Origin: Phaeosaccion multiseriatum | Taxonomy: Eukaryota > Protista > Ochrophyta, other classes | Length of the DNA: 64,000 nt | Reading direction: 5' to 3' | Assembly (NCBI GenBank): GCA_965112735.1 | Contig: OZ218956.1 | Span: 3,100,001 to 3,164,000 of the forward strand | Shown here: piece by piece, positions 1 through 64,000 of the stretch | How positions within the stretch are numbered: position 1 is the first letter of the stretch | How the letters are laid out: every line of letters starts with the position of its first letter | The notes under the pieces: model-generated | What the model was told of the DNA's origin: nothing | Seen by the model: the letters and a program-made list of their open reading frames with translations, nothing else | Database searches by the model: none | Position numbers and translations under genes: made by a program

Positions 1-115
1 CTTTTCACCCTTTCCCTTCCCCTTCCTTCTCTGATGAGGAAGGAACCAGAGAGTTGGCACATGCGCAAGAGAGGCCACAGCAGGCGGGGAGCAGCCGAGC
101 CACTTGATGACTGAC

Positions 116-441
116 CTGGTCGACCCGTTGCAGTAGCTCATCGACCGTATCCGGACTATCCTGTAATAGGCTGGCCAAGCCTGCCAAGCTGCGAGGGAGG
201 GAAGGGGGACGGAGGGAGACCAAGACGAGAGGACGATCAGAGAGCCTGAACTACGCAAACATCGACATAGATAGATAGACAGAGATGGATGCACAGAGAG
301 AGAGAGGTGGAGAGAGAGGCAGGGGGGAACAACTGTGCACCTGTCCTCAGTGTCCTGCGGCGGCAGTCTCCTCATCAGATTGAGAGCGGCGGACAGGGAA
401 GACGACGCGCCATTGTCGCCCACCGCGGCCAAGGAAGACAT
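116..441 (-). CDS. CAPZB: F-actin capping protein beta subunit, first two exons (441-341, 188-116); gene continues off the left edge of the window
   Basis: Spliced translation MSSLAAVGDNGASSSLSAALNLMRRLPPQDTEDS-LAGLASLLQDSPDTVDELLQRVDQ matches the CapZ-beta N-terminal signature (ALDLMRRLPP...LL..VDQPL). GT-AG intron with consistent phase. Confidence 0.88.
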
Positions 442-618
442 GTCTTCACCACCACTACAAGTTGGACCAGTTGAGCGTAAGGAGGGGGGATTTTTTCAGC
501 TAAGGTTTAGACTTTAGCCCTTGGAGCACCAACATGTTACCTTAGCGGCATCGCACACAGGAGGGAACAAACGAACAAACATCAAAAGCAGCTGATCGGA
601 AGACAAATCCGGCCCAGG

Positions 619-3019
619 ATGGACGGGTGGGACGAAGCAAGCCTGGGGAGCGTCAGTAGTGGTGGGGGAAGCGGTGGCATCGTGGCGCCTCCACCACCTC
701 CTCCCACAGGAGGAGGTTACTATGCCCAACGCCCGACAGAGGGGGAGGAGGGGGAGGAGCAAGAACAGAGCCAAACACAACACCCCTCCTACCAGCAGCC
801 CGCCCACTACATGAGCTCTCCAGTGGGAAGGACGCCTGCAGGCGAGTATGACGAGGGAGACCGCCCCATCCCCCCCATGACGGACCCCGGAGCGTATCGA
901 GGGCCGGCTGCAGCAGTTTTCACGCCCCCCAGAGCGGGGGGAGGGGAAGACCGAGCGGGGGAGCGGTTGAGCTCTGTGATTCAGCAGCGCCAGTCGGAAC
1001 TCGACGACGTCCGAGCGAGCCCTCTGCTGGCGTTCAAGAACCAGGTGGGGCAGAGCAGAAGCGCCACGCAATCGGCCTCCAAGATGCTGGAGAGGGCGAA
1101 TCGCGCGCTCGGCGCCGACAGGAGTAGGCAAAGGTGAGAAGAAGAGATAGAAGGAGGAAGAGAGAAGCCATCATGCATCGAGGACAATCACTTCATCATC
1201 TCACTTTCTCCAAGGGAATGAAAGTACTGGATGCCATTCCCCGTCTCTCCCTTCTCTTTCGATGCGTAACCCCCCCTTTCCTCTTCTTTGACCTTTACTC
1301 CACCGTTCCCGCTACTCCCCCCTTCCATCAACCCGACAACCCATCCACGAACCCGCTCAGGCTCTCGAGTCACACCCCCCCCCGCAGAGTGACCCAGGCT
1401 GCCACTGTCGATGCCGCCCGCCAACGCTGGGGTGAGGAGAGTGGCCAGCAGAAGCAGCAGCAGCAGGAGCAGCAACACGACCAAGGCGCAGGAACCACCC
1501 CTACACCCCGAGTGGACAAGCTCCGAGGTTAGACTGTCGGGTGGCGGCGGCGAAAGAGGCGGTGTAGAGCAGGATAGCGCCGCCCTACTCAGTGTCAGTT
1601 ACCAGCCTCACTCTTAACCCCTCCTCTTTCCCTTCCTTGTCTTTCCATCGTTTCCCTTCCCCTCCTCTCAGAATCACCAATGGGCATATACTCTCCCCAA
1701 ACAACAATGACATACTCCCCTCCTCCTTCTCCTCGAGGCCCTGCAGGGCCTGCTGAAGGTCCCGGGGGCGAGGGACGAAGAGTCCCCCCGGGGGATGGAG
1801 CTCCCCCCAGGGGGGAGGACGACGGCGGCAGCAGTGACATGGCGATGACGGAGCACCAACACGGCCACCACGAGCCCTCGGCTGCTGCGGTGGCTGCTGT
1901 CTCGCTCCCTGTAGTGCCGAGTGTGGGGGTGGAAGAGGAGGTGACGTCCAAAGAAAACGCACGCAACTCCCAAATGTACGTACGGCCACCAGCGCTATCA
2001 GCGCTTGGAATGAATCATGTCGTTGAAATGACTCTTGCTGATTGGTTGATCGATCGATTGATTGACTGAGAAGAAGCGACTTTCTTTCTCTGTGTTTCAG
2101 CAAAACCTTCCTTCCTCCTTCCTTCCTTGCTTCCTTACTTACTTACTCACTTACCTTGGAGGGCTATGATACAGTTATACTCCCTCAACATCAGAATCTG
2201 ATGACATACACCTGATGCACTCCACCCCCCCATACTTCCCTACTTACCTACTTACCCACTTCCCCATCCACCCCAAAGCCTTCTTTCAACATGACCACGT
2301 GCCCTACTCCACCTGACGACTGCCTGCCTGCGTCGTCGTCCCCCCATCTCCTCCTCCTCCTCCTCCTCCTCCTCCTCCTCCTCCTCCTCCTCCTCCTCCT
2401 CCTCCTCCTCCTCCTCTTCCTCCTCCTCCTCCTCCTCTAAATGTGTATACCCACAGTGAGCACATGCAGCAGCAGCTGCAAAGGGTCCAGGAGGAGTTGA
2501 CGGCGGCGCAACAAGAGAGCAACGCCCTCCGTCAGGACTTAATCGCATTTGAGGTGAGACGGAGGGAGGGAGGGAGGGAGGGGGGAAGGGCAGAGGAGGG
2601 CGAAGGTAGAGAGACCTAGAGAAAGGGAGGGCAGATGGTAGAGGGAGGGTAGATAGAGAAGGTGAGGGAGACGGAGAGAGGACAGAGAGAGGGTAGATGG
2701 TGAGAGGGATGGAGCGAGGACAGAGAGAGGGGAGATGGTGAGAGGGAGAGAGATGGTAGACAGATGGCGGGTGGGCAGAGGGGGGTGTAGAGGAGCGATG
2801 GTAGATGGAGGTAGATGGATGCAGAGAAAGCCTGTCTGTCCTCCTACTGCCGCTGCGCCGCGGCGCACGCGGGTGATGGCGCGGAGGTGGAGGGTTAAGA
2901 AGATCCGAAACTGGAACTGACAGCGGCAGCGGTACTTACCCTCTCTCGCTCTCGCCCTTTTTCTCTCTTTTGTAGCTCAGTGGGGATTTTCCATCGAAAC
3001 TCCCTGTTCCCTATTCTGA

Positions 3020-3060
<41 letters not shown>

Positions 3061-3124
3061 TCTCTCTTCTTGCCCCCTGCTCCTGGCCTTGTGTTGGATC
3101 TCTCTCTCCCCCTCTCTCTCTCCT

Positions 3125-3169
<45 letters not shown>

Positions 3170-4097
3170 GTCTGCGCGCACCCGTTGGCAGGAAATGCGC
3201 CGAAGGACAGAGGAGATCGAGTCGCAGCTCTGTCTCGTGCAAGAGGCGAAGAATGAAACTGACGTTCGAGTAAGTTACCTTGTGCCCATGCCCCTCGATA
3301 GCAAAGGACCAGGACGTTCAAGCTGTTTGTGGTGCATTTGTCGATTGATCTCTCCGATCCATCCCATCCCCAGCCCCTTTTGGAGCCTTGAATCATTCCC
3401 GATGTCCTCCACCTCACAGAGCATATGCTTCTACGCTACTACTCCTACTGCTGCTACTGCTGCTTCTTTGTTTTCCCTTTGTCTTTTTGTGTGGCTCCCT
3501 CTCTCCCCTTTGTTTGAACAGAGTGTGGAGCTCTTCGATGAGCTCACAGGCATACGGGGAGAAGCCCAGCGCAGGGAGGAGGAGCTCACGCACGCTAGAG
3601 CAGAAACCCAGCGCATTCATGACAAGAACATGCAGCTGGCCGAGGAGCTACAGGTCAGAGAGAGAGAGAAAGAGAGGAAGGCATTGATACGAACTTGCTG
3701 AAGCGTACGTGTGTGTATGTGTGTGTGTATGTGTGTGTGGTCCCCCCTCTATGTTTGGGTCTCGTCCGCCTTGTCTTGTTCGCACTCTCGCTCGTCCGTG
3801 CCTCTTTCCTACCCCTCTTCTTTCTTATCTTTCCATGTTGGTCGTTCTCTTTCTCTCTCCCTGTGTGTGTGTCTCGTCTTCCCGACGCCACTTTTGTGTA
3901 CACGAACATCCCGACCCACCGTTTGGCTTCCTCTTTGTGTGCGTAATCGAAATGGATAGGCCGCCCATGAGTATGTAGAGCGACTGAGGAGGGAAGCCTC
4001 TTCAGCAGCTGCACAAGGAGGAGAAGGCTTCGACGATGAACGGTCTACGGGGGGCACCCCAAGGGGCGCGGGACCAGCACCATCACTAGTTGGTGAT

Positions 4098-4134
<37 letters not shown>

Positions 4135-4556
4135 GAGAAGTAGTTGGTGATGGTGCAGCGGAGGGTGTCCTGGAGGAGCTGCGTGCCGAAGTGGAAACCG
4201 CGCGAGCAGAGGCGGTTAAAGCCTCCCGAGCGGAAACGACAGCCAAGGAGAACATTGCCATTCTACACACGCAAATGAAGGAGTGGAAGGCCAAGGCACA
4301 GGGGCTCCAGCAGCAGCAGTCAAGTCAGCAGCCACAGCAGCAGCAGCAGCAGCGGCTAACCACAGCAGATAGAGGAGGAAGAGGAGGAGGAGTGGAGGAA
4401 GAAGGAGGGGGCTTACTTGTGGGTGCCCTCTTCGGCTTGTTGCGCCTTGTGATGAAGGCGGTGGGGCTCTCGGGGCTTATTTTGTTGGGGCTGGCGGTGT
4501 TGAGCTCCGATGTACTGCGGCCAAGGACTGTGGACTACTTTCGTCTCACGCACTGA
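619..4556 (+). CDS. Multi-exon hypothetical protein: low-complexity N-terminus, coiled-coil core, C-terminal hydrophobic (tail-anchor-like) segment
   Basis: Approximate exons 619-1132, 1389-1527, 1671-1974, 2457-2552, 3191-3269, 3522-3652, 3979-4556, bounded by GT/AG. Heptad-like segments (QLQRVQEELTAAQQESNALRQ; ELFDELTGIRGEAQRREEEL) and C-terminal LLVGALFGLLRLVMKAVGLSGLILLGLAVL. Confidence 0.6.
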
Positions 4557-4756
4557 CTCATTCTCGCTGACACGGCAGAGAGCAAGTAGAGGAGAGAGGG
4601 TGGGTGAGAGAGGGGGACGTGGTCGTGTCTTCGGGTCGGGTGAGAGGGTCCGGTGAGGGTCGGTTGAAGTCATTGCCGTTTCCTTTTGCCATTCCATTTT
4701 TTTCTCTCGGCAGGATGTTCTGTGGTTGCTGTTAGGGAGAGTGTTCGAGGGGGGGT

Positions 4757-5088
4757 TGACATGCTTCTGAGACAGGCCAGCCCAGAAGCAGCAAGCAGGC
4801 CGGCTGGCGCCGGCCAGAAGCAGGAAGCAGGGTCGCCTCAGAAGCATGTCAGGGGCCGAATAGCTATTGAAGGCTCAAAAAAAGAACAAGAAAAAAGAAA
4901 CATAATGGAAGGATCGCAGGCCAGCCCACAACCAGGAACCAGGCCGGCTGGCGCAGACCAGAAGCAGGAACCAACCTTGGCCCTCATCATTGCCTTATTA
5001 CATGGCTTTCCCCCAGAACCTGGAACCTGCCTGGCCGGCTGGCGCCGGCCAGAAGCAGGAACCAGGGTCGCCTCAGAAGCATGTCAGG
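4757..5088. mobile_element. MITE-like palindromic repeat element (family member 1)
   Basis: Inverted ends TGACATGCTTCTGAG ... CTCAGAAGCATGTCA, with the right end present twice (~4838-4858 and ~5072-5088). Internal GCCGGCTGGCGCCGGCCAGAAGCAGGAA units. Near-identical short copy at 34175-34250. Confidence 0.65.
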
Positions 5089-5272
5089 CTGATAAAGTTC
5101 ACAAGTTCTCAAGCCGAGAAGGAGGAAGGGCGGATGGATGACCAAATTTGGGCGAGCTGAAACTCAAATCCCTGGGGTGGACGACATTTCCCAGGGGACG
5201 CCCCCCTTCCCACAATTAGTCGTTGAGGCCGCCGAGAAACTTCTAAGCGTTACCCCACCCCTTACGTCCACC

Positions 5273-7077
5273 ATGGATCGCTCTTCCCTTGTGTACATGG
5301 CCAAGCTGGCCGAGCAGGCCGAGAGGTGCGTCCGGGGTGAGGAACGAGAAGGAGAGTGCGGGAGGGGATGGGATGAAAAAACCGCTCACTCTCAAGCGTC
5401 TGCATTGCAGAAGGAAGGACGTAAAGGGAGGGGGGGGCTAAAGGGAGAGACTATGCATTAGTGTACTCTTCGTCTTTGCTTCAGCAAGCAGTGGTGCGAA
5501 GAGGTGGTGCGGGGGCGCCCTGGCGCGGCGGGGCCGATTGTTTCAATGTTCCTCCCATTCATTTTTCAGAGAAAAGTCCTCGCCCACTTCCGATGCAGTG
5601 AGGAGAGCACCCCCGAGGCCCTCTACTGATCTCGCCATAGTCTGGTCTTGCCGGCGTTGTGGTCTTCCTCTTTCTCTGCGACTTTTTTTACGCACCCCTC
5701 CGCCTCTCGCTCGAATCTTCTCTGTCTCGCGGTTATCTACTGACTGCCGTGTTGTAGGGTTGTAGTGGGTAGAGACAGGGTTGAGGGGAAAGGGATAGGG
5801 TTGATGGGAAAGGGATAGGGTTGAGGAGAAAGGGGGGTGGTTCCTCTGCTGCCGCGCGCCGTCCTTTCGCTGGAGCTCCATGTGTTTTCCCCCTTCTCCC
5901 CCTTACCCGCCCCCCGCTAATCTTGGCACCTTACCCTTTCTCCCCCATCTACTTGACTTTGATTGAATGAAATAAACAGGTTCGACGAGATGGTCGAGCA
6001 CATGAAGGCCGTCGCCGTGCAGCCCCAGGAGCTGTCGGTGGAGGAGCGCAACCTCCTCTCCGTGGCGTACAAGAATGTCATTGGCGCACGCCGAGCCTCG
6101 TGGAGGGTCATCTCCAGTATTGAGCAGAAGGGAGAGCCCGAGAAGCAGCCCCTCATCCGCGACTACAAGAAGAAGATTGAGATGGAGCTTGAGACCATTT
6201 GCTCGGACATTCTCACCATCATCGAGAGCGAGCTCATCCCCAACTCCACCAGCGACGAGGGCAAGGTGTTCTACTACAAGATGAAGGGAGACTACCACCG
6301 TAAGTGCAGTCAGCCAGTCAGTCAGTCAGAGAGGGACGGGTGGGTGGGGTAGTGGTTCTTTCTCTGGGAGGTTCGTTACACTCACTGCCCAAAGTCACGA
6401 CCCCCATGCTTGCATTGAGAGTACTTTAATTATCTTCACCCATTTCACTTGCCCTGCCCTGCGCCCTCCTCCCCCCTCCCCTTCTCTCTAACTCAGGATA
6501 CCTGGCCGAGTTCCAGGGCGCGGACGGACGCAAGGACAGTGCCGACAAGGCCCTCGAGGCGTACCAGGTATGAGAGGGAGGGAGGGAGGAAGGGGAGAGG
6601 TATGGGGCAGGCATGGGTGGGCGCATTTACAGCGAGGGGCCGAAACACGCACGCTCCCCTCACCCCTCCCCTTTCCTCCCTCCCCTTCATTCTGTTCTCT
6701 CTCTCTCTTGCCTGCCTGCCTGCTTGCTTGCCCCTCCCCCTCCGCTTCTCCAACGCACACACACACACACACAGAACGCCGTCAACGTGGCACACAGCGA
6801 GCTGCCCCCCACGCACCCCATCCGCCTGGGCCTTGCCCTCAACTTCTCGGTGTTCTACTACGAGATCCTCAACTCACCCGACAGGGCTTGCAACCTCGCC
6901 AAGAGCGCTTTCGACGACGCCATTGCCGAGCTGGACACGCTGTCAGAAGAGTCGTACAAGGACTCCACCCTCATTATGCAGCTCCTGAGGGACAACCTCA
7001 CCCTCTGGACCAGCGACCAGGGAGAGGGGGATGAGGGCGCAAACGACCCGGACGGCACCCGAGTCGAGGACCTCTAG
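5273..7077 (+). CDS. 14-3-3 protein (4 exons: ~5273-5325, 5980-6300, 6497-6567, 6775-7077)
   Basis: [91 protein letters not shown]. Confidence 0.98.
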
Positions 7078-7750
7078 AGGGAAAAAAGAGTTGATTTGGT
7101 TTTTTATTGATGTGGGAGTCAACAATAAAATGGGTTGTGTCAAACATCAATAAAAAAAGGAAAGGGAACCAACCTTTTTTTTTAGGAGGAAAGGTACCTA
7201 GCGTGTAGTGTGTGTGGATGTGGGTGTAAAAAAATTGAAGGAAGCAAAACCCCGAAGAAAAAAAACAAAAAAAAAGCACAGTCACCAAAACTCGTGTTTG
7301 CATTTAGTGTCACAACAATTATGAGAGGGAGCAGAGTGGATGCCTCCGTTGTCTGGACAAATTTCCAATTTCCCCTCAACTCCCCCTACCTGGTGTTGTT
7401 TTTTAGCTGTGTTGTCGTACCTACCTACCTACCTACCTACCTACCTACCCACCTTCCTAACTGCCTGCCTGCCTGCCTGTCTACCTACCCACCCGCCTAC
7501 CTCTTTTAGCCCTCGCACCTGCTCTTTCTCTCTTCTCTGCAGTTTCCTGCCTCTGTGCGCCCACTCTCCGTGTCGGTCGTCCCATCGTTTTCCCCCCCCC
7601 CATCCATTCTGCCCTTGCATATGTATGGAGCTCCGTCCACTCAAGAGCAAGAACGTTGCCTCTCTGCCTGCCTGCCTGCAAAGCCCAAACTTCATCGTCC
7701 TCTTTGTGTAGTATAGGTGGCCCCAGGGACCTAAGCCATTATTAGCGTAG

Positions 7751-8012
7751 TCGACGCTGGCCCGGTAGCACGCTACTGGCGGCCGGCCGGTACCAGGTAG
7801 CACGCCAGTTGACGCCGGCGGTAGCAGGCAGCAGCTAGCTCACGCCGGCGGTGGCAGCTGATGGTTGGCCGGCCGGCCGGTCGGCCGGTAGCAGGTCAAG
7901 GTCGGCTGACGCCGGCGGTAGAAGGTAGCACGCCGGCTAGCGCCGGCAGCAGCAGGTAGCACATTGGCTGACGCCAGCGGTAGCAGGTAGCAGGTACCAC
8001 GTCAGGGGTCGA
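7751..8012. repeat. GC-rich degenerate tandem repeat element (family member 2)
   Basis: Repeated (C/T)GACGCCGGCGGTAGCAGGTAGCACG-like units ending in GTCAGGGGTCGAC, the same terminus as the 33149-33592 element. Confidence 0.6.
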
Positions 8013-8150
8013 CAGCAGCACACTGCCTCACTATCTCACTGTCCCTTGATCGAATCAAATCAAAGCAAATCAAACTCCCGCGTTTCACGCCAGTCTTTCA
8101 AACGGCGGTCCCTTGATCATTTGTCTCTTGATCAAATCAATTCACATGTC

Positions 8151-11100
8151 TCACTGCGGTCCCTTGGGCTGGGAGGAGCCCACGAAGCGCTCGCTGTCGT
8201 TGACCAAGAGGTTGATACTCCGCTTAAGATCCCCGTACTTGACATTGGCCATCTTGAGCAAGAGGGCCTGCTCCCCTCCGAGCTTGGTTTGCGTCTCCGT
8301 GTACTTTTGCACCACCTGCAACCTGTCATAAGGTAACGCAAAAGGCAGGTGAGGAGGTCAGGTTAGTCAGGTACTGAAGAAAGAGGGAGACAGAAAGCCG
8401 CAATCATTTACCTCCCTCCCTCTCCACCATCCCTTCCTCCGTCCCTCCGTCCTTCCCTCCCTCCCTGCCTGCCTCTCCACCATCCCTATCCTCCGTCCCT
8501 CCGTCCCTCCGTCCCTCCCTCCCTACCTACCTTGTCTGCCAGCGATTGGCAACACCCCCCGCCAGCACCCTCCCCGTGGTGTCTTCAATAGTGTCGAATC
8601 GCGCCACCGTATGCTTGGCATAGTCGAGCAAGATGTTGAGCATCTGAGTCGTGGACTCTGTCGATGCTTTGGAGTCACTATCCCCACCTGCGAAGAGCCC
8701 GTGTGCGTTCTTCATAACCTCGAAATCGAGCTCCCACATTAGCACCAGCAGCCGCGCGATGACCCAATGGGTGATTGTTTCTTTCTGCTCGTCGGAGGCC
8801 TTCTCGTGCGTCAGTAAGGGGTGGTTGCCCGGGTTATCGCCTTCCTCCTTTTCGCAGAGCGTCATGAATGCTAGTGTGGTATGCATGCCATTGACAATCG
8901 AAATCTTCCTCCTGCAGAAGTAGTGCGCCTCCGCCTCACTGAAGGGCAACCTGACGTTGTCTCCGGTGAAGGGCGGCAGAGCAATGCCCTCAGTAGGGTT
9001 CAGTACCACAATCTCGCCCACATGCGGCTCGGCGCTGGTCTGCACATGCGTCACCTTCTCCTCCGAGAAATCCACCTCCCTGTCCGTGGAGATGCGATCC
9101 ACCATGCAAGTGACCACATTGGCCTTCCCCTGGAGAATCTCCGCCATTTTGTCCACCATTCCGTGGTCATTCTCACAGCAATACACTGACTTTAGCTGGG
9201 CTGGCTCTGCCCCCTCAGGCACAGTGTCCTTGAGCAGAGGCGCAACCACCACCTTCTCCAGCACAGGGCCAAGAGAGGTGGAGATGGTTGTGGCGGCTCC
9301 AATGACCAGCCCCACCAACACAGGGTCAACGGAGAGAACCATGAGCTTCGTGCCTGGCTTGTACAGCTGGTAAGCCTCAGGGAGCTGAGGAAGAGTGTGA
9401 GAAGATCGGAGTGGGGTGGGGTGGGGGGGGGTGGGTGGTTTTGGCAGGTACGGTGTGTAGCATTTAGATACGTTGGGGTTGGGGCGCTGATTGCCTGCTT
9501 GTTGGTTGGGTGCTGTCGCTGTTGTTGTTGTTGAAAAAAAAGATCCTCCCCTCCCCTTCCCTCACCTGCTCTGCACTGGTAATAAGCGTCACGCCCTCCA
9601 GGGCAAGCTCTCCATTGACGCTAAAGTTCACCTTCCCATCCTTGCGCTTCTGAAGCTGCTCATAGTCACCAAAGGGCGCGTCCACGAGACAGAAGGGCGT
9701 GTCTCCACGTGCTATGGCCGGGACCACGAGACTCAAACCCAAGCGCCCCGCACCGAAATGCACATGGAACTTCGACTTTGGACGTCTGTGGGGGGGGGGT
9801 GTGAGTGTGTGAGTGTGTGAGTGTGTGAGTGTAGGTATATGGGGGGTATATGGGCATGTGTGGGGTGTATGGGCATGTGTGTGTGTACGTGTGTGTGTGT
9901 GTTTTGTGGGTTGGGGATAGGTGGCGAGAGGAAGAGGCAGGGGAGGGGAAGGGGGAGGGAGAGAGGACGGGACAGGGAAGGGAGGAAGGGAGGGGAGGGG
10001 GTGAGACAGCCAAGATATGCGAGGCAGGAGAAAGAGGAGAGGAGAGACAGGAGACTGGAGAGATCGAGGAGACAGAAGAGACTCGCTCCCATGGCCACCC
10101 ACTCACTCCTTCTGCTCCCGATGCGCGAGGAGGTACGCCCTCTGACCCACGGGCATGAAGCGGGCGTGCCTCTTGTCCATCATGGCCGTCACCGAAGTGA
10201 CCTGATGCATCATGCACACACATGTCCCACAGCAGGGTCGAATCGAAGGGGGGAGAGAGGGGAGGGGAGGGGAGGGGAAGGACGAGAATGGGGGAGGCTG
10301 TCTCGGGCTATTCAACGATCGGCTATCGCAACACAAATCACCCCTCTCTCCTTCGCTCCCCCACTCCCTCACCTCTCCCGTGGCCCCCGAGGAAGCTCCG
10401 TTACGGAAGCGCAGGTAAGACAGGCGATAGGCTGTAATAGCATTGAACACCTGAGTCAGCGAGTCGGTGAGTGTTTACGTGAGTGAGTGAGCGAGCGAGC
10501 GGGTGGGTGGGTGGTTGAGTTTGTGATGGAATGCGTAAATGAATTGCTGTGGTTGAGTGAGTGAGTGAACGCATGCCGGGGAGGAAGAAAGAGGGGGCCG
10601 AAGACTTTGGCGGAGTCAGATACTCTTGCATGACAGAAGAATAATACAAGGAAGAGTGGCCTAGCCAGCACTGTCCTTCTTGGCACGCTTTCTTGTCTCC
10701 CCAATCCAAGATTACCTCCATATTGGCCGCCTCCTTGCCTCCCATAACGGCGTAGAAAGCTCCATCCTGGGCAATGCTCTCCTCTGCTGCCGGCACGGTA
10801 CTTCCTTGGTCCACCAGGAAGGGGTTTGATGGGCCTGTATTGGGGAGGGAGTGGGGGAGGGGAGGGGTGAAAAGCAGAGTAGTAGGCCCCTTCCTTTCCC
10901 TCTTTCCTCCTTCCCCGCTTCTCTCTATCTCTCATCACCGACACACACGCCATAGCGATGCATACCTGAGGGCTCTCCCTTGGCTCCCCTGGCTGCCCCG
11001 GAGCGGAAGGACTGTGGAGGGACAGGGTAGGAAGAGGGAAGTGAGGACACATTCTGGGCGGTATCTCATCAAGTCAGGTCGCTTCCCGCGGTCCCCTTTC

Positions 11101-11478
11101 AACCACCTCACCCGGTAGTGCTTGCGGAAAAGCACGACTCTGATGATACAGAGGGCGAAGGAGGAGGGTAGGGGGGAGGGGGAGGAAAAGAAAGAGAGGG
11201 GGGAAGAGGAGGAGAAGGTACGCAGTTGAGCAAGATCAAGTGCAATTTGGGAAAAGAGTCATGTAATGCAGCATTTCATTCACCGCCCCCATGCATGAGC
11301 CAAAGCATACGCCGAAGAGGAGGCTGCTTAGCACTTTCTACAAAGGAACAGAGTGAGAGAATGCGGGCAGCAAAAGGAGGGAAGGAAAAATAAGTGCTGC
11401 TGACGTACGATTATCGACGTACCGATCGCCCTCCAGCCACGACCCAACCGCATCCCCAAGCTTCGAAGTGGACGCCAT
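8151..11478 (-). CDS. Mannitol-1-phosphate dehydrogenase (algal type) with N-terminal extension, ~9 exons
   Basis: Rossmann motif HVHFGAGRLG, VYCCEND, CMVDRI and catalytic RRKISIVNGMHTTLAF of long-chain polyol dehydrogenases (M1PDH). Exons join in frame from MASTSKLG (11478) to ...PKGPQ* (8151). Confidence 0.88.
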
Positions 11479-11767
11479 GACTGGCGGGTGCCTCTGCGTC
11501 TGTGTCAGAGGGACCGGCTTAACACAAGTGTGCAATGATAACCAAAGTGGGAGCGTTGCTTTCTCTCTCTCTTTCTCGCTTTCCTCTCAGTTCATTCGAG
11601 TACCCTCATTCCCCCCAATTTTTTAATTGGTGTCGGGACTTGTCCCCCTTTTTTCTCTCCTCCCCTTTTTCCCCTTCCTTCTTTTACGCTATCTTCTTCG
11701 CTGCTAGTCTCAGGTTCCCCACAAGCTCTTGCATAAACACCGACACCCCTTAGCAGTCCATACTAGT

Positions 11768-12022
11768 ATGAAGGGACTGATGTCTGGCAAGGCGGCTGAG
11801 AAAGCAGCGGGAGACGCCGCCACGAAGGCCAAGACAGAAACGGTGCCTGTGCTGGAGGTGCTGGAGGAGGATGACGAGTTTGAGGAGTTCGCCAACCCTA
11901 ACTGGGGGGAGAAGTCCGAGGACAAGGAGGACGCCCAGCAGTGGCAGGACGACTGGGATGACGACGACATGGACGACGAGTTCTGCCAGCACTTGAGAAA
12001 GGAGCTGCAACAGAACGCATAG
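11768..12022 (+). CDS. SEM1: DSS1/SEM1 (26S proteasome subunit, BRCA2 partner)
   Basis: LEEDDEFEEF ... WQDDWDDDDMDDEFCQHLRKEL, the DSS1/Sem1 signature. The start could instead be 11780. Confidence 0.93.
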   Translation: MKGLMSGKAAEKAAGDAATKAKTETVPVLEVLEEDDEFEEFANPNWGEKSEDKEDAQQWQDDWDDDDMDDEFCQHLRKELQQNA

Positions 12023-12405
12023 GTGTAGGCGTGGGAAGGGGATAGGCCGCTGCTTTTTCTTCTTTTACTCTCTGGGCGAGGGGAGAAGGGGTGGCGGAGC
12101 GTCTGGAGGAGCGTCTGCCTGCCGGGCTGATGGGAAGATGCTGCGGGTGGTGTTGCCTTTTTGCGCCTATACAGAAGAGAGGGGCGGAGAAGACAAGTGG
12201 GAGGCGCAACTACGAATGCGACCAATTGCACAGCGCTTTCCCCCCCCCGATTGGAGCAGCCAGGGAGGAACTGCCAGTGGCCCAGGCAGAGCAGCAGTGT
12301 GTACAGCAGTGAGCGAGTTCGTAGGGGAAGGAACGTATGGAACAAGGAACAAGGGCGACAAGGGTGGGGAGGCACAGATGGAGATGGGAGGCGTCTCATC
12401 GCATC

Positions 12406-12444
<39 letters not shown>

Positions 12445-13410
12445 GGTGCACTGTAGTGTATGTGTTCCATCGCAGCGTGCCTTTTATTGCCTGCAAGGGT
12501 TTCTTTCAACAGTGGTTTCGGTGAACGTGGCGGCGGCTGACAGAGCTTCTAAAGAAGCTTTGCTTTGCCACCCACGGAGCTGTTTGGCTGGGCGAAAACT
12601 CAGATCGTGCTGGATTATACTTACTGCGAATGCTGTCGCTCGCTGCTGAGAGCTGCTCTCGACTTCGTAGCTTCTTCGCATAGGGCGTTGCATGGCACCC
12701 CACCTCTTTTTGTATTCGAGGGCAATTGATATAATCGAACGCTAGTTACACCCAACCACCGCTTCCCCTCAAGGGAGTTGATGTCACTGGGAGAGAGTGC
12801 AGGGGGGATATTTTACTGCCCTTCAAGAGGTGCTCCTGCCCACTCTTTGCTCAGCGGAGGAGGACACAGCGGAGCCGAAAGTTTTGCAGTGCATGTACAT
12901 TGACCATGATGCCTTCAAAATTCGGTAATTCACTACCCAAGTGCCGACCTCTCCACGCGCCATCTATCCCGTCTATACATGGATACATACATGCCTCTCC
13001 ACCGTTATGCGTCACACCCACACACTCTTCCTTCCTATTGCTGTTGCGACATGCTATACTGTAGCCCCTACCCCCACCCCCCCCGGCCCCTCCCTGCGCT
13101 TCCCTGGCGACCTCTCCTCTCTCACCAACCGTTTCGAAACGCTGTACATGATGGGAGGCACAGGGGCTATCAATGAATACATGTACATATCGTTCAAGCC
13201 AGCGAAGGGGCACCGCACAGAGAGCTCCCCGCCTCTTAGCTTGATACCTTCTCCTCCCATTGGCATACACCGGAACGGAAGCCCACAAAGCACCGTCCGT
13301 GGTCTGTCCGCCCACCTGCAGAGCTCCTTTTCCTCCGAGGAAGACAAGTCAAGCGCAGTAGTGGGCTGGCGCTTTTGGTGCACGTCGTCCTACCCCCTGC
13401 CTCCAATCCA

Positions 13411-13443
<33 letters not shown>

Positions 13444-13509
13444 ACTACTGCAAATCTCTCGGTCTTCTGGTCGCTGGCCGCTGGCCGCTGAGCTTGTCCA
13501 AGCACACCA

Positions 13510-14407
13510 CTAGGGCACGGGCAGAGGTCGCTTAAGCAGTATCATTGACAACCAACCTGCCATGAAGCAAAGCCCTCCCACGGGCGCCACGCCAGAGACC
13601 TTCTTCTCGCCGGTCAGGATGTAGGTGTAGATGGAGCCCGAGAAGAGGACGATTCCTGAGGTGAAGAAGACGCCAGCCATGGTACGACCGAGGCACGGCT
13701 GCGATAGGTGCGCAACGGCGAGGGCCAGGCTGTGTATTTGGTGGTACTGGGGACGGGTTGGGGGGAGTAGATGGGAAGGCAGAAGAGTTGGCGGAAGAAG
13801 AGAGAGAGAGAGTTGTGACCTTTTCATGCGATTCTACCCCCCCCCCCCCCCTCAGTAAGAGCAAGAGAGAGAGAGAGAGGGGGGGTGAATGAGAGGGAGA
13901 CAGAGAGAAAGAGAGGGGGAGGGAGTGAGAGAGAGAGAGAGGAGGAGAGAGAGTGTGTGTGTGACGTTTTCACGGTATCCTCCCCCCTCTCCCTCTCCGC
14001 GAGAGTCAGAGAGCCCCTGCCGCGTCCCACCATCGCACCTGCACAGCGCTCTTCCAGCTCGCCACCTCCTCAGGCTTCTTACCCTACGGAGCGGGTGTCC
14101 GACGCAGAGTGAGTGGAGGAGAGAGAAGGGAAGATGTTAGTTGTACAAGTTTCTTTTCCCTTCTTGTTTATATCTCTCCACAATACCTTCAACGCGTGGG
14201 CACCCATCGCCCCTGAGGAACACAGCAAAGTAGGGGGAGGGGGGGAAGGGGCGTCTCAGTTGAGTGGCGAGAAGGATTGCTCGGCAACAAAGGCCGAGAG
14301 GGAGGAGGAAGAGGGAGGAAAAGGGAAGGAACAAGGAGGAAAAGAGAAACGCTCTTACCGAGGCCCACAGACGCCGCGCCGCTAACGCCTGCCAATACGT
14401 GCAACAT
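13510..14407 (-). CDS. TMEM256/DUF423 family membrane protein (4 exons)
   Basis: Spliced MLHVLAGVSGAASVGLGAMGAHALK-GKKPEEVASWKSAVQ-YHQIHSLAL...GIVLFSGSIY...APVGGLCFMAGW matches DUF423 motifs. Confidence 0.9.
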
Positions 14408-14819
14408 CCTCTCTCGTACACCGCACGCAAGAAAAGAGGGGCGAAACCACCTAGGGAGAAATAGGGAGATCAAAAACAAAACAAAAAACAGTGTCCAGTT
14501 TCACGTGGAGAGAACGATCGCTTTGCCGTCACAATCACCGCCGTTCCCCAACAAACACAAAACCAGGGCTTTATAACGAAAGAAGCAGCAAGAGATAAGA
14601 GCGGAGGAGCAGCACAAAAGGGAGGGAGGTGGGTTGTCTGAAGGGGGGAAGACTTTCGTTGGTGGTATTGCCTGGTGTTTCGTCTGCGTTCCACGCACTT
14701 AAAAATATATCCGCCCGCTTTCTGTGGCGTCTCCGTTGCCTCGCTCTCTTTGCCACCACAGGGCAGCGATATAGAAGACACCGCAGAGCGCACGGTACAG
14801 CTAGTACCGTCAGGGTAGG

Positions 14820-15591
14820 ATGAGTAAGTCTTTCGCGGAGAAGCTGGGGGACAGCATAGAGAAGATCCTCGAGAAGAGTAGAACAGTGGTGGATCAGCAG
14901 TATGAACTCCCACTGGTTGTGGCAAGCCTTCTTCTTGTGGCAATCGGAGCAAAGCTGCGCTCTGGCAAGAAGGTAAGACAAGCGTGAGTGAGTGAATGAG
15001 AGAGAGGCCGAGAGAGGCCTTGGATCCTCCCCTGTTTCACCCTCTCACCAGCCTCGTTTCCCTTCCATTCCGTCAGTGTGGAACTCCTCTCTGCTCCTCG
15101 TGACACAGTTTGGTCCCCGCCCTCCCTCTCTTTGCATCGTTGGCCTCTCTCTCTCTCTTGTCTCTTATCCTCTCTCTTAATTCTCCTTCCCCGCTCTCCC
15201 CTCACACACACACGCTTATTTTGCAGGACATGAAGCGGGATTTCAATGACTTTGACGGCGTAGTGACAGGCTCAACGAGCATGCTCAGCAACGCAGATAG
15301 TGTTCTCAAGAGGGACGAAGTGAAGGGGGCCATTGACGAATACGAAGACCTGTTCAACGGAGCTAGGAAGGACCACGGAGAGATTACCAACGAGGCGTCC
15401 GTCAACAAGCGCCAGACAGAGTACCAAACGATGGTCAACTCCTTCTACAACCTAGTTACCGATTTTTACGAGTTCGGGTGGGGACAGTCCTTCCACTTTG
15501 CTCCTCGGTGGATGGGGGAGACGTTCAACGAGTCCATTGTCCGGGCTGAGCACCACTTAGCAGGTTGGTTGGGACACATGGCATCAGGCTC

Positions 15592-15626
<35 letters not shown>

Positions 15627-16606
15627 TGTCTGTCTCTGTCTCTGATGTTTCTCTTCGTGGGTATGTGTGTACTTCTCTCTCTCTCTCTCTCAATCAGGGC
15701 GGTTGGGCCTCAAGCCAGGAATGAAGGCGCTGGACATGGGCTGTGGAGTCGGAGGGCCGATGCGAAACATTGCCATCCACGCACAGTGCGAAGTGACAGG
15801 CATCACCATCAATCAGTACCAGGTGCGAGAGAAAGGGGCAGAGATGTGAGAGAGAGGAAGAGAGAGAGCTGCGTGTGTGTATGTGTGTGTGTGAGAGAGA
15901 GAGAGAGCACATGGTCGGAACGAGAGGTGGATGGATGGGTGGGTGGATGAAGGTCTAGATAGGCAGGTAAACAGATACACGGATGAATGTATGGATGGAT
16001 GGATGGATGGATGGGCCGGCTTTTATTGGATGGATTGAGCAGTCAGGCTGTCTGTGAGAGCATGATGCATTGAAGGGAAAGGAAGGGGGGGAGGAACTAA
16101 ACCCACCCTTTGGACTGACGCACTAGCACACTCTCTCACACACGTACTCTCTCTCTCTCTCTTGCACACACACACAGGTGAACGTGGGCAACAAGTACAA
16201 CGCGCAGAAGCACCTCGACCATCTGTGCAAGGTGGTGCAGGGGGACTTCCAGAATCTCCCCTTCGAGGACGGCACCTTCGACGCCGCCTTTGGGGTGGAG
16301 GCCACGTGCCACTCGCCGGACCGGTAAGTAAGCTTAAGTAAGCGTAAGTACGCAAGTAAGCTTACAGCTCAAGCTTTAAATCTCCTGGCCTGTACAGTGT
16401 GTGTGTATGTATGTGTATGTGGATGTGTAGATACACAGCGTGGATGGTCTCGGGAGAATATGTCCAGCTTCTGGGGAGATTCTTCTTCCTTTCCTTTCCT
16501 TGTCTACCCATCTTCCTTTCTCTGTGTGCTCTTTCTCTTCACCGAAGGCATGGTCTCGCCCATTTCCTTACATATATATATATAATATATATACCCATTT
16601 CCTTAC

Positions 16607-16649
<43 letters not shown>

Positions 16650-17505
16650 CACCCTCCGTTCCTTAATTTCCTTCCCTTCCTCCTTGCATACACGCAGTGT
16701 GGCCTGCTTCTCCGAGGCCTACCGAGTACTAAAGCCAGGGGGCATGTTCGCCATCTACGACTGGGTTGTGACTGAGCATTACGACGTTAACAACGTGGAC
16801 CACGTGCGCATTAAGGAAGGCATCGAGGTCGGCAACGGTCTGCCCACCCTGGTCACGCCAGAGGAAGTCAAAGAGGTACGTAATGTTATGTACGGTCATG
16901 TAACCTTATGAGGGATTGGCTCTGGAAGAGAGAGGAAGAGGGTACCGTCTGGGTTACCATTTGATGCCATCGGTAGGTTTACTTCCAAAGCGGCATTATT
17001 TTTGCAGTCTTTTGCCTCGCTCCTTTTACCCCTCCCGTCCCCTCTCCCCATCGTCATCCTCCCCTTCCCTCCCCCCACCCCCCTCCCCTCGTCCCTGATC
17101 CCTCCCCTGCCCTCCTCTTCTCTTAACCCCCTCCCCTCCCCCCTCCTCCCTCCGTCTCAATGAATCAATCAACCAATCAATCCATCCATCAATCAACAGG
17201 CCGTAACGGCGGCTGGCTTTGAGCTTGTCGACGCCTATGATGCCAACTCAGGGGTGCACTCCGCTGGACAAATAGCCTGGTACGAAACGCTCAACGGCTC
17301 CATGACCCTCAAGGGTTTCCGCATGACGAGGCTGGGGCGTGTGTGCACACACGCGCTCGTGAGTACGCTGGAGCTGCTGCGCATCGCCCCCAAGGGATCC
17401 AGGCAGGTGTCTGCGCTGCTCAACGCCACCGCGATTGACCTCGTCGATGGGGGCAAGATGGAGATCTTCACGCCCTCTTACTTTGTTGTGGCCGTGAAGA
17501 AGTAA
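14820..17505 (+). CDS. SAM-dependent sterol 24-C-methyltransferase (ERG6/SMT family), 6 exons
   Basis: [72 protein letters not shown]; N-terminal hydrophobic anchor. Confidence 0.96.
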
Positions 17506-17896
17506 GAAAGAGTGAAAAGTGCCTCACACTGATTAGCACTTTCGTGTGTGTGTGTGCGTGCGTGGAGATGGACAGGTTGGTTGGTGAGGACTTTTCTACC
17601 ACATTGTTCAGGCAGACCTTCCTTCCTTCCTTCCTTCCTTCCTTCTCTCCTTCCTTTTTTCTTCCTTTCTTCCATTCATTCTTTCTTTCTTTCTAGAAGG
17701 GCAAGAAGGAAGGAGGGAAGGGAGGAAGGAAGGAAGGAAAGCAGTGCGGCATTTAGAGATAGGGGCGTCGACTCTTGTAGGCTTGACTTGTCAGGACTGT
17801 ACGAGCGGGGCGGCATGAGGGAGGGGAAACGTCTTGGGGAGGGGGCGGGTGGGTGGGATAGGGGGATGGTATACATCTCTCTCCATGTGCGTGTGC

Positions 17897-17929
<33 letters not shown>

Positions 17930-18537
17930 GAAGGCCGTGCGTGAGAGTGAGTGTATTTGTCGGCAAAGTCTTGTCGACGGGAGGAGAGCGGCAAGAGTTT
18001 ACCTACCTCAGAGAGAGAGGGGTACTTTGTGGACGAGAGGAGAGGGGGAGCCGCCGCAGTCAATGCATGGGCCAGAGGAGAGGAGAGGAGCGGAGCGGGA
18101 GGACGGCAGGGAAGAGTCTGTTACGCTTTTACCACCACACGATTGACGGACTGATTGATTGATTGATTGATTGATTGCTCTGCGGCTTTGTCGTCAGCAA
18201 CACGGGCTCGGTTTCGATCCATGGATGGGGCACACATACATCAATCAGTATCAGCCGGAGAGAAAAAGAGAGAGGGACGGACGGACAGACAGAGACAGAC
18301 AGACAGAAAGAGAGAGAGAGAGGGAGAGAAGGAGGGCTGGTCAGTGTGGAGTGTTCGGTGGTGGTTAAATTCTTCCGCGCTCGGGATGGGCGACCATCAG
18401 TCGAGCGATCGATCTTGATGGAGCGGTTTTGGACTTGTTTTGCACCGGGGCCCCAGTGGCAACAGCTTTCGACTTTCGTTATTACCTATCTATGCGAATG
18501 TGGATGGGTGGGATGGATCGCGCCATCGCGTTGACAA

Positions 18538-18817
18538 TCACCAACTCCCATCCCTGCAAGGCAAAGACAGCACAGCACTGGGGAAGATGGGGAGGGTAAG
18601 TGGCGCTCCCTCCCCCCCCTTCTGTCGCGCTCCATTTTTTTTGATACATTATACAGTGGGTGAAATCACCAACTCCCATCCCTGCAAGGCAAAGACAGCA
18701 CAGCACTGGGGAAGATGGGGAGGGTAAGTGGCGCTCCCTCCCCCCCCTTCTGTGGGCTGTGCTGGCTCCATTTTTTTGGGATCGATACATTATATCAGTG
18801 GGTGAAAGGTCACCAAC
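18538..18817. repeat. Tandem duplication, period ~128 bp (two copies)
   Basis: CACCAACTCCCATCCCTGCAAGGCAAAGACAGCACAGCACTGGGGAAGATGGGGAGGGTAAGTGGCGCTCCC occurs at ~18540 and ~18667. Confidence 0.9.
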
Positions 18818-19021
18818 AATATGGAAAGCTTTCAACCGAGCAGTGTCATCTTAACTCTTAGCCGGACAAGAGGACGAGGGTGGGGGGGAATTTGTTCCCC
18901 TGTTGGCAGGCGGCAGGCTGAGGAGAACATGCGTCTACTCGCCGTGTCGTGCTGCTCGACTTTTTCGTTGACATATCGACTTTGCTAGGTCAGCGAATGA
19001 GGAATCGACGGAGGCGGAATC

Positions 19022-19063
<42 letters not shown>

Positions 19064-19113
19064 CTTCAACCTGCTCTTTGTGTCACTTTTGCCTTTGCTT
19101 CATCAGCGCACTG

Positions 19114-19640
19114 TCTGTCCGCTTACAGTGTCCAAGATGGGCTTGTTCTACTGCGCCAGTGGCCGTCGTCGGACAAGAACGCTCTTTCAAGAAACCTCCG
19201 CTCCTCTCCCCTCTGCTGCCATCTTCTCTCTCTCTCTGTCCTCCTCTGCCCTCCTCCTGTCGTTGCTCGACTCACGAGCCCCGGAAGGAAGGGATACTGA
19301 GGCCTCTCTCTGACTGAGGCCTCTGAGGCAACCTTAGGGGACCATCCGGGATCATCTGGGACCATTTGGGACCATCTGTCCGCTTACAGTGTCCAAGATG
19401 GGCTGGAACCACTGCGCCAGTGGCCGTCGTCGGACTCAACTCACTTTCATCCAACCTCCGCTCATCTCACCTCGGCTGCGGTGGGATCTCTCTCTCTGTC
19501 CTCATCTGCCCTCCTCCTGTCGTTGCTCAACTCGCTGAGCCCCGGATGGCAGTGGATACTGCGGCAATCTCTGACTGAGGCCTCTGAGGCAACCTTAGGG
19601 GACCATCCGGGATCATCTGGGACCATTTGGGACCATCTGG
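19114..19640. repeat. Tandem duplication, period ~260 bp
   Basis: CTGTCCGCTTACAGTGTCCAAGATGGGCT... and CTCTGACTGAGGCCTCTGAGGCAACCTTAGGGGACCATCCGGGATC each occur twice. Confidence 0.88.
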
Positions 19641-20090
19641 AACCATCTGGAACCACTCCATCACTCACTCACTCACTCATCCACTCACTCATTCACTCGG
19701 TGCGGTGGGATGCCCGTTCCTCATTCTTCCTTCGTCCTCAATCGCTGGATGGATGGCAGTGGATGGCGGCAATTGAAGTGGATGGACACATCCATCCACT
19801 GCCATCATCTTGACACGGCCTGCTCCGGCCTTCCTGCTGCGGACACCGCCATCCACTGCCATCCATCTTGACACGGCCTGATCCGGCCTTCCTGCTGCTG
19901 GGAAGGATCACCGGTGGATGCCAAGCTGCTAGCCAGTGACGACTCAAGGCTGAAGTGATGACGAAGGACGGGACGGGCGACTCTGATCCACTCATCCACC
20001 AGTGGGATGATCGATCACCCCAGGCGGCACATGCACATGAGAATCAATCAGGATCAAAGGACCGAGAACAAGTTCGAATTCCTCTCGAGA

Positions 20091-20590
20091 TCAGTCCACG
20101 AAGATCCTCTTGTCGAAGCGCCGCTTGAGGAAGCGTGCCACGCTAAACACAATGAAGCCGGTGAGCAGCAGCACCCCGCTGAACCACACGCCGTAGAAGG
20201 CCGTGATATACACATAGGCAGGATAGTCCAAAAACTCTTCCTGGAGACGGGCAGCACTCTCCGCGTCGATGACCTTCTCATCAGCGGTCCAGAGGAGAGG
20301 GACGTACATGAAACATCCCGACCCGCCGTCCATGTTGTCCTTGGTGGGCACTTGGCATCGGTCTTGGCTGTTTGGTTTTGGGGGTGGGGTAGGATGGGGG
20401 TGGAGGTGAGGGGATGGAGCGGAAAGCGGGGGGAGGGTGAGGGGTGGGTGAGTGGAGGGAGGAGGGGGAGGAGGGAGGGAAGGACAGGCCAGGAAGGGAA
20501 GGGAGGGGGGAGAGGAGCGAGGCACACACCGACACACTCACCCACCCACCCACCCACCCACCCACCCGCACCCACACCCACCCTCCGTCC

Positions 20591-20637
<47 letters not shown>

Positions 20638-22430
20638 GGACACACACACACAACCGATCACCTACTCACTCACCCACTCAATCACTCACTCACTCACTCA
20701 CTCACTCACTCACTCACTCACCTGAAGATTATATTGGGGCTGAAGCTGGACCTCTCCATACGAATGTTGGTCTGAATCCTCACTGCCCTCCTTAGCGCCT
20801 TGCCTGTAACCGTCTCTATGTCAACGAAACTGGCGTGATCATTGAGGACCCCTTCCACCCCCTTGAGCTGATTCCAATCTAATGCACCCTCCTCCGAGTT
20901 GGTGTAGAGGTGAGGATCGCTGGAGAAGGTTGGGAAGCCACTGTTGTTGGAGTGCGAGGGTACCAAGCCACCAGGATGACAAGGGGAGGGGGGGGCAGGA
21001 AGCGGGTAGGGAAAGGTAGGGTAGGAAGGGACCGGAGGGGAGGGGAGGGGAGGAGAAAGGGGTAGAAGGGGGGCGAAAATCGATCGAAAATGAGTACGTA
21101 TCTGCTGCCATCTAACTGCTGCCCTCTACTCCCCATCCACTGCCATCCATCTACTCCTCATCCACTGCCATCCACTCCCGTCCACATAAACTGCCATCCA
21201 GTGCCATCCTCCTTACGTGAGTATCATGGTGCTGGAGAGCCCCTTGGGCACCATGTAGGGCTGTCCCATAAAGTCCTTATGGTAGGAGAAGCCCACCCTC
21301 TCTCTCGCAGCGAGCCAATCCTGAGAGGTCTGATAGTAGCGACTCACAGATATTGCTGTCTCCACCTGAGGAAGGGAGCGGGGGTGATGGATGGAAGTGG
21401 GTGGGTGGGAAGGTGGGTAGGTTACACACACGCGCACACACAAAACACAGCAAGTCGGGTAGACTTCTTTTTGTTCCTACACACCTCCACGCACGCACAC
21501 ACACAGGCACACATCCCTGTATCACCAACACCCGTAGTACCTCGTAGCCGTTGTCGCCATTGTTGAGCTCCTCGTACGTATGGGGGGTTGGGTAGCGCAC
21601 AGTGTACGTGTTGTCGTCTCTGGAGGGTGGGGTAGTGAGGGAGGAGGAGGGGAGAGGAGGCGTGGGGTGGTGAGGGAGGAGGACGGGAGAGGAGGGGTGG
21701 GGTGGGGGCGGAGTGGGGAGAGGTGGAGTGGGGTTCGGTGGGGCAGGAGGGAATGGGGCTGGGGGGAGGGGTGTATCACTTTCAGTTTGATTGCAATAGA
21801 GGTGGTGGTAGGTTGGGAGGGAGGAAGGAAGGAAGGAAGGAAGGAAGGAAGGAAGGAAGGAAGGAGGGAAGGAAAGAGCGTAGAGGTGCACACACACACG
21901 CACACGGGCACACACACACACAATATATATACATGCATACATACATAAGGGCGGTGTATCATAGGTAGGCACCTCTGTCCTGACACCCCCCCCCCCCTCT
22001 GTCCTGACAGCTCCCTCCCCTCTGTGAGAAATTCCTCCCCCCTGTCCTGAGACACCCCTCCCCCCTGTCCTGAGACACCCTCCCCCCCCTGTCCTGACAC
22101 CTTCCTCCCTTACCTCTCCATCGAGAACATGACGAGTGCTTCCGGATTGAGGAGGTGTACAGTGTCGTTGCCGAGAGCGTCAGGCCCTTGGAACTTTGGA
22201 GCAAAGGTCCAGAGCTCGTAGGGCACCACGTAAGCACTGAGGGCCGGGTACTTGAAGGGTTGAAACTGCACACCAGCACCACCGGCCACCTGAAGCATGC
22301 CCGGTGTGTGGGGTTGATTGGTTGGTTGGCTGGCTGGTTGGTTGGATGAATTCAAACCCAGTCAAATCACCATCATTCAGCAAGGCATACACCGGTCGGC
22401 TTACACACACGCAAGCACGCACAAACACAC

Positions 22431-22494
<64 letters not shown>

Positions 22495-25400
22495 ACCGTG
22501 AGGGAAGAGTTTGGACTCGTGGTGAGGGAAGTGTTGCCACGGTAGGAAGCGTAGGCACCGATGCCCTCTTCGTTGGTCCGGCCTGTCTCCAGAGATACTT
22601 CACAGTTGGCGTAGAGGCTGCGAGGGCCTCCGAGTAGACTCTTGTCCTCACATGCACGCGCCTTTTGGAACGTTTCGTTGTTCCAATCGCCCCCCGGGGA
22701 GACGGCAAAGGCCGGGTTGGGGATAGTGCCCAAGCCAAAGGGCAGAGAAAGTTCTCTAGAGTGCCACAGCCATCTAAGCAGGGGGGGTGTGGTGGGTGGG
22801 GTGGGCAGGCACCGGACGGGGTGGGATGGGGTGAGTTATGGTGGGGTTGGGGGATGGGTGAGTGAGCGTGTGTGGGTGGTGTGTCTCCCTTCTTCCTTCT
22901 CTCCCTCCCTCCTTCCCTCCTTCCCTCCCTCCCTCTCTCTCCCTCCTCCCTCCTCCCTCACCTCTGCTCCATCTTGTGCACAGTGAGCACCGAGCCCAAT
23001 TCATCATGCATCACCTCAAAGCCCTCTTCGCTGCAGTCCTCCACATACAGGGCCTGACACCAATCATTGTGGGCGTAGGCCGTGCGATTGAGACAGCGCA
23101 AAGTCAAATTGCGCTCCCTCAGCTCCATGTTAAGCACCTTCACCACAATGGGGTCTGTGTACCCCCCAAACAGGACGTCGTGTGCGGTCTGTATGTATTG
23201 TGGGTAGGGTGTAGTTTGCGTTTGAGGTTATTGTTAAGTCAACACACAGGTCACAGGTTGGTCATGGTAGTGAGAATCGACAACCGGCTTGTAGTGAACT
23301 TGGTGCAGTACACGACGACAAAAGGACTGACGCCCCAGATTGGTCTCTGCCCTGACTCTGATCACACCACCCCCTTCGCGTCATCATTGTGCCCTCCTTC
23401 CTTCGCTCCATGGGTCAAACCACACAACCCACCCACCCCCCTCCCCTCCCCTCCCTCCTCTCCCTCCCGTACCTTCTCAATGAACATCCCTCCCTTTGTG
23501 TAGTCACAGTTGTCGACGTCGTCACACACATACCTCCCTTCCTTCAGCACTGCCTCCCACACCACATCATACAGCATGGAAGACAATACATTCCCCGGCA
23601 GCAAGTCGCGTGAGTGAGCAAAGTCAAACACCCTCTCTGCATCGCACTCTATCCCCGTGGCCGGCGCAGATAAGATGGTCTGGAACATATCGCAGTTGAC
23701 AGGCCACTCGGCATTCAACGAGATGGCCAACACACACGCCTCGTAATACGCCTCCAGCTCAAAACACTGCACCGCGCTTGACGCTACGGGGTCTGACAGG
23801 AAGGCTCCAACGGCGGAGAGGCTGTTGAAGTTGAAGTTGAAGTTGAAGTTGATGTCCTCCGGGTCCTGCGTGGCGGCCAGGGGCTCGGAAAAGTCGAAAT
23901 GGAACTTGAGATACTCCTCTTCGTCGGGTTGCTGCCCGGCCTCGCTAAAGTTAAACACAGCATCAATATTCTGCTCCACAAAGAGCACGTCCGACGGGTC
24001 GAACTGAGCCGTGGGGGATGACGATTCAGATGAGAAGGTGAAGGTGTCTCCTCCCTCCGCGGAGCCATAGTAGGTGGTGCTCCTTGACGTCACGAAACGT
24101 CGGAATCCATCCCCGAGGGAGGAGGCGTCTGCGAGGAGACGCAGCGTTGTCTTGGACGCGTCGACCGTCATGTTAATGCTTGGATAGCCTGCGTGTGTGT
24201 CGTGGTTGTCATTTGAAAGCAAGATATGCGTGAGGTTACTTAAAAGGGTGTGTGTGTGTGCGCCCGCGTCTGTGTGTGGGGTGCGTGCACACTGCCGTAC
24301 TTACCCGCCACTGCAGCCCGGGTCCAGAACTCGGGAAATCCGAAATGGAACTCACGAGTCATGAAACGCCAAATGCCCTGAAAGCGGACGGCGGACAGGC
24401 TCCTGACACCGTATAGCAGGTCCGTCACCGAGCCGCGGGCCCACTGCAAGTAGCCCAGGTCTTCCATGTTAGCTGAGGTGTGCGAGTGTCAGGACAGTGA
24501 GTATAAGGACGGTGAGTGAGTGAGTGAGTGAGTGAGTGAGTGAGTGAGTGAGTAAGCATAGCAGTGGGTGTTCAGGACAGTAGTTGACTGCGTGAGGCAT
24601 TGTGGAATGGAGTGGGCGTCAGGACAGTGAGTGTCAACCCCTCCATCCATGACGCCATGGATCAATCTGCCAATGTGCCCATGTACCCATATATGCCCAT
24701 ATGACCTCCCCTACCTGGTGTCAGATGGTGTCCCCCGCTGGCCTCCCACAGCGACGCGTTGAGAGCGTGCATGACTGTGGCGTCGTGCCAACTGTTGCTG
24801 GATGCCCAATCGTCGAACATCCAACGGGCCACAGTGCACACCTGATGGGAAGTAGGGGGGTCGATATTAGAGGGTAGAGGGGTCGATGTTAGAGGGTAGA
24901 GGGGGTCGATATTGGAGGGTAGAGGGGGTCGATATTGGAGGGTAGAGGGGGTCGATATTGGAGGGTAGAGGGGGGTCGATATTGGAGGGTAGAGGGGGTC
25001 GATATTGGAGGGTAGGGGGTGCACACGAGTACATTTGTCGAGGTTTGGGTAGATGGGTGGGTAAGGAGGTAGGAAAGGAGGGAGGAAGCAAGGGTGGGTG
25101 CGTAGGTGGGTAGGGTGGGTAGGTGGGTGGGTAGGTAGGTAGCTAACTGAGGTACTACTCCTGGAAGAACTTTTTCCTAGCTTCCTTCCCCCTTCCCTCC
25201 CTCCCCCCTTCCTCCCTTCCTTCCTTCCTTCTGTCCTTCCTTCCTTCCATCTCCCTCCCTCTCTCCCTCCCTCCCTGCCTCCTTCTTCTCTCCCTCCCTC
25301 CCTCCCTGCCTCCCTACCTCTCTCTCCCCCTCCCCCTACCTCTCTCTCCCCCTCCCCCTCCCTCCCCCTCCCCCTCCCTCCTCCCTCCCCCCCTCCCTTC

Positions 25401-28400
25401 TCACCTGTGCCATGTAGTCGTCCTCAAGCCCCTCGGGTAATGTGTCACTCGTGTAACCGTCGGCCTCCGCCAGCAGCAGCGGCAGGACCTATTGCATTGT
25501 AAACCAATGAAAGTCAGTTTCAGCAGTTTCATCAGTTTCAAGTTAAACGTGTGATGAAGGGGGTATCGAGATGGACGCGCTCCCCCTGCACCCCGCTCTT
25601 TGAAACGTTATGTAGCGTTTCTCAAGCGAAGTAAGAATGTCTCTCTCAATCTCCCCTCTCATTCCCTCCCCCCCCCCTCTCTTCTTCCACTGACATACGA
25701 ATGAATGAATGAATGAATCGATCAATCAATAAATCAATACACACACCTCAGTAGCGGCTTGCGTGTAGACAAAAGCCTCGGAGCAGTTCTCCCTTCGGAT
25801 GGCAGCAGATGCGCAGTAGCGATGAGCGTAGCGCCAGTACGTCAGCCCATCCGTTGTATGCGCATTCAAGTCATTGGTGGGGTCGTCTTCGTCTGGGCTG
25901 ATAATGAGGCGAGCGGCTTCCAGGCTGGGGTACACACCACCCGCCGTTGGGTTGACTTCAGGGCTGGTGGTGCTGTTGGCTGTAACTGTAGTGCTGGTGG
26001 TGGCGGCGGTGGTGGTGCTGCTACTGCTGCTGTTGGTGGTGGTGGCGTTGAGTACGACGGTCGACTTGCCCAAGGCCCAGTGGCAAGTGTTGTTCCAGTG
26101 GGTGCTGCATGTGACATTGTCGCTTGGATACTCGCTGAAGTCATTGAAGCTGCTGCTGCTGCTGCTACCTCTGTTGTCATTCCGCCCCACATAGAGCCAC
26201 TCGGAGAGTATGGCCTTCTCCAAGACGTTCTCTTCATAGAGCCAAACCTCAAAGAGATATGCGGTGAGGCCGTCAACTTTCCTGCAGCAAGCTCCAGTTG
26301 GCGACCTCTCTCCTCCCCAGCTGCAGAACAGAGCCACGAGCTCACTAAAGAGGGAGGGAGGGAGGGAAGGAAGGAAGGAAGGAAGGAAGGGAGGAAGGAA
26401 GGAAGGAAGGAAGGAAGGGAGGGAGGGAGGGAGGGAGGGAGGGAGAGAGTGAGGAGGGGAGGAAGTGTCTCTCTCCTTGAGAGTGGGCTGTGCACAACGC
26501 CCAATAGGCTGAAACGGAAACTGAAAAAGATGGATCCTAATACTACTACTCTCCTCTTAAGTCAATGACTACTCCCATCTCTACCATTGTATACCTTTCA
26601 TCGTCCCTCTTGCAAATCTCACCTGTACAGCGTCGCGTCCTCCTCATCGTCGGGGTGGGGCATGGCTTCGCTTGGCAGGTACCCTTTGTGCCTGCCTGCC
26701 GCCACCCATAGTCGCATGCCCGTCTCCGTGAGCAGCCCTCCGGAGCCGTCCCCTCCTGCGAGGCCGAGGAGGTATTGGCCCTCCACGGTGCTGAGTGCAA
26801 AGGTCGCATTGCCATCTGTGAAGTATCGGAAGAGTACGTGCAAAGTGGAGGAGTAGCAAGCAGCACAGCCAAAAAAAACGCAAACGGGTCAAAAAGAGGT
26901 GAAGAGTGCGTGCGGGGTAGGGCAGGAGACAACAGGGTAAGGCATGGAACAGGATAGGACTCTCGTGGCTGCGCTTAGTCTTAGGGAGTAGCAGCAAGCG
27001 CCAGAGTAGGAGCAGGCCCCTTCCCTGTCCTTCCTTCCTCACCTTCGATGAAGCTGGCGGTACCCCAAGGGCATCCGTTGCTCACTTCACTTGTGGAGAA
27101 GTTACCGCACGACACCACCGATGTGAAGGATGTGGTGGTGGAGGTTTGGCTGTAGTCTCCAATGAAATGCCCCACAACATCCTCTGTGCTGCCTCCCATC
27201 TCTGTCAGCAGATGCTGGTACAGGCCGGAGATAACGGTGGTTCCCACTGTAGGGACGGAAAGGGAGGAGAGGGGAGGAGAGAGAGAGAGGGAAGTGACGG
27301 GTGTGAGAGCGGTTGTCGAGAGATCTTCACGGCCTTTCTCCCCGTCCCTTCTCTTCTCACCATGAATAGCCTTCCGGTAGTCCCACCTTGCCGCCCAGAT
27401 GGTCGGGAGGTACGTGCTCTTCACTGACATGGGCAAGTCGACCGTCATAGCGTCATGGATGTACTCAAATGCCCCCTGGAAGAGGGGAGGGAGGGATGGA
27501 TGGACGGAGGGAAGGAGGAATGGAGGGAGGGAGGGATGGATGGATGGATGGAGGGAGGGAGGGAGGGAAGGATGGAGGGAGGGAGGGAGGGATGGATGGA
27601 GGGAGGGATGGATGGATGGAGGGAGGGAGGGAGGGAGGGAAGGATGGAGGGGAGGCACGCAGGGAGGGAGGAGTGAGGGAAGGGGGAGGAAAGGAGGGAG
27701 GGGGGGAGGGGGGGAGGGGGGGAGGGAGTGAGAGAGAGGGGAGGGTGACGGGAGGGAGGAAGGGAGAGAGGGCTCCGCCTTCTCCTCCTCCTCATCATCA
27801 TCCTCCTCCTCCACCTCTATCCCGCTCACCTGCGACAATACGCTGAGAAGCCCCGTCGGTGTGTAGTCGTGCAGCATTCGCATGAACGGCGCGTTGACCA
27901 CAGTCACTTTGCGTGTCGCGTTTTGGCAGCTGCATTCGAAGGTCCCCACGCACTCTGGGTTGCCGATGCGGAGACTCGCTCGGTCCATGCGGAAGTACAT
28001 CTCCTTGCAGGGGTCGGAGGAGTAGGAGTAGTAGGAGGAGGAGGGGGAGGAGGAGGAGGAGGAGGAGGAGGAGGAGGAGGAGGAGGAGGAGAAGGAGGAG
28101 GACGAGAAGGAGGCGTCCGAGTCCGAGAGTACCGCCTCCATGTAGTGCCACTCCTTGTGTGTGACGTACTGCGAGTCATCGGCGGAGAAGGAAACGTCGT
28201 ACTTGGTGCTTCGCTGGACGTATCCGATGGGCCCTACCTCCTTTAAGTTCGGCTTGTATCCCAGCTCCATCACCTGTTTGTGTGTTGGGCATTGATTAAT
28301 TGATGGTGTGAGCTAGGGGCGGAGGCCAAGACAAAGACATCAAGCTCGCTCAGGCTGCCCTACCCCTCCCCTCTCCACGGGCATCGCCTCTCCTCAGGAT

Positions 28401-28928
28401 ACGCCTATGCGCCATCACTTGCCAACCTACACTCGCCTCTTGAGGGTTGATGACATGCCACACGTTGTAGGAGTGGAGAGACGTATTGGGAGATGCCCCG
28501 TTCTCTTGCGCAAAGTGGAGGCCCTTGAGCCATCGCAGGTAAGTCACCTCGCTCTGCTGCTGGTCTTGTACATCCAGCACTGCCTCGAACATGACCTTGC
28601 TGTTCAGCACCATGGGGTAGAGCACCTGGCTCCACATCACCACCATGAGAAAGGCCGCCATCAAGCCGGTCTTAATGCAGGCGGCTCCGAGGATGAGGAA
28701 CTTGCTACCGTGAAAGTGGCGCTGCCACTTCTTCTCCATCCCCGAGGGCGCCCTGTCCTCCTTTCCGGTGGGAGCAGGGATGTGCTCCCCTGTGGGGATA
28801 CCAATGGCTTGCGCCGTCTTGGCCATGGTGGAGGCGAAGAGGTCGACATGCTTTTCTAGTGCTTCTCCCTGCCCCAAGCTGAGGTCCAATACTCCTCCTG
28901 AGGTTGGGGAGTCCTCCAAGGAGGTCAT
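20091..28928 (-). CDS. Large CD36/LIMP-II (scavenger receptor class B/croquemort-like) protein, ~17 exons, ~1500 aa
   Basis: N-terminal TM followed by [21 protein letters not shown]-terminal [12 protein letters not shown]...[31 protein letters not shown] and a C-terminal TM. These are CD36-family hallmarks. Internal exon boundaries are approximate. Confidence 0.8.
24853..25016. repeat. Intronic minisatellite (GGGGGTCGATATTGGAGGGTAGA-like, ~7 copies)
   Basis: Directly visible tandem units inside a CD36 gene intron. Confidence 0.9.
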
Positions 28929-29695
28929 GCTTCCTCCTCTTCCACCCTCTTATGAGGTGCTAGGAGGTCTTTTGAAGCCCAAGCCCCCAGAGAGGGAAGG
29001 GGAAAGGAAGGACGACACTCCCATCGCAATGAGCGCGGCCGTTAGCTCGAACGGTTGGTCCTCCACTCGTCAGGTGGCGACGCCGTCGGTTACAAAAACA
29101 AAAAAAAAACAAATTTCCGTACTTTTTACCCCTGATTATTACAACAACTCCACTCCACTTCTCTTCCACACGGCCTACTGGTCAGCTCTGCGTGCGTAAC
29201 CTGTCGTGGGTGGTTGTGTGGTACTGGGGCGCGTTCACCATCATTTTTGCAAGCAGCAGCAGCAGTAGCTAGAACGTCCGCCTGCACCAATAGACTAGAA
29301 ATTAGATGGGATGCGCCCCGAGCCGGGAGACAGATGGAACGGGATGGGTGGGTGGGATGGCAGCCGCACAAGGCGCTGCGCCAGCAGCAGCGGCACAACA
29401 CTCAGCAGCACCGTCACACCCAGCAGCAGCAGAGACAACGCAACCACCGACGCCGGCATCCCCGTCCACCTTCTTCTCCTCCCCCTCGGCCTACGTTCTG
29501 AGGCGAAAGTGCTTAGGGAGGACCCAGACAGGCGACGCCGCTGCCTCTTGCACGTCTCGAGGTGGGACCAGGACTAGGGCCAGCAGGGCCAGCAGGGCTC
29601 GTCTGGTGGACATTGAGGGGAGGCGCGGCACATGCGCCTTAGGAGGATCGTCATCACGCGGGGGGCATGCGAAACTGGGGCTGTCTCAGAACACC

Positions 29696-30726
29696 ATGGC
29701 CAACACAGCCACCACTGAGGTCACCTTCGTGTTTGCCGTTGAGGAGGAGAGGGTGGACTGTATTGCTGGCGGTAGCAGCGCTGGCAGCAGTAGTGGTTGT
29801 ACGGACGAGAATGAGGGTGAGGGAAAGTGGAGGAGGAAGATGGACATATCGGCAACGCTGCTGGAAGAGGAATCCTCATCATCATCATGCTCATCACCCT
29901 CATGCACCAAAATGGCAACAGAAATGGAACTGGAAATGGCCCCTACGCACCGGCCACCAACAACAGCAAAGGAGGAGACAATCAGGCAACAACGGATCGC
30001 CACTGTATCTCTCAATGGACCCCTCTCGTCCGCACCTCTCGTTGATAGGCTTGCGCTACCAGCAGCCAACTCAGCCGAAGATCTCGGACTCGACGGTGCT
30101 GCTGTTGTATCATCATCTGAGAACATCATTACAATGGCAGAGCTGACGGCGGGGGGCAAGGAGCCTTTGAAGCTCCTCGGTAGAGGGTCGTACTGCGACG
30201 TGTTTGCATGCACCTATCGGGGAAGGCCGGCGGCGCTGAAAGTCATCCGGAGAGAGCTTGGAGGAGGGCGAGACAGGAAGAATATGAAGCGCCTCGGCGC
30301 ACGACGACGACGAGGAGGAGGAGGAGGGGGAGGAGGGGGGGGGGGGGGGGAGGGAGCATGGGCCTGATTCGTCGCAATAAGGGTCGTCTGCGTCATCGTC
30401 ACCAGGAAGTAGGGCACGGCGCCGGAGCCGCAGCAGTAAACGCCCGAAGCAGCAGCTACATGTACCGGCAGAGAGAACAAGTGGTGGCGACAGCAAAGGC
30501 AGCACAGGCGGCCAAGGCAATTCGGCAGGCCAACCACTTCCTGGGGAGGGAGAAGACGCTTCTGCAGGGCTTGACACACGCCAACGTTATAAGCTTGCTG
30601 GGCTCGGGTTACGATGCCGGACGAGAGGGGGATGTTGAGGGGGGCTATGGGCAGTTTATAGTGATGGAGAGAATGAGTGCCACGCTAGATGACGTCTTTA
30701 GCCGTCGCCAAGGTGCTGCATCACCA

Positions 30727-30761
<35 letters not shown>

Positions 30762-32536
30762 GAACAAGGGTCAGCGGGAGGGCGATAGTACCACCAAGGG
30801 CATTGGTGCAAAGCCCCTCCGCCTCCTGGACTCACACAGGTACCCCTTCAGGAGAGTTAGCAATGCTGTAACCGTCACCACCGCCAAGGCGCGTCGCCTG
30901 CTGCCGAAGCGGAACAAGGAGCAAGAGCAGAAGCAAGCCAAGCAGCGCCATCTTCGAAGCGTCATGAAGTACGCCGTGGAGCTCGCACGAGCCTTGCACT
31001 ACCTCCACCAGGGCCTGTCTCGCCCGCGGCAGCAGCAGCCGTTGGTGATACAGCAGCAGCAGCAGCAGGAGGAGGAGGAGGAGGAGGAGAAGGAGGTTGG
31101 CATGTGGGATACTCGTGATGGTAGCGATAGCGGCGGCGGGGAGCCAGGAGGGGCGGCGCTCGAGGAGGAAGAACACATGACCCTCATTCATCGAGACTTA
31201 AAGCCGGGGAACATTGGCGTGAGAGCAGACGGAACAATTGGTGAGTAGGACTGGGGGAGGGGGGGGGATGGATGGCAGTGGATGGCCGTGGATGGCAATG
31301 AATGGCAGTGGGTGAAGGTGGAGGGCTGTGGCGCATCCCTTCCTTGTCCAGCGCTTGTGTACGGCTTGCCGCCGCTAGGGCTGCATCTCTTTCTCTGGCA
31401 CCAATTTTGCTTGTCTCTGATCGTTCTATCCCCCTCTCTGTCTCTCCCTCCCGCCCTCCCCTATCTCCCTCTCCCTCTCTTTTCTCCCTCTTGTGTCTGA
31501 TCAACAAACAACAAACAAAACAAACAAACAAACAAACAAACAAACAAACCCAACACACCAAACAACAAAAACATACAAATTAGCACTCCTTGACTTCGGG
31601 CTCGCCAAGGCTTGCCCAAGAAGCATCACAAGAGCGGCGCTTTGCAGGGGTGCCGCAGGGGTGGGGCGGGGGATCAATGCGCGGCGACGCTGTACTAGAC
31701 CACCAACACCAGCCGGACTAATGACAAGATCACCAACAGCTCTACTTCCCTTCCAAGAGCCGTCGCCATCTGCGCGCTTGGCCCTCTCGACACGCTTTCC
31801 ATCCCCCAGGGAGGTAGCAGCAGCGGCAGCTGGAATGAAGCCCCATCAGCAGTTGGTGATACAGCGACGGAGGCTCAGAACGGCACCCTTTTTTGACGGA
31901 GGATTTGGCGATGGCGAGGGTGGGCAAGAAAACGCGTGTTCCCTCCGCCTTCAGCAGGGGGCAAAGATTGAGACTAAGGAGGAGGAGGAGGAGGAGGAGA
32001 AGGAGATGAGAAAAGAGGAGGGGGGGGAGGAGGAGGAGAAGGAGGAGGAGGAGGAGGACGAGGAGGAGGAGGTGGAGGACGAGGAGGAGGAAGATGAGGA
32101 GGAGAAAAAAAGGGACAAAACGGAGGAGAAGGGCCGCCAAAAAGGGAAGGAACAAGAACAAGAAAAAGAAGCAGAACTAGAAGGAGACGGAGAAGGTGAC
32201 TACTGCGCGATGAACATGACAGGGGGCTGTGGGAGCGTGCGCTACATGTCGCCGGAGTGCTTTTCGCATCTACCCTACAACCAAAGCACCGACATATACT
32301 CCCTGGGCATGGTGGTGTGGGAAATGCTCGCTCAACGGAAGCCCTTTGAAACGGTTACGGTGGAGACGTTCCCTCTTCGTGTTTGTCAGTTGCGAGAGAG
32401 GCCCCCTCTGGACGCCGAGTGGCCGGCAGGGGTAAGAAGGACGCTGGAGGAGTGCTGGGACCACACGCCGAAGCGGAGACCCTCGGCAAGGGAGGTGGGC
32501 ATCCGGCTGCAGGCTTGCTTGGACGCGTTGATGTGA
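29696..32536 (+). CDS. Tyrosine-kinase-like (TKL) protein kinase; apparent frameshift in the G-run at ~30335-30350; intron ~31241-31583
   Basis: LGRGSYCDV and ALKVI in one frame; HANVISLLG and IHRDLKPGNI in another frame; then LLDFGLAK, GSVRYMSPE, DIYSLG, CWDHTPKRRP. Confidence 0.85.
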
Positions 32537-32712
32537 TTGTTTGTGACGTCTTCGTGTGAGTGTCGTGTGAGTGCCGTGTGACTGTTGTGTGACTATCGTG
32601 TGAGACTGTGTTGTGATGATTGTGAAGACGTTTGGGTGTTGCTTTGTGTTCGGGGGGCTAGCTGGTGAGCTTGTCTTCGGGGCTGGACAAGGTTCTCTGG
32701 TCTTAAGGGACC

Positions 32713-32816
32713 ATGGCGCCAGCCGGGCGGGCCTGATTACTGATTATATGGCGCCAGCCGGGCGGGCCTGATTACTGATTATATGGCGCCAGCCGGCCTG
32801 GCTGATTACTGATTAT
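32713..32816. repeat. Three-copy 35-bp tandem repeat ATGGCGCCAGCCGGGCGGGCCTGATTACTGATTAT
   Basis: Directly visible. Contains the reverse complement of the CCGGCTGGCGCC core of the neighbouring element family. Confidence 0.9.
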
Positions 32817-33091
32817 GGCCGGCGCACACTGTAACCTTGTCCAGCCCCGATTGTCTGTAGCTTCCAATTTTGACTAGTGCGAAGTTGTTGCTTGTCTCGG
32901 CGGAGTTTTGTGTCTTGTGTTTTGTGTTTGGGTTGAGAGGTTTTTGCCGTTGTCTTTACAAAAAGTCTTTGTGTTTGTGATGGCTGCGCGGTCGTGTACT
33001 TCGCTGCACGCGCAATTCTGTTAAAATTAACCGGGATAGGGATTCTTGTCCGGGGGTTGTTTGGGGCAGCCAAATCCTCTCTTGAAAATTC

Positions 33092-33631
33092 CAGACCCCC
33101 CGTCAATGCGGGCGGTCTATAAATGGCCCTAGCGAAGCAAGTGGTCATATTCTCGACCCCTGACACGCTATCGCTCACATTCTCGATAGCGCGCTATCGG
33201 CCGCCGGCCAATAGCGGATAGCGTGCCGGCTGGCGCCGGCCGATAGCGGATAGCGTGCCGGCTGGCGCCGGCCGATAGCGGATAGCGCGCCGGCTGGCGT
33301 CAGCTCTCCCCCCCCCCCCCCCCCCGGTGCGGTAGCAGCTGACGCTGGCGATAGCGGATAGCGCGCCGGCTGGCGCCGGCGATAGCGGATAGCGCGCCGG
33401 CTGCGCGCCGGCGATAGCGGATAGCGAGCCGGCTACGCCGGCGATAGCGGATAGCGAGCCGGCTACGCCGGCGATAGCGGATAGCGAGCCGGCTACGCCG
33501 GCGATAGCGGATAGCGCGCCGGAGATAGCGGATAGCGTGCCGGCTGGCGCCGGCGATAGCGTTAGCGGATAGCGTGTCAGGGGTCGAATATTCATCACAT
33601 TTTACAGACCCCCCCGCATTGCGGGGCGTCT
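33092..33631. mobile_element. Foldback/MITE-like element with nested inverted repeats and an internal minisatellite (family member 3)
   Basis: Inner TIR TCGACCCCTGACACGCTATC ... GATAGCGTGTCAGGGGTCGA. Outer imperfect IR AGACCCCCCGTCAATGCGGGCGGTCTATAAATG / CATTTTACAGACCCCCCCGCATTGCGGGGCGTCT. Interior has ~10 GCCGGCT(GG/A)CGCCGGCGATAGCGGATAGCG units. No transposase. Confidence 0.75.
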
Positions 33632-34174
33632 ACACAATGTGGCCAGGTGGCCACGTCATATAGCTCGCATATCATGACGGGCTCCTGGGTGCCTTCTCCT
33701 CATGGCGGTTTCCATCGCGCGAGTCACAAGCGGCTCGAATGTCCTCGCTCCTTGATGGGTAGTGGCTGCGTAGCAATCTCTGCTCCTCGCCTGGCGGGGC
33801 GGGGTGCTGGGGTGGAGGAGAGGAGGACGATGGGTTGTCGCTCAGTCGTCTATTCTTGTAATCCTGAATCGAGGCGGGAGGAGAACAAGTGTGGGCGGTG
33901 TGGAGGCCTGACATGGGTATGTTCGTATGTACCATCGGGTGCCATCCCTCCTCTCCCTCCTTTGCATACCGTGAAGACTCCACACCAAGGCGAGCCCCCT
34001 TGTTTTTCTGAAACTTCCCCCAACACCGCGCCCTCCTCGTCGCTATGGAAGGTGTTGGAGAGTGTGTCTGGTGTCTGGGGCAGGCTACATGACGGGAGGG
34101 TGAAGGAGGAGGAGTCGAACTTCACTAGTGACGACCGAGAAAGAGGTTGGGGAGCGGCGCAATCGTCACAGGAT

Positions 34175-34250
34175 CGGCCCCTGACATGCTTCTGAGACAG
34201 GCCAGCCCAGAAGCAGAAAGCAGGGTCGCCTCAGAAGCACGTCAGGGGCC
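34175..34250. mobile_element. Minimal 76-bp MITE-like hairpin element (family member 4)
   Basis: 22-bp TIR CGGCCCCTGACATGCTTCTGAG / CTCAGAAGCACGTCAGGGGCCG (1 mismatch). Interior near-identical to 4757-4858. Confidence 0.75.
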
Positions 34251-34421
34251 GAACAGGAGGGGCTGGGGCGGCTGAAACTGAAACTAATGCATCACACACT
34301 CTCTGGTCATCAAAAGGGAAGTGGACGTATTCGTCATCCAACCAAACTCACAGCTGGCCGCAATTCCGTTCGTCTACAAGTACATGCAGAGCATTGGTGT
34401 AATAAAAAAAAAAAGAAGACA

Positions 34422-37085
34422 ATGCTAATGATGAGAGCAATGTCGTTGAGGGGGGTGGTCAGAATCTGCTACTCCTCTTGCATTGGCAGGAAAAGAAGAG
34501 GACCCGCTGCTGGACGGCGTCCCCACTCTGACTCTTTACTACATCAGCACAAGCAGCTGCCGCAGCAATGGTCCTGCTACTCCAATGGGGGAAGTGACAA
34601 GTCGAGGCAGATACGGCTCATGAGGGAGATCCAGGATCTGGGGAGGAGCAAGGATTGGAAGAGGGTTGCACCTACTCTGGAGCGCGCACGGCGAGAAGGC
34701 CTCAGGCCTAATCTGTACTGTTTGAGTGCTGCTATTACCGCGATTGGGAAGTGCGGACGGTGGAAGGGCGCTTTGGCTCTCTTGGCAGAGATGAAGAAGG
34801 AAGGCTTCAGGCCAGGCGTGATCAGTTATAACTCCACTATGTACGCATGCGCCAAAGCAAGCAAATACGAGGAGGCATTGCGTTTACTGAGGGAGATGAA
34901 GGCAGAAGGACTTGCTCCCGATGTAATCAGCTACAACGCCACCATTGACGCATGCGCCAGAGCCAGCCAACACGTGGAGGCAATGGGTTTACTGAGGGAG
35001 ATGAAGGCAGAAGGACTCGCTCCCAATGCAATCAGCTATAGCACCACCATTAACGCATGCGCCAGAGCAAGCCAACACGTGGAGGCGATGGGTTTACTGA
35101 GGGAGATGAAGGCAGAAGGACGCGCTCCAGACGTAATCAGCTACAGCGCCACCATTGACGCATGCGCCAGAGCCAGCCAGCACGTGGAGGCAATGGGTTT
35201 ACTGAGGGAGATGAAGGCAGAAGGACTCGCTCCCAACGTAATCAGCTACAGCGCCACCATTAACGCATGCGCCAGAGCAAGCCAACACTTGGAAGCAATG
35301 GGTTTACTGAGGGAGATGAAGAAGGAAGGACTCGCTCCCAATGCAATCAGCTATAGCACCACCATTAACGCATGCGCCAGAGCCAGCCAACACGTAGAGG
35401 CAATGGGTTTACTGAGGGAGATGAAGGCAGAAGGACTTGCTCCCGATGTAATCAGCTACAACGCCACCATTGACGCATGCGCCAGAGCCAGCCAACACGT
35501 GGAGGCAATGGGTTTACTGAGGGAGATGAAGGCAGAAGGACTCGCTCCCGATGTAATCAGCTACAACTCCACCATTAACGCATGCGCCAGATCCAACCAA
35601 CACGTGGAGGCATTGCGTTTACTGAGGGAGATGAAGGCAGAAGGACTCGCTCCGGGTGTAATCAGCTACAGCGGCACCATTCACGCATGCGCCAGAGCCA
35701 ACCAACACGTGGAGGCAATGGATTTACTGAGGGAGATGAAGGCAGAAGGACTCGCTCCAGACATAATCAGCTACAACGCCACCATTAACGCATGCGCCAG
35801 AGCCAACCGACACGCGGAGGCAATAGGTTTACTGAGGGAGATGAAGGCAGAAGGACTCGCTCCAGACGTTATCAGCTACAGCTCCACCATTGACGCATGC
35901 GCCAGTGCCAGCCAACACGTGGAGGCAATGGATTTACTGAGGGAGATGAAGGCAGAAGGAGTCACTCCCAATGCAATCAGCTACAACTCCACCATTGACG
36001 CATGCGCCAGAGCCAGCCGACACGCGGAGGCAATAGGTTTACTGAGGGAGATGAAGGCAGAAGGACTCGCTCCAGACGTTATCAGCTACAGCTCCACCAT
36101 TAACGCATGCGCCAAGGCCAGCCAACACGTGAAGGCAATGAGTTTACTGAGGGAGATGAAGGCAGAAGGACTCGCTCCAGACGTTATCAGCTACAGCTCC
36201 ACCATTAACGCATGCGCCAAGGTCAGCCAACACGTGGAGGCAATGAGTTTACTGAGGGAGATGAAGGCAGAAGGACTCGCTCCAGACGTAATCAGCTACA
36301 GCTCCACCATTGACGCATGCGCCAAGGCCAGCCAACACGTGGAGGCATTGGGTCTACTGAGGGAGATGAAGGCAGAAGGACTCGCTCCCAATGCAATCAG
36401 CTACAGCGCCACCATTAACGCATGCGCCCGAGCCAGCCAACACGTGGAGGCAATGGATTTACTGAGGGAGATGAAGGGAGAAGGACTTGCTCCTAATGCA
36501 ATCAACTACAGCGCCACCATAAACGCATGCGCCAGAGCCAGCCAACACGTGGAGGCAATGGATTTACTGAGGGAGATGAAGGCAGAAGGACTCGCTCCAG
36601 ACGTAATCAGCTACAGCTCCACCATTGACGCATGCGCCAAGGCCAGCCAACACGTGGAGGCATTGGGTTTATTGAGTGAGATGAAGGCAGAAGGACTCGC
36701 TCCCAATGCAATCAGCTACAGCTCCACCATTGACGCTTTGCAGGAGGGTGGCGACGAGGCGGCTGCTGACGAGCTGTACGCAGAGGCCGAATCGCAAGGG
36801 GTCTTGAAGCACTGGAAGAAGGGGGGCCAGGAAGTGGACTTGCACGACTTCACCAGGGGAACGAGCAAGGCAGCGCTTCGTCACGTGCTCTCAGAGGCGA
36901 AGGCGGGGGCTGAGATCAAGGTCATCACAGGCCGAGGCCGAGGCAGTGAGGACGGTGTCAGCGTTCTCAAGGCCGCGGTGCTGGCCTATTTGCAGGAGAG
37001 GCCGGGCGTCGAAGTATGGGAAGACAGACACAACCCGGGGATGGTGGTGATGCGAGTCACCGGTCCGGCAGCAACAGCCCTCTGA
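34422..37085 (+). CDS. P-class PPR-SMR protein, copy A (20 PPR motifs + C-terminal SMR domain), intronless, putative organellar transit peptide
   Basis: Tandem 35-aa motifs VISY(N/S)xTIxACAxASQHVEAMxLLREMKAEGLAP(D/N), with a 105-bp period from 34713 to ~36812. SMR: VDLHDF...IKVITGRGRGS...VLKAAV...NPGMVV. Arg/Ser-rich, acid-poor N-terminus. Confidence 0.95.
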   Translation: MLMMRAMSLRGVVRICYSSCIGRKRRGPAAGRRPHSDSLLHQHKQLPQQWSCYSNGGSDKSRQIRLMREIQDLGRSKDWKRVAPTLERARREGLRPNLYCLSAAITAIGKCGRWKGALALLAEMKKEGFRPGVISYNSTMYACAKASKYEEALRLLREMKAEGLAPDVISYNATIDACARASQHVEAMGLLREMKAEGLAPNAISYSTTINACARASQHVEAMGLLREMKAEGRAPDVISYSATIDACARASQHVEAMGLLREMKAEGLAPNVISYSATINACARASQHLEAMGLLREMKKEGLAPNAISYSTTINACARASQHVEAMGLLREMKAEGLAPDVISYNATIDACARASQHVEAMGLLREMKAEGLAPDVISYNSTINACARSNQHVEALRLLREMKAEGLAPGVISYSGTIHACARANQHVEAMDLLREMKAEGLAPDIISYNATINACARANRHAEAIGLLREMKAEGLAPDVISYSSTIDACASASQHVEAMDLLREMKAEGVTPNAISYNSTIDACARASRHAEAIGLLREMKAEGLAPDVISYSSTINACAKASQHVKAMSLLREMKAEGLAPDVISYSSTINACAKVSQHVEAMSLLREMKAEGLAPDVISYSSTIDACAKASQHVEALGLLREMKAEGLAPNAISYSATINACARASQHVEAMDLLREMKGEGLAPNAINYSATINACARASQHVEAMDLLREMKAEGLAPDVISYSSTIDACAKASQHVEALGLLSEMKAEGLAPNAISYSSTIDALQEGGDEAAADELYAEAESQGVLKHWKKGGQEVDLHDFTRGTSKAALRHVLSEAKAGAEIKVITGRGRGSEDGVSVLKAAVLAYLQERPGVEVWEDRHNPGMVVMRVTGPAATAL

Positions 37086-37699
37086 GCGGAAGGAGAGGCG
37101 TAGATGGATCCGTGGGGCGAAGGCAACGCAAGCGCTCAACAGCAGCAGAGTCCCACGTGTCTCGCCAGGTGTGCGTGACTGTGGCGCTGCTTGGTATGGT
37201 ATAGAGAGAAGAAGGAAGGCCTCCGATTCGCGTGAGCGAGCGGAGACTCGACTGAGTTCGGCACCAAGGTCCCTGGCACTGGGAGCAAGCGGAGGGACGG
37301 GCAAGGCGCAGACAAACTCACTAGGACAGGACAGGAGTCGCGAAGAGCAATACGCAGGAGGAGAGCGAATCGAGGGGAGGGGGGGGGGCTGGAGGCGACG
37401 GGTGACATAGGCAGCGGGGTCAATTTCCCTCTGTCTCTCTTTCTGTGTTTGTGGGGGACCAAGGACGAAGCATCAAATTTCAGCTTAGAATTGGCGTCAT
37501 AAATGAGACCCTTTCGATTGAATGATCGAATATATTAACGTAAACAGGAAGGGAGGGAAGGCGATTACGCGGCTCTTCTTCAGCGCCACCCTTGCTACTA
37601 CTGCGCCCCCACCCTCACAACATCCACAAACGCTTTCCTTCACTTCGACTAGTTATCCTGCCTCGCCTCTTGCTCCCACATCTCCTCTCTCTCGCACGT

Positions 37700-37832
37700 T
37701 ACTCCAGAGAAGGTACCTCTCGCAGGATGCAAACGATGCCCCACCTTTGGCTTCAAAGCTCGGCCGTACTCCAGAGATGTACCTCTCGCAGGATGCAAAC
37801 GATGCCCCCACCTTTGGCTCCAAAGCTCGGCC
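37700..37832. repeat. Two-copy ~66-bp direct repeat
   Basis: TACTCCAGAGA...TACCTCTCGCAGGATGCAAACGATGCCCC..CCTTTGGCT.CAAAGCTCGGCCG occurs twice. Confidence 0.88.
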
Positions 37833-38169
37833 GTCGGCGCGTCGCCGGAGGGGCAGGAGGCTACACCCCCCCCCTTACTCGTGGCTCATTTCTTTCTATA
37901 ACGCCATTCTGAAACGCCATGTTTAACTACATGTACTGTGCATATCAAGGTAGAACCCAGGGAGGCGCTGGACGCCGCCGCTGCTACTCCTACACTGCCT
38001 GCTCCTCCTCCCCCTCCTCCTCCTCCTTCAACTGCTGTATTGCCAACTTGCTGCAGCTGTATCACCAAAGCGCTGCTGCTGTATCACCAACTGCTGCATC
38101 GAACGACACACCACAGGAATCTCCTCCCCTCCCTCCCTCCCTCCCTCCCTGCCACTCCCCCTCCTCCAA

Positions 38170-39215
38170 TCAAAGCATCTGCACGTAATTGGATGGAAAG
38201 AGCCCTCGCTTGCCGAACCTCTCGCCCGTCCACCATCCACTGTCGTGCTGCTCCAAGACAGTCAACATATCGCCCGCTGCCATTGAAATCTCCGTTGCGT
38301 CCTGGGCTTCATAGGCGTACAGCGCTTTGGCCTGCTTGCCCCCCCCTGCTCCACCCCCGCCCGGAGGTGGTGGAGGAGGAGCCGCCGCACGAGGACCGCC
38401 GAAGCTGCCCCCCCCTCCTCCTCCTCCTCCTCCTCCTCCTCCTCCTCCTGCTCCTGCTCCGGCCCCTCCTCCTCCGGATCCCTTGCTCGGCTCATCCCAC
38501 CAGCTCCCTCCCGCTCCACCTCCCCCGCTCCCCATCCACGCCGCGTTGACGTTGGGTTCGTCCCTCGCTGCCGAGCTGACATCGTCCTCCCCTCCATAAC
38601 CACCTCCTCCTCCTCCTCCTCCTCTCCAGGGCTGCTCTCCCCCCCCGCCCCCGCCCGCACGCAGGTCCGCCCTACTCCCCTGAGGGGAGAGACTGCGTGG
38701 GCCCCCGCTCCCGACGGATCCGTAGTATCCCCCCCCCCCTCCTCCTCCTCCGTACCCTCCTCCCCCTGCTCCGTTGTCCATGTCAACAACAATGTCCCTC
38801 GACATGCCGTCCCTTCCAATCTTCTCTACTTCGTCGCTCACGTCCTTAGGATTCTTGAGCGTTACATCTCGGACGGTGTTGTAGGCTGCCTCGAAGAAGG
38901 TTCGCTGGGCACGCTTGAACATCTCCACCTCGGCTTGCACTAGGCGCCCTCCAATGGCGTCGTAGTAGTTGAATATCCTGCGGTTGAAGCGGAGGAGGAG
39001 GTGGGGGGGGGGGGGTGAGGAGGAGGAGGGGGAGGAGGGAGGGGGAGGGGAGGAGGCGTTGGGCGGGGGATAGCCTACACCATGGCTGGGAAGTTGAAAG
39101 CACGATAACACGCGTAAAGACAACAACCATACATAAAACACGCACCTATTCTATACACACACACACTCGTCGACATGCACACACACTTCCACACACTTCC
39201 CCACACACAAACACA

Positions 39216-39259
<44 letters not shown>

Positions 39260-39732
39260 CCTGTAAAGGCCTCGTGTGGCCTCCAGCACCCTCTGCTTGG
39301 CGGCCTCGAGCTTGGCCTGATTGCCCGTGATCTTGGTGGGGTCTGCCTTTTGGTTGTCGTGCAGGTCACGCACCTGCATATCACCAACGTGTGTGTATGT
39401 GTATGGTGGACAAAGAGATGGGAAGCGGGGGATGTTGAAGTTGAATTCATTCGGTATTGTCCGGGTGTGGAGAGAGATGGACGGACGGCCAACTGGTATA
39501 CATAACAACTGGCATACACACATGTATATATATACAATATATATATATATATACGTATATATATACGTACCTTCTTGACGTAGTGGTCATAGTCCAGCTT
39601 CATGTTGTGGCGGACCTTGATTCGCTTCAGCAGCTCGTCAAAGGGGGCGATCTTGCGATCTAAGCTGTCTAGCGCTGCTCGGATCTCGTCGTCCAGCGTC
39701 TTCCGAACGTTCTCATCGAGCTGTTTGTGTTG

Positions 39733-39767
<35 letters not shown>

Positions 39768-40940
39768 GTGTCACGTGTGACGTAGATGTCAAGGGGAAGG
39801 AAGGAAGATTGGGGCTGGGAAGTTTAGAGGAAGGAGGGAAGGAGGTGGGGGGGAGCGAGGGACAGAGGCCAAGAGAGAGAGAGAGAGAGAGACCTCAAGG
39901 CACCAAGGCGCCACGCATGGCAGCACCAGGAGAAGGAGCTGCAGGCAGAGCAGCAACAGCCTGGCGATTGTTCGGAGTACTTGGGAGTACCAACCCTCCC
40001 ACCCAGCTTCCTACCTGGAATTGCATGTTTTGGAACTCTGTGTCCCGCACATCCGCGTCGGTGCAAGCGTTGCCCAACTCGGTGCAGGAGCCGCATAGCC
40101 CTGCAACAACAACAACAACAACAACAGCAGCAGCAGCAGCAACAACAATACAAAAACAACAACAGCACCAACAAACAATAACAGCAACAACAACAATAAC
40201 AACAAAGACGACGATGACGGGTGTGTGGGTATCATGAGGATGAAGTGGTACTGCCCTACGCGAATATGAGCGCCCCCTCACTGCTTCCTTCTCTTCAACT
40301 TCAACTGCCACACATCGCCTTCGCTACACCTCACTGTCTTCCCTCACTCACTCACTCACTCAATCCGTCCCTCCCTCCCTGCCTCCCACCCTCTCTCCCC
40401 CCCCCCCCCTCCTCCCTGCCTCCCTCTCACTCACCCTTGCAAGCCTCCTGCTGAGCCTTCATGGCGTCCCTGACCTTGACGACTTTGTCCTGCAGGTCCA
40501 TCACGCGGTTCATGCGTTCGTCGAACTCCTCGTCGCCCACCTGTGATTGTGATCGTGATCGTGATTGTGATTGCATCCATCCATCGCAACAAAGATCCGT
40601 GATCAACCAGTAAGAGTCAATAGTAAAAAACAGTCCAGAAGAAGAAGAGGGGTAGCTTGATTGCAAATGGTTCGGGTTTCAGCCCATCGGGTGGGACAGC
40701 GACCCTCAGCGGGCAGCCGCTCCGACTATCCCTGTCCCTCCCGGGCCAAGAGTACACGCTCCAGGATGAAGAGCGAGGACGAGTCAAGTCAGTGGGCAGG
40801 ATGAAGAGCTAGGGAAGGTCAAGTTAGTAGAGACTGCCCCCTCTCCCCCACCTTCGACCCACGCATCTGCTGCACGAGGCGTCGCCGGCCGGTGGCGAGC
40901 TTGCTCTTGACGTTGGCGTTCTTGTTCGGGTCCTCGACAC
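38170..40940 (-). CDS. BAR domain + C-terminal SH3 protein (amphiphysin/endophilin-like); start exon unresolved
   Basis: Exons encode DEEFDERMNRVMDLQDKV, IKVRHNMKLDYDHYVKK and NQAKLEAAKQRV (BAR helices), a Gly/Pro-rich linker, and SH3 AKALYAYEAQDATEISMAAGD...GWWTGE...GLFPSNYV. Confidence 0.85.
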
Positions 40941-42333
40941 CTTCATTGGTATAGTATAGTGGGCATAGGTATGGCAGAGTAGATGTGCGCGGTCAGTGTA
41001 AGGTTTTTGGGGGGGGGGGGGGGTGAAGAACAAATCCAAGGAAAGGGTTGAAATTGGGGGAAGGGAGGTGGAAAAACATCACTGTTCCGGGCTGCTAGTA
41101 TAGTGCGTAGCCTCCCACGCGTATCTGCCCCTAATCTGATGCTTCTCATCACACGTGTCATACTTGTAGAGCGATTGTCTCTCTTTCTCTCTCTGCCTTG
41201 TTGAGAGGTGGGTGAGACCTTCCTCCCAGAAAGGCCACTCTCTCCCCCCCAACAGTCGCTAACCCTCATGTTCATGGACCCTCTTTCCGTCCCACGCTGC
41301 TCTACCCAACGCATTCCTTACACTACTCCTCTGCCCCTGCCCTTCACCATCTCCGCTGTGCCAATTTCCCTTCTGGATCCGCTCCAGTGAAGGCGAATAC
41401 CAACCTCTCCCCCCTTGGCAGACACACATCAGCCTGAATGAGTACGAGAGAGAAAGCACGGCCAGGGAACAGTGGAGCGCAATTGACGCCGTTCTTCCCC
41501 AGCGTCCTCTCCTCCTTTCCTCACAGAGGAGAAGCTACGCACCGTCGGCCCCTGGCAGCTCGGGAGGCTCGTCATATCCGTCCACCTCGCCGTCCCTGCT
41601 TCCCTTCTTCTTGCGTGAGAACATGATCAGAGGAGGGAGTGTCTTGGACAAAGGCAAAGACTACGCACACGTCTCTATCCACCCTCTCTTTACAATGAAG
41701 AGAGCTTTGAAATTAGTTAACGTTCTCAACAAACCCAGGGGGGCCTTGGCGGTTGGTCATTTTTGTCGATTTGCCTCATTATCTTCGCCACTGGAGCTAG
41801 GGAGAGCGCTCCACAGAAGAAGGAGGACGCAGAGAGACAAGGGTGAGTAGTAGGGATTCGCACGAGGAGTGAGTCGGGTCTCTCGGCCGAGGAGGCCGAG
41901 GAAAGGGGCACGGTGGCTCTGCAGGAGGAACGGGCAAGGGGAAAGATCGCCAGTCTTCTCTCCTCCTTGGAAAGGGCGCCTGCCTCTCAATCGCCGCCCC
42001 CCCTGCCCCCTTCTCCCTACCTCCAAGTATCTACTCTACCCAACCTCATTCCCATTGCTATTCACGTCCTCTCCTTCCCGGAAGTCAGGTCTTCCCGTGG
42101 ACCGCAATTCCTCCAACCCCACCTGCTTTTGAACACGAGTACGTGGAGAACACTAGTCTAACTGGCTGCGCCCTTCACCTCTGGAACATGTCCGTACACC
42201 CCCACACCTCTGCTTGCAGGCTATTGCGGCTACCTTTGACTCCGTATTTCTCCCCGGAGAAGACAGGGAAGGGGGAAGGAGGGTGGCAGTGGAGACGTTG
42301 GGATAGCAGGAGGTTGAGCTTGTGAAAGCTACC

Positions 42334-45300
42334 ATGGCTGCCACAGGCATGGATCTCTCCAGCCACATGGAGGCACTGCGAAGGCGGGCGCAGGCCAATC
42401 AGGGCCTGCAGCCTGAAGAATCGCAGGAAGGGGAGTACGAGGATGAGCAGCAGGGGGAGGGCAGCGAGGGGTCGCAGCAAAGTAATGGTGGCGAAGCGGT
42501 GGACGGAGAGGAGGAGATGGAACAGGAGAAGGAAAACAGCTCCTACGGTGGACGTACGATGCGGCCGACTAAGGCTAGAGGAAGGACCACAAGGAGCGGC
42601 AATGTCTACGGCTGTCCAACCGCTGGAAGTGCACCAGCAGCAGACACGGCAGCAGATGGTGACCTCGCCAAGGAAGAGGAAGCCCCAGTTGACGTCCTTT
42701 CCAAGTGGAAGAACCGCCAACAGCAGCAGCAGCAACAGCAGCAACACAAGAAGAAGAACAAGAAGTCCCCACCCCCCGCCGACTCAGACAGGGTGACTTC
42801 CCCCCCCGGGCCCTCTGGCGGAGAAGGAGCACCCACGGCGGCTGACCAGCAGCAAGGAGACGCCGCACTGCCTCCTGCTCCCCCCGTGCCAAAGCGACCG
42901 CAGGGCGTGACGCAGCAGTACAGAGTCAACAACAGCGACGACAACGGCAGTGGTGACACCACCTCCACCACCAACACCACCACAGCACCCGCCGATGATG
43001 ACGAGAAGACCACCACCTCGGCTACCGAGCACGTGGCTGCTACTAGCGGCACTCCTCCTGCAACTACGAGCACCAGTACCAGCCCGGCTCTTTCGGCAGG
43101 AGCAGGGGCAGAAGCTGCTGCTGCGGCAGCTGTGGCCGTCTATCTTCGCATTCGGCCCCCCGGGGTCGTGGATGGTGACCTTGACACTGTCTCCAACACC
43201 AGGACGTATGAAGTGCTGAAGGAGGAGGGGGAGGGAGGAGGAGGAGGAGGAGGAGGAGGCGGCGGGGCACTGGAGGAGAAGAAGGACAAGAAGAAGAATG
43301 TGATCCTTGCTGCCTCTCCACCAACGGCCTCCATCGCAGGCCGCACTCGGGGCGGGGCGCAGAAGAAGGAGTACACGTTTAGCGGCGTGTTTCAACCCGG
43401 AACAAGGCAGGAAGATGTGTATGATACGGCAGCCAAGGTGAGTGAGGGCACAGGGCAGGGCAGTTGGTGATACAGGGCAGGGGGCAGGGTAGAGGAGGCA
43501 CAGCAGGGGCAAGAGAATTGGAGAGAGGCGACGTGGAAGGGGTGAAGGGTATGGAAGGAGAAAGACGGAGACAAGATTTCGATATCCTTGCCGCTCGTAC
43601 TCCCCGCTCTCACTCTCCTACAACTGTCTCCTACCTTCACTCCCCACCCCCCCCCCCCCCCCGGGTCCCCCATCCACTGCCTTCTTCAGCCCCTCGTGGA
43701 GGACATGTTCCGTAGCGGCACGAACGGGCTCCTCTTCGCCTACGGAATGACCAACGCCGGCAAGACCTTCACCACCCTCGGGGATGCGGCAAACCCAGGC
43801 CTCTTGCCCCGGGCCCTGCGCCACATCTTTGAGCGCATCGCCGACTGCAACAACAGCGCTGCCGACAGTACTGGTGATGGCGCAGTTGGTGATACAGGCC
43901 CGATGCGGGTGGAGATGTCGTACCTGGAGATTTACAATGAAAACGTCTTCGACCTCTTGGCCAAAGAGGTGAGCCAGCCTGAAACCGAAACTGAAACCGA
44001 CCTCCCCCCCCCCTGCTCCTGCTCCTACTGCTGTGCACTGCGATCAACCCAGCTAATTACTAATCAACGCTCGACCCCCTCTTTCCCCTTTCCACACGCG
44101 TGACTGCTTGTCGATGATCAATACCACCACCCAACGCAAACGCCCCAACCAAAGCAGAGAGGAGGAGCAGCAGCAGCAGGAGGAGGAGGAGACGAAGCCA
44201 ACAACAACACCAGCAATATGAAGCCTCGAGAGCCTCTCAAGCTGCAGGACCGAGGCGGCCGTATCGAGCCCAAGAGTTTGAGCCACCATGGCATCGACAG
44301 CGCGGAGGAGGGGCTGCAGCTGGTGGCGAGAGGGGCCAAGAACAGGGCAATGGGCTCCACTCACATGAATGAGGGCTCCTCCAGATCGCACTGGTACGTC
44401 AACGGATCTTAACGGATCTTGAGGGGCGTGTAGGGGTGTGGGTGGGTAGGTAGGTAGCTTCAGTTTCGTTGTATTCAACCTCCAACACCATCAAGAGTGA
44501 GGCTGAGCTCACTACTAGTCGCCCTCCCTACCTTCCTACCTTCAAGACTCGGATGTGATGGCGAGCGACTGGGCTGCTTGTTCCCTCCCTCCTGTCTGCC
44601 TGCCCCTCTCTTCCCCTTCCTTTTCTGCACTCATTCCACCCTTATGCATCATAGCTGTGAGCAGAGCATTGTCTGCCTCCCTCCCTCTGTCTGACCACCA
44701 CCACCTCCTCCTCCTCCTCCTCCTCCTCCTTTGCCTCGCTCTTCTCCTCCCTCCCTTTCTTTCCCTCCCCTTCTTCTCTTTCTACAGCGTCTGCACGGTC
44801 GAGCTCAAGGGCGGGTCCGTCGACGGCACAGTGCTGTGGATCGTGGACCTTGCCGGCAGCGAGAGGGGCTCACGCACAGGGGCCAAGGGGGCGCAGCAGA
44901 AGGAGGCCAACAATATCAACCAGTCTCTCACCACACTTTGGCGCTGCATGTCCATGATGCGCAAGAATCAGCAGCTCAGCAAGAGCGCCAAGCTCAACAG
45001 GTGATGGAAGGGGGAGGGACAGAGTGTATGCATAGTGTGTGTGTGTGTGTACATGTGTGCTGGTTCTGTTTGTGTTGAGTCGCTGGTGACTGACTACCTG
45101 ACTGTGGGTTGGGGTTGAGAATTATAGCTCAATCGATCGATTGAACTGTGCACGTGCGTGCGTGTGCGTGCACCCACCCCCACACCCTACCCCCTAATCT
45201 CCCCTCCCCTCCCCCTGACCCTCCGACCCTCTGACCCTCCTTTGACAGGAGCCAAGTGGTGCCCTTTCGCGACAGCAAGTTGACGTACCTCTTCATGAAC

Positions 45301-45678
45301 CACCTGTCGGGCTCGAGCAGCGGTAGGACGGTCATGATCGTCAACATCAACCCCTCCTGCGACGACTTTGACGAGACACAGTACGGTGAGTGAGTGAGTG
45401 AGGGAGGGAGAGAGAGAGTGGGTGAGGGACTGAGTGAATGGGTGGCTGAGGGAAGAGTGTGGGTGACTCCAGAGACAGAGGGGAGGCGCATGGGCTCGCA
45501 GAGGGGGGTGCAAGACGACCGAAATAACGAGGAAGAGAGGGAAGATTGTCTGACATGACCACGTCTGACACGCTCAGCCTCCGTCTGTCGCACCCTCCGA
45601 CGATCGCCGTTCAACCCCCGTCTCTCTCTGTCTCTTCCTCCCTCCGATGCACCCTCTCCCCCCTCCCCCTCTTTCTCC

Positions 45679-45709
<31 letters not shown>

Positions 45710-46384
45710 CTCCCTCTACTCACTACTCCTTTCACAGTGCTCTCAAACAGCGCCATTGCACAAGAGGTCAAAACCGTCAAAGACACCGCCGCTACCTCTC
45801 GCTACGCTCAGCTCACCTCCTCCGGCTACGGCAACAACGGACGCAAGATCTCCTCCAAGCTCAATGCATACACCGCCCACCTCAACGCCAAGAGCGGCAA
45901 CAGCAACTCGTACCGCTCCAACCGATCGCCCTTCAAAAAGCAGCAGCCTTCGAGGGGCGGGGCGCTGCTCAACAAGGGCCCCATGCTGGGTACCAGTGGT
46001 CGGCGCCGTAGCAGCGTGCACAAGGGTGGACCTGTCGTAGTTGGGGGAGGAGGAGGAGGAGGAGGAGGAGGAGGAGAGGGTTGGCTGCTGAGTCGTCCCA
46101 GTGTGGGTAAGGCGAGTCGGAGCCGCGTGAGTCTTGGCAAGGCGAGCAGCTCCAGCGCGATGCTCATGCTTCAAGCGCAGCAGAGGGAGAGGCTGAGGAA
46201 GGCACAGGAGCGGCAGGAGAGAGCTTCTCTCGCCATGGAGGAGGACGAGGAGGTGGTGGAGGAAGAGGAGGAAGAGGTGGATGAGTCCACATCACGAGGA
46301 GTAGGAGAGGGCAAGGCGTTTGGGCATGGTGTCAAGGAGGAGGAGTGGAGGAGGGAGTTTGAACATTCTACCGCACAAACCAGC

Positions 46385-46415
<31 letters not shown>

Positions 46416-49400
46416 GCAGCAGCAGCGGGAACAGCAGGCCGGCCTCCGCGAGTGTTGATGGAGGGGGAGAAGCGGACCAGAAGGAGCCGGTGTGGTTCGG
46501 CCTTGAGACGGAGAGATACGCCACTGAGAACGACAAGCTGCGACAAGAAAACGCCGAGCTTCTGCTCCGATTGGAGAGCGTGAAGCTTCAGACCAAGCAG
46601 GAGATGGCAGCAGAAGTGGCGGGGACGGTGGGGGATCTTGTGGCGGCGTTCAGGCTACAGACCATCCGATTGGAGGCCATGAATAAGAACAAGAGCGAGA
46701 AGGCGGAGGAGTGGGCACGCTGGCTCGAGCGGGCCAAGGAGACGGAAGGCTCCACGACTGCTCTGCGGGGAGTAGAGGTGGATACCACAGCGTCTACAAC
46801 CACCACCACCCAGGCCGGGTCTGGGGTGGAAGTGGGCAGGGATTTTGCTAACCTGGTCAAATATACAGCGGCCCTGGAGAGGCTTGTGGAGAGGCAGGGG
46901 CAGGACTGGGCGGAGAGAGAGGCAGCGCACCGGCAGGAACTTGCCGAGTTAGAGGCGGAGTTCGAAGGGTTCCACGAAGAGAATATGCTCGGTCTCCTTG
47001 CGCCGCCGCTTTCGTCTTCGGGGGTGGAGGGAGGAGGAGGAGGAGGAGGAACAGTTGGTGATACAGCGGCACCAGGAGCGAGCATCATTGGGCAGGGGGA
47101 GTGGGTGAGCAAGGAAGAATCCTCTCGTCGCCAAGGCACGCAGCGTAGGCTCAAGCGCCTTGCCAACGACGTTGAGCGCTCGTCTCGGGAGGCGGGCCAG
47201 TGGAAGAGAGAGGCAGCTCAAGCGAGGAGAGATGCTCGCTCGCTAAGGGCCACAGTGGATCAGGCAGAGGCGGATGCAGCTGCTGCCAATGCCAAGGTCG
47301 AGGCTGCTGAGGCTGTCGCTGCTGCTGCTACTGCTAAGGCTGCTGAGGCTCAGGCTGCTGCTGAGGCTGCGGCTGCTGCTGCTGCGGCTGCTGAGGCGGC
47401 TGCTGAGGCATCCTCACCAATGCTGAGCGCTGCTCCTGGGCAGGGCTCGGTCGGAGCAGAATCAGGGAGAGAAGAGGAAGATGGCGAGCAGCACGAGCAG
47501 GAGCACGACCAGGAGGGCAGCCTCCGGGTGCTTCGCTCCTCGTCGCGCGCCTCTTCGCTGGCGTCATCACGAATGAGCGGCGACGAGAATGCCCCACCGG
47601 CACAGCCACAGCCACAGCAGTTGGTCATACAGCCACAGCCACAGGCAAGGCCACTTGCTCCTCCTCCGGTGCATCCCATGACGGCGGGGGGTGCGGGTGG
47701 TAACGGGCAGGCACCGCCGCTGCCACCAAAGGTCTTTAGGCAGAAGCATCAGCAGCTCGATCAGGCAGCGCCGCCACTTCCTCCTCCCCCTCCCCTGGCG
47801 CTGCGGCAGGGGTCCGTGAAGCGACACTTGGGCAGGATGGAGTCACAGGGAGAGATTGTGGAGAAGGCGGGCGGGGGGGGGGTGGCGAGGTTGGGAGGAG
47901 GAGGGGCAGTCGCGGAGGCAAGGGCGGCACTCATGGCTTCGACGACCTTTGGGTCCACCGGGTCGGCGGGCTTTGTGAACAACGGAGGCGGGGTGTTTTA
48001 TAGCAATAATGGTAGCAGCAATGTTAGCGTTATAAGCAGCAACAGTGGGGGAGGGGGAGGGGGGGGTAACAACTACAACTACTCCATGGAGGGGAGCGGC
48101 AGAGGCAGCGGGGGAAGCAGCAGCGCCAACGGCAGCCACGGTAGGCAGCAGCAACAACCCTACGGCCACTACCCCTTGAGCCGCAGCAGCAGCAGCACCA
48201 CCTACTCCTACCACAACCACCCCCCCAGCACGGCGAGACCGTCGGGCAGTTCCGGAAGTGGGGGAGGAGGAGGAGGAGGAGGAGGGGGCGCCTACTACCC
48301 GCAGCGAGGGGTGCTGAACCGGTCCCAGAGCACCAGGTCACAGGGGACGTACCCCGCCGACCGCCGTGCTCAGTTCACCAATGCTACATACGGAAAGTAC
48401 GCCAACACTGGCAATGGCAGGGGGAGCGGGGGAGGGCGTAGTCGTGGCTCGCTGGAGGCAGGACGATCGGTGGTGGCCATCTCTAGACCAGGTAGGAGAA
48501 CAGAGAGAGAGAGAGAGAGAAGGATGTGTGTGTGTAACATGTACAGGAGAGAAAGGGGAGAGGGGAGAGAGAGCCTTTGCATTCAGCCATCTTGTTTGTT
48601 GTTGTCTCACTCTTTGCCTCCCCTCCTGTGTCCTTCTCTTGGTTCTTCTTCTTCTTCTTCTTCTTCTTCTTCTTCTTCTTCTTCTTCGTCTTCTTCTTCT
48701 TCTTCTTCTTCTTCTTCTTCTTCTTCTCTTATCTTCCTCTTCTTCCTCCTCCTCCTCCTCCTCCTGTGCATCATGTTGGAACATTGACAGTGCGCATGAG
48801 TGCCGGAGCAGGAGGGCCACGCTCCCCACGCACCTCTCTCCAGCGCCGATCGGTAGGCAGCCCTGGCCAAAGCAAAGCGGGTTGGCAGAGCCGAAAAACG
48901 GCAAAGGTGAGACTAAAGAGGAGGAGGAGGAGGAGGAGGAGGAGGGCGAGGGGGTGATTGGGGAAAGTGAGCAGGCAAGAAGGACGTGGGTTAGAGTCAG
49001 CGTTGTGTTGTGTGTCGGGAAGGGACGGGGCGTCGGGCAGAGCAAATTTTGCAGTTTTGTTGTTTTGTAGAAAAGGGCCATGATATTTATCTGACGAACA
49101 ATGTCTCCTTCTTCCTCGTGCCCCCTTCCTTCCCTCGTTGAATCGAATTGCTCCCCCCTCCCTGCCTGCCTCCCTCCCTGTCTCTCTCCGTGTGTGTCTC
49201 TCCCACGCACGCACACACGTGCCGTCGTTAGTCCAAGTCGCACGACAACATGCTCGGAAAGCTTGCGAAGGGCCTGCGCAAGATTGTGCATATCGAAGGA
49301 GACCACAAGGATCATCGTAAGTACTTACGTGCTTACAGTAGTGTGTCTACAGTTTCGTATGTATGAAAACTCTGTTGTTCCATCAGAAATAATAATTATC

Positions 49401-49502
49401 TCTTCCCTCTCTCTCTTTCGCTCGCTCGCTTCTGTCGATCGATCCATCAATCAATCAGGCTCCAAGGCGAAGCGTCCGGGCTACAAGCGTCAGGGCCTTT
49501 GA
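42334..49502 (+). CDS. Kinesin-6 family (KIF20/KIF23/MKLP-like) motor protein
   Basis: VYLRIRP, P-loop [13 protein letters not shown] (kinesin-6-type), [31 protein letters not shown], coiled-coil tail. The last small exons (~48791-48906, 49231-49316, 49459-49502) join in phase. Confidence 0.9.
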
Positions 49503-50163
49503 ATCTTCGCACCAATTTGTGAAGCATTCAGTCAATCAATCTGTCGATGGATGGATGGATGGATGGCAGTGGATGGGCGATGCATCCGGCAGACGTCACA
49601 TCAGTGGACTAAGGGGCCGTTCGTTCGCACCTTGCGAATCACCACGAAGGGGGTTGTATCGTGGATCGGTATGAGAGCCATCGACACTCAAGGGATGAGA
49701 GGAGAGGAGGGAGGGGGAGGGAGAGGGGCTGTCAAGGCGGTCGGTCCTAGGGAGGAGAGTCGTGAGGAGGAAGGAGTAAGGAGGAAGGAGGTGGAGTACC
49801 TGTCGGTTTGTCATTCTATCCTGTCTTTTTCTTCCCGTATTGCCTCCCCTTCGGGTGCGTTGCTTGCTTGGTGCCATGAGTCAGTTTTCAGATTTAACAG
49901 TATCGAACTGATGAGTAGGATCGGTATCGATGATCGATGGTCACGGCTCAGTCAGCGTAGTAAGTCAGTAGGCACAAGTCATGCAAACCTTGCTTTGACT
50001 GTAGCGAGAGTTTTAGTCGTTTAGGGTTTAGGGTCGATGCGGAGGTGGATGGATGGTGGTGGTGGTGGACCATCCCAGTCCTATGGGCATAGATAGATCA
50101 CTGTGTGCCCGTTTGCCTGTTTCCGTCCGCTCTTTTGTATAAGCATTGGGCGCTGTCAGTCCT

Positions 50164-50198
<35 letters not shown>

Positions 50199-50948
50199 TT
50201 TGTTGGCGTGTAGTGTGTAGGGGAGGGTAAGAGTGGTGGTCGTGGTGCTGGTGCTGTTTGGGTGGTACTCCCACGGGCAAGGGGGGGGGGGGGGCGAGGG
50301 ACATTAAGCCTTCGACACTCTCCTCCCGTGATGCCCAAGTTGGGCTTTTCACTTAACTCTCTTATAGTTAATGAATGTACATTCTAAAAGTTACACGGTT
50401 AAGGCTGACTATCGGAAGAAGAGGTGTGGGAGGGTGAGCAATCTCGGTAGAGATTCGCGTAGTCGTATACGGCAAGGAAGCGCATTCCGCACGCCACCAG
50501 ATTCAGTTTCAGGTTTCTCAAGCCTGATTGATGCTATCGTACGACTCCATTTATGGCGTTCGATATTTAAACTCGCCGTCAGCCGTGCCTATCTGCCTAG
50601 CCCCTCTCAACTGACCCCGCTGCCTTTGCCACCCGTCGCCTCCAGCCCCCCCCCCTCCCCTCGATTCGCTCTCCTCCTGCGTATTGCTCTTCGCGACTCC
50701 TGTCCTGTCCTAGTGAGTTTGTCTGCGCCTTGCCCGTCCCTCCGCTCGCTCCCAGTGCCAGGGACCTTGGTGCCGAACTCAGTCGAGTCTCCGCTCGCTC
50801 ACGCGAAGCGGAGGCCTTCCTTCTTCTCTCTATACCATACCAAGCAGCGCCACAGTCACGCACACCTGGCGAGACACGTGGGACTCTGCTGCTGTTGAGC
50901 GCTTGCGTTGCCTTCGCCCCACGGATCCATCTACGCCTCTCCTTCCGC

Positions 50949-53198
50949 TCAGAGGGCTGTTGCTGCCGGACCGGTGACTCGCATCACCACCATCCCCGGG
51001 TTGTGTCTGTCTTCCCATACTTCGACGCCCGGCCTCTCCTGCAAATAGGCCAGCACCGCGGGCTTGAGAACGCTGACACCGTCCTCACTGCCTCGGCCTC
51101 GGCCTGTGATGACCTTGATCTCAGCCCCCGCCTTCGCCTCTGAGAGCACGTGACGAAGCGCTGCCTTGCTCGTTCCCCTGGTGAAGTCGTGCAAGTCCAC
51201 CTCCTGGCCCCCCTTCTTCCAGTGCTTCAAGACCCCTTGCGATTCGGCCTCTGCGTACAGCTCGTCAGCAGCCGCCTCGTCGCCACCCTCCTGCAAAGCG
51301 TCAATGGTGGAGCTGTAGCTGATTGCATTGGGAGCGAGTCCTTCTGCCTTCATCTCACTCAATAAACCCAATGCCTCCACGTGTTGGCTGGCCTTGGCGC
51401 ATGCGTCAATGGTGGAGTTGTAGTTGATTACGTCTCGAGCGAGTCCTTCTGCCTTCATCTCCCTCAGTAAATCCATTGCCTCCACGTGTTGGCTGGCTCT
51501 GGCGCATGCGTTTATGGTGGCGCTGTAGTTGATTACATTAGGAGCAAGTCCTTCTCCCTTCATCTCCCTCAGTAAATCCATTGCCTCCACGTGTTGGCTG
51601 GCTCGGGCGCATGCGTTAATGGTGGCGCTGTAGCTGATTACGTCTGGAGCGAGTCCTTCTGCCTTCATCTCCCTCAGTAAACGCAATGCCTCCACGTGTT
51701 GGCTGGCCTTGGCGCATGCGTCAATGGTGGAGCTGTAGTTGATTACGTCTGGAGCGAGTCCTTCTGCCTTCATCTCCCTCAGTAAACTCATTGCCTCCAC
51801 GTGTTGGCTGGCCTTGGCGCATGCGTTAATGGTGGAGCTGTAGCTGATAACGTCTGGAGCGAGTCCTTCTGCCTTCATCTCCCTCAGTAAACTCATTGCC
51901 TCCACGTGTTGGCTGGCCTTGGCGCATGCGTTAATGGTGGAGTTGTAGCTGATAACGTCTGGAGCGAGTCCTTCTGCCTTCATCTCCCTCAGTAAACCTA
52001 TTGCCTCCGCGTGTCGGCTGGCTCTGGCGCATGCGTCAATGGTGGAGTTGTAGCTGATTGCATTGGGAGTGACTCCTTCTGCCTTCATCTCCCTCAGTAA
52101 ATCCATTGCCTCCACGTGTTGGCTGGCACTGGCGCATGCGTCAATGGTGGAGCTGTAGCTGATAACGTCTGGAGCGAGTCCTTCTGCCTTCATCTCCCTC
52201 AGTAAACCTATTGCCTCCGCGTGTCGGTTGGCTCTGGCGCATGCGTTAATGGTGGCGTTGTAGCTGATTATGTCTGGAGCGAGTCCTTCTGCCTTCATCT
52301 CCCTCAGTAAATCCATTGCCTCCACGTGTTGGTTGGCTCTGGCGCATGCGTGAATGGTGCCGCTGTAGCTGATTACACCCGGAGCGAGTCCTTCTGCCTT
52401 CATCTCCCTCAGTAAACGCAATGCCTCCACGTGTTGGTTGGATCTGGCGCATGCGTTAATGGTGGAGTTGTAGCTGATTACATCGGGAGCGAGTCCTTCT
52501 GCCTTCATCTCCCTCAGTAAACCCATTGCCTCCACGTGTTGGCTGGCTCTGGCGCATGCGTCAATGGTGGCGTTGTAGCTGATTACATCGGGAGCGAGTC
52601 CTTCTGCCTTCATCTCCCTCAGTAAACGCAATGCCTCCACGTGTTGGCTTGCTCTGGCGCATGCGTTAATGGTGGCGCTGTAGCTGATTACGTCTGGAGC
52701 GAGTCCTTCTGCCTTCATCTCCCTCAGTAAACGCAATGCCTCCACGTATTGGCTTGCTTTGGCGCATGCGTATATAGTGGAGTTATAGCTGATCACGTCT
52801 GGCCTGAAGCCTTCCTTCTTCATCTCTGCCAAGAGAGCCAAAGCGCCCTTCCACCGCCCGCCATTCCCAATCGCGGTAATCGCAGCATTTAAACAGTACA
52901 GATTAGGCCTGAGGCCTTCTCGCCGTGCGCGCTCCAGAGTAGGTGCAACCCTCTTCCAATCCTTGCTCCTCCCCAGATCCTGGATCTCCCTCATGAGCCG
53001 TATCTGCCTCGACTTGTCACTTCCACCAGTGGAGTAGCAGGACCATTGCTGCGGCAGCTGCTTGTGCTGATGTAGTAAAGAGTCAGAGTCGGCACGCCGT
53101 TCAACACCTCCTCCTACTACTCTTCTATTCCTGCCAATGCAAGAGGAGTAGCAGGTTCTGACCACCCCCCTCAACGACATTGCACTCCTCATTAGCAT
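50949..53198 (-). CDS. P-class PPR-SMR protein, copy B (16 PPR motifs + SMR), inverted paralog of copy A
   Basis: Same architecture as copy A with four fewer 105-bp repeats. The SMR domain differs by one residue (A>P). The ~340-bp 3' flank (50611-50948) also matches 37086-37420. Confidence 0.95.
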   Translation of the reverse strand: MLMRSAMSLRGVVRTCYSSCIGRNRRVVGGGVERRADSDSLLHQHKQLPQQWSCYSTGGSDKSRQIRLMREIQDLGRSKDWKRVAPTLERARREGLRPNLYCLNAAITAIGNGGRWKGALALLAEMKKEGFRPDVISYNSTIYACAKASQYVEALRLLREMKAEGLAPDVISYSATINACARASQHVEALRLLREMKAEGLAPDVISYNATIDACARASQHVEAMGLLREMKAEGLAPDVISYNSTINACARSNQHVEALRLLREMKAEGLAPGVISYSGTIHACARANQHVEAMDLLREMKAEGLAPDIISYNATINACARANRHAEAIGLLREMKAEGLAPDVISYSSTIDACASASQHVEAMDLLREMKAEGVTPNAISYNSTIDACARASRHAEAIGLLREMKAEGLAPDVISYNSTINACAKASQHVEAMSLLREMKAEGLAPDVISYSSTINACAKASQHVEAMSLLREMKAEGLAPDVINYSSTIDACAKASQHVEALRLLREMKAEGLAPDVISYSATINACARASQHVEAMDLLREMKGEGLAPNVINYSATINACARASQHVEAMDLLREMKAEGLARDVINYNSTIDACAKASQHVEALGLLSEMKAEGLAPNAISYSSTIDALQEGGDEAAADELYAEAESQGVLKHWKKGGQEVDLHDFTRGTSKAALRHVLSEAKAGAEIKVITGRGRGSEDGVSVLKPAVLAYLQERPGVEVWEDRHNPGMVVMRVTGPAATAL

Positions 53199-53473
53199 TG
53201 TATCTTCTGCTCCCCTTACCCCCAATAGAGGCTATACACTTTCCTCCCTTCTATCCGTAACCAACTGCTGAGGCTGCACACGTTGCCAAATTGACCATAG
53301 GCTTGCCGATCTCCTCGCGAAACGTATCGCTGATATGGCATAGCTTTTCTCTGCCCCACACACACTTTGCGGCCACCTGTGAGTTTGGTTAGAGGACCAA
53401 TACGTCCAGCCACTTTCCCGACCACTGGGAGCGGATCGTGCACGTCTATTGCAGTTAAAGAAATGTTATGAAG

Positions 53474-56400
53474 TTAGGGCATGATTCCATTGGAAAGCCA
53501 CTGGAAGCTGTCGTACTGGGCGGTGGTGTAACTGTTCATGCTCTCACGAATGAGGTCCAGGCAACGGGCGACGGTACGTGTCTTGTCTAGGCTTGGGACC
53601 AGGCGCTATGTGGTGAAAGGGTAGAGCACAGGGGGAGGGGGGGAGGAGAACAAACACCATGAGCACGCCCATGCAGAGGGAGGGGGGGGGGGGGGGGAGG
53701 AGGAGAAGGGAGATTGAGGGGCGGGGGGGAATGGGGAGGGAAGGACAAGAGATTAGATTAGGCATAAGGGGGGGGGAGGGGAGGGGAGGGGGCGAAGGGA
53801 AGGAAAGAGGGACATATCCTTACTAGCTGGAAGGGGCGAGGGAGAGTCAAGTAAGTGGATGGAGTGGATGGAGTGGGTGGAGTGGATGGAGTGGATGGAG
53901 TGGATGGAGTGGGTGGAGTGGGTGGAGTGAATGGAGTGGATGGAGTGGGTGGAGTGGATGGAGCGGTGGAGTGGGTGGAGTGGATGGAGTGGATGGAGGG
54001 GGTGGATGGCTGAGAGAGGGTGGAGTGGATGGAGTGGATGGAGTGGATGGAGTGGATGGAGCGGATGGAGTGGGTGGATGGGTGAGAGAGGGAGGGACAC
54101 ACAAACGTCAACACAGCACCTTATCCAGACCCCTGGGGACGGATAGCCCATGTACTGGTCGTCGTCGGAGCGGTTCTGTAACGTCTACTTATCGTACGAT
54201 AAAAAGTGAAACTGAAACGAGCACAGGACACCGAAGACGAGTGCGACAGAGACACCGTCATACCACCCCTCCCACCTGCTTAAGCTTGTTGAGAATGGCG
54301 TTGCTGTCCTTGCCCGCAAAGCACTTGAGAGGGGACTTGAATGTAAGCATCTTCACGAGGGTGAGGATGCGGTCAGAGTGCGATTGGAGAGCGAGGAAGC
54401 CGCAGGTGAAGGCCACCACGAAGTCCATAAAGGTCTGCAGATGGAATGGCAGCAGATGCATGGGGATGGATGGCAGCAGATGCATGTGGATAGATGGCAG
54501 CAGATACATGGGGATGGATGGCAGCAGATGCATGGGGATGGATGGCAGCAGATACATGGGGATGATGGCAGCAGATGCATGGGGATGGATGGCAGCAGAT
54601 GCATGGGGATGGATGGCAGCAGATGCATGGGGATGGATGGCAGCAGATGCATGGGGATGGATGGCAGCAGATACATGGGGATGGATGGCAGAAGATGCAC
54701 GGGGATGGATGGCAGCAGATGCATGGGGATGGATGGCAGCAGATACATGGGGATGGATGGCAGCAGATGCATGGGGATGGATGGCAGCAGATACATGGGG
54801 ATGGATGGCAGCAGATGCATGGGGATGGATGGCAGAAGAAGGCGACTGTGATTGGTAATCGTTTGATGGAGAGTGAAAGTGAATTAGTGAGTGAGGGGGT
54901 GAGTGAGTGGGTGAGTGAGTGAGTGGGTGAGTGAGTATGAGAGAGAGAGAGACCAATGCACATGCCCCAAGTAGTACACTCACTCCCCACCCACCCAAGT
55001 GCCCTCACTTCCCACCCACCTGCGACTCCACGCCCCCCATCACCTGAACCATCTCTGGCGTGAGTTTGAAAGGGCTCGTCTCCAGGCTGAAGGTGCCCCC
55101 CGGGGCCGTGCCCAGGATGAAACCGAAGTCAATGTGCACCAAGTGGCCGTCCTTGGGGGATGAGAGAGTGGAGGGGTGAGGTGGGTGAGTGGGTGGGTTG
55201 GTGGGATAGTTGGTGGTGAGTGGGCGGGTGAGTGAGTGAGTGAGTAAGCTAATGAAGGGGTGGGTGGGTGGGTGTTCAGTGGGAGAGTGAGTCAAGGAGA
55301 AGAAGAAGGAGGAGGAGGAGGAGGAGGAGGAGGAGGAGGAGGAGGAGGAGGAGGAGGAGGAAGAGGAGGAAGAGGAGGAGGAGGAGGAGGAAGAGGAGGA
55401 GGAGGAGGAGGAGGAGGAGGAGGAGGAGGAGGAGGAGGAGGAGAAGAGAGAAGAGGACTGTAGCACAATGCCTGGACTGGAACCGAACACTCACCGCAGA
55501 GAGCAGCACGTTTCCGTTGTGCCTTGTAAGTCAATGAGTGAGGCGAGTGATGTGAGAGGGTTTGGGGGGGATGGGAGGGGTGGGAGGGGTGGGAGGGGAG
55601 GGCGGTGAGGGAGATGAAGGGAGGGAGGCGAGGGGCGGGAGCGGAGGGAGGGAGGTCAACGATGAGGTGAGGGGAGGGACAGCAGCGGAGGGGGCGGAGG
55701 TGAGGGAGGGGATGGGGGGAGGGGAGGGGAGGGGAGGGGAGGGGAGGGGAGGGGAGGGGAGGGGAGGGGAGGGGAGGGGAGGGGAGAGGAGGGACAGAGG
55801 GAGGGAGGGAGGGAGGGAGGGAGGGAGGGAGGGAGGGAGGGAGGGAGGGAGGGAGGGAGGGAGGGAGGGAGGGAGGGAGGGAGGGAGGGATGGAGGGAGG
55901 GATGGAGTGAGGGAGAAAGAGCTTCACACCTGTCCTTGATCTGGAACACGTAGCAGGCGAGACTGTAAGCAGCGGTGGACGACACGAAGGCCCTCTGAGC
56001 GTCTTTGAAGGGCTGACCACTGGGGCTGGGCACGGCACAGCGTGGCAAGGCAAGGCAAGGGGTTAGGAAGGGGAGGGGTGAGCAGACGTTACACAACCGT
56101 TACAGAGAGAAGTTCTTTTTTCTCCTCTTCCTCTGTCGCCTCCCCTCCTCCCCTTCCTCTACCCAATGCTGCTGCCTCTACTGGTGCAGTGCTTCTCCTC
56201 CACCTACCCTCCCTCCCCCCTCCCCCCATCCCCCCTTCCCTCCCCCTCACCTGCCGTATATATTCTCAAAATGCTTCTTGAGTCCCGGGAAGTTAGGCTT
56301 CTTCTTGATGCTGTCGAGCGAAGCCATGTTGGTCAGCGTCTGCAGCAGGCCTGTAGTTAAGTCAATAAGTGTAAGTCAACGAATGTATCCTGGTTAGCCG

Positions 56401-59400
56401 GTCAGGGAAGTTGCATGCAGGTGTGTGAAAGCTAGTTTTGGTCCATGAATGAGAAGGCCCACAGCATGTCCATGCATATGTATGTACAGTATGTCAATGA
56501 AAGAACACACCTGTGGTGGCGCCGGTGGATATGATGAGGTAGGGCTCAAGGTACAGGTCCAAGTGCGCTTCTTGGAAGATGCGTCTGTTGAGCAGTTGGT
56601 GATATAGGGGAGGGGAGGATACAGGAGGGGAGGGGAGGGGAGGGGAGGGGGAGGGGGTTGAGCAGGCTTCAGGGGACATGAAGGAGGGAGGGCGGAATAT
56701 GCATATTCTCCCAAGGGGAGGGCAGCTCTTCATCTCGCTGACTTACTCAGAAATCCACACCACACTGACTTACTGTACACTCTTTCACTCACTCACCTGG
56801 CGAGCTCAATGAGCTGAATAGCGCACACCTCCTGCCGTACATCGTCATTAGACTTGATGATGATGCTCACCAGATCCCAACTAAGGGGGGAGGGGGTATA
56901 CAGAGGGAGGGGGTGGGGGAGGAGGTGGGGTCGAAAGAGGTGGCGTCAGGGGGTTGCTTCTTGCTTTCTCTTTCACTCCCTCCCTCCCTCCCGCCCGCCC
57001 GTCCTCCCTGCCTCCCTCCTTTCCTCCCTCCCGCCCTCCCCCTTCCCTCCCTCCCCCCTCCCCTCCCTCCCTCACTCCCTCACTCCCTCACTCCCTCCCT
57101 CCCCCCTCCCGTCCCGTCCGGTGCTTACCCCTTCTCCTCTCCGAATGGGCTTGCGGCCTTGATGCGAGCACGTTTGCTCTCCCATGACTCGCCAAAGGCC
57201 TGACTCACGCAGAACTGTAGAGAAAGGGGGGGGGAATGTAAGCCCCACCTGTATACTGCCATCCGCTGCCATTCTTCTCCTGCCATCCCCATAACCATCC
57301 GTTGCCATCCATCCCCTGCCATCCTGTGCCATCCATCCCCTGCCATCCAGTGCCATCCATCCGTTGCCATCCAGTGGCTTAGCCATCCCTTGCCATCAAT
57401 TCCCTGCCATCCCCATAACCATCCCCTGCCATCCATCCCCATAGCCATCCCTTGCCATCCATCCCCTGCCATACCCCACCATCCATCCCCTGCCATCCGC
57501 TGCCATCCATCCCCATAACCATCTGCTGCCATCCATCCCCATAAGCATCTGCTGCCATCCATCTCCTGCCATCCGCTGCCATTCATCCCCTGCCATCCGC
57601 TGCCGTCCTTCCCCGTTTCCCTTAACCCATCCGCTGCCATCCATCCATTCCCCTAAGCATCGAACCTGCCATCCGCTGCCATTCCCCCTCACCTGAACGT
57701 CCAAATGCGCATTGTCCTCCACCACCTTGGCGAACTTTCGATCGTGTTCAATGACTTCATCGAGCTCTTGCTGACTTATGACCCGGGATAGAAACAGGCT
57801 TCTTGCCTGGGACACCGCATTGGACTCCTGCTGAGGGGGTAGAGTGTCGCTGGGAAGGGGAGGAAGGGAGGGGAGGAAGGGAGGGGAGGGAGGGAGGGGA
57901 GGAAGGCGAGGGAGGGAGAGAAGGGAGGGAGGGGAGGGAAGGAGAGAGGCAGGAGGGGAGGAAGGAGGGGAGGAAGGAGGGGAGGAAGGGCGGGAAGGGA
58001 TAGAAGGGAGGGAGGAGGGGGGGAAGGAGGGGAGGAACGGAGGGAAGGGAGGGAGGAGAGGGAGGAAGAGAAGGGAGGAGGGGGGGAAGGAGGGGAGGAA
58101 GGAGGGGAGGGAGAGAGGGGGGGAGAGAAGGGAGGGAGGAGAGGGAGGGAGAGAAGGGAGGGAAGGGAGGGAGGAAGAGAGGGAGGGAGGGAGGGGGAGA
58201 GGGTGTAAGGGAAGAAAGAGGCGGGCAGGGGGGGGGGGGGGGGTGTTTATGAGGGGCGGAGAGGGATATGAGAGACAGATGAGATGGACGGCAGGGAAGA
58301 AGAGAGAAGAGATAGAAGGCTCATGAAATGGAGGGCCAGCGAGAATGAAAAAGGAAATGTGCACCTCCACAGAGTAAAAAGTCGAGTATGGAAGGAGCCG
58401 CGAACGACCAAACCACTCACCCGTCCTCCCCCGCGGCGCCGACCACTGTGTAATCCGCGGTGGTCGCCAGTCCCTCCACCGGGTACGACGACGCTGGACC
58501 ATCCACCGCTGCCCCCGCCGCCTCTGCCGCTGCCGTATCACCAACTGCTGTGGCTGCTGCTGCTTCTGCCGCCAGCTGCTGCTGCTCGTGCCCCCCTCGC
58601 CATGCCGCCACAGCCGGAGAGAGAGAGAGGGATGGCCTGCCCCCCCCCCCTCCTCCTCCTCCTCCTCCTCCTCCTCCTCCTCCTCCTCCTCCTCCTCCTC
58701 CTTCCCGTCCAGAGGAGGAGTCTCCAGCCCCCCCCGGCCCTGAGTCTGTGTGTGTGTGTGTTTGCGGCGTTACAGAAGACGAGGCGAGGACTTGTGCGTG
58801 CGTAACAAAGAAAGATTCTGAGAAAACGGAACTCACACCTTTCCATTCCCACCCTCCCTCTTGTGTGTGTGTGTGTGTGCGTGTGTGTGTCTGTATGTGT
58901 GTATGTGTCTGTCTGTGTGTGTGTGTGTGTGTGTGCGTGTGTGTGTCCTGTATGTGTGTATGTGTCTGTCTCTGTGTATGTGTGCGCGTGCGTGTGTATC
59001 CCGACTGGGACATGTTCATTTGGCTTATCACGCGAAGTGCCTGTACAACCAACTCACTCACTCACTCACTCACTTTTTGTGAGAGTAAGGGAAAGGTCCG
59101 CACTGGCCTCTCCCCCCATGCTGCGCAGGATGGCGTGTGAGCTGCGGTGCTTCTGAAGTAACTGACCAACGTCCTCGAAGCTTTCAAGTGTGGGTGGAAG
59201 AACGGACGGACGGGAGAGAAGGGGGGGAGGAAGAGAGAGAGGGAGGGAGGGAGGGGCAGTGAGATGAGAGAGGTGGAGTGTGGTGAGAGAGGGTGGGAGA
59301 GAGAGTGGGAGAGAGAGGGGGGGGGAGAAGAGTGGGAGCGAGATGCGCAACGGGATGAGAGGGAGAGAGACAGAGAGAGAGGGAGGGAGACAAAGAGAGG

Positions 59401-62400
59401 GAGAAAGACAGATAGAAAAAGTGGGAGAGAGAGGGAGGGAGAAAGATCAAGAGGGGAAAGCGAGAGGGAAAGGGAAAAGAGAGGAAAACGTAGGGGAAAG
59501 AGAGGCAGCATAAATAAAAGACAACCCCAATAAAGCAAGCAAGTAGTGAAGCAATCAAACAATCAGTTACTCACTCCCCATCCTTCTCCCTCTCCCCCCC
59601 CCCCCCACCCCTGCCCCCCTCCTCCCGTCCCTCTTTTGTTCCCTCACCTTTGACTCTTCCGATTCGAGGCTCCGAGGGCCGTTCCCCGGCGCACTGGTGA
59701 CGTCACAGCTGGCGGTAGGAGGATTGGTTGTTCGCCGTCCTCCCCCCCCGGCACCCACTGCAGCCCCTCCCCTCTTCCGTCGCCAAGTGGAGGCGTTACG
59801 TAGCCTGGGCCGCCGCCGTCGGAGTCGGAGGCTTCCCTTGTTTCCCCTCCTTTCCCCCCCGTGGATGATGATTCCACTCTTTCTCTCTCCTTCTCCTCCT
59901 TGACCCCGCTGCTGCTGCTGCTGCTGCTGTGACCACTATCTACTAGTGATGTTGTCGCGTCATCATCATCATCCTCCTCCTCCTCCTCCTTCTCCTCCCC
60001 ACCCCCATTCCCATCCTCGCTGCCGAGCTGGAGCTCTTGCATCTTCAAGGTCGCCACCTCTTCCTCCCCTCCTACTTGCTCTTCCCCCCCACCCCCCCCA
60101 CCACCACCACCACTGCTGCTCTCTCTCCCTCTCCTTCTGCGGCGCTGGGTCCTCACACCACCATCCTGATCCCCTTCTCCCTTTAGCTGCCCTTCCTCTT
60201 CCTCGTCGCTCTCCCCCACCTTGCCCTTGTCATCTCCTCCTTCCCCTTCCATTCGTCCCTCCTTCCCTGCTGTGGTGGCCGTGGTGGTGTTGGTACTCCG
60301 ACCACCTCCACTGCTCGAATTCACAGCTGGCCCATCTGAGAGGCAGCGCTGTAGACCCTGCACGTTGATTATGCTCGTCACCTCATCCAAATTGGCATAA
60401 AATGGTTCGCTCACACCCCTCTCTCCTAACGCTGGCACCAGCTGAGGCGGAACAAGAGGCACGGCAACACTCACCTCTTCCTCCTCCCCCTCCCCAATAG
60501 CCCCCTGACCGCTATGTTGCCTCTTTCTATTGCCCCTCCCGAGCGACGCCGACGAAGACAACGCCTTCGACAAGAGCCGCTGAGAAGCAGCGGCAGCAGC
60601 ACTACTCGCACTCCTCCCCCCCCCACCACCATCATCACCACTACCTCCCCCGCCCTCCCCCGCTGCCCGACCTTCCGTGGTCTCACCGTTCCCAGCCCCA
60701 GCCCCTTCCGGGGCACCGCCACCGCCGCCGGATGAAGAAGCAGAAGAGCTATTACTACCGCTGTTGCTGGTGCTGTTGCTGTTGCTGCTTCGACCCTGAC
60801 CCTGACACAAGGGAGCAAGTACCTCACACACAATGAGGGTTGGAGCCCTCTCCTTGGTCTTGAAGACATGCCCTTCGTCCACGGGGATGCGAGCAATGGG
60901 GCGAATGGGGTCAGACCCCTGGCACACAGGCAGGTAGCCGGGCGTTCGCTGGTATGGTGGCCCTCTTCCTCCTCCTCGTCCTCCTCCTCCTCCTGCTCCT
61001 CGTCCTCTTCCTGCTCGTCCTGCTCCGGAGGAGGATTCGAGCCCTCCGTCACCACCGCTGTTCTTGTTCTTGTTGCTGTTCTTGTTGCTGTTGTTGTTGC
61101 CACGCGGGCGGGACAGGGTAGGCGGGGGGCGGACAGGCGAGTGCGGAGGAGATGGGGGGTGGCCAGAGGAGGAAGACAGAGACCAGGCCGGCGATACTCG
61201 AGACGGTGGAGAGAGTGGACGCTGGTGGTGGTGATGATGATGCTGATGTTGATCATCATCATGCTGATCATCACTGTGAACATGGTGCTCCAACAGGGCT
61301 TCCACAGAGCCCGAGCCCTGGCTGTGCGATGCTTGTCGTTGGCTCCCGTGACCATGTCGATGCGGAGAGGCAGACGACGATTGAAGGTATTTCTCCTGCT
61401 CGTGCCCCTGCCGCTCCTGTGCAGTGGTAGTGGTAGTAGCACTAGTGTCACGGGTTGTACAAGACGAAGAGGAGGAGCAAGAGGAGGAGGAGGAGGAGGA
61501 GGAGGAGGAGGAGGATGGCAACCCCTCGAGCTCCTCTAACTTGGTCTGGAGCACTCGGGATCGATGCTCCACCGGGTACACGAAGCGAAGGGCCTCTGCA
61601 ATGTCCGTGAGACATGCCACGAACGCAAGCTGCTCCTCAAAGTACCTGGGACGAAGATGAGATGGCAGTGGATGGGTGGATGTAAGAGGATGGCAGTGGA
61701 TGGGTGGATAGAAGAGGATGGCAGTGGATGGGTGGATGTAAGAGGATGGCAGTGGATGGGTGGATAGAAGAGGATGGCAGTGGATGGGTGGATGTATATA
61801 AGAGGATGGCAGTGGATGGGTGGACATAAGAGGAAGGGCAGTGGATGGGTGGACATAAGAGGAAGGGCAGTGGATGGGTGGAAAGAAGAGGATGGCAGTG
61901 GATGGGTGGATAGAAGAGGATGGCAGTGGATGGGTGGATAGAAGAGGATGGCAGTGTGTGACATAAGAGGAAGGGCAGTGGATGGGTGGATATAAGAGAA
62001 TGGCAGTGGATGGGTGGACATAAGAGGATGGCAGTGGATGGGGAGTGAATGAGGAAGGCAAGCTTCTCCTCGAAGTACCTATGGTATGGTAAGTGAGTGA
62101 GTGAAGGAGGGAGTCAGGATGGCAGTGGATGGATATAGGTAGGGTGCAAATGGATGATGGGCAAGGAATGAGGAAAGAGGACAAGCAAGGTGCTCCTCGC
62201 CTCACACAAGTACCCACCCACCCTACCCTACCCCTGCGGTACCACACCACACCTGGTGGACTGTAGCCTCTGCATGTACTCCTCCTCCTCCTCCTCCTCG
62301 CTCCCATCCGCACTGCCCCCCCTCATCAACAACATGTCCATCAGGGGCGGGTCCATAACCGTGGGCATGTTGAGCTTGACCTGAAAGCCCAAAAAGAACT

Positions 62401-64000
62401 CTCGGCTCGCCATCCGCCTTAGAATTTGCAATTTGAGCATCTGATCGGCAATGAGGCTGCTTTGCGCGCCAGTCGGGTGCAAGAGAGCGTTGAACACCCT
62501 TCGGCCCGCTGCGGGGAGGAAGGCGTCGCCTTCGTACCAGCTCTTCTTGTCCCTTTCTCCTCCTTCTCCTCCTCCTCCTCCTCCTCCTCCTCCTCCTCCT
62601 CCTCCCCACCCTCCTCCTTCACCCCCTCCACCTCCTCCCCCTCCTCCTCCTCCTCCTCCTCCTCCTCCTCCTCCTCCTCCTCCTCCTCCTCCTTCACCTC
62701 CTCCTCGCCGATGCCTAAAGGGACTTGTCATGGGGCTTCGGGAAGAGCTCTTCGCCCTTGCCGATGGAAGCCCCCCCACATCTGCTGCACTATCGACATC
62801 GACATCGATATCGATATCCTCAAGAGACACGTCCTCCATACCCTCCCCTCTCGACCCGTCACTCTCATCCTCTCCTGCCCCTCCCCCTGTCCTCTCGGGC
62901 ATGGAAATGAATGGGAAGGCGCGTGGGGTGGGTTTAGGCTCTCTGCCTTGCGCTCGCATGGCTGCCTGGAACTCCGAGTGGCGCTGAGAGGAGTGCTGAT
63001 CGGCCGCGAGGATGGACTCCTCCACCTCAATGGCCAGACGGATCAGATGCACCTGTCGTGCGTTAGTGCGTGCGTGCGTTACGATATTACGTTACGTTAC
63101 GTTACGTTACGTTACGTTAGGGGGCAAGTACGGTCGTTGGTCCGAGGGGGAACATTTCGTTAGGGCGGGGGGCGGTTTTAAGGTGGAGGTTTGAGGGGAG
63201 TAGGCAGGCAGGGCGGGTACGGTCGTTGGGAGGGAGGAGGGCAGGTCAGTTGGGAGGGAGGGGGGCGGGGTACCAGCGTTTGGCCGAGGGGGCATCAGAG
63301 AGCTAACAAGGGGGGCGGGTGTACGTTCGATCGCTAGTCTGAGAGAGAGAGAGAGAGAGAGAGAGAGGAGGAGGAGGAGGAGGGGAGGAGAAAGAAACGC
63401 TCTAGTCCGAGAGGGAGTACCTACCACCCCTACAGTGAGGGAGTACGTACCACCCCTACCACCCCTCTCTCTCACACACACACGCTTGTCTCACCTCGCG
63501 GCCACTCCCATCGGAGTCGTACAGCAGCGGCAAGCCTCTCCTGCTCATATCCTCCAGATACCCGTTGATCCACCACACCAGCCTCACAGCCAAGTGCACA
63601 CTGCGCAAGCATACGGACAGGAGGAAGTCTTCAAGCAACTCCATCTTGAGGATCCCTTCGAAGGTGAGGGCGGGGCCCATGAGGTAGTACGTGTGAATGA
63701 TCTGCGGCCAGAAGAAGTCAATGCCATCGAGGCCACCTGCCCGACCCGCAATCTCGTGCAGGTAGGTGACCACGAAGTGAAACTCATGTACGGAGAAGCT
63801 GACGGAATGTGCCGAGTCGTGCATGAGCTTGATGAGGCTCAGAAGGTCATCGGACACACTGCCGAGCATCTTGCGTCGCATGGCGTGCACTCGGTTGGCG
63901 GCTTCGTCCCTCTGGAAGAGCTGCTCTGCCCGCACCAGTTCACTGAACTCCTCAGGGCTGATGAGCTGCTGCTCCAGCAGACCTAGACCCGTCTGCAGCG
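53474..64000 (-). CDS. Phosphatidylinositol 4-kinase III beta (PIK1-like); 5' end beyond the window
   Basis: [76 protein letters not shown]...ETSPFKLT; terminal exon ...[16 protein letters not shown] at 53474. Confidence 0.93.
53855..54082. repeat. Intronic 9-bp minisatellite (GGAGTGGAT)n
   Basis: Directly visible in a PI4K intron. Confidence 0.9.
54440..54836. repeat. Intronic 23-bp minisatellite (GGATGGCAGCAGATGCATGGGGAT-like, ~17 copies)
   Basis: Directly visible in a PI4K intron. Confidence 0.92.
57256..57685. repeat. Intronic degenerate (CTGCCATCCATCCC)-core minisatellite
   Basis: Directly visible; reverse orientation of the GGATGGCAG core. Confidence 0.85.
61660..62042. repeat. Intronic ~28-bp minisatellite (GAGGATGGCAGTGGATGGGTGGATA(G)AA-like)
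   Basis: Directly visible in a PI4K intron; makes up the spurious N-terminal part of ORF 59644-62313. Confidence 0.9.

Follow-up and report, generated by a model that had tools for sequence, protein, structure and literature searches.

The window analysed, which is the whole 64,000 nt stretch of DNA, carries two convergent PPR-SMR genes separated by 13.9 kb and referred to here as gene A and gene B. Gene A is an intact single-exon algal PPR-SMR gene and its features, together with the position of its paralogue, are as follows:

34422-37085, forward strand: coding sequence of gene A for a PPR-SMR protein, single exon, 887 aa, stop codon counted in
34422-34541, forward strand: N-terminal 40 residues, Arg-rich, almost acid-free and presequence-like, with no ER-type signal peptide
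34713-34817, forward strand: PPR motif 1 (aa 98-132), divergent, code pair S/G, about 52 of 105 nt off the array units
34818-36707, forward strand: PPR motifs 2-19, eighteen 105-bp modules of approximately 90% identical DNA
35448-36077, forward strand: motifs 8-13, 630 nt identical to motifs 4-9 of gene B (52586-51957, minus strand)
36708-36812, forward strand: PPR motif 20, a half-degenerate linker into Smr, code pair S/H, aligned to designer PPR repeats
36828-37082, forward strand: Smr domain, with VDLH at 36834-36845, TGRG at 36927-36938 and NPG at 37032-37040
37086-37425, forward strand: 3′ flank common to genes A and B, a probable 3′ UTR (blastn, 99% identity over 36700-37425)
50949-53198, minus strand: gene B, convergent paralogue, 749 aa, sharing its N-terminus and Smr tail with gene A but four repeats shorter

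The frame of gene A is open over 34287-37085 on the forward strand in the ORF list, and its start was set at the ATG at 34422 by homology with gene B, which begins approximately 8 nt upstream of this codon (blastn). In the protein, the PPR tract leads into a C-terminal Smr, and no further catalytic domain is present. Pfam PPR_2 was matched in 19 stretches (E-value 9e-173), with PPR, PPR_1 and PPR_3 matched also, while the other Pfam rows, having no stretch that passes alone, are repeat-driven noise. An exact-protein look-up returned no exact match on record. The best full-length homologues are algal or protist PPRs with 40-49% identity, with no close relative found, and JGI metagenome scans, in which the C-terminal 265 aa and a repeat 23-mer served as queries, gave no relatives in either case. 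The ORFs neighbouring gene A comprise only kinase and SH3 fragments.

An earlier note on this DNA had described near-identical 105-bp PPR modules following a divergent first motif, in which position 5 toggles between S and N and position 35 between D, N and G, and the array bears this out. TRF analysis of gene A identified a period of 105 bp with 18.0 copies and 90% matches (34843-36736, score 2899), and the 28-mer picked out in that note has 14 exact and two one-mismatch occurrences in the gene, for a chance expectation of 0. Motif 1 has as its nearest relative the first unit of gene B (B1), the two being 7 nt apart in unit-by-unit distances. The motif register was taken from the alignment to the designer PPR dPPR-U10 and confirmed against 5i9f. 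In this register, motifs 2-19 have N (six motifs) or S (12) at position 5 and D (10), N (seven) or G (one) at position 35, giving the code string ND NN SD SN SN SD ND NG SD ND SN ND SD SD SN SN SD SN. The RNA predicted from this string, U Y G A A G U n G U A U G G A A G A, reproduces the one proposed earlier. All but one of the 18 motifs carry ND, NN, SN or SD, which are pairs validated biochemically in designer PPRs, with ND specifying U, SN specifying A, SD specifying G and NN specifying U/C (PMC4837458). Residues expected to contact RNA are likewise conserved across motifs 2-19, namely Ile2 (18/18), N/S5 (18/18), R/K13 (17/18) and D/N35 (17/18). Ile2 and the basic residue 13 match the roles of Val2 and Lys13, their counterparts in RNA contact in dPPR (PMC4837458), which supports RNA-binding competence. 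No match to the predicted targets of either gene was found within the window, where approximately 0.2-0.4 would be expected by chance.

The tail of gene A is confirmed by profile, modelled fold and motifs to be an Smr domain of the subfamily 2 type. The Pfam Smr profile scores 26.5 bits with the whole protein and 30.3 bits with the tail alone (cut-off 25.7), and the DLH, ITGRG and NPG signatures noted previously are located within VDLHDF (36834-36851), ITGRGRGS (36924-36947) and HNPGMV (37029-37046). Motifs of the LDxH type and TGxG are the defining Smr motifs (PMC3858433, PMC12787238), and VDLH and TGRG are intact in both genes. The AF2 model of the tail (pLDDT 92.2) places motif 20 as helices H4-16 and H20-32, followed by E45-47, H53-66, E72-76, H89-99, E104-109 and E112-120, and its top Foldseek matches are the Smr domains of B3BP/NEDD4BP2 and MutS2 as well as PAP2/pTAC2. 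A word-indexed homologue search with residues 760-887 gave no match, but this reflects a limit of the tool, as an exhaustive HMMER search subsequently gave 173 relatives. The residues D, H, G and G do not vary among 30 relatives, a pattern that favours a predicted retention of catalysis; the larger set D, H, G, G, N and G is invariant or at least 90% conserved, and 24 of the 30 aligned relatives also match the Smr profile.

With respect to the N-terminus, the first 40 residues include nine R/K and one D/E, with a longest apolar run of four. Over 12-residue segments the Kyte-Doolittle mean reaches at most 1.18, the segment with this maximum contains an Arg, and there is no hydrophobic core. From its composition, this region, which is conserved between genes A and B, looks like a mitochondrial rather than a plastid presequence, in line with the mitochondrial import suggested in the earlier note.

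Gene B is 97.8% identical to gene A over 2194 nt (blastn), but the RNA predicted for it, U U G U ? G U A U U G G A G Y, is unlike that predicted for gene A. Units A8-A13 and B4-B9 have a distance of 0 per unit, with flanking units 1-7 nt apart, and the resulting 630-nt tract is, as judged from the alignment, a recent gene-conversion or recombination tract. A junction haplotype, CCC-AAT|GCA, is swapped as a block for CCA-GAC|GTA (A16/17 and B12/13). By the four-gamete test, 71 of 190 site pairs possess all four gametes, with an Rm of at least 8. The four-repeat difference, the identical tract and the junction-cassette swap together show that repeats are shuffled naturally between the two genes, a process which had previously been envisaged for this scaffold. 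The family thus evolves by the gain and loss of whole repeats and by the trading of short cassettes through gene conversion, and these processes, along with changes at the code codons, lead paralogues to acquire differing predicted targets. An origin of these intronless copies by retroposition was rejected, since homology between the genes stops 340 nt beyond the stop codon with no poly(A) at its end, and the A-run preceding the ATG of gene A is missing from gene B. As regards copy number, short assembled contigs, when their depth is summed over bins for the N-terminus, the repeats and the Smr, reach tens to hundreds of times the depth of the single-copy flank, which indicates a gene family of tens of copies in this genome. 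Among the sequencing runs covered, gene A was in no RNA run, and a run from a second study contained only 13% of the sequence words.

Variation within the array of gene A is broader than had been anticipated. Nine codons are hot (1, 5, 6, 9, 13, 18, 21, 22, and 35), with pN/pS of 1.3-1.7, whereas the remaining 26 scaffold codons have a pN/pS of 0.19, showing that the array scaffold is kept by purifying selection. The remark that a few positions other than 5 and 35 also vary was correct in kind and understated in extent, as the seven non-code codons (1, 6, 9, 13, 18, 21, and 22) are as variable as the code codons or more so. In gene A, position 5 comes 9th and position 35 comes 4th when sites are ranked by entropy, and so the view of these as the uniquely or most variable sites does not hold. 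Recent substitutions do concentrate there. In pairs of young units, codons 5/35 have a nonsynonymous rate approximately 6-7 times that of other codons (Fisher p 0.0002-0.004), examples being A3 and A8, with a single-nucleotide difference at codon 35, and B10 and B11, with a single-nucleotide difference at codon 5. The entropy and dN/dS comparison proposed in the earlier note yields a recent excess at 5/35, with an omega of approximately 2.2 at code codons and 0.3-0.4 elsewhere, but the former is not significantly greater than 1 (code vs. synonymous p 0.07-0.13), and some of the code changes came by conversion with linked synonymous changes and are thus not independent events.

The reading favoured here, and held to be probable, is that gene A encodes an organellar PPR-SMR protein which combines code-guided RNA binding with Smr processing and which belongs to a large lineage-specific family of a complex-plastid alga. 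The Arg-rich presequence would direct import into an organelle, the mitochondrion being the likeliest, where the 19-20 stacked PPR motifs of the protein may bind a single ssRNA of approximately 18-20 nt, one base per motif being read by residues 5 and 35. Stacking and phosphate contacts would come from the invariant Ile2 and the basic residue 13, and the Smr, positioned on the 3′ side of the bound RNA, may then cut or otherwise process it in the manner of Arabidopsis SOT1.

The strongest competitor, although itself rather unlikely, is that the product is a sequence-specific RNA binder which does not cut, acting instead by blocking exonucleases, remodelling RNA or activating translation. Its Smr would then mediate contact with a protein or the ribosome, as it does in PPR53/ATP4, or the protein could be a structural subunit of the plastid RNA polymerase like PAP2/pTAC2. 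The linker motif and Smr do superpose best on PAP2/pTAC2 in polymerase complexes (TM 0.69-0.70), and several PPR-SMRs have stabilizing, translational or splicing roles (PMC12787238, PMC11897456). Nevertheless, the tail of gene A, unlike that of pTAC2, retains both the LDxH-type and TGxG motifs, and the invariance of D, H, G and G in the 30 relatives also speaks against a non-cutting role.

The hypothesis put forward in the earlier note, that gene A is a "natural programmable RNA endonuclease", goes a step beyond the favoured reading. In its full form, which is regarded as doubtful, the family would be a natural set of RNA endonucleases which cut through their Smr and are reprogrammed by module shuffling and recoding at 5/35, so keeping pace with shifting RNA targets, for instance organellar transcripts that are selfish or rearranged, or RNA parasites. 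If true, this would make the family an algal counterpart joining the arms-race logic of the RFL proteins with a TALEN-like build.

It is improbable that this is a recently amplified family drifting without specific function, in which near-identity would reflect young tandem duplication and the variation would be neutral. The array-wide dN/dS of approximately 0.5, the free variation of the helix-b surface positions 18 and 22, and the 12 nonsynonymous against three synonymous differences between genes A and B from motif 8 on could be taken in its favor. However, both genes have open frames (887 and 749 codons) and intact Smr catalytic motifs, the scaffold codons are constrained as described, and positions 5 and 35 are limited to code-competent residues. 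A role in cytosolic or nuclear defence, by diversifying programmable RNA nucleases directed at RNA viruses or transposon transcripts, is likewise improbable: a multi-copy, rapidly reshuffling family with differing predicted targets and recent change concentrated at the code residues would suit such a function, but the organellar-presequence-like N-terminus is conserved in both genes, there are no defence genes among the neighbouring ORFs, and all characterised PPR-SMRs are organellar (PMC3858433). Finally, an assembly artefact, with array length or repeat order stemming from a mis-assembled repetitive family, is very improbable, for although no public contig spans the array and many alternative junctions occur among the short contigs, these junctions are to be expected from other family members, unique flanks of single-copy depth run into gene A at both ends, and the window has two independent copies, each with a perfect frame and a distinct order of units.

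Gene A is read as a variant of the known PPR-SMR type, with near-identical repeats as its distinguishing trait. The lag-35 repeat identity of gene A (0.81) is above that of all 69 homologues retrieved, the runners-up being a PPR of Durusdinium trenchii (0.77) and one of Noctiluca (0.62), with most at approximately 0.3 or below. No description of homogenised or near-identical PPR repeats was found in the literature, nor of PPR expansions in stramenopiles or haptophytes, where a paper on the Isochrysis mitogenome touches on PPRs only in passing. Natural PPR tracts are degenerate and hard to read. Gene A comes close to an engineered scaffold, with uniform modules, laboratory-validated pairs in 17 of 18 motifs and an Smr with both catalytic motifs. 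If expressed and active, the family would allow the PPR code to be tested on many natural arrays that share a single scaffold, would supply compact programmable RNA nucleases, and would constitute a second, independent, non-angiosperm case of fast nuclear-organellar or host-parasite co-evolution through PPR recoding. If it is not active, it is still a clear case of concerted evolution within a helical-repeat protein.

Among known systems, the plant PPR-SMRs (SOT1, GUN1, pTAC2/PAP2, SVR7, PPR53/ATP4, and PPR-SMR1) have, like gene A, a P-class tract followed by a C-terminal Smr of the TGxG/LDxH subfamily 2 type. They differ in possessing degenerate motifs and few, conserved orthologues, whereas gene A has approximately 90% identical DNA repeats and belongs to a set of tens of rapidly changing paralogues. 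To our knowledge, cleavage has been demonstrated for only a minority of plant PPR-SMRs. GUN1 is the only Arabidopsis PPR-SMR with both Smr motifs according to a 2013 review (PMC3858433). SOT1 is an RNA endonuclease, and according to a further review recoded SOT1 cleaved a new substrate (PMC11897456), so that this type of protein is able to cut RNA where its repeats specify. The heterokont and dinoflagellate PPR-SMRs share the architecture of gene A in complex-plastid algae, and the tail of gene A can be aligned with relatives, one of them from Chrysoparadoxa australica. XaDxH and TGxG are kept in this group (PMC12787238). Dinoflagellate species usually have one to two PPR-SMR homologues and at most four to five (PMC12787238), compared to tens here by contig depth.

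In its mode of evolution, the gene A family appears by analogy to resemble the RFL PPRs of angiosperms. RFLs are P-class proteins of 15-20 motifs encoded by clustered paralogues, whose evolution involves unequal crossing-over and gene conversion, with whole motifs being gained or lost, and frequent change at residues 5 and 35 alters the RNA that they are predicted to bind (PMC5075784). Genes A and B likewise are clustered, recombining copies with motif gain and loss, as seen in the four-motif difference and the cassette swap. However, RFLs lack an Smr and their motifs are not near-identical inside one protein, and gene A has both features. Cytoplasmic male sterility has no known counterpart for the gene A family. 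With its Smr tail and with algal or protist proteins as its nearest relatives (40-49%), gene A falls outside the RFL clade and, as this clade is one of angiosperms, its family would be a convergent analogue and not a member.

The earlier comparison with TALEs, as modules identical except at the code residues, fits only loosely when judged by a refuting condition set in the earlier note itself, namely variability at 5/35 no higher than at other positions. TALEs and TALENs also have near-identical modules, each specifying one base and respecified by swaps of modules or hypervariable residues, with the array fused to a nuclease or employed alongside one, and the uniformity of the gene A array agrees with this. 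TALEs are nevertheless bacterial effectors of unrelated sequence and fold which bind dsDNA, and they vary almost exclusively at the two RVD residues, unlike gene A. Nearer in kind are the designer PPRs (dPPR and cPPR). These are synthetic and without a nuclease, and the gene A array varies also at 1, 6, 9, 13, 18, 21, and 22, its repeat consensus being approximately 40% identical to dPPR. Even so, they share with gene A a uniform consensus scaffold changed mainly at 5/35 and the use of ND, NN, SN and SD, and they are its best PDB sequence matches (E-value 4e-88), aligned in register.

The PPR-SMR gene under study (gene A) lies in a + strand open frame at 34287-37085 in the window's ORF list. 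Homology between it and a convergent paralogue (gene B) starts only ~8 nt 5′ of the ATG at 34422, and gene B has no in-frame ATG further upstream; the gene is therefore taken to begin at this ATG. G+C content is ~57%, and the features in and around the two genes are as follows.

31493-32536 and 38170-39141: ORF fragments on either side of gene A that encode a protein-kinase C-lobe and an SH3 domain
34174-34252: near-perfect hairpin of 79 nt with 23-nt arms, ~170 nt upstream of the gene A ATG
34404-34414: run of 11 A, immediately before the ATG of gene A and the short leader that both genes share; absent from gene B
34422-37085, + strand: gene A, 887 codons, single exon
37700-37834: 67-bp unit in tandem duplicate (94% identity), ~600 nt downstream of gene A and outside the homology with gene B
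53198-50949, - strand: gene B, 749 aa
53854-55915: G-rich minisatellite block just upstream of gene B (9-mer x25, 24-mer x17, AGG x50, GGGA/GGGGA x70-80)

The kinase-end and SH3 fragments resemble exons of ordinary eukaryotic genes with introns, whereas the PPR-SMR genes have a single exon. The hairpin (DNA fold -28.3 kcal/mol, z -5.6) has related copies at 4757-4863 and 5049-5088 and, since the contig depth of its bin is ~500x single-copy, appears to be a highly abundant palindromic element of MITE type. The A-run was considered as a retroposition scar and rejected, the 3′ homology boundary being without poly(A). The minisatellites account for a GC-skew peak of 0.52 at 54-56 kb.

Tandem Repeats Finder resolves a 105-bp unit in 18.0 copies at 34843-36736, with 90% matches and no indels. 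This bears out the near-identical ~105-bp modules described in an earlier note, whose 28-mer is exact in 14 gene A units and has one mismatch in two more (chance expectation none), with 13 further occurrences in gene B. Each unit is one PPR motif. The first motif (aa 98-132) is divergent and the second intermediate; motifs 3-19 are 0-8 nt of 105 from their nearest neighbours, and a half-degenerate motif 20 connects them to the tail. The protein matches Pfam PPR_2 (E-value 9e-173) and, above the gathering score, Smr. Its top solved-structure matches are the synthetic designer PPR proteins dPPR-U10, dPPR-U8A2 and dPPR-U8G2 (E-value ~1e-88), cPPR, and maize PPR10. It aligns to dPPR-U10 without gaps, its V-I-S-Y-N/S sitting on V-V-T-Y-N of the dPPR, which makes residue 5 the N/S after Tyr and residue 35 the D/N after Pro.

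In motifs 2-19, residue 5 is N in six and S in 12, while residue 35 is D in 10, N in seven and G in one, giving the code pairs ND, NN, SD and SN plus one NG. Crystal structures of designer PPRs show ND binding U and SN binding A, and in binding assays NN shows no preference between U and C, and SD recognizes G (PMC4837458). With these assignments, the predicted target U Y G A A G U n G U A U G G A A G A, as the earlier note had read it, follows directly from the code pairs. All 18 motifs have Ile at residue 2, and 17 of the 18 have Arg/Lys at residue 13. The counterparts in dPPR are Val2, which sandwiches the base, and Lys13, a phosphate-holding residue that binding requires (PMC4837458). The tract thus has what RNA binding needs, and we infer that it binds RNA.

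Taken by itself, the C-terminal tail matches Pfam Smr at 30.3 bits (cut-off 25.7). An exhaustive HMMER search of 1.8 billion representatives returned 173 relatives of the tail, 30 of which were aligned to score conservation; Pfam Smr is also matched by 24 of these 30. The D and H of DLH and both G of TGRG are invariant in the alignment, and NPG retains its N in at least 90% of rows and its G in every one. The motifs LDxH (XaDxH) and TGxG, which define the nuclease-type Smr subfamily (PMC12787238, PMC3858433), are both present. An AlphaFold model of the tail built on the 30-relative alignment has a mean pLDDT of 92.2, and its best PDB matches with Foldseek are the Smr domain of B3BP/NEDD4BP2, PAP2/pTAC2 (the PPR-SMR subunit of the plastid RNA polymerase, TM 0.69-0.70) and the Smr domains of MutS2. 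At the other end of the protein, the Arg-rich N-terminus is confirmed, with nine Arg/Lys and one acidic residue in the first 40. The longest hydrophobic stretch there is at most four residues, and gene B is similar. This N-terminus has no signal peptide, which makes the plastid an unlikely destination and leaves the mitochondrion as the best guess.

Gene B has four fewer repeats, a single chimeric unit (B3) corresponding to A3-A7. Units A8-A13 and B4-B9 are identical over 630 nt. Identity between the two genes is 93% with gaps in the N-terminal part, 97.8% over a 2194-nt stretch that starts inside motif 5, and 99% between motif 20 and a point 340 nt past the stop; this mosaic pattern points to repeated exchange between them. 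At the unit junctions, CCC-AAT is followed by GCA (Ala1 of the next motif) in six occurrences, one CCT variant included, CCA-GAC by GTx (once ATA) in seven, and CCC-GAT by GTA in three. N35 thus moves as one block with the adjoining codons. Comparison of A16/A17 with B12/B13 shows the entire junction block swapped, four linked nucleotides being changed in a stretch of eight bases; at least this code switch was the product of gene conversion, not of point mutation. All four gametes are found in 71 of 190 informative site pairs within the unit, which requires a minimum of eight recombination or homoplasy events within the 105 nt. The predicted target of gene B, U U G U n G U A U U G G A G Y, differs from that of gene A at three of 12 aligned positions, besides the missing part.

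Both code residues switch from unit to unit, as the earlier note had it, but they are not uniquely variable, since positions 1, 6, 9, 13, 18, 21 and 22 vary as much. By entropy in gene A, positions 22, 6 and 9 rank above 35 and position 5 is ninth; by nonsynonymous diversity the order is 6, 22, 1, 35, 9, 13, 21, 29, 18, 5. Diversity among units is 0.155 at synonymous and 0.083 at nonsynonymous sites.

Table. pN/pS by codon set, with pN of each set expressed relative to global synonymous diversity.
Codons 5 and 35: gene A 1.3, gene B 1.7
Codons 1, 6, 9, 13: gene A 1.7, gene B 2.0
Codons 18, 21, 22: gene A 1.4, gene B 2.4
Remaining 26 codons: gene A 0.19, gene B 0.27

The unit scaffold is thus under purifying selection, with nine positions free or favoured to vary. 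Positions 18 and 22 we take, from the dPPR-U10 alignment and general knowledge of the fold, to be exposed helix-b residues of the designer scaffold. Helix a (positions 1, 5, 6, 9, 13) faces the RNA in dPPR (PMC4837458).

Some units differ by one nucleotide in all, and that one changes the code: D35 to N35 between A3 and A8, and S5 to N5 between B10 and B11. Young changes were compared in 15 positional pairs of gene A and gene B units and the three closest within-array pairs. Codons 5/35 have a nonsynonymous rate of 0.074 per site in these pairs and the other 33 codons one of 0.010 (Fisher p 0.0002; A/B pairs alone p 0.004), with omega ~2.2 and ~0.3 respectively. The excess of nonsynonymous over synonymous change at the code codons of these pairs is not significant (p 0.07-0.13). 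By simple count, five of 14 young amino-acid changes fall at 5/35, giving p 0.0008 against a uniform expectation and p 0.18 if restricted to the nine hot positions.

Contigs from five public runs (two studies of one organism, kept as short assembled contigs, none on record as RNA) were placed on 33600-37900. The flanks and first 130 nt of gene A have single-copy depth (86.6 in run X1). Summed contig depth, which is not copy number, is ~30-57x single-copy in the conserved N-terminal region, ~9-445x in the repeats and ~100x in the Smr tail. None of the short contigs spans the array, and the many odd junctions in them are what other family members would produce.

PPR-SMRs as such are known in heterokonts (PMC3858433), and dinoflagellates usually have one or two per species (PMC12787238). 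Dinoflagellates (Noctiluca, Symbiodiniaceae), brown algae, diatoms and unnamed marine metatranscriptomes supply the best full-length matches to gene A, at 40-49% identity over about half of the query; the ochrophyte Chrysoparadoxa australica has one relative of the tail. Repeat uniformity, expressed as the lag-35 identity of the best stretch of 350 residues in each protein, is 0.81 in genes A and B, 0.77 in a Durusdinium trenchii protein, 0.61-0.62 in Noctiluca proteins and ~0.3 or below in most others. The Durusdinium trenchii protein (g24625.t1) has 13 near-identical PPR motifs at residues ~250-700, the most variable positions being 35 and 2, both RNA-contact positions. Uniform PPR arrays are therefore rare, yet not unique to the Phaeosaccion multiseriatum genome. 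No description of uniform PPR arrays was found in the literature, and those in another lineage seem to be undescribed.

Judged by its sequence, gene A is a genuine PPR-SMR gene with all the features for code-based RNA binding and Smr catalysis, and the anatomy first described for it (PPR array, Smr motifs, code string) is real. It is of real interest for work on PPR proteins and for programmable RNA tools. The comparison with TALE effectors is fair for the evolution of the family, which is alike in proceeding by module shuffling and recoding, but too strong for the pattern of variation, given the seven equally variable non-code positions. The closest functional model is Arabidopsis SOT1, itself a PPR-SMR, and the closest evolutionary model the restorer-of-fertility-like (RFL) PPRs, whose evolution likewise runs through unequal crossing-over and gene conversion, with motifs gained and lost and positions 5 and 35 turning over (PMC5075784). 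The likeness to the RFL PPRs is one of mode of evolution; gene A is not a member of their clade.

Follow-up and report, generated by a model that had tools for sequence, protein, structure and literature searches.

The restorer-of-fertility-like (RFL) P-class PPR genes of angiosperms track CMS transcripts. Their PPR arrays gain and lose whole motifs by unequal recombination, gene conversion produces chimeric genes, and the highest variability is found at positions 5 and 35 of the motif (PMC5075784). In the plant PPR-SMR proteins (GUN1, SOT1, SVR7, pTAC2, and the ATP4/PPR53 group), a P-class tract is followed by a C-terminal Smr domain of subfamily 2 with the LDXH and TGXG positions. Arabidopsis has 8 PPR-SMR proteins, and those of plants are few, old, conserved, and single-copy, with degenerate repeats. 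PPR-SMR proteins have previously been reported in heterokonts as well (PMC3858433). Synthetic consensus (“designer”) PPR proteins and TALE arrays, finally, are built on a near-invariant scaffold, the repeats of which differ mainly at two specificity residues.

The family of PPR-SMR genes described here, from the alga Phaeosaccion multiseriatum, can be compared with each of these systems. It comprises at least 60 loci in a genome of 67 Mb. The genes are clustered, their repeat number ranges from 8 to 21, and pseudogenes with internal stops occur (e.g., L008 and L028). The family resembles the angiosperm RFLs in its P-class arrays of 15-20 motifs, its clustered and fast-turnover paralogues, its whole-motif indels, and its variation at positions 5 and 35. 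RFLs, in contrast, form a land-plant clade without the SMR domain, and their repeats are much less uniform. The behavior of the algal genes is of the RFL type, with excess change at positions 5 and 35 and variation in repeat number, but they do not belong to the RFL clade, as they carry an Smr domain and their outside relatives reach at most 48% identity and are not plant RFLs. Moreover, the selective agent acting on RFL genes is known (CMS transcripts), and the host of the present family is an alga whose assembly includes plastid and mitochondrial contigs. A large protein search revealed no relatives above 48% identity outside this genome; the named matches came from a brown alga and dinoflagellates.

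The plant PPR-SMRs share the domain order, whereas the algal family has tens of copies, repeats that are about 90% identical, and a variable repeat number. As for the synthetic PPRs and TALEs, the former are engineered and the latter are bacterial DNA-binding effectors, so the likeness is one of analogy, TALEs not being homologous to the algal proteins. Both PPR-SMR proteins and the diversification of code residues in the RFL manner have been described before; their combination in an alga, with consensus-like uniform repeats, seems to be undescribed. No published description of such a combination in an alga was found in a full-text literature search.

Anatomy of the two copies

The window analyzed is a stretch of 64,000 nucleotides of contig OZ218956.1, and all coordinates refer to it. 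Copy B (50949..53198, minus strand, including the stop codon) is an intact, single-exon gene for a P-class PPR-SMR protein of 749 aa in a single ORF. The enclosing ORF extends from 50949 to 53225 on the same strand, with its first ATG at 53198. The N-terminal 64 aa (53007..53198, minus strand) are rich in Arg and Ser, contain no acidic residue among the first 31, and are without a long hydrophobic or signal-peptide-like core. Judging from this composition, the segment looks like a mitochondrial presequence. The differences from copy A are clustered here and include a 2-codon indel.

The PPR array of copy B (51222..53006, minus strand) consists of 17 units of exactly 105 nt each, i.e., the 35-aa period is exact. 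Unit 1 is degenerate, units 2-16 are canonical, and unit 17 is a half-degenerate cap. An earlier note on this DNA left the degenerate unit uncounted, and its motif 1 is unit 2 in the present numbering. The Pfam models score highly in the array: PPR_2 (PF13041) reaches 476 bits in 15 stretches and PF01535 reaches 339 bits. Such tandem 35-aa motifs matching the Pfam PPR models define copy B as a P-class PPR protein. The Smr domain (51006..51200, minus strand; PF01713, 26.9 bits against a cut-off of 25.7) occupies residues 667-731 of 749 and lies C-terminal to the PPR tract, which places the protein in the PPR-SMR subgroup. It is of the subfamily 2 type and aligns to the Smr domain of human N4BP2. 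Subfamily 2 is defined by the motifs LDXH and TGXG, as in Smr domains with demonstrated nuclease activity (PMC3858433). Both copies have VDLH, in which L is replaced by V while D and H are retained, and TGRG.

For the PPR code, repeats were numbered with Y at position 4 and the last residue at position 35. The base-specifying residues are then those at positions 5 and 35. They are N, S, or T at position 5, and D, N, or G at position 35. Proteins of this family would, according to the PPR code, bind organellar and probably mitochondrial RNA, which the SMR tail may cut or for which it may act as a recruiter.

The closest paralogue of B is copy A (CDS 34422..37085, plus strand), which encodes 887 aa with 21 units and an Smr domain. 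Its ORF extends from 34287 to 37085 on the plus strand, and the ATG in common with B is at 34422. The two copies lie on the same contig in opposite orientation, 13.2 kb apart, among ordinary nuclear genes (SH3, protein kinase). Similarity between them spans 34417-37422 in A and 53203-50612 in B, that is, it begins some 5 nt upstream of the ATG and extends 337 nt past the stop codon. It ends sharply on both sides, and the flanks are unrelated. The common 3′ flank, recognized by sequence comparison, covers 37086..37422 (plus strand) in A and 50612..50948 (minus strand) in B, where it has 4-5 mismatches and marks the end of the duplicated segment. Retroposition as the origin of the copy was rejected, as no poly(A) trace is present at the 3′ border of that segment. 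Over their whole length, A and B are mutual best matches, with 94-100% DNA identity versus at most 90% to any other locus. The length difference amounts to exactly four repeat units (420 nt, in register), and the count of 16 canonical motifs in B against 20 in A given in the earlier note was obtained again. Units 4-8 of A (34923..35447, plus strand) account for it, being five units where B has one.

Upstream, the DNA of A and B is unlike apart from a 42-nt element, with the core CCAAACTCACAG, which is found at 53367..53408 (minus strand), about 190 nt before the ATG of B, and is common to A and other family genes. A 12-nt upstream element kept in A and B stands before 11 of 23 family genes, with 0 matches in the control. 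The retained element argues mildly against B being a dead, promoterless copy. The gene is contained in no run on record as RNA.

The earlier note allowed that A and B might turn out to be mis-assembled haplotypes of one locus. They are two loci with unrelated flanks and with contigs that bridge the junctions. The 3′ junction of B with its unique flank is bridged by short-read contigs from runs of two studies (50209-50646 and 50281-50655), and the 5′ junction by runs of one sample (53166-53883 and 53154-53331). At codon 1 of unit 15, the B state and the A state are both present in unitigs. The repeat numbers of A and B are given as assembled, since the short unitigs do not span the arrays. An apparent joint skipping 50300-53678 in one run was treated as noise, since its shorter arm covers only 20 nt of G-rich sequence of low complexity. 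A and B are therefore supported as real, separate, and recent paralogues forming an inverted duplicate pair.

Mosaic divergence and gene conversion

Divergence between A and B is a mosaic. Synonymous divergence is 0.079 (7.9%) in the 5′ block, from the presequence to unit 3, and 0.011 (1.1%) in the 3′ block. Within the 5′ block, unit 1 is identical in the two copies, and there are 7 differences per 105 nt in each of units 2 and 3. Units 5-10 of B (51957..52586, minus strand) equal units 9-14 of A. This identity had been noticed in the protein (motifs 4-9 of B and 8-13 of A in the earlier count) and extends to the DNA, the 630 nt being free of differences. The run of identity measures 643 nt, with 9 nt more on the 5′ side; given that the remainder of the 3′ block, together with the 3′ flank, diverges by 1.5%, zero mismatches over 643 nt have a probability of 6e-5. 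The mosaic of 7.9% and 1.1% synonymous divergence, together with this run, points to ongoing gene conversion between A and B, and units 5-10 of B are read as a recent conversion tract. Gene conversion is expected between inverted repeats this close.

The four-unit indel sits at the border between the older-diverged part and the recently homogenized part. Unit 4 of B (52587..52691, minus strand) is the single unit opposite A4-A8 and has 5-9 nt differences to every unit of A. The parallel that the earlier note drew with RFL genes, with their whole-motif indels and variation at positions 5 and 35, is apt as an analogy, but a single clean unequal crossover is unsupported, because A4-A8 contain nothing nearly identical to unit 4. 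A donor for the diverged 5′ units of B was sought by BLAST in 28 other family loci and by a DNA search of the whole genome, and none was closer than A, which matches these units at 94%, whereas the next best locus reaches at most 89%. A module swap from a third party into the 5′ units of B was thus not borne out, A itself being the closest genome-wide. The simplest reading of the history of the pair is an older duplication, followed by repeated gene conversion between A and B and by a change in repeat number at the homogenized edge.

Conversion also bears on individual differences. The N35D change of B unit 13 (codon 35, 51642..51644, minus strand; D in B, N in A17) lies within a cluster of 6 nucleotide changes at codons 22-23, codons 34-35, and codon 1 of the next unit, two of them silent. 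This cluster is a conversion tract from another repeat. Furthermore, the S3N change arose in parallel in each of two sister units. As some of the differences between A and B are multi-nucleotide conversion tracts or parallel changes, their counts overstate the independence of the events.

When the changes are polarized with the closest other repeats taken as the outgroup, A has 7 derived changes that are nonsynonymous and 4 that are synonymous, and B has 6 and 2, respectively. At the code sites themselves, polarity is ambiguous by this outgroup. The states derived in A include G35 in unit 2, where the family has D or N, and P>A in the SMR tail, where A lost a conserved proline that is the same in human N4BP2. 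The statement of the earlier note that B has been reprogrammed therefore gives way to a more symmetrical picture: derived changes are split about evenly, A has code and SMR changes of its own, and the two copies have diverged from each other rather than B from A.

Change at the base-specifying positions

The comparison of A and B given in the earlier note was reproduced at the level of residues. Across the 13 collinear motifs, there are 11 amino acid differences, of which 3 (S>N, N>D, S>N) fall at positions 5 and 35, and a single residue differs in the SMR tail (Ala in A, P in B). Besides the N35D of unit 13, the three comprise codon 5 of unit 11 (51942..51944, minus strand; N in B, S in A15), an isolated single G/A change, and codon 5 of unit 16 (51417..51419, minus strand; N in B, S in A20). 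In unit 2, both code positions change, from S,G in A to N,D in B, again as noted earlier for motif 1. Codon 5 (52887..52889, minus strand) encodes N in B and S in A, with N in 12 and S in 11 genes of the family. Codon 35 (52797..52799, minus strand) encodes D in B and G in A, the G being the derived state.

The 3 of 11 differences at positions 5 and 35 exceed a uniform null (P=0.022), and adding units 2 and 3 gives 5 of 18 (P=0.003). Fisher's test of code versus non-code codons yields P=0.02 for the first set and P=0.002 for the second. dN/dS between the copies is 0.86 in the 3′ block (95% bootstrap 0.32-3.6), 1.03 in the repeats of this block, and 0.63 in the 5′ block. These values can be told apart neither from 1 nor from the mean of the family, which is about 0.5. 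A ratio of about 1 for the pair fits neutrality and a mix of selection regimes equally well. In the 3′ block, 3 of 26 code nucleotides changed, compared with 0.29 expected at the synonymous rate (P=0.003).

A larger sample was drawn from the family, comprising 396 repeat units of 29 genes. From these, a minimum spanning tree of units was built with A and B left out (27 genes). Among the closest 80 unit pairs, which are at most 3 nt apart, position 1 of codon 35 changed 17 times and position 2 of codon 5 changed 15 times, and these are the top two of the 105 sites of the repeat. Position 2 of codon 1 came third with 10 changes. Transitions at the codon 35 site occur at 12.9 times, and at the codon 5 site at 7.6 times, the synonymous third-position transition rate (P=8e-14 and 1e-6, respectively). 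When change is scaled to standing polymorphism, the code sites exceed third positions of equal polymorphism by a factor of 3.5-4.7. The per-codon ratio to the global synonymous rate is 2.5 for codon 5 and 3.0 for codon 35; these are spanning-tree counts on repeat units. Recombination among repeats breaks the assumptions of formal site models.

When all 396 units are taken, including those of A and B, positions 5 and 35 receive 28% (40/142) of the nonsynonymous changes among the closest pairs, which matches the 27-28% seen in A versus B. In three other recent paralogue pairs, two of which include a pseudogene, 5 of 31 differences are at these positions (P=0.03). The enrichment claimed in the earlier note thus holds for A versus B, recurs in the 27 other family genes, and is weaker in the three paralogue pairs. 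The excess is real as a property of the whole family. Of the codon 5 toggles, 26 of 35 stand alone. The code pairs ND, SD, SN, and NN are used in balanced numbers across the family and correspond to all four bases. CpG hypermutation at codon 35 was considered and rejected, the preceding base being G or C in proportions equal to background.

The excess can mean recurrent, selected change of specificity, or homogenization of the scaffold with the code residues held by selection. Both meanings involve selection on the code, and only recurrent change fits an arms race. We infer that selection acts on specificity, as opposed to the sites being merely free of constraint.

Competing explanations and significance

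We assign a probability of about 0.6 to the reading that B, a nuclear gene that looks functional, belongs to an RFL-like PPR-SMR family undergoing recombination, and that A and B are a recent pair which is still converting while the code residues diverge. According to this reading, the family would be a large, lineage-specific set of intronless P-class PPR-SMR genes with near-identical 35-aa repeats. The inverted duplicates would still swap sequence through gene conversion, and recombination slipping by whole repeats would alter the repeat number. Single-nucleotide toggles, AGC/AAC at codon 5 and GAY/AAY at codon 35, would change the base-specifying residues. Together, toggles and short conversion tracts would shift the code residues far faster than other sites, and paralogues would thereby acquire different predicted RNA specificities. 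Nevertheless, conversion that homogenizes the scaffold, with selection only preserving old code differences, would give the same site pattern.

Neutral decay is a possible but rather unlikely explanation. One or both of the redundant duplicates would be under relaxed constraint, and drift and random conversion from neighboring repeats would have changed them without selection for a new target. The dN/dS of about 1 in the repeat block is consistent with such a history, as is the finding that part of the change consists of conversion tracts moving existing variants. The code nucleotides of the 3′ block, however, have changed more often than the synonymous rate would predict (3 of 26 observed, 0.29 expected), and neutral conversion would not separate the family code sites from silent sites of equal polymorphism, compared with which they change 3.5-4.7 times as much. 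Decay would also agree with upstream DNA unshared outside the 42-nt element, with the lack of expression evidence among the RNA runs on record, and with the stop-containing pseudogenes of the family, L008 and L028 among them; yet A and B alike have an intact ORF, intact SMR motifs, and an intact upstream motif.

A more far-reaching proposal is that these genes encode natural RNA endonucleases that are programmable and diversify themselves. They would combine an SMR nuclease with a uniform PPR scaffold and a four-letter code, and their specificities would be renewed continually by repeat-slippage recombination and by selected toggles at the two code residues, in a conflict with selfish organellar or parasitic RNAs, here in a stramenopile-type alga. 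We regard this proposal as doubtful. If it were true, the RFL/CMS conflict would have a counterpart in an alga, and A and B would be a pair that has only just split.

The predicted RNA targets are relevant to this question. The assembly includes a mitochondrial contig (C17) and plastid contigs (C18-C22). The code string that the earlier note had derived for B was reproduced as written, but a pattern search of the whole genome revealed no match to it in the mitochondrial and plastid contigs at up to 1 mismatch. The predicted target of A had no match in the same contigs at up to 2 mismatches. Genome-wide, matches to the two predicted targets were no more numerous than those to a reversed-pattern control.

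These results weigh on the claim of an arms race, in which positive selection would act repeatedly so that the family keeps up with changing organellar RNAs, selfish or chimeric, or with an RNA parasite, and B would be a newly aimed nuclease. Such a race would account for the code sites being the fastest-evolving sites, for the flux in repeat number, the clustering of family genes, and the turnover of pseudogenes, and for the SMR motifs of the catalytic type being kept. A like pattern has been described for RFL genes (PMC5075784). Against it stand the organellar contigs, which hold no target within the mismatches allowed for either copy, and the dN/dS of the pair, which is not above 1. In addition, the protein search revealed no orthologues in other strains or species, the best outside protein having 48% identity over about half of the query. 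On balance, an arms race is improbable, and slightly more so than the programmable-endonuclease proposal.

An assembly artefact is hardly credible. In that case, A and B would derive from one locus, through mis-assembly of its haplotypes or through the collapse or mis-polishing of a repeat, and their differences would be polishing swaps. Near-identical 105-nt repeats are difficult to assemble and polish, and short-read unitigs do not span the arrays, but both copies are found on the same contig, inverted with respect to each other and separated by 13.2 kb, amid ordinary SH3 and kinase genes and with flanks that are unrelated, short-read contigs bridge both junctions of B, the two states at codon 1 of unit 15 are both found in unitigs, and polishing swaps, contrary to what is observed, should strike silent polymorphic sites and code sites equally often.

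Should RNA binding by the proteins follow the predictions of the code, the family would amount to a library, made by nature, of PPR scaffolds that resemble designer proteins and end in a nuclease-type tail. Such a library could be useful for engineering RNA-targeting tools. It would also provide a second, independent case in which to study what makes RNA-binding proteins of organelles change their aim so rapidly. Among the splits found in the family, that between A and B is the youngest, and the pair is, for this reason, the best place to ask whether the target shifts with a small number of code changes and an indel of four repeats.

Upstream element of the PPR-SMR genes

A conserved upstream element with the core CCAAACTCACAG precedes both PPR-SMR copies of the window, at 34322-34363 (+) before copy A and at 53367-53408 (-) before copy B, its closest paralogue. 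The DNA flanking the element is otherwise unalignable between the two. Within the family of intronless P-class PPR-SMR genes, the core was found about 40-190 nt upstream of the ATG in 11 of 23 genes, L007, L023, L010 and L021 being among the others that carry it, and the reversed core, used as a control, gave 0 matches. The element may be a promoter, transcription-start or 5'UTR element of the family.

Recent paralogues and pseudogenes

A second very recent paralogue pair is formed by L002 (C3:3516120-3518357 of the searched assembly, G000) and L006 (C3:3508523-3510655), which are arranged in tandem, roughly 8 kb from each other. Nine of their 14 repeat units are identical. Only four amino-acid differences separate them, and one is N35D, at a base-specifying position. 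Internal stop codons were detected in L008 (C12:877836-880046) and L028 (C4:791748-793223); pseudogenes therefore occur among the family. The closest intact partners of these two loci are L017 and L022.

Organellar contigs and other features of the window

The mitochondrial contig of G000, C17, carries four identical copies of cox1 (13877, 69823, 122739 and 181672), spaced about 53-59 kb apart, the one at 122739 being inverted on the minus strand. The contig has the look of a mitochondrial genome assembled as a concatemer. On C18-C22 there are psbA-type genes, and these contigs appear to be redundant plastid fragments.

In the window, a direct tandem repeat of 67-69 nt (37700-37834, +; 94% identical) lies just past the stretch of copy A that is shared with B. 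Two long low-complexity ORFs, at 45647-48787 (+) and 59644-62313 (-), do not enter into the PPR-SMR finding; they consist almost entirely of poly-G, poly-S, poly-N, poly-A and poly-E runs and are only putative genes.
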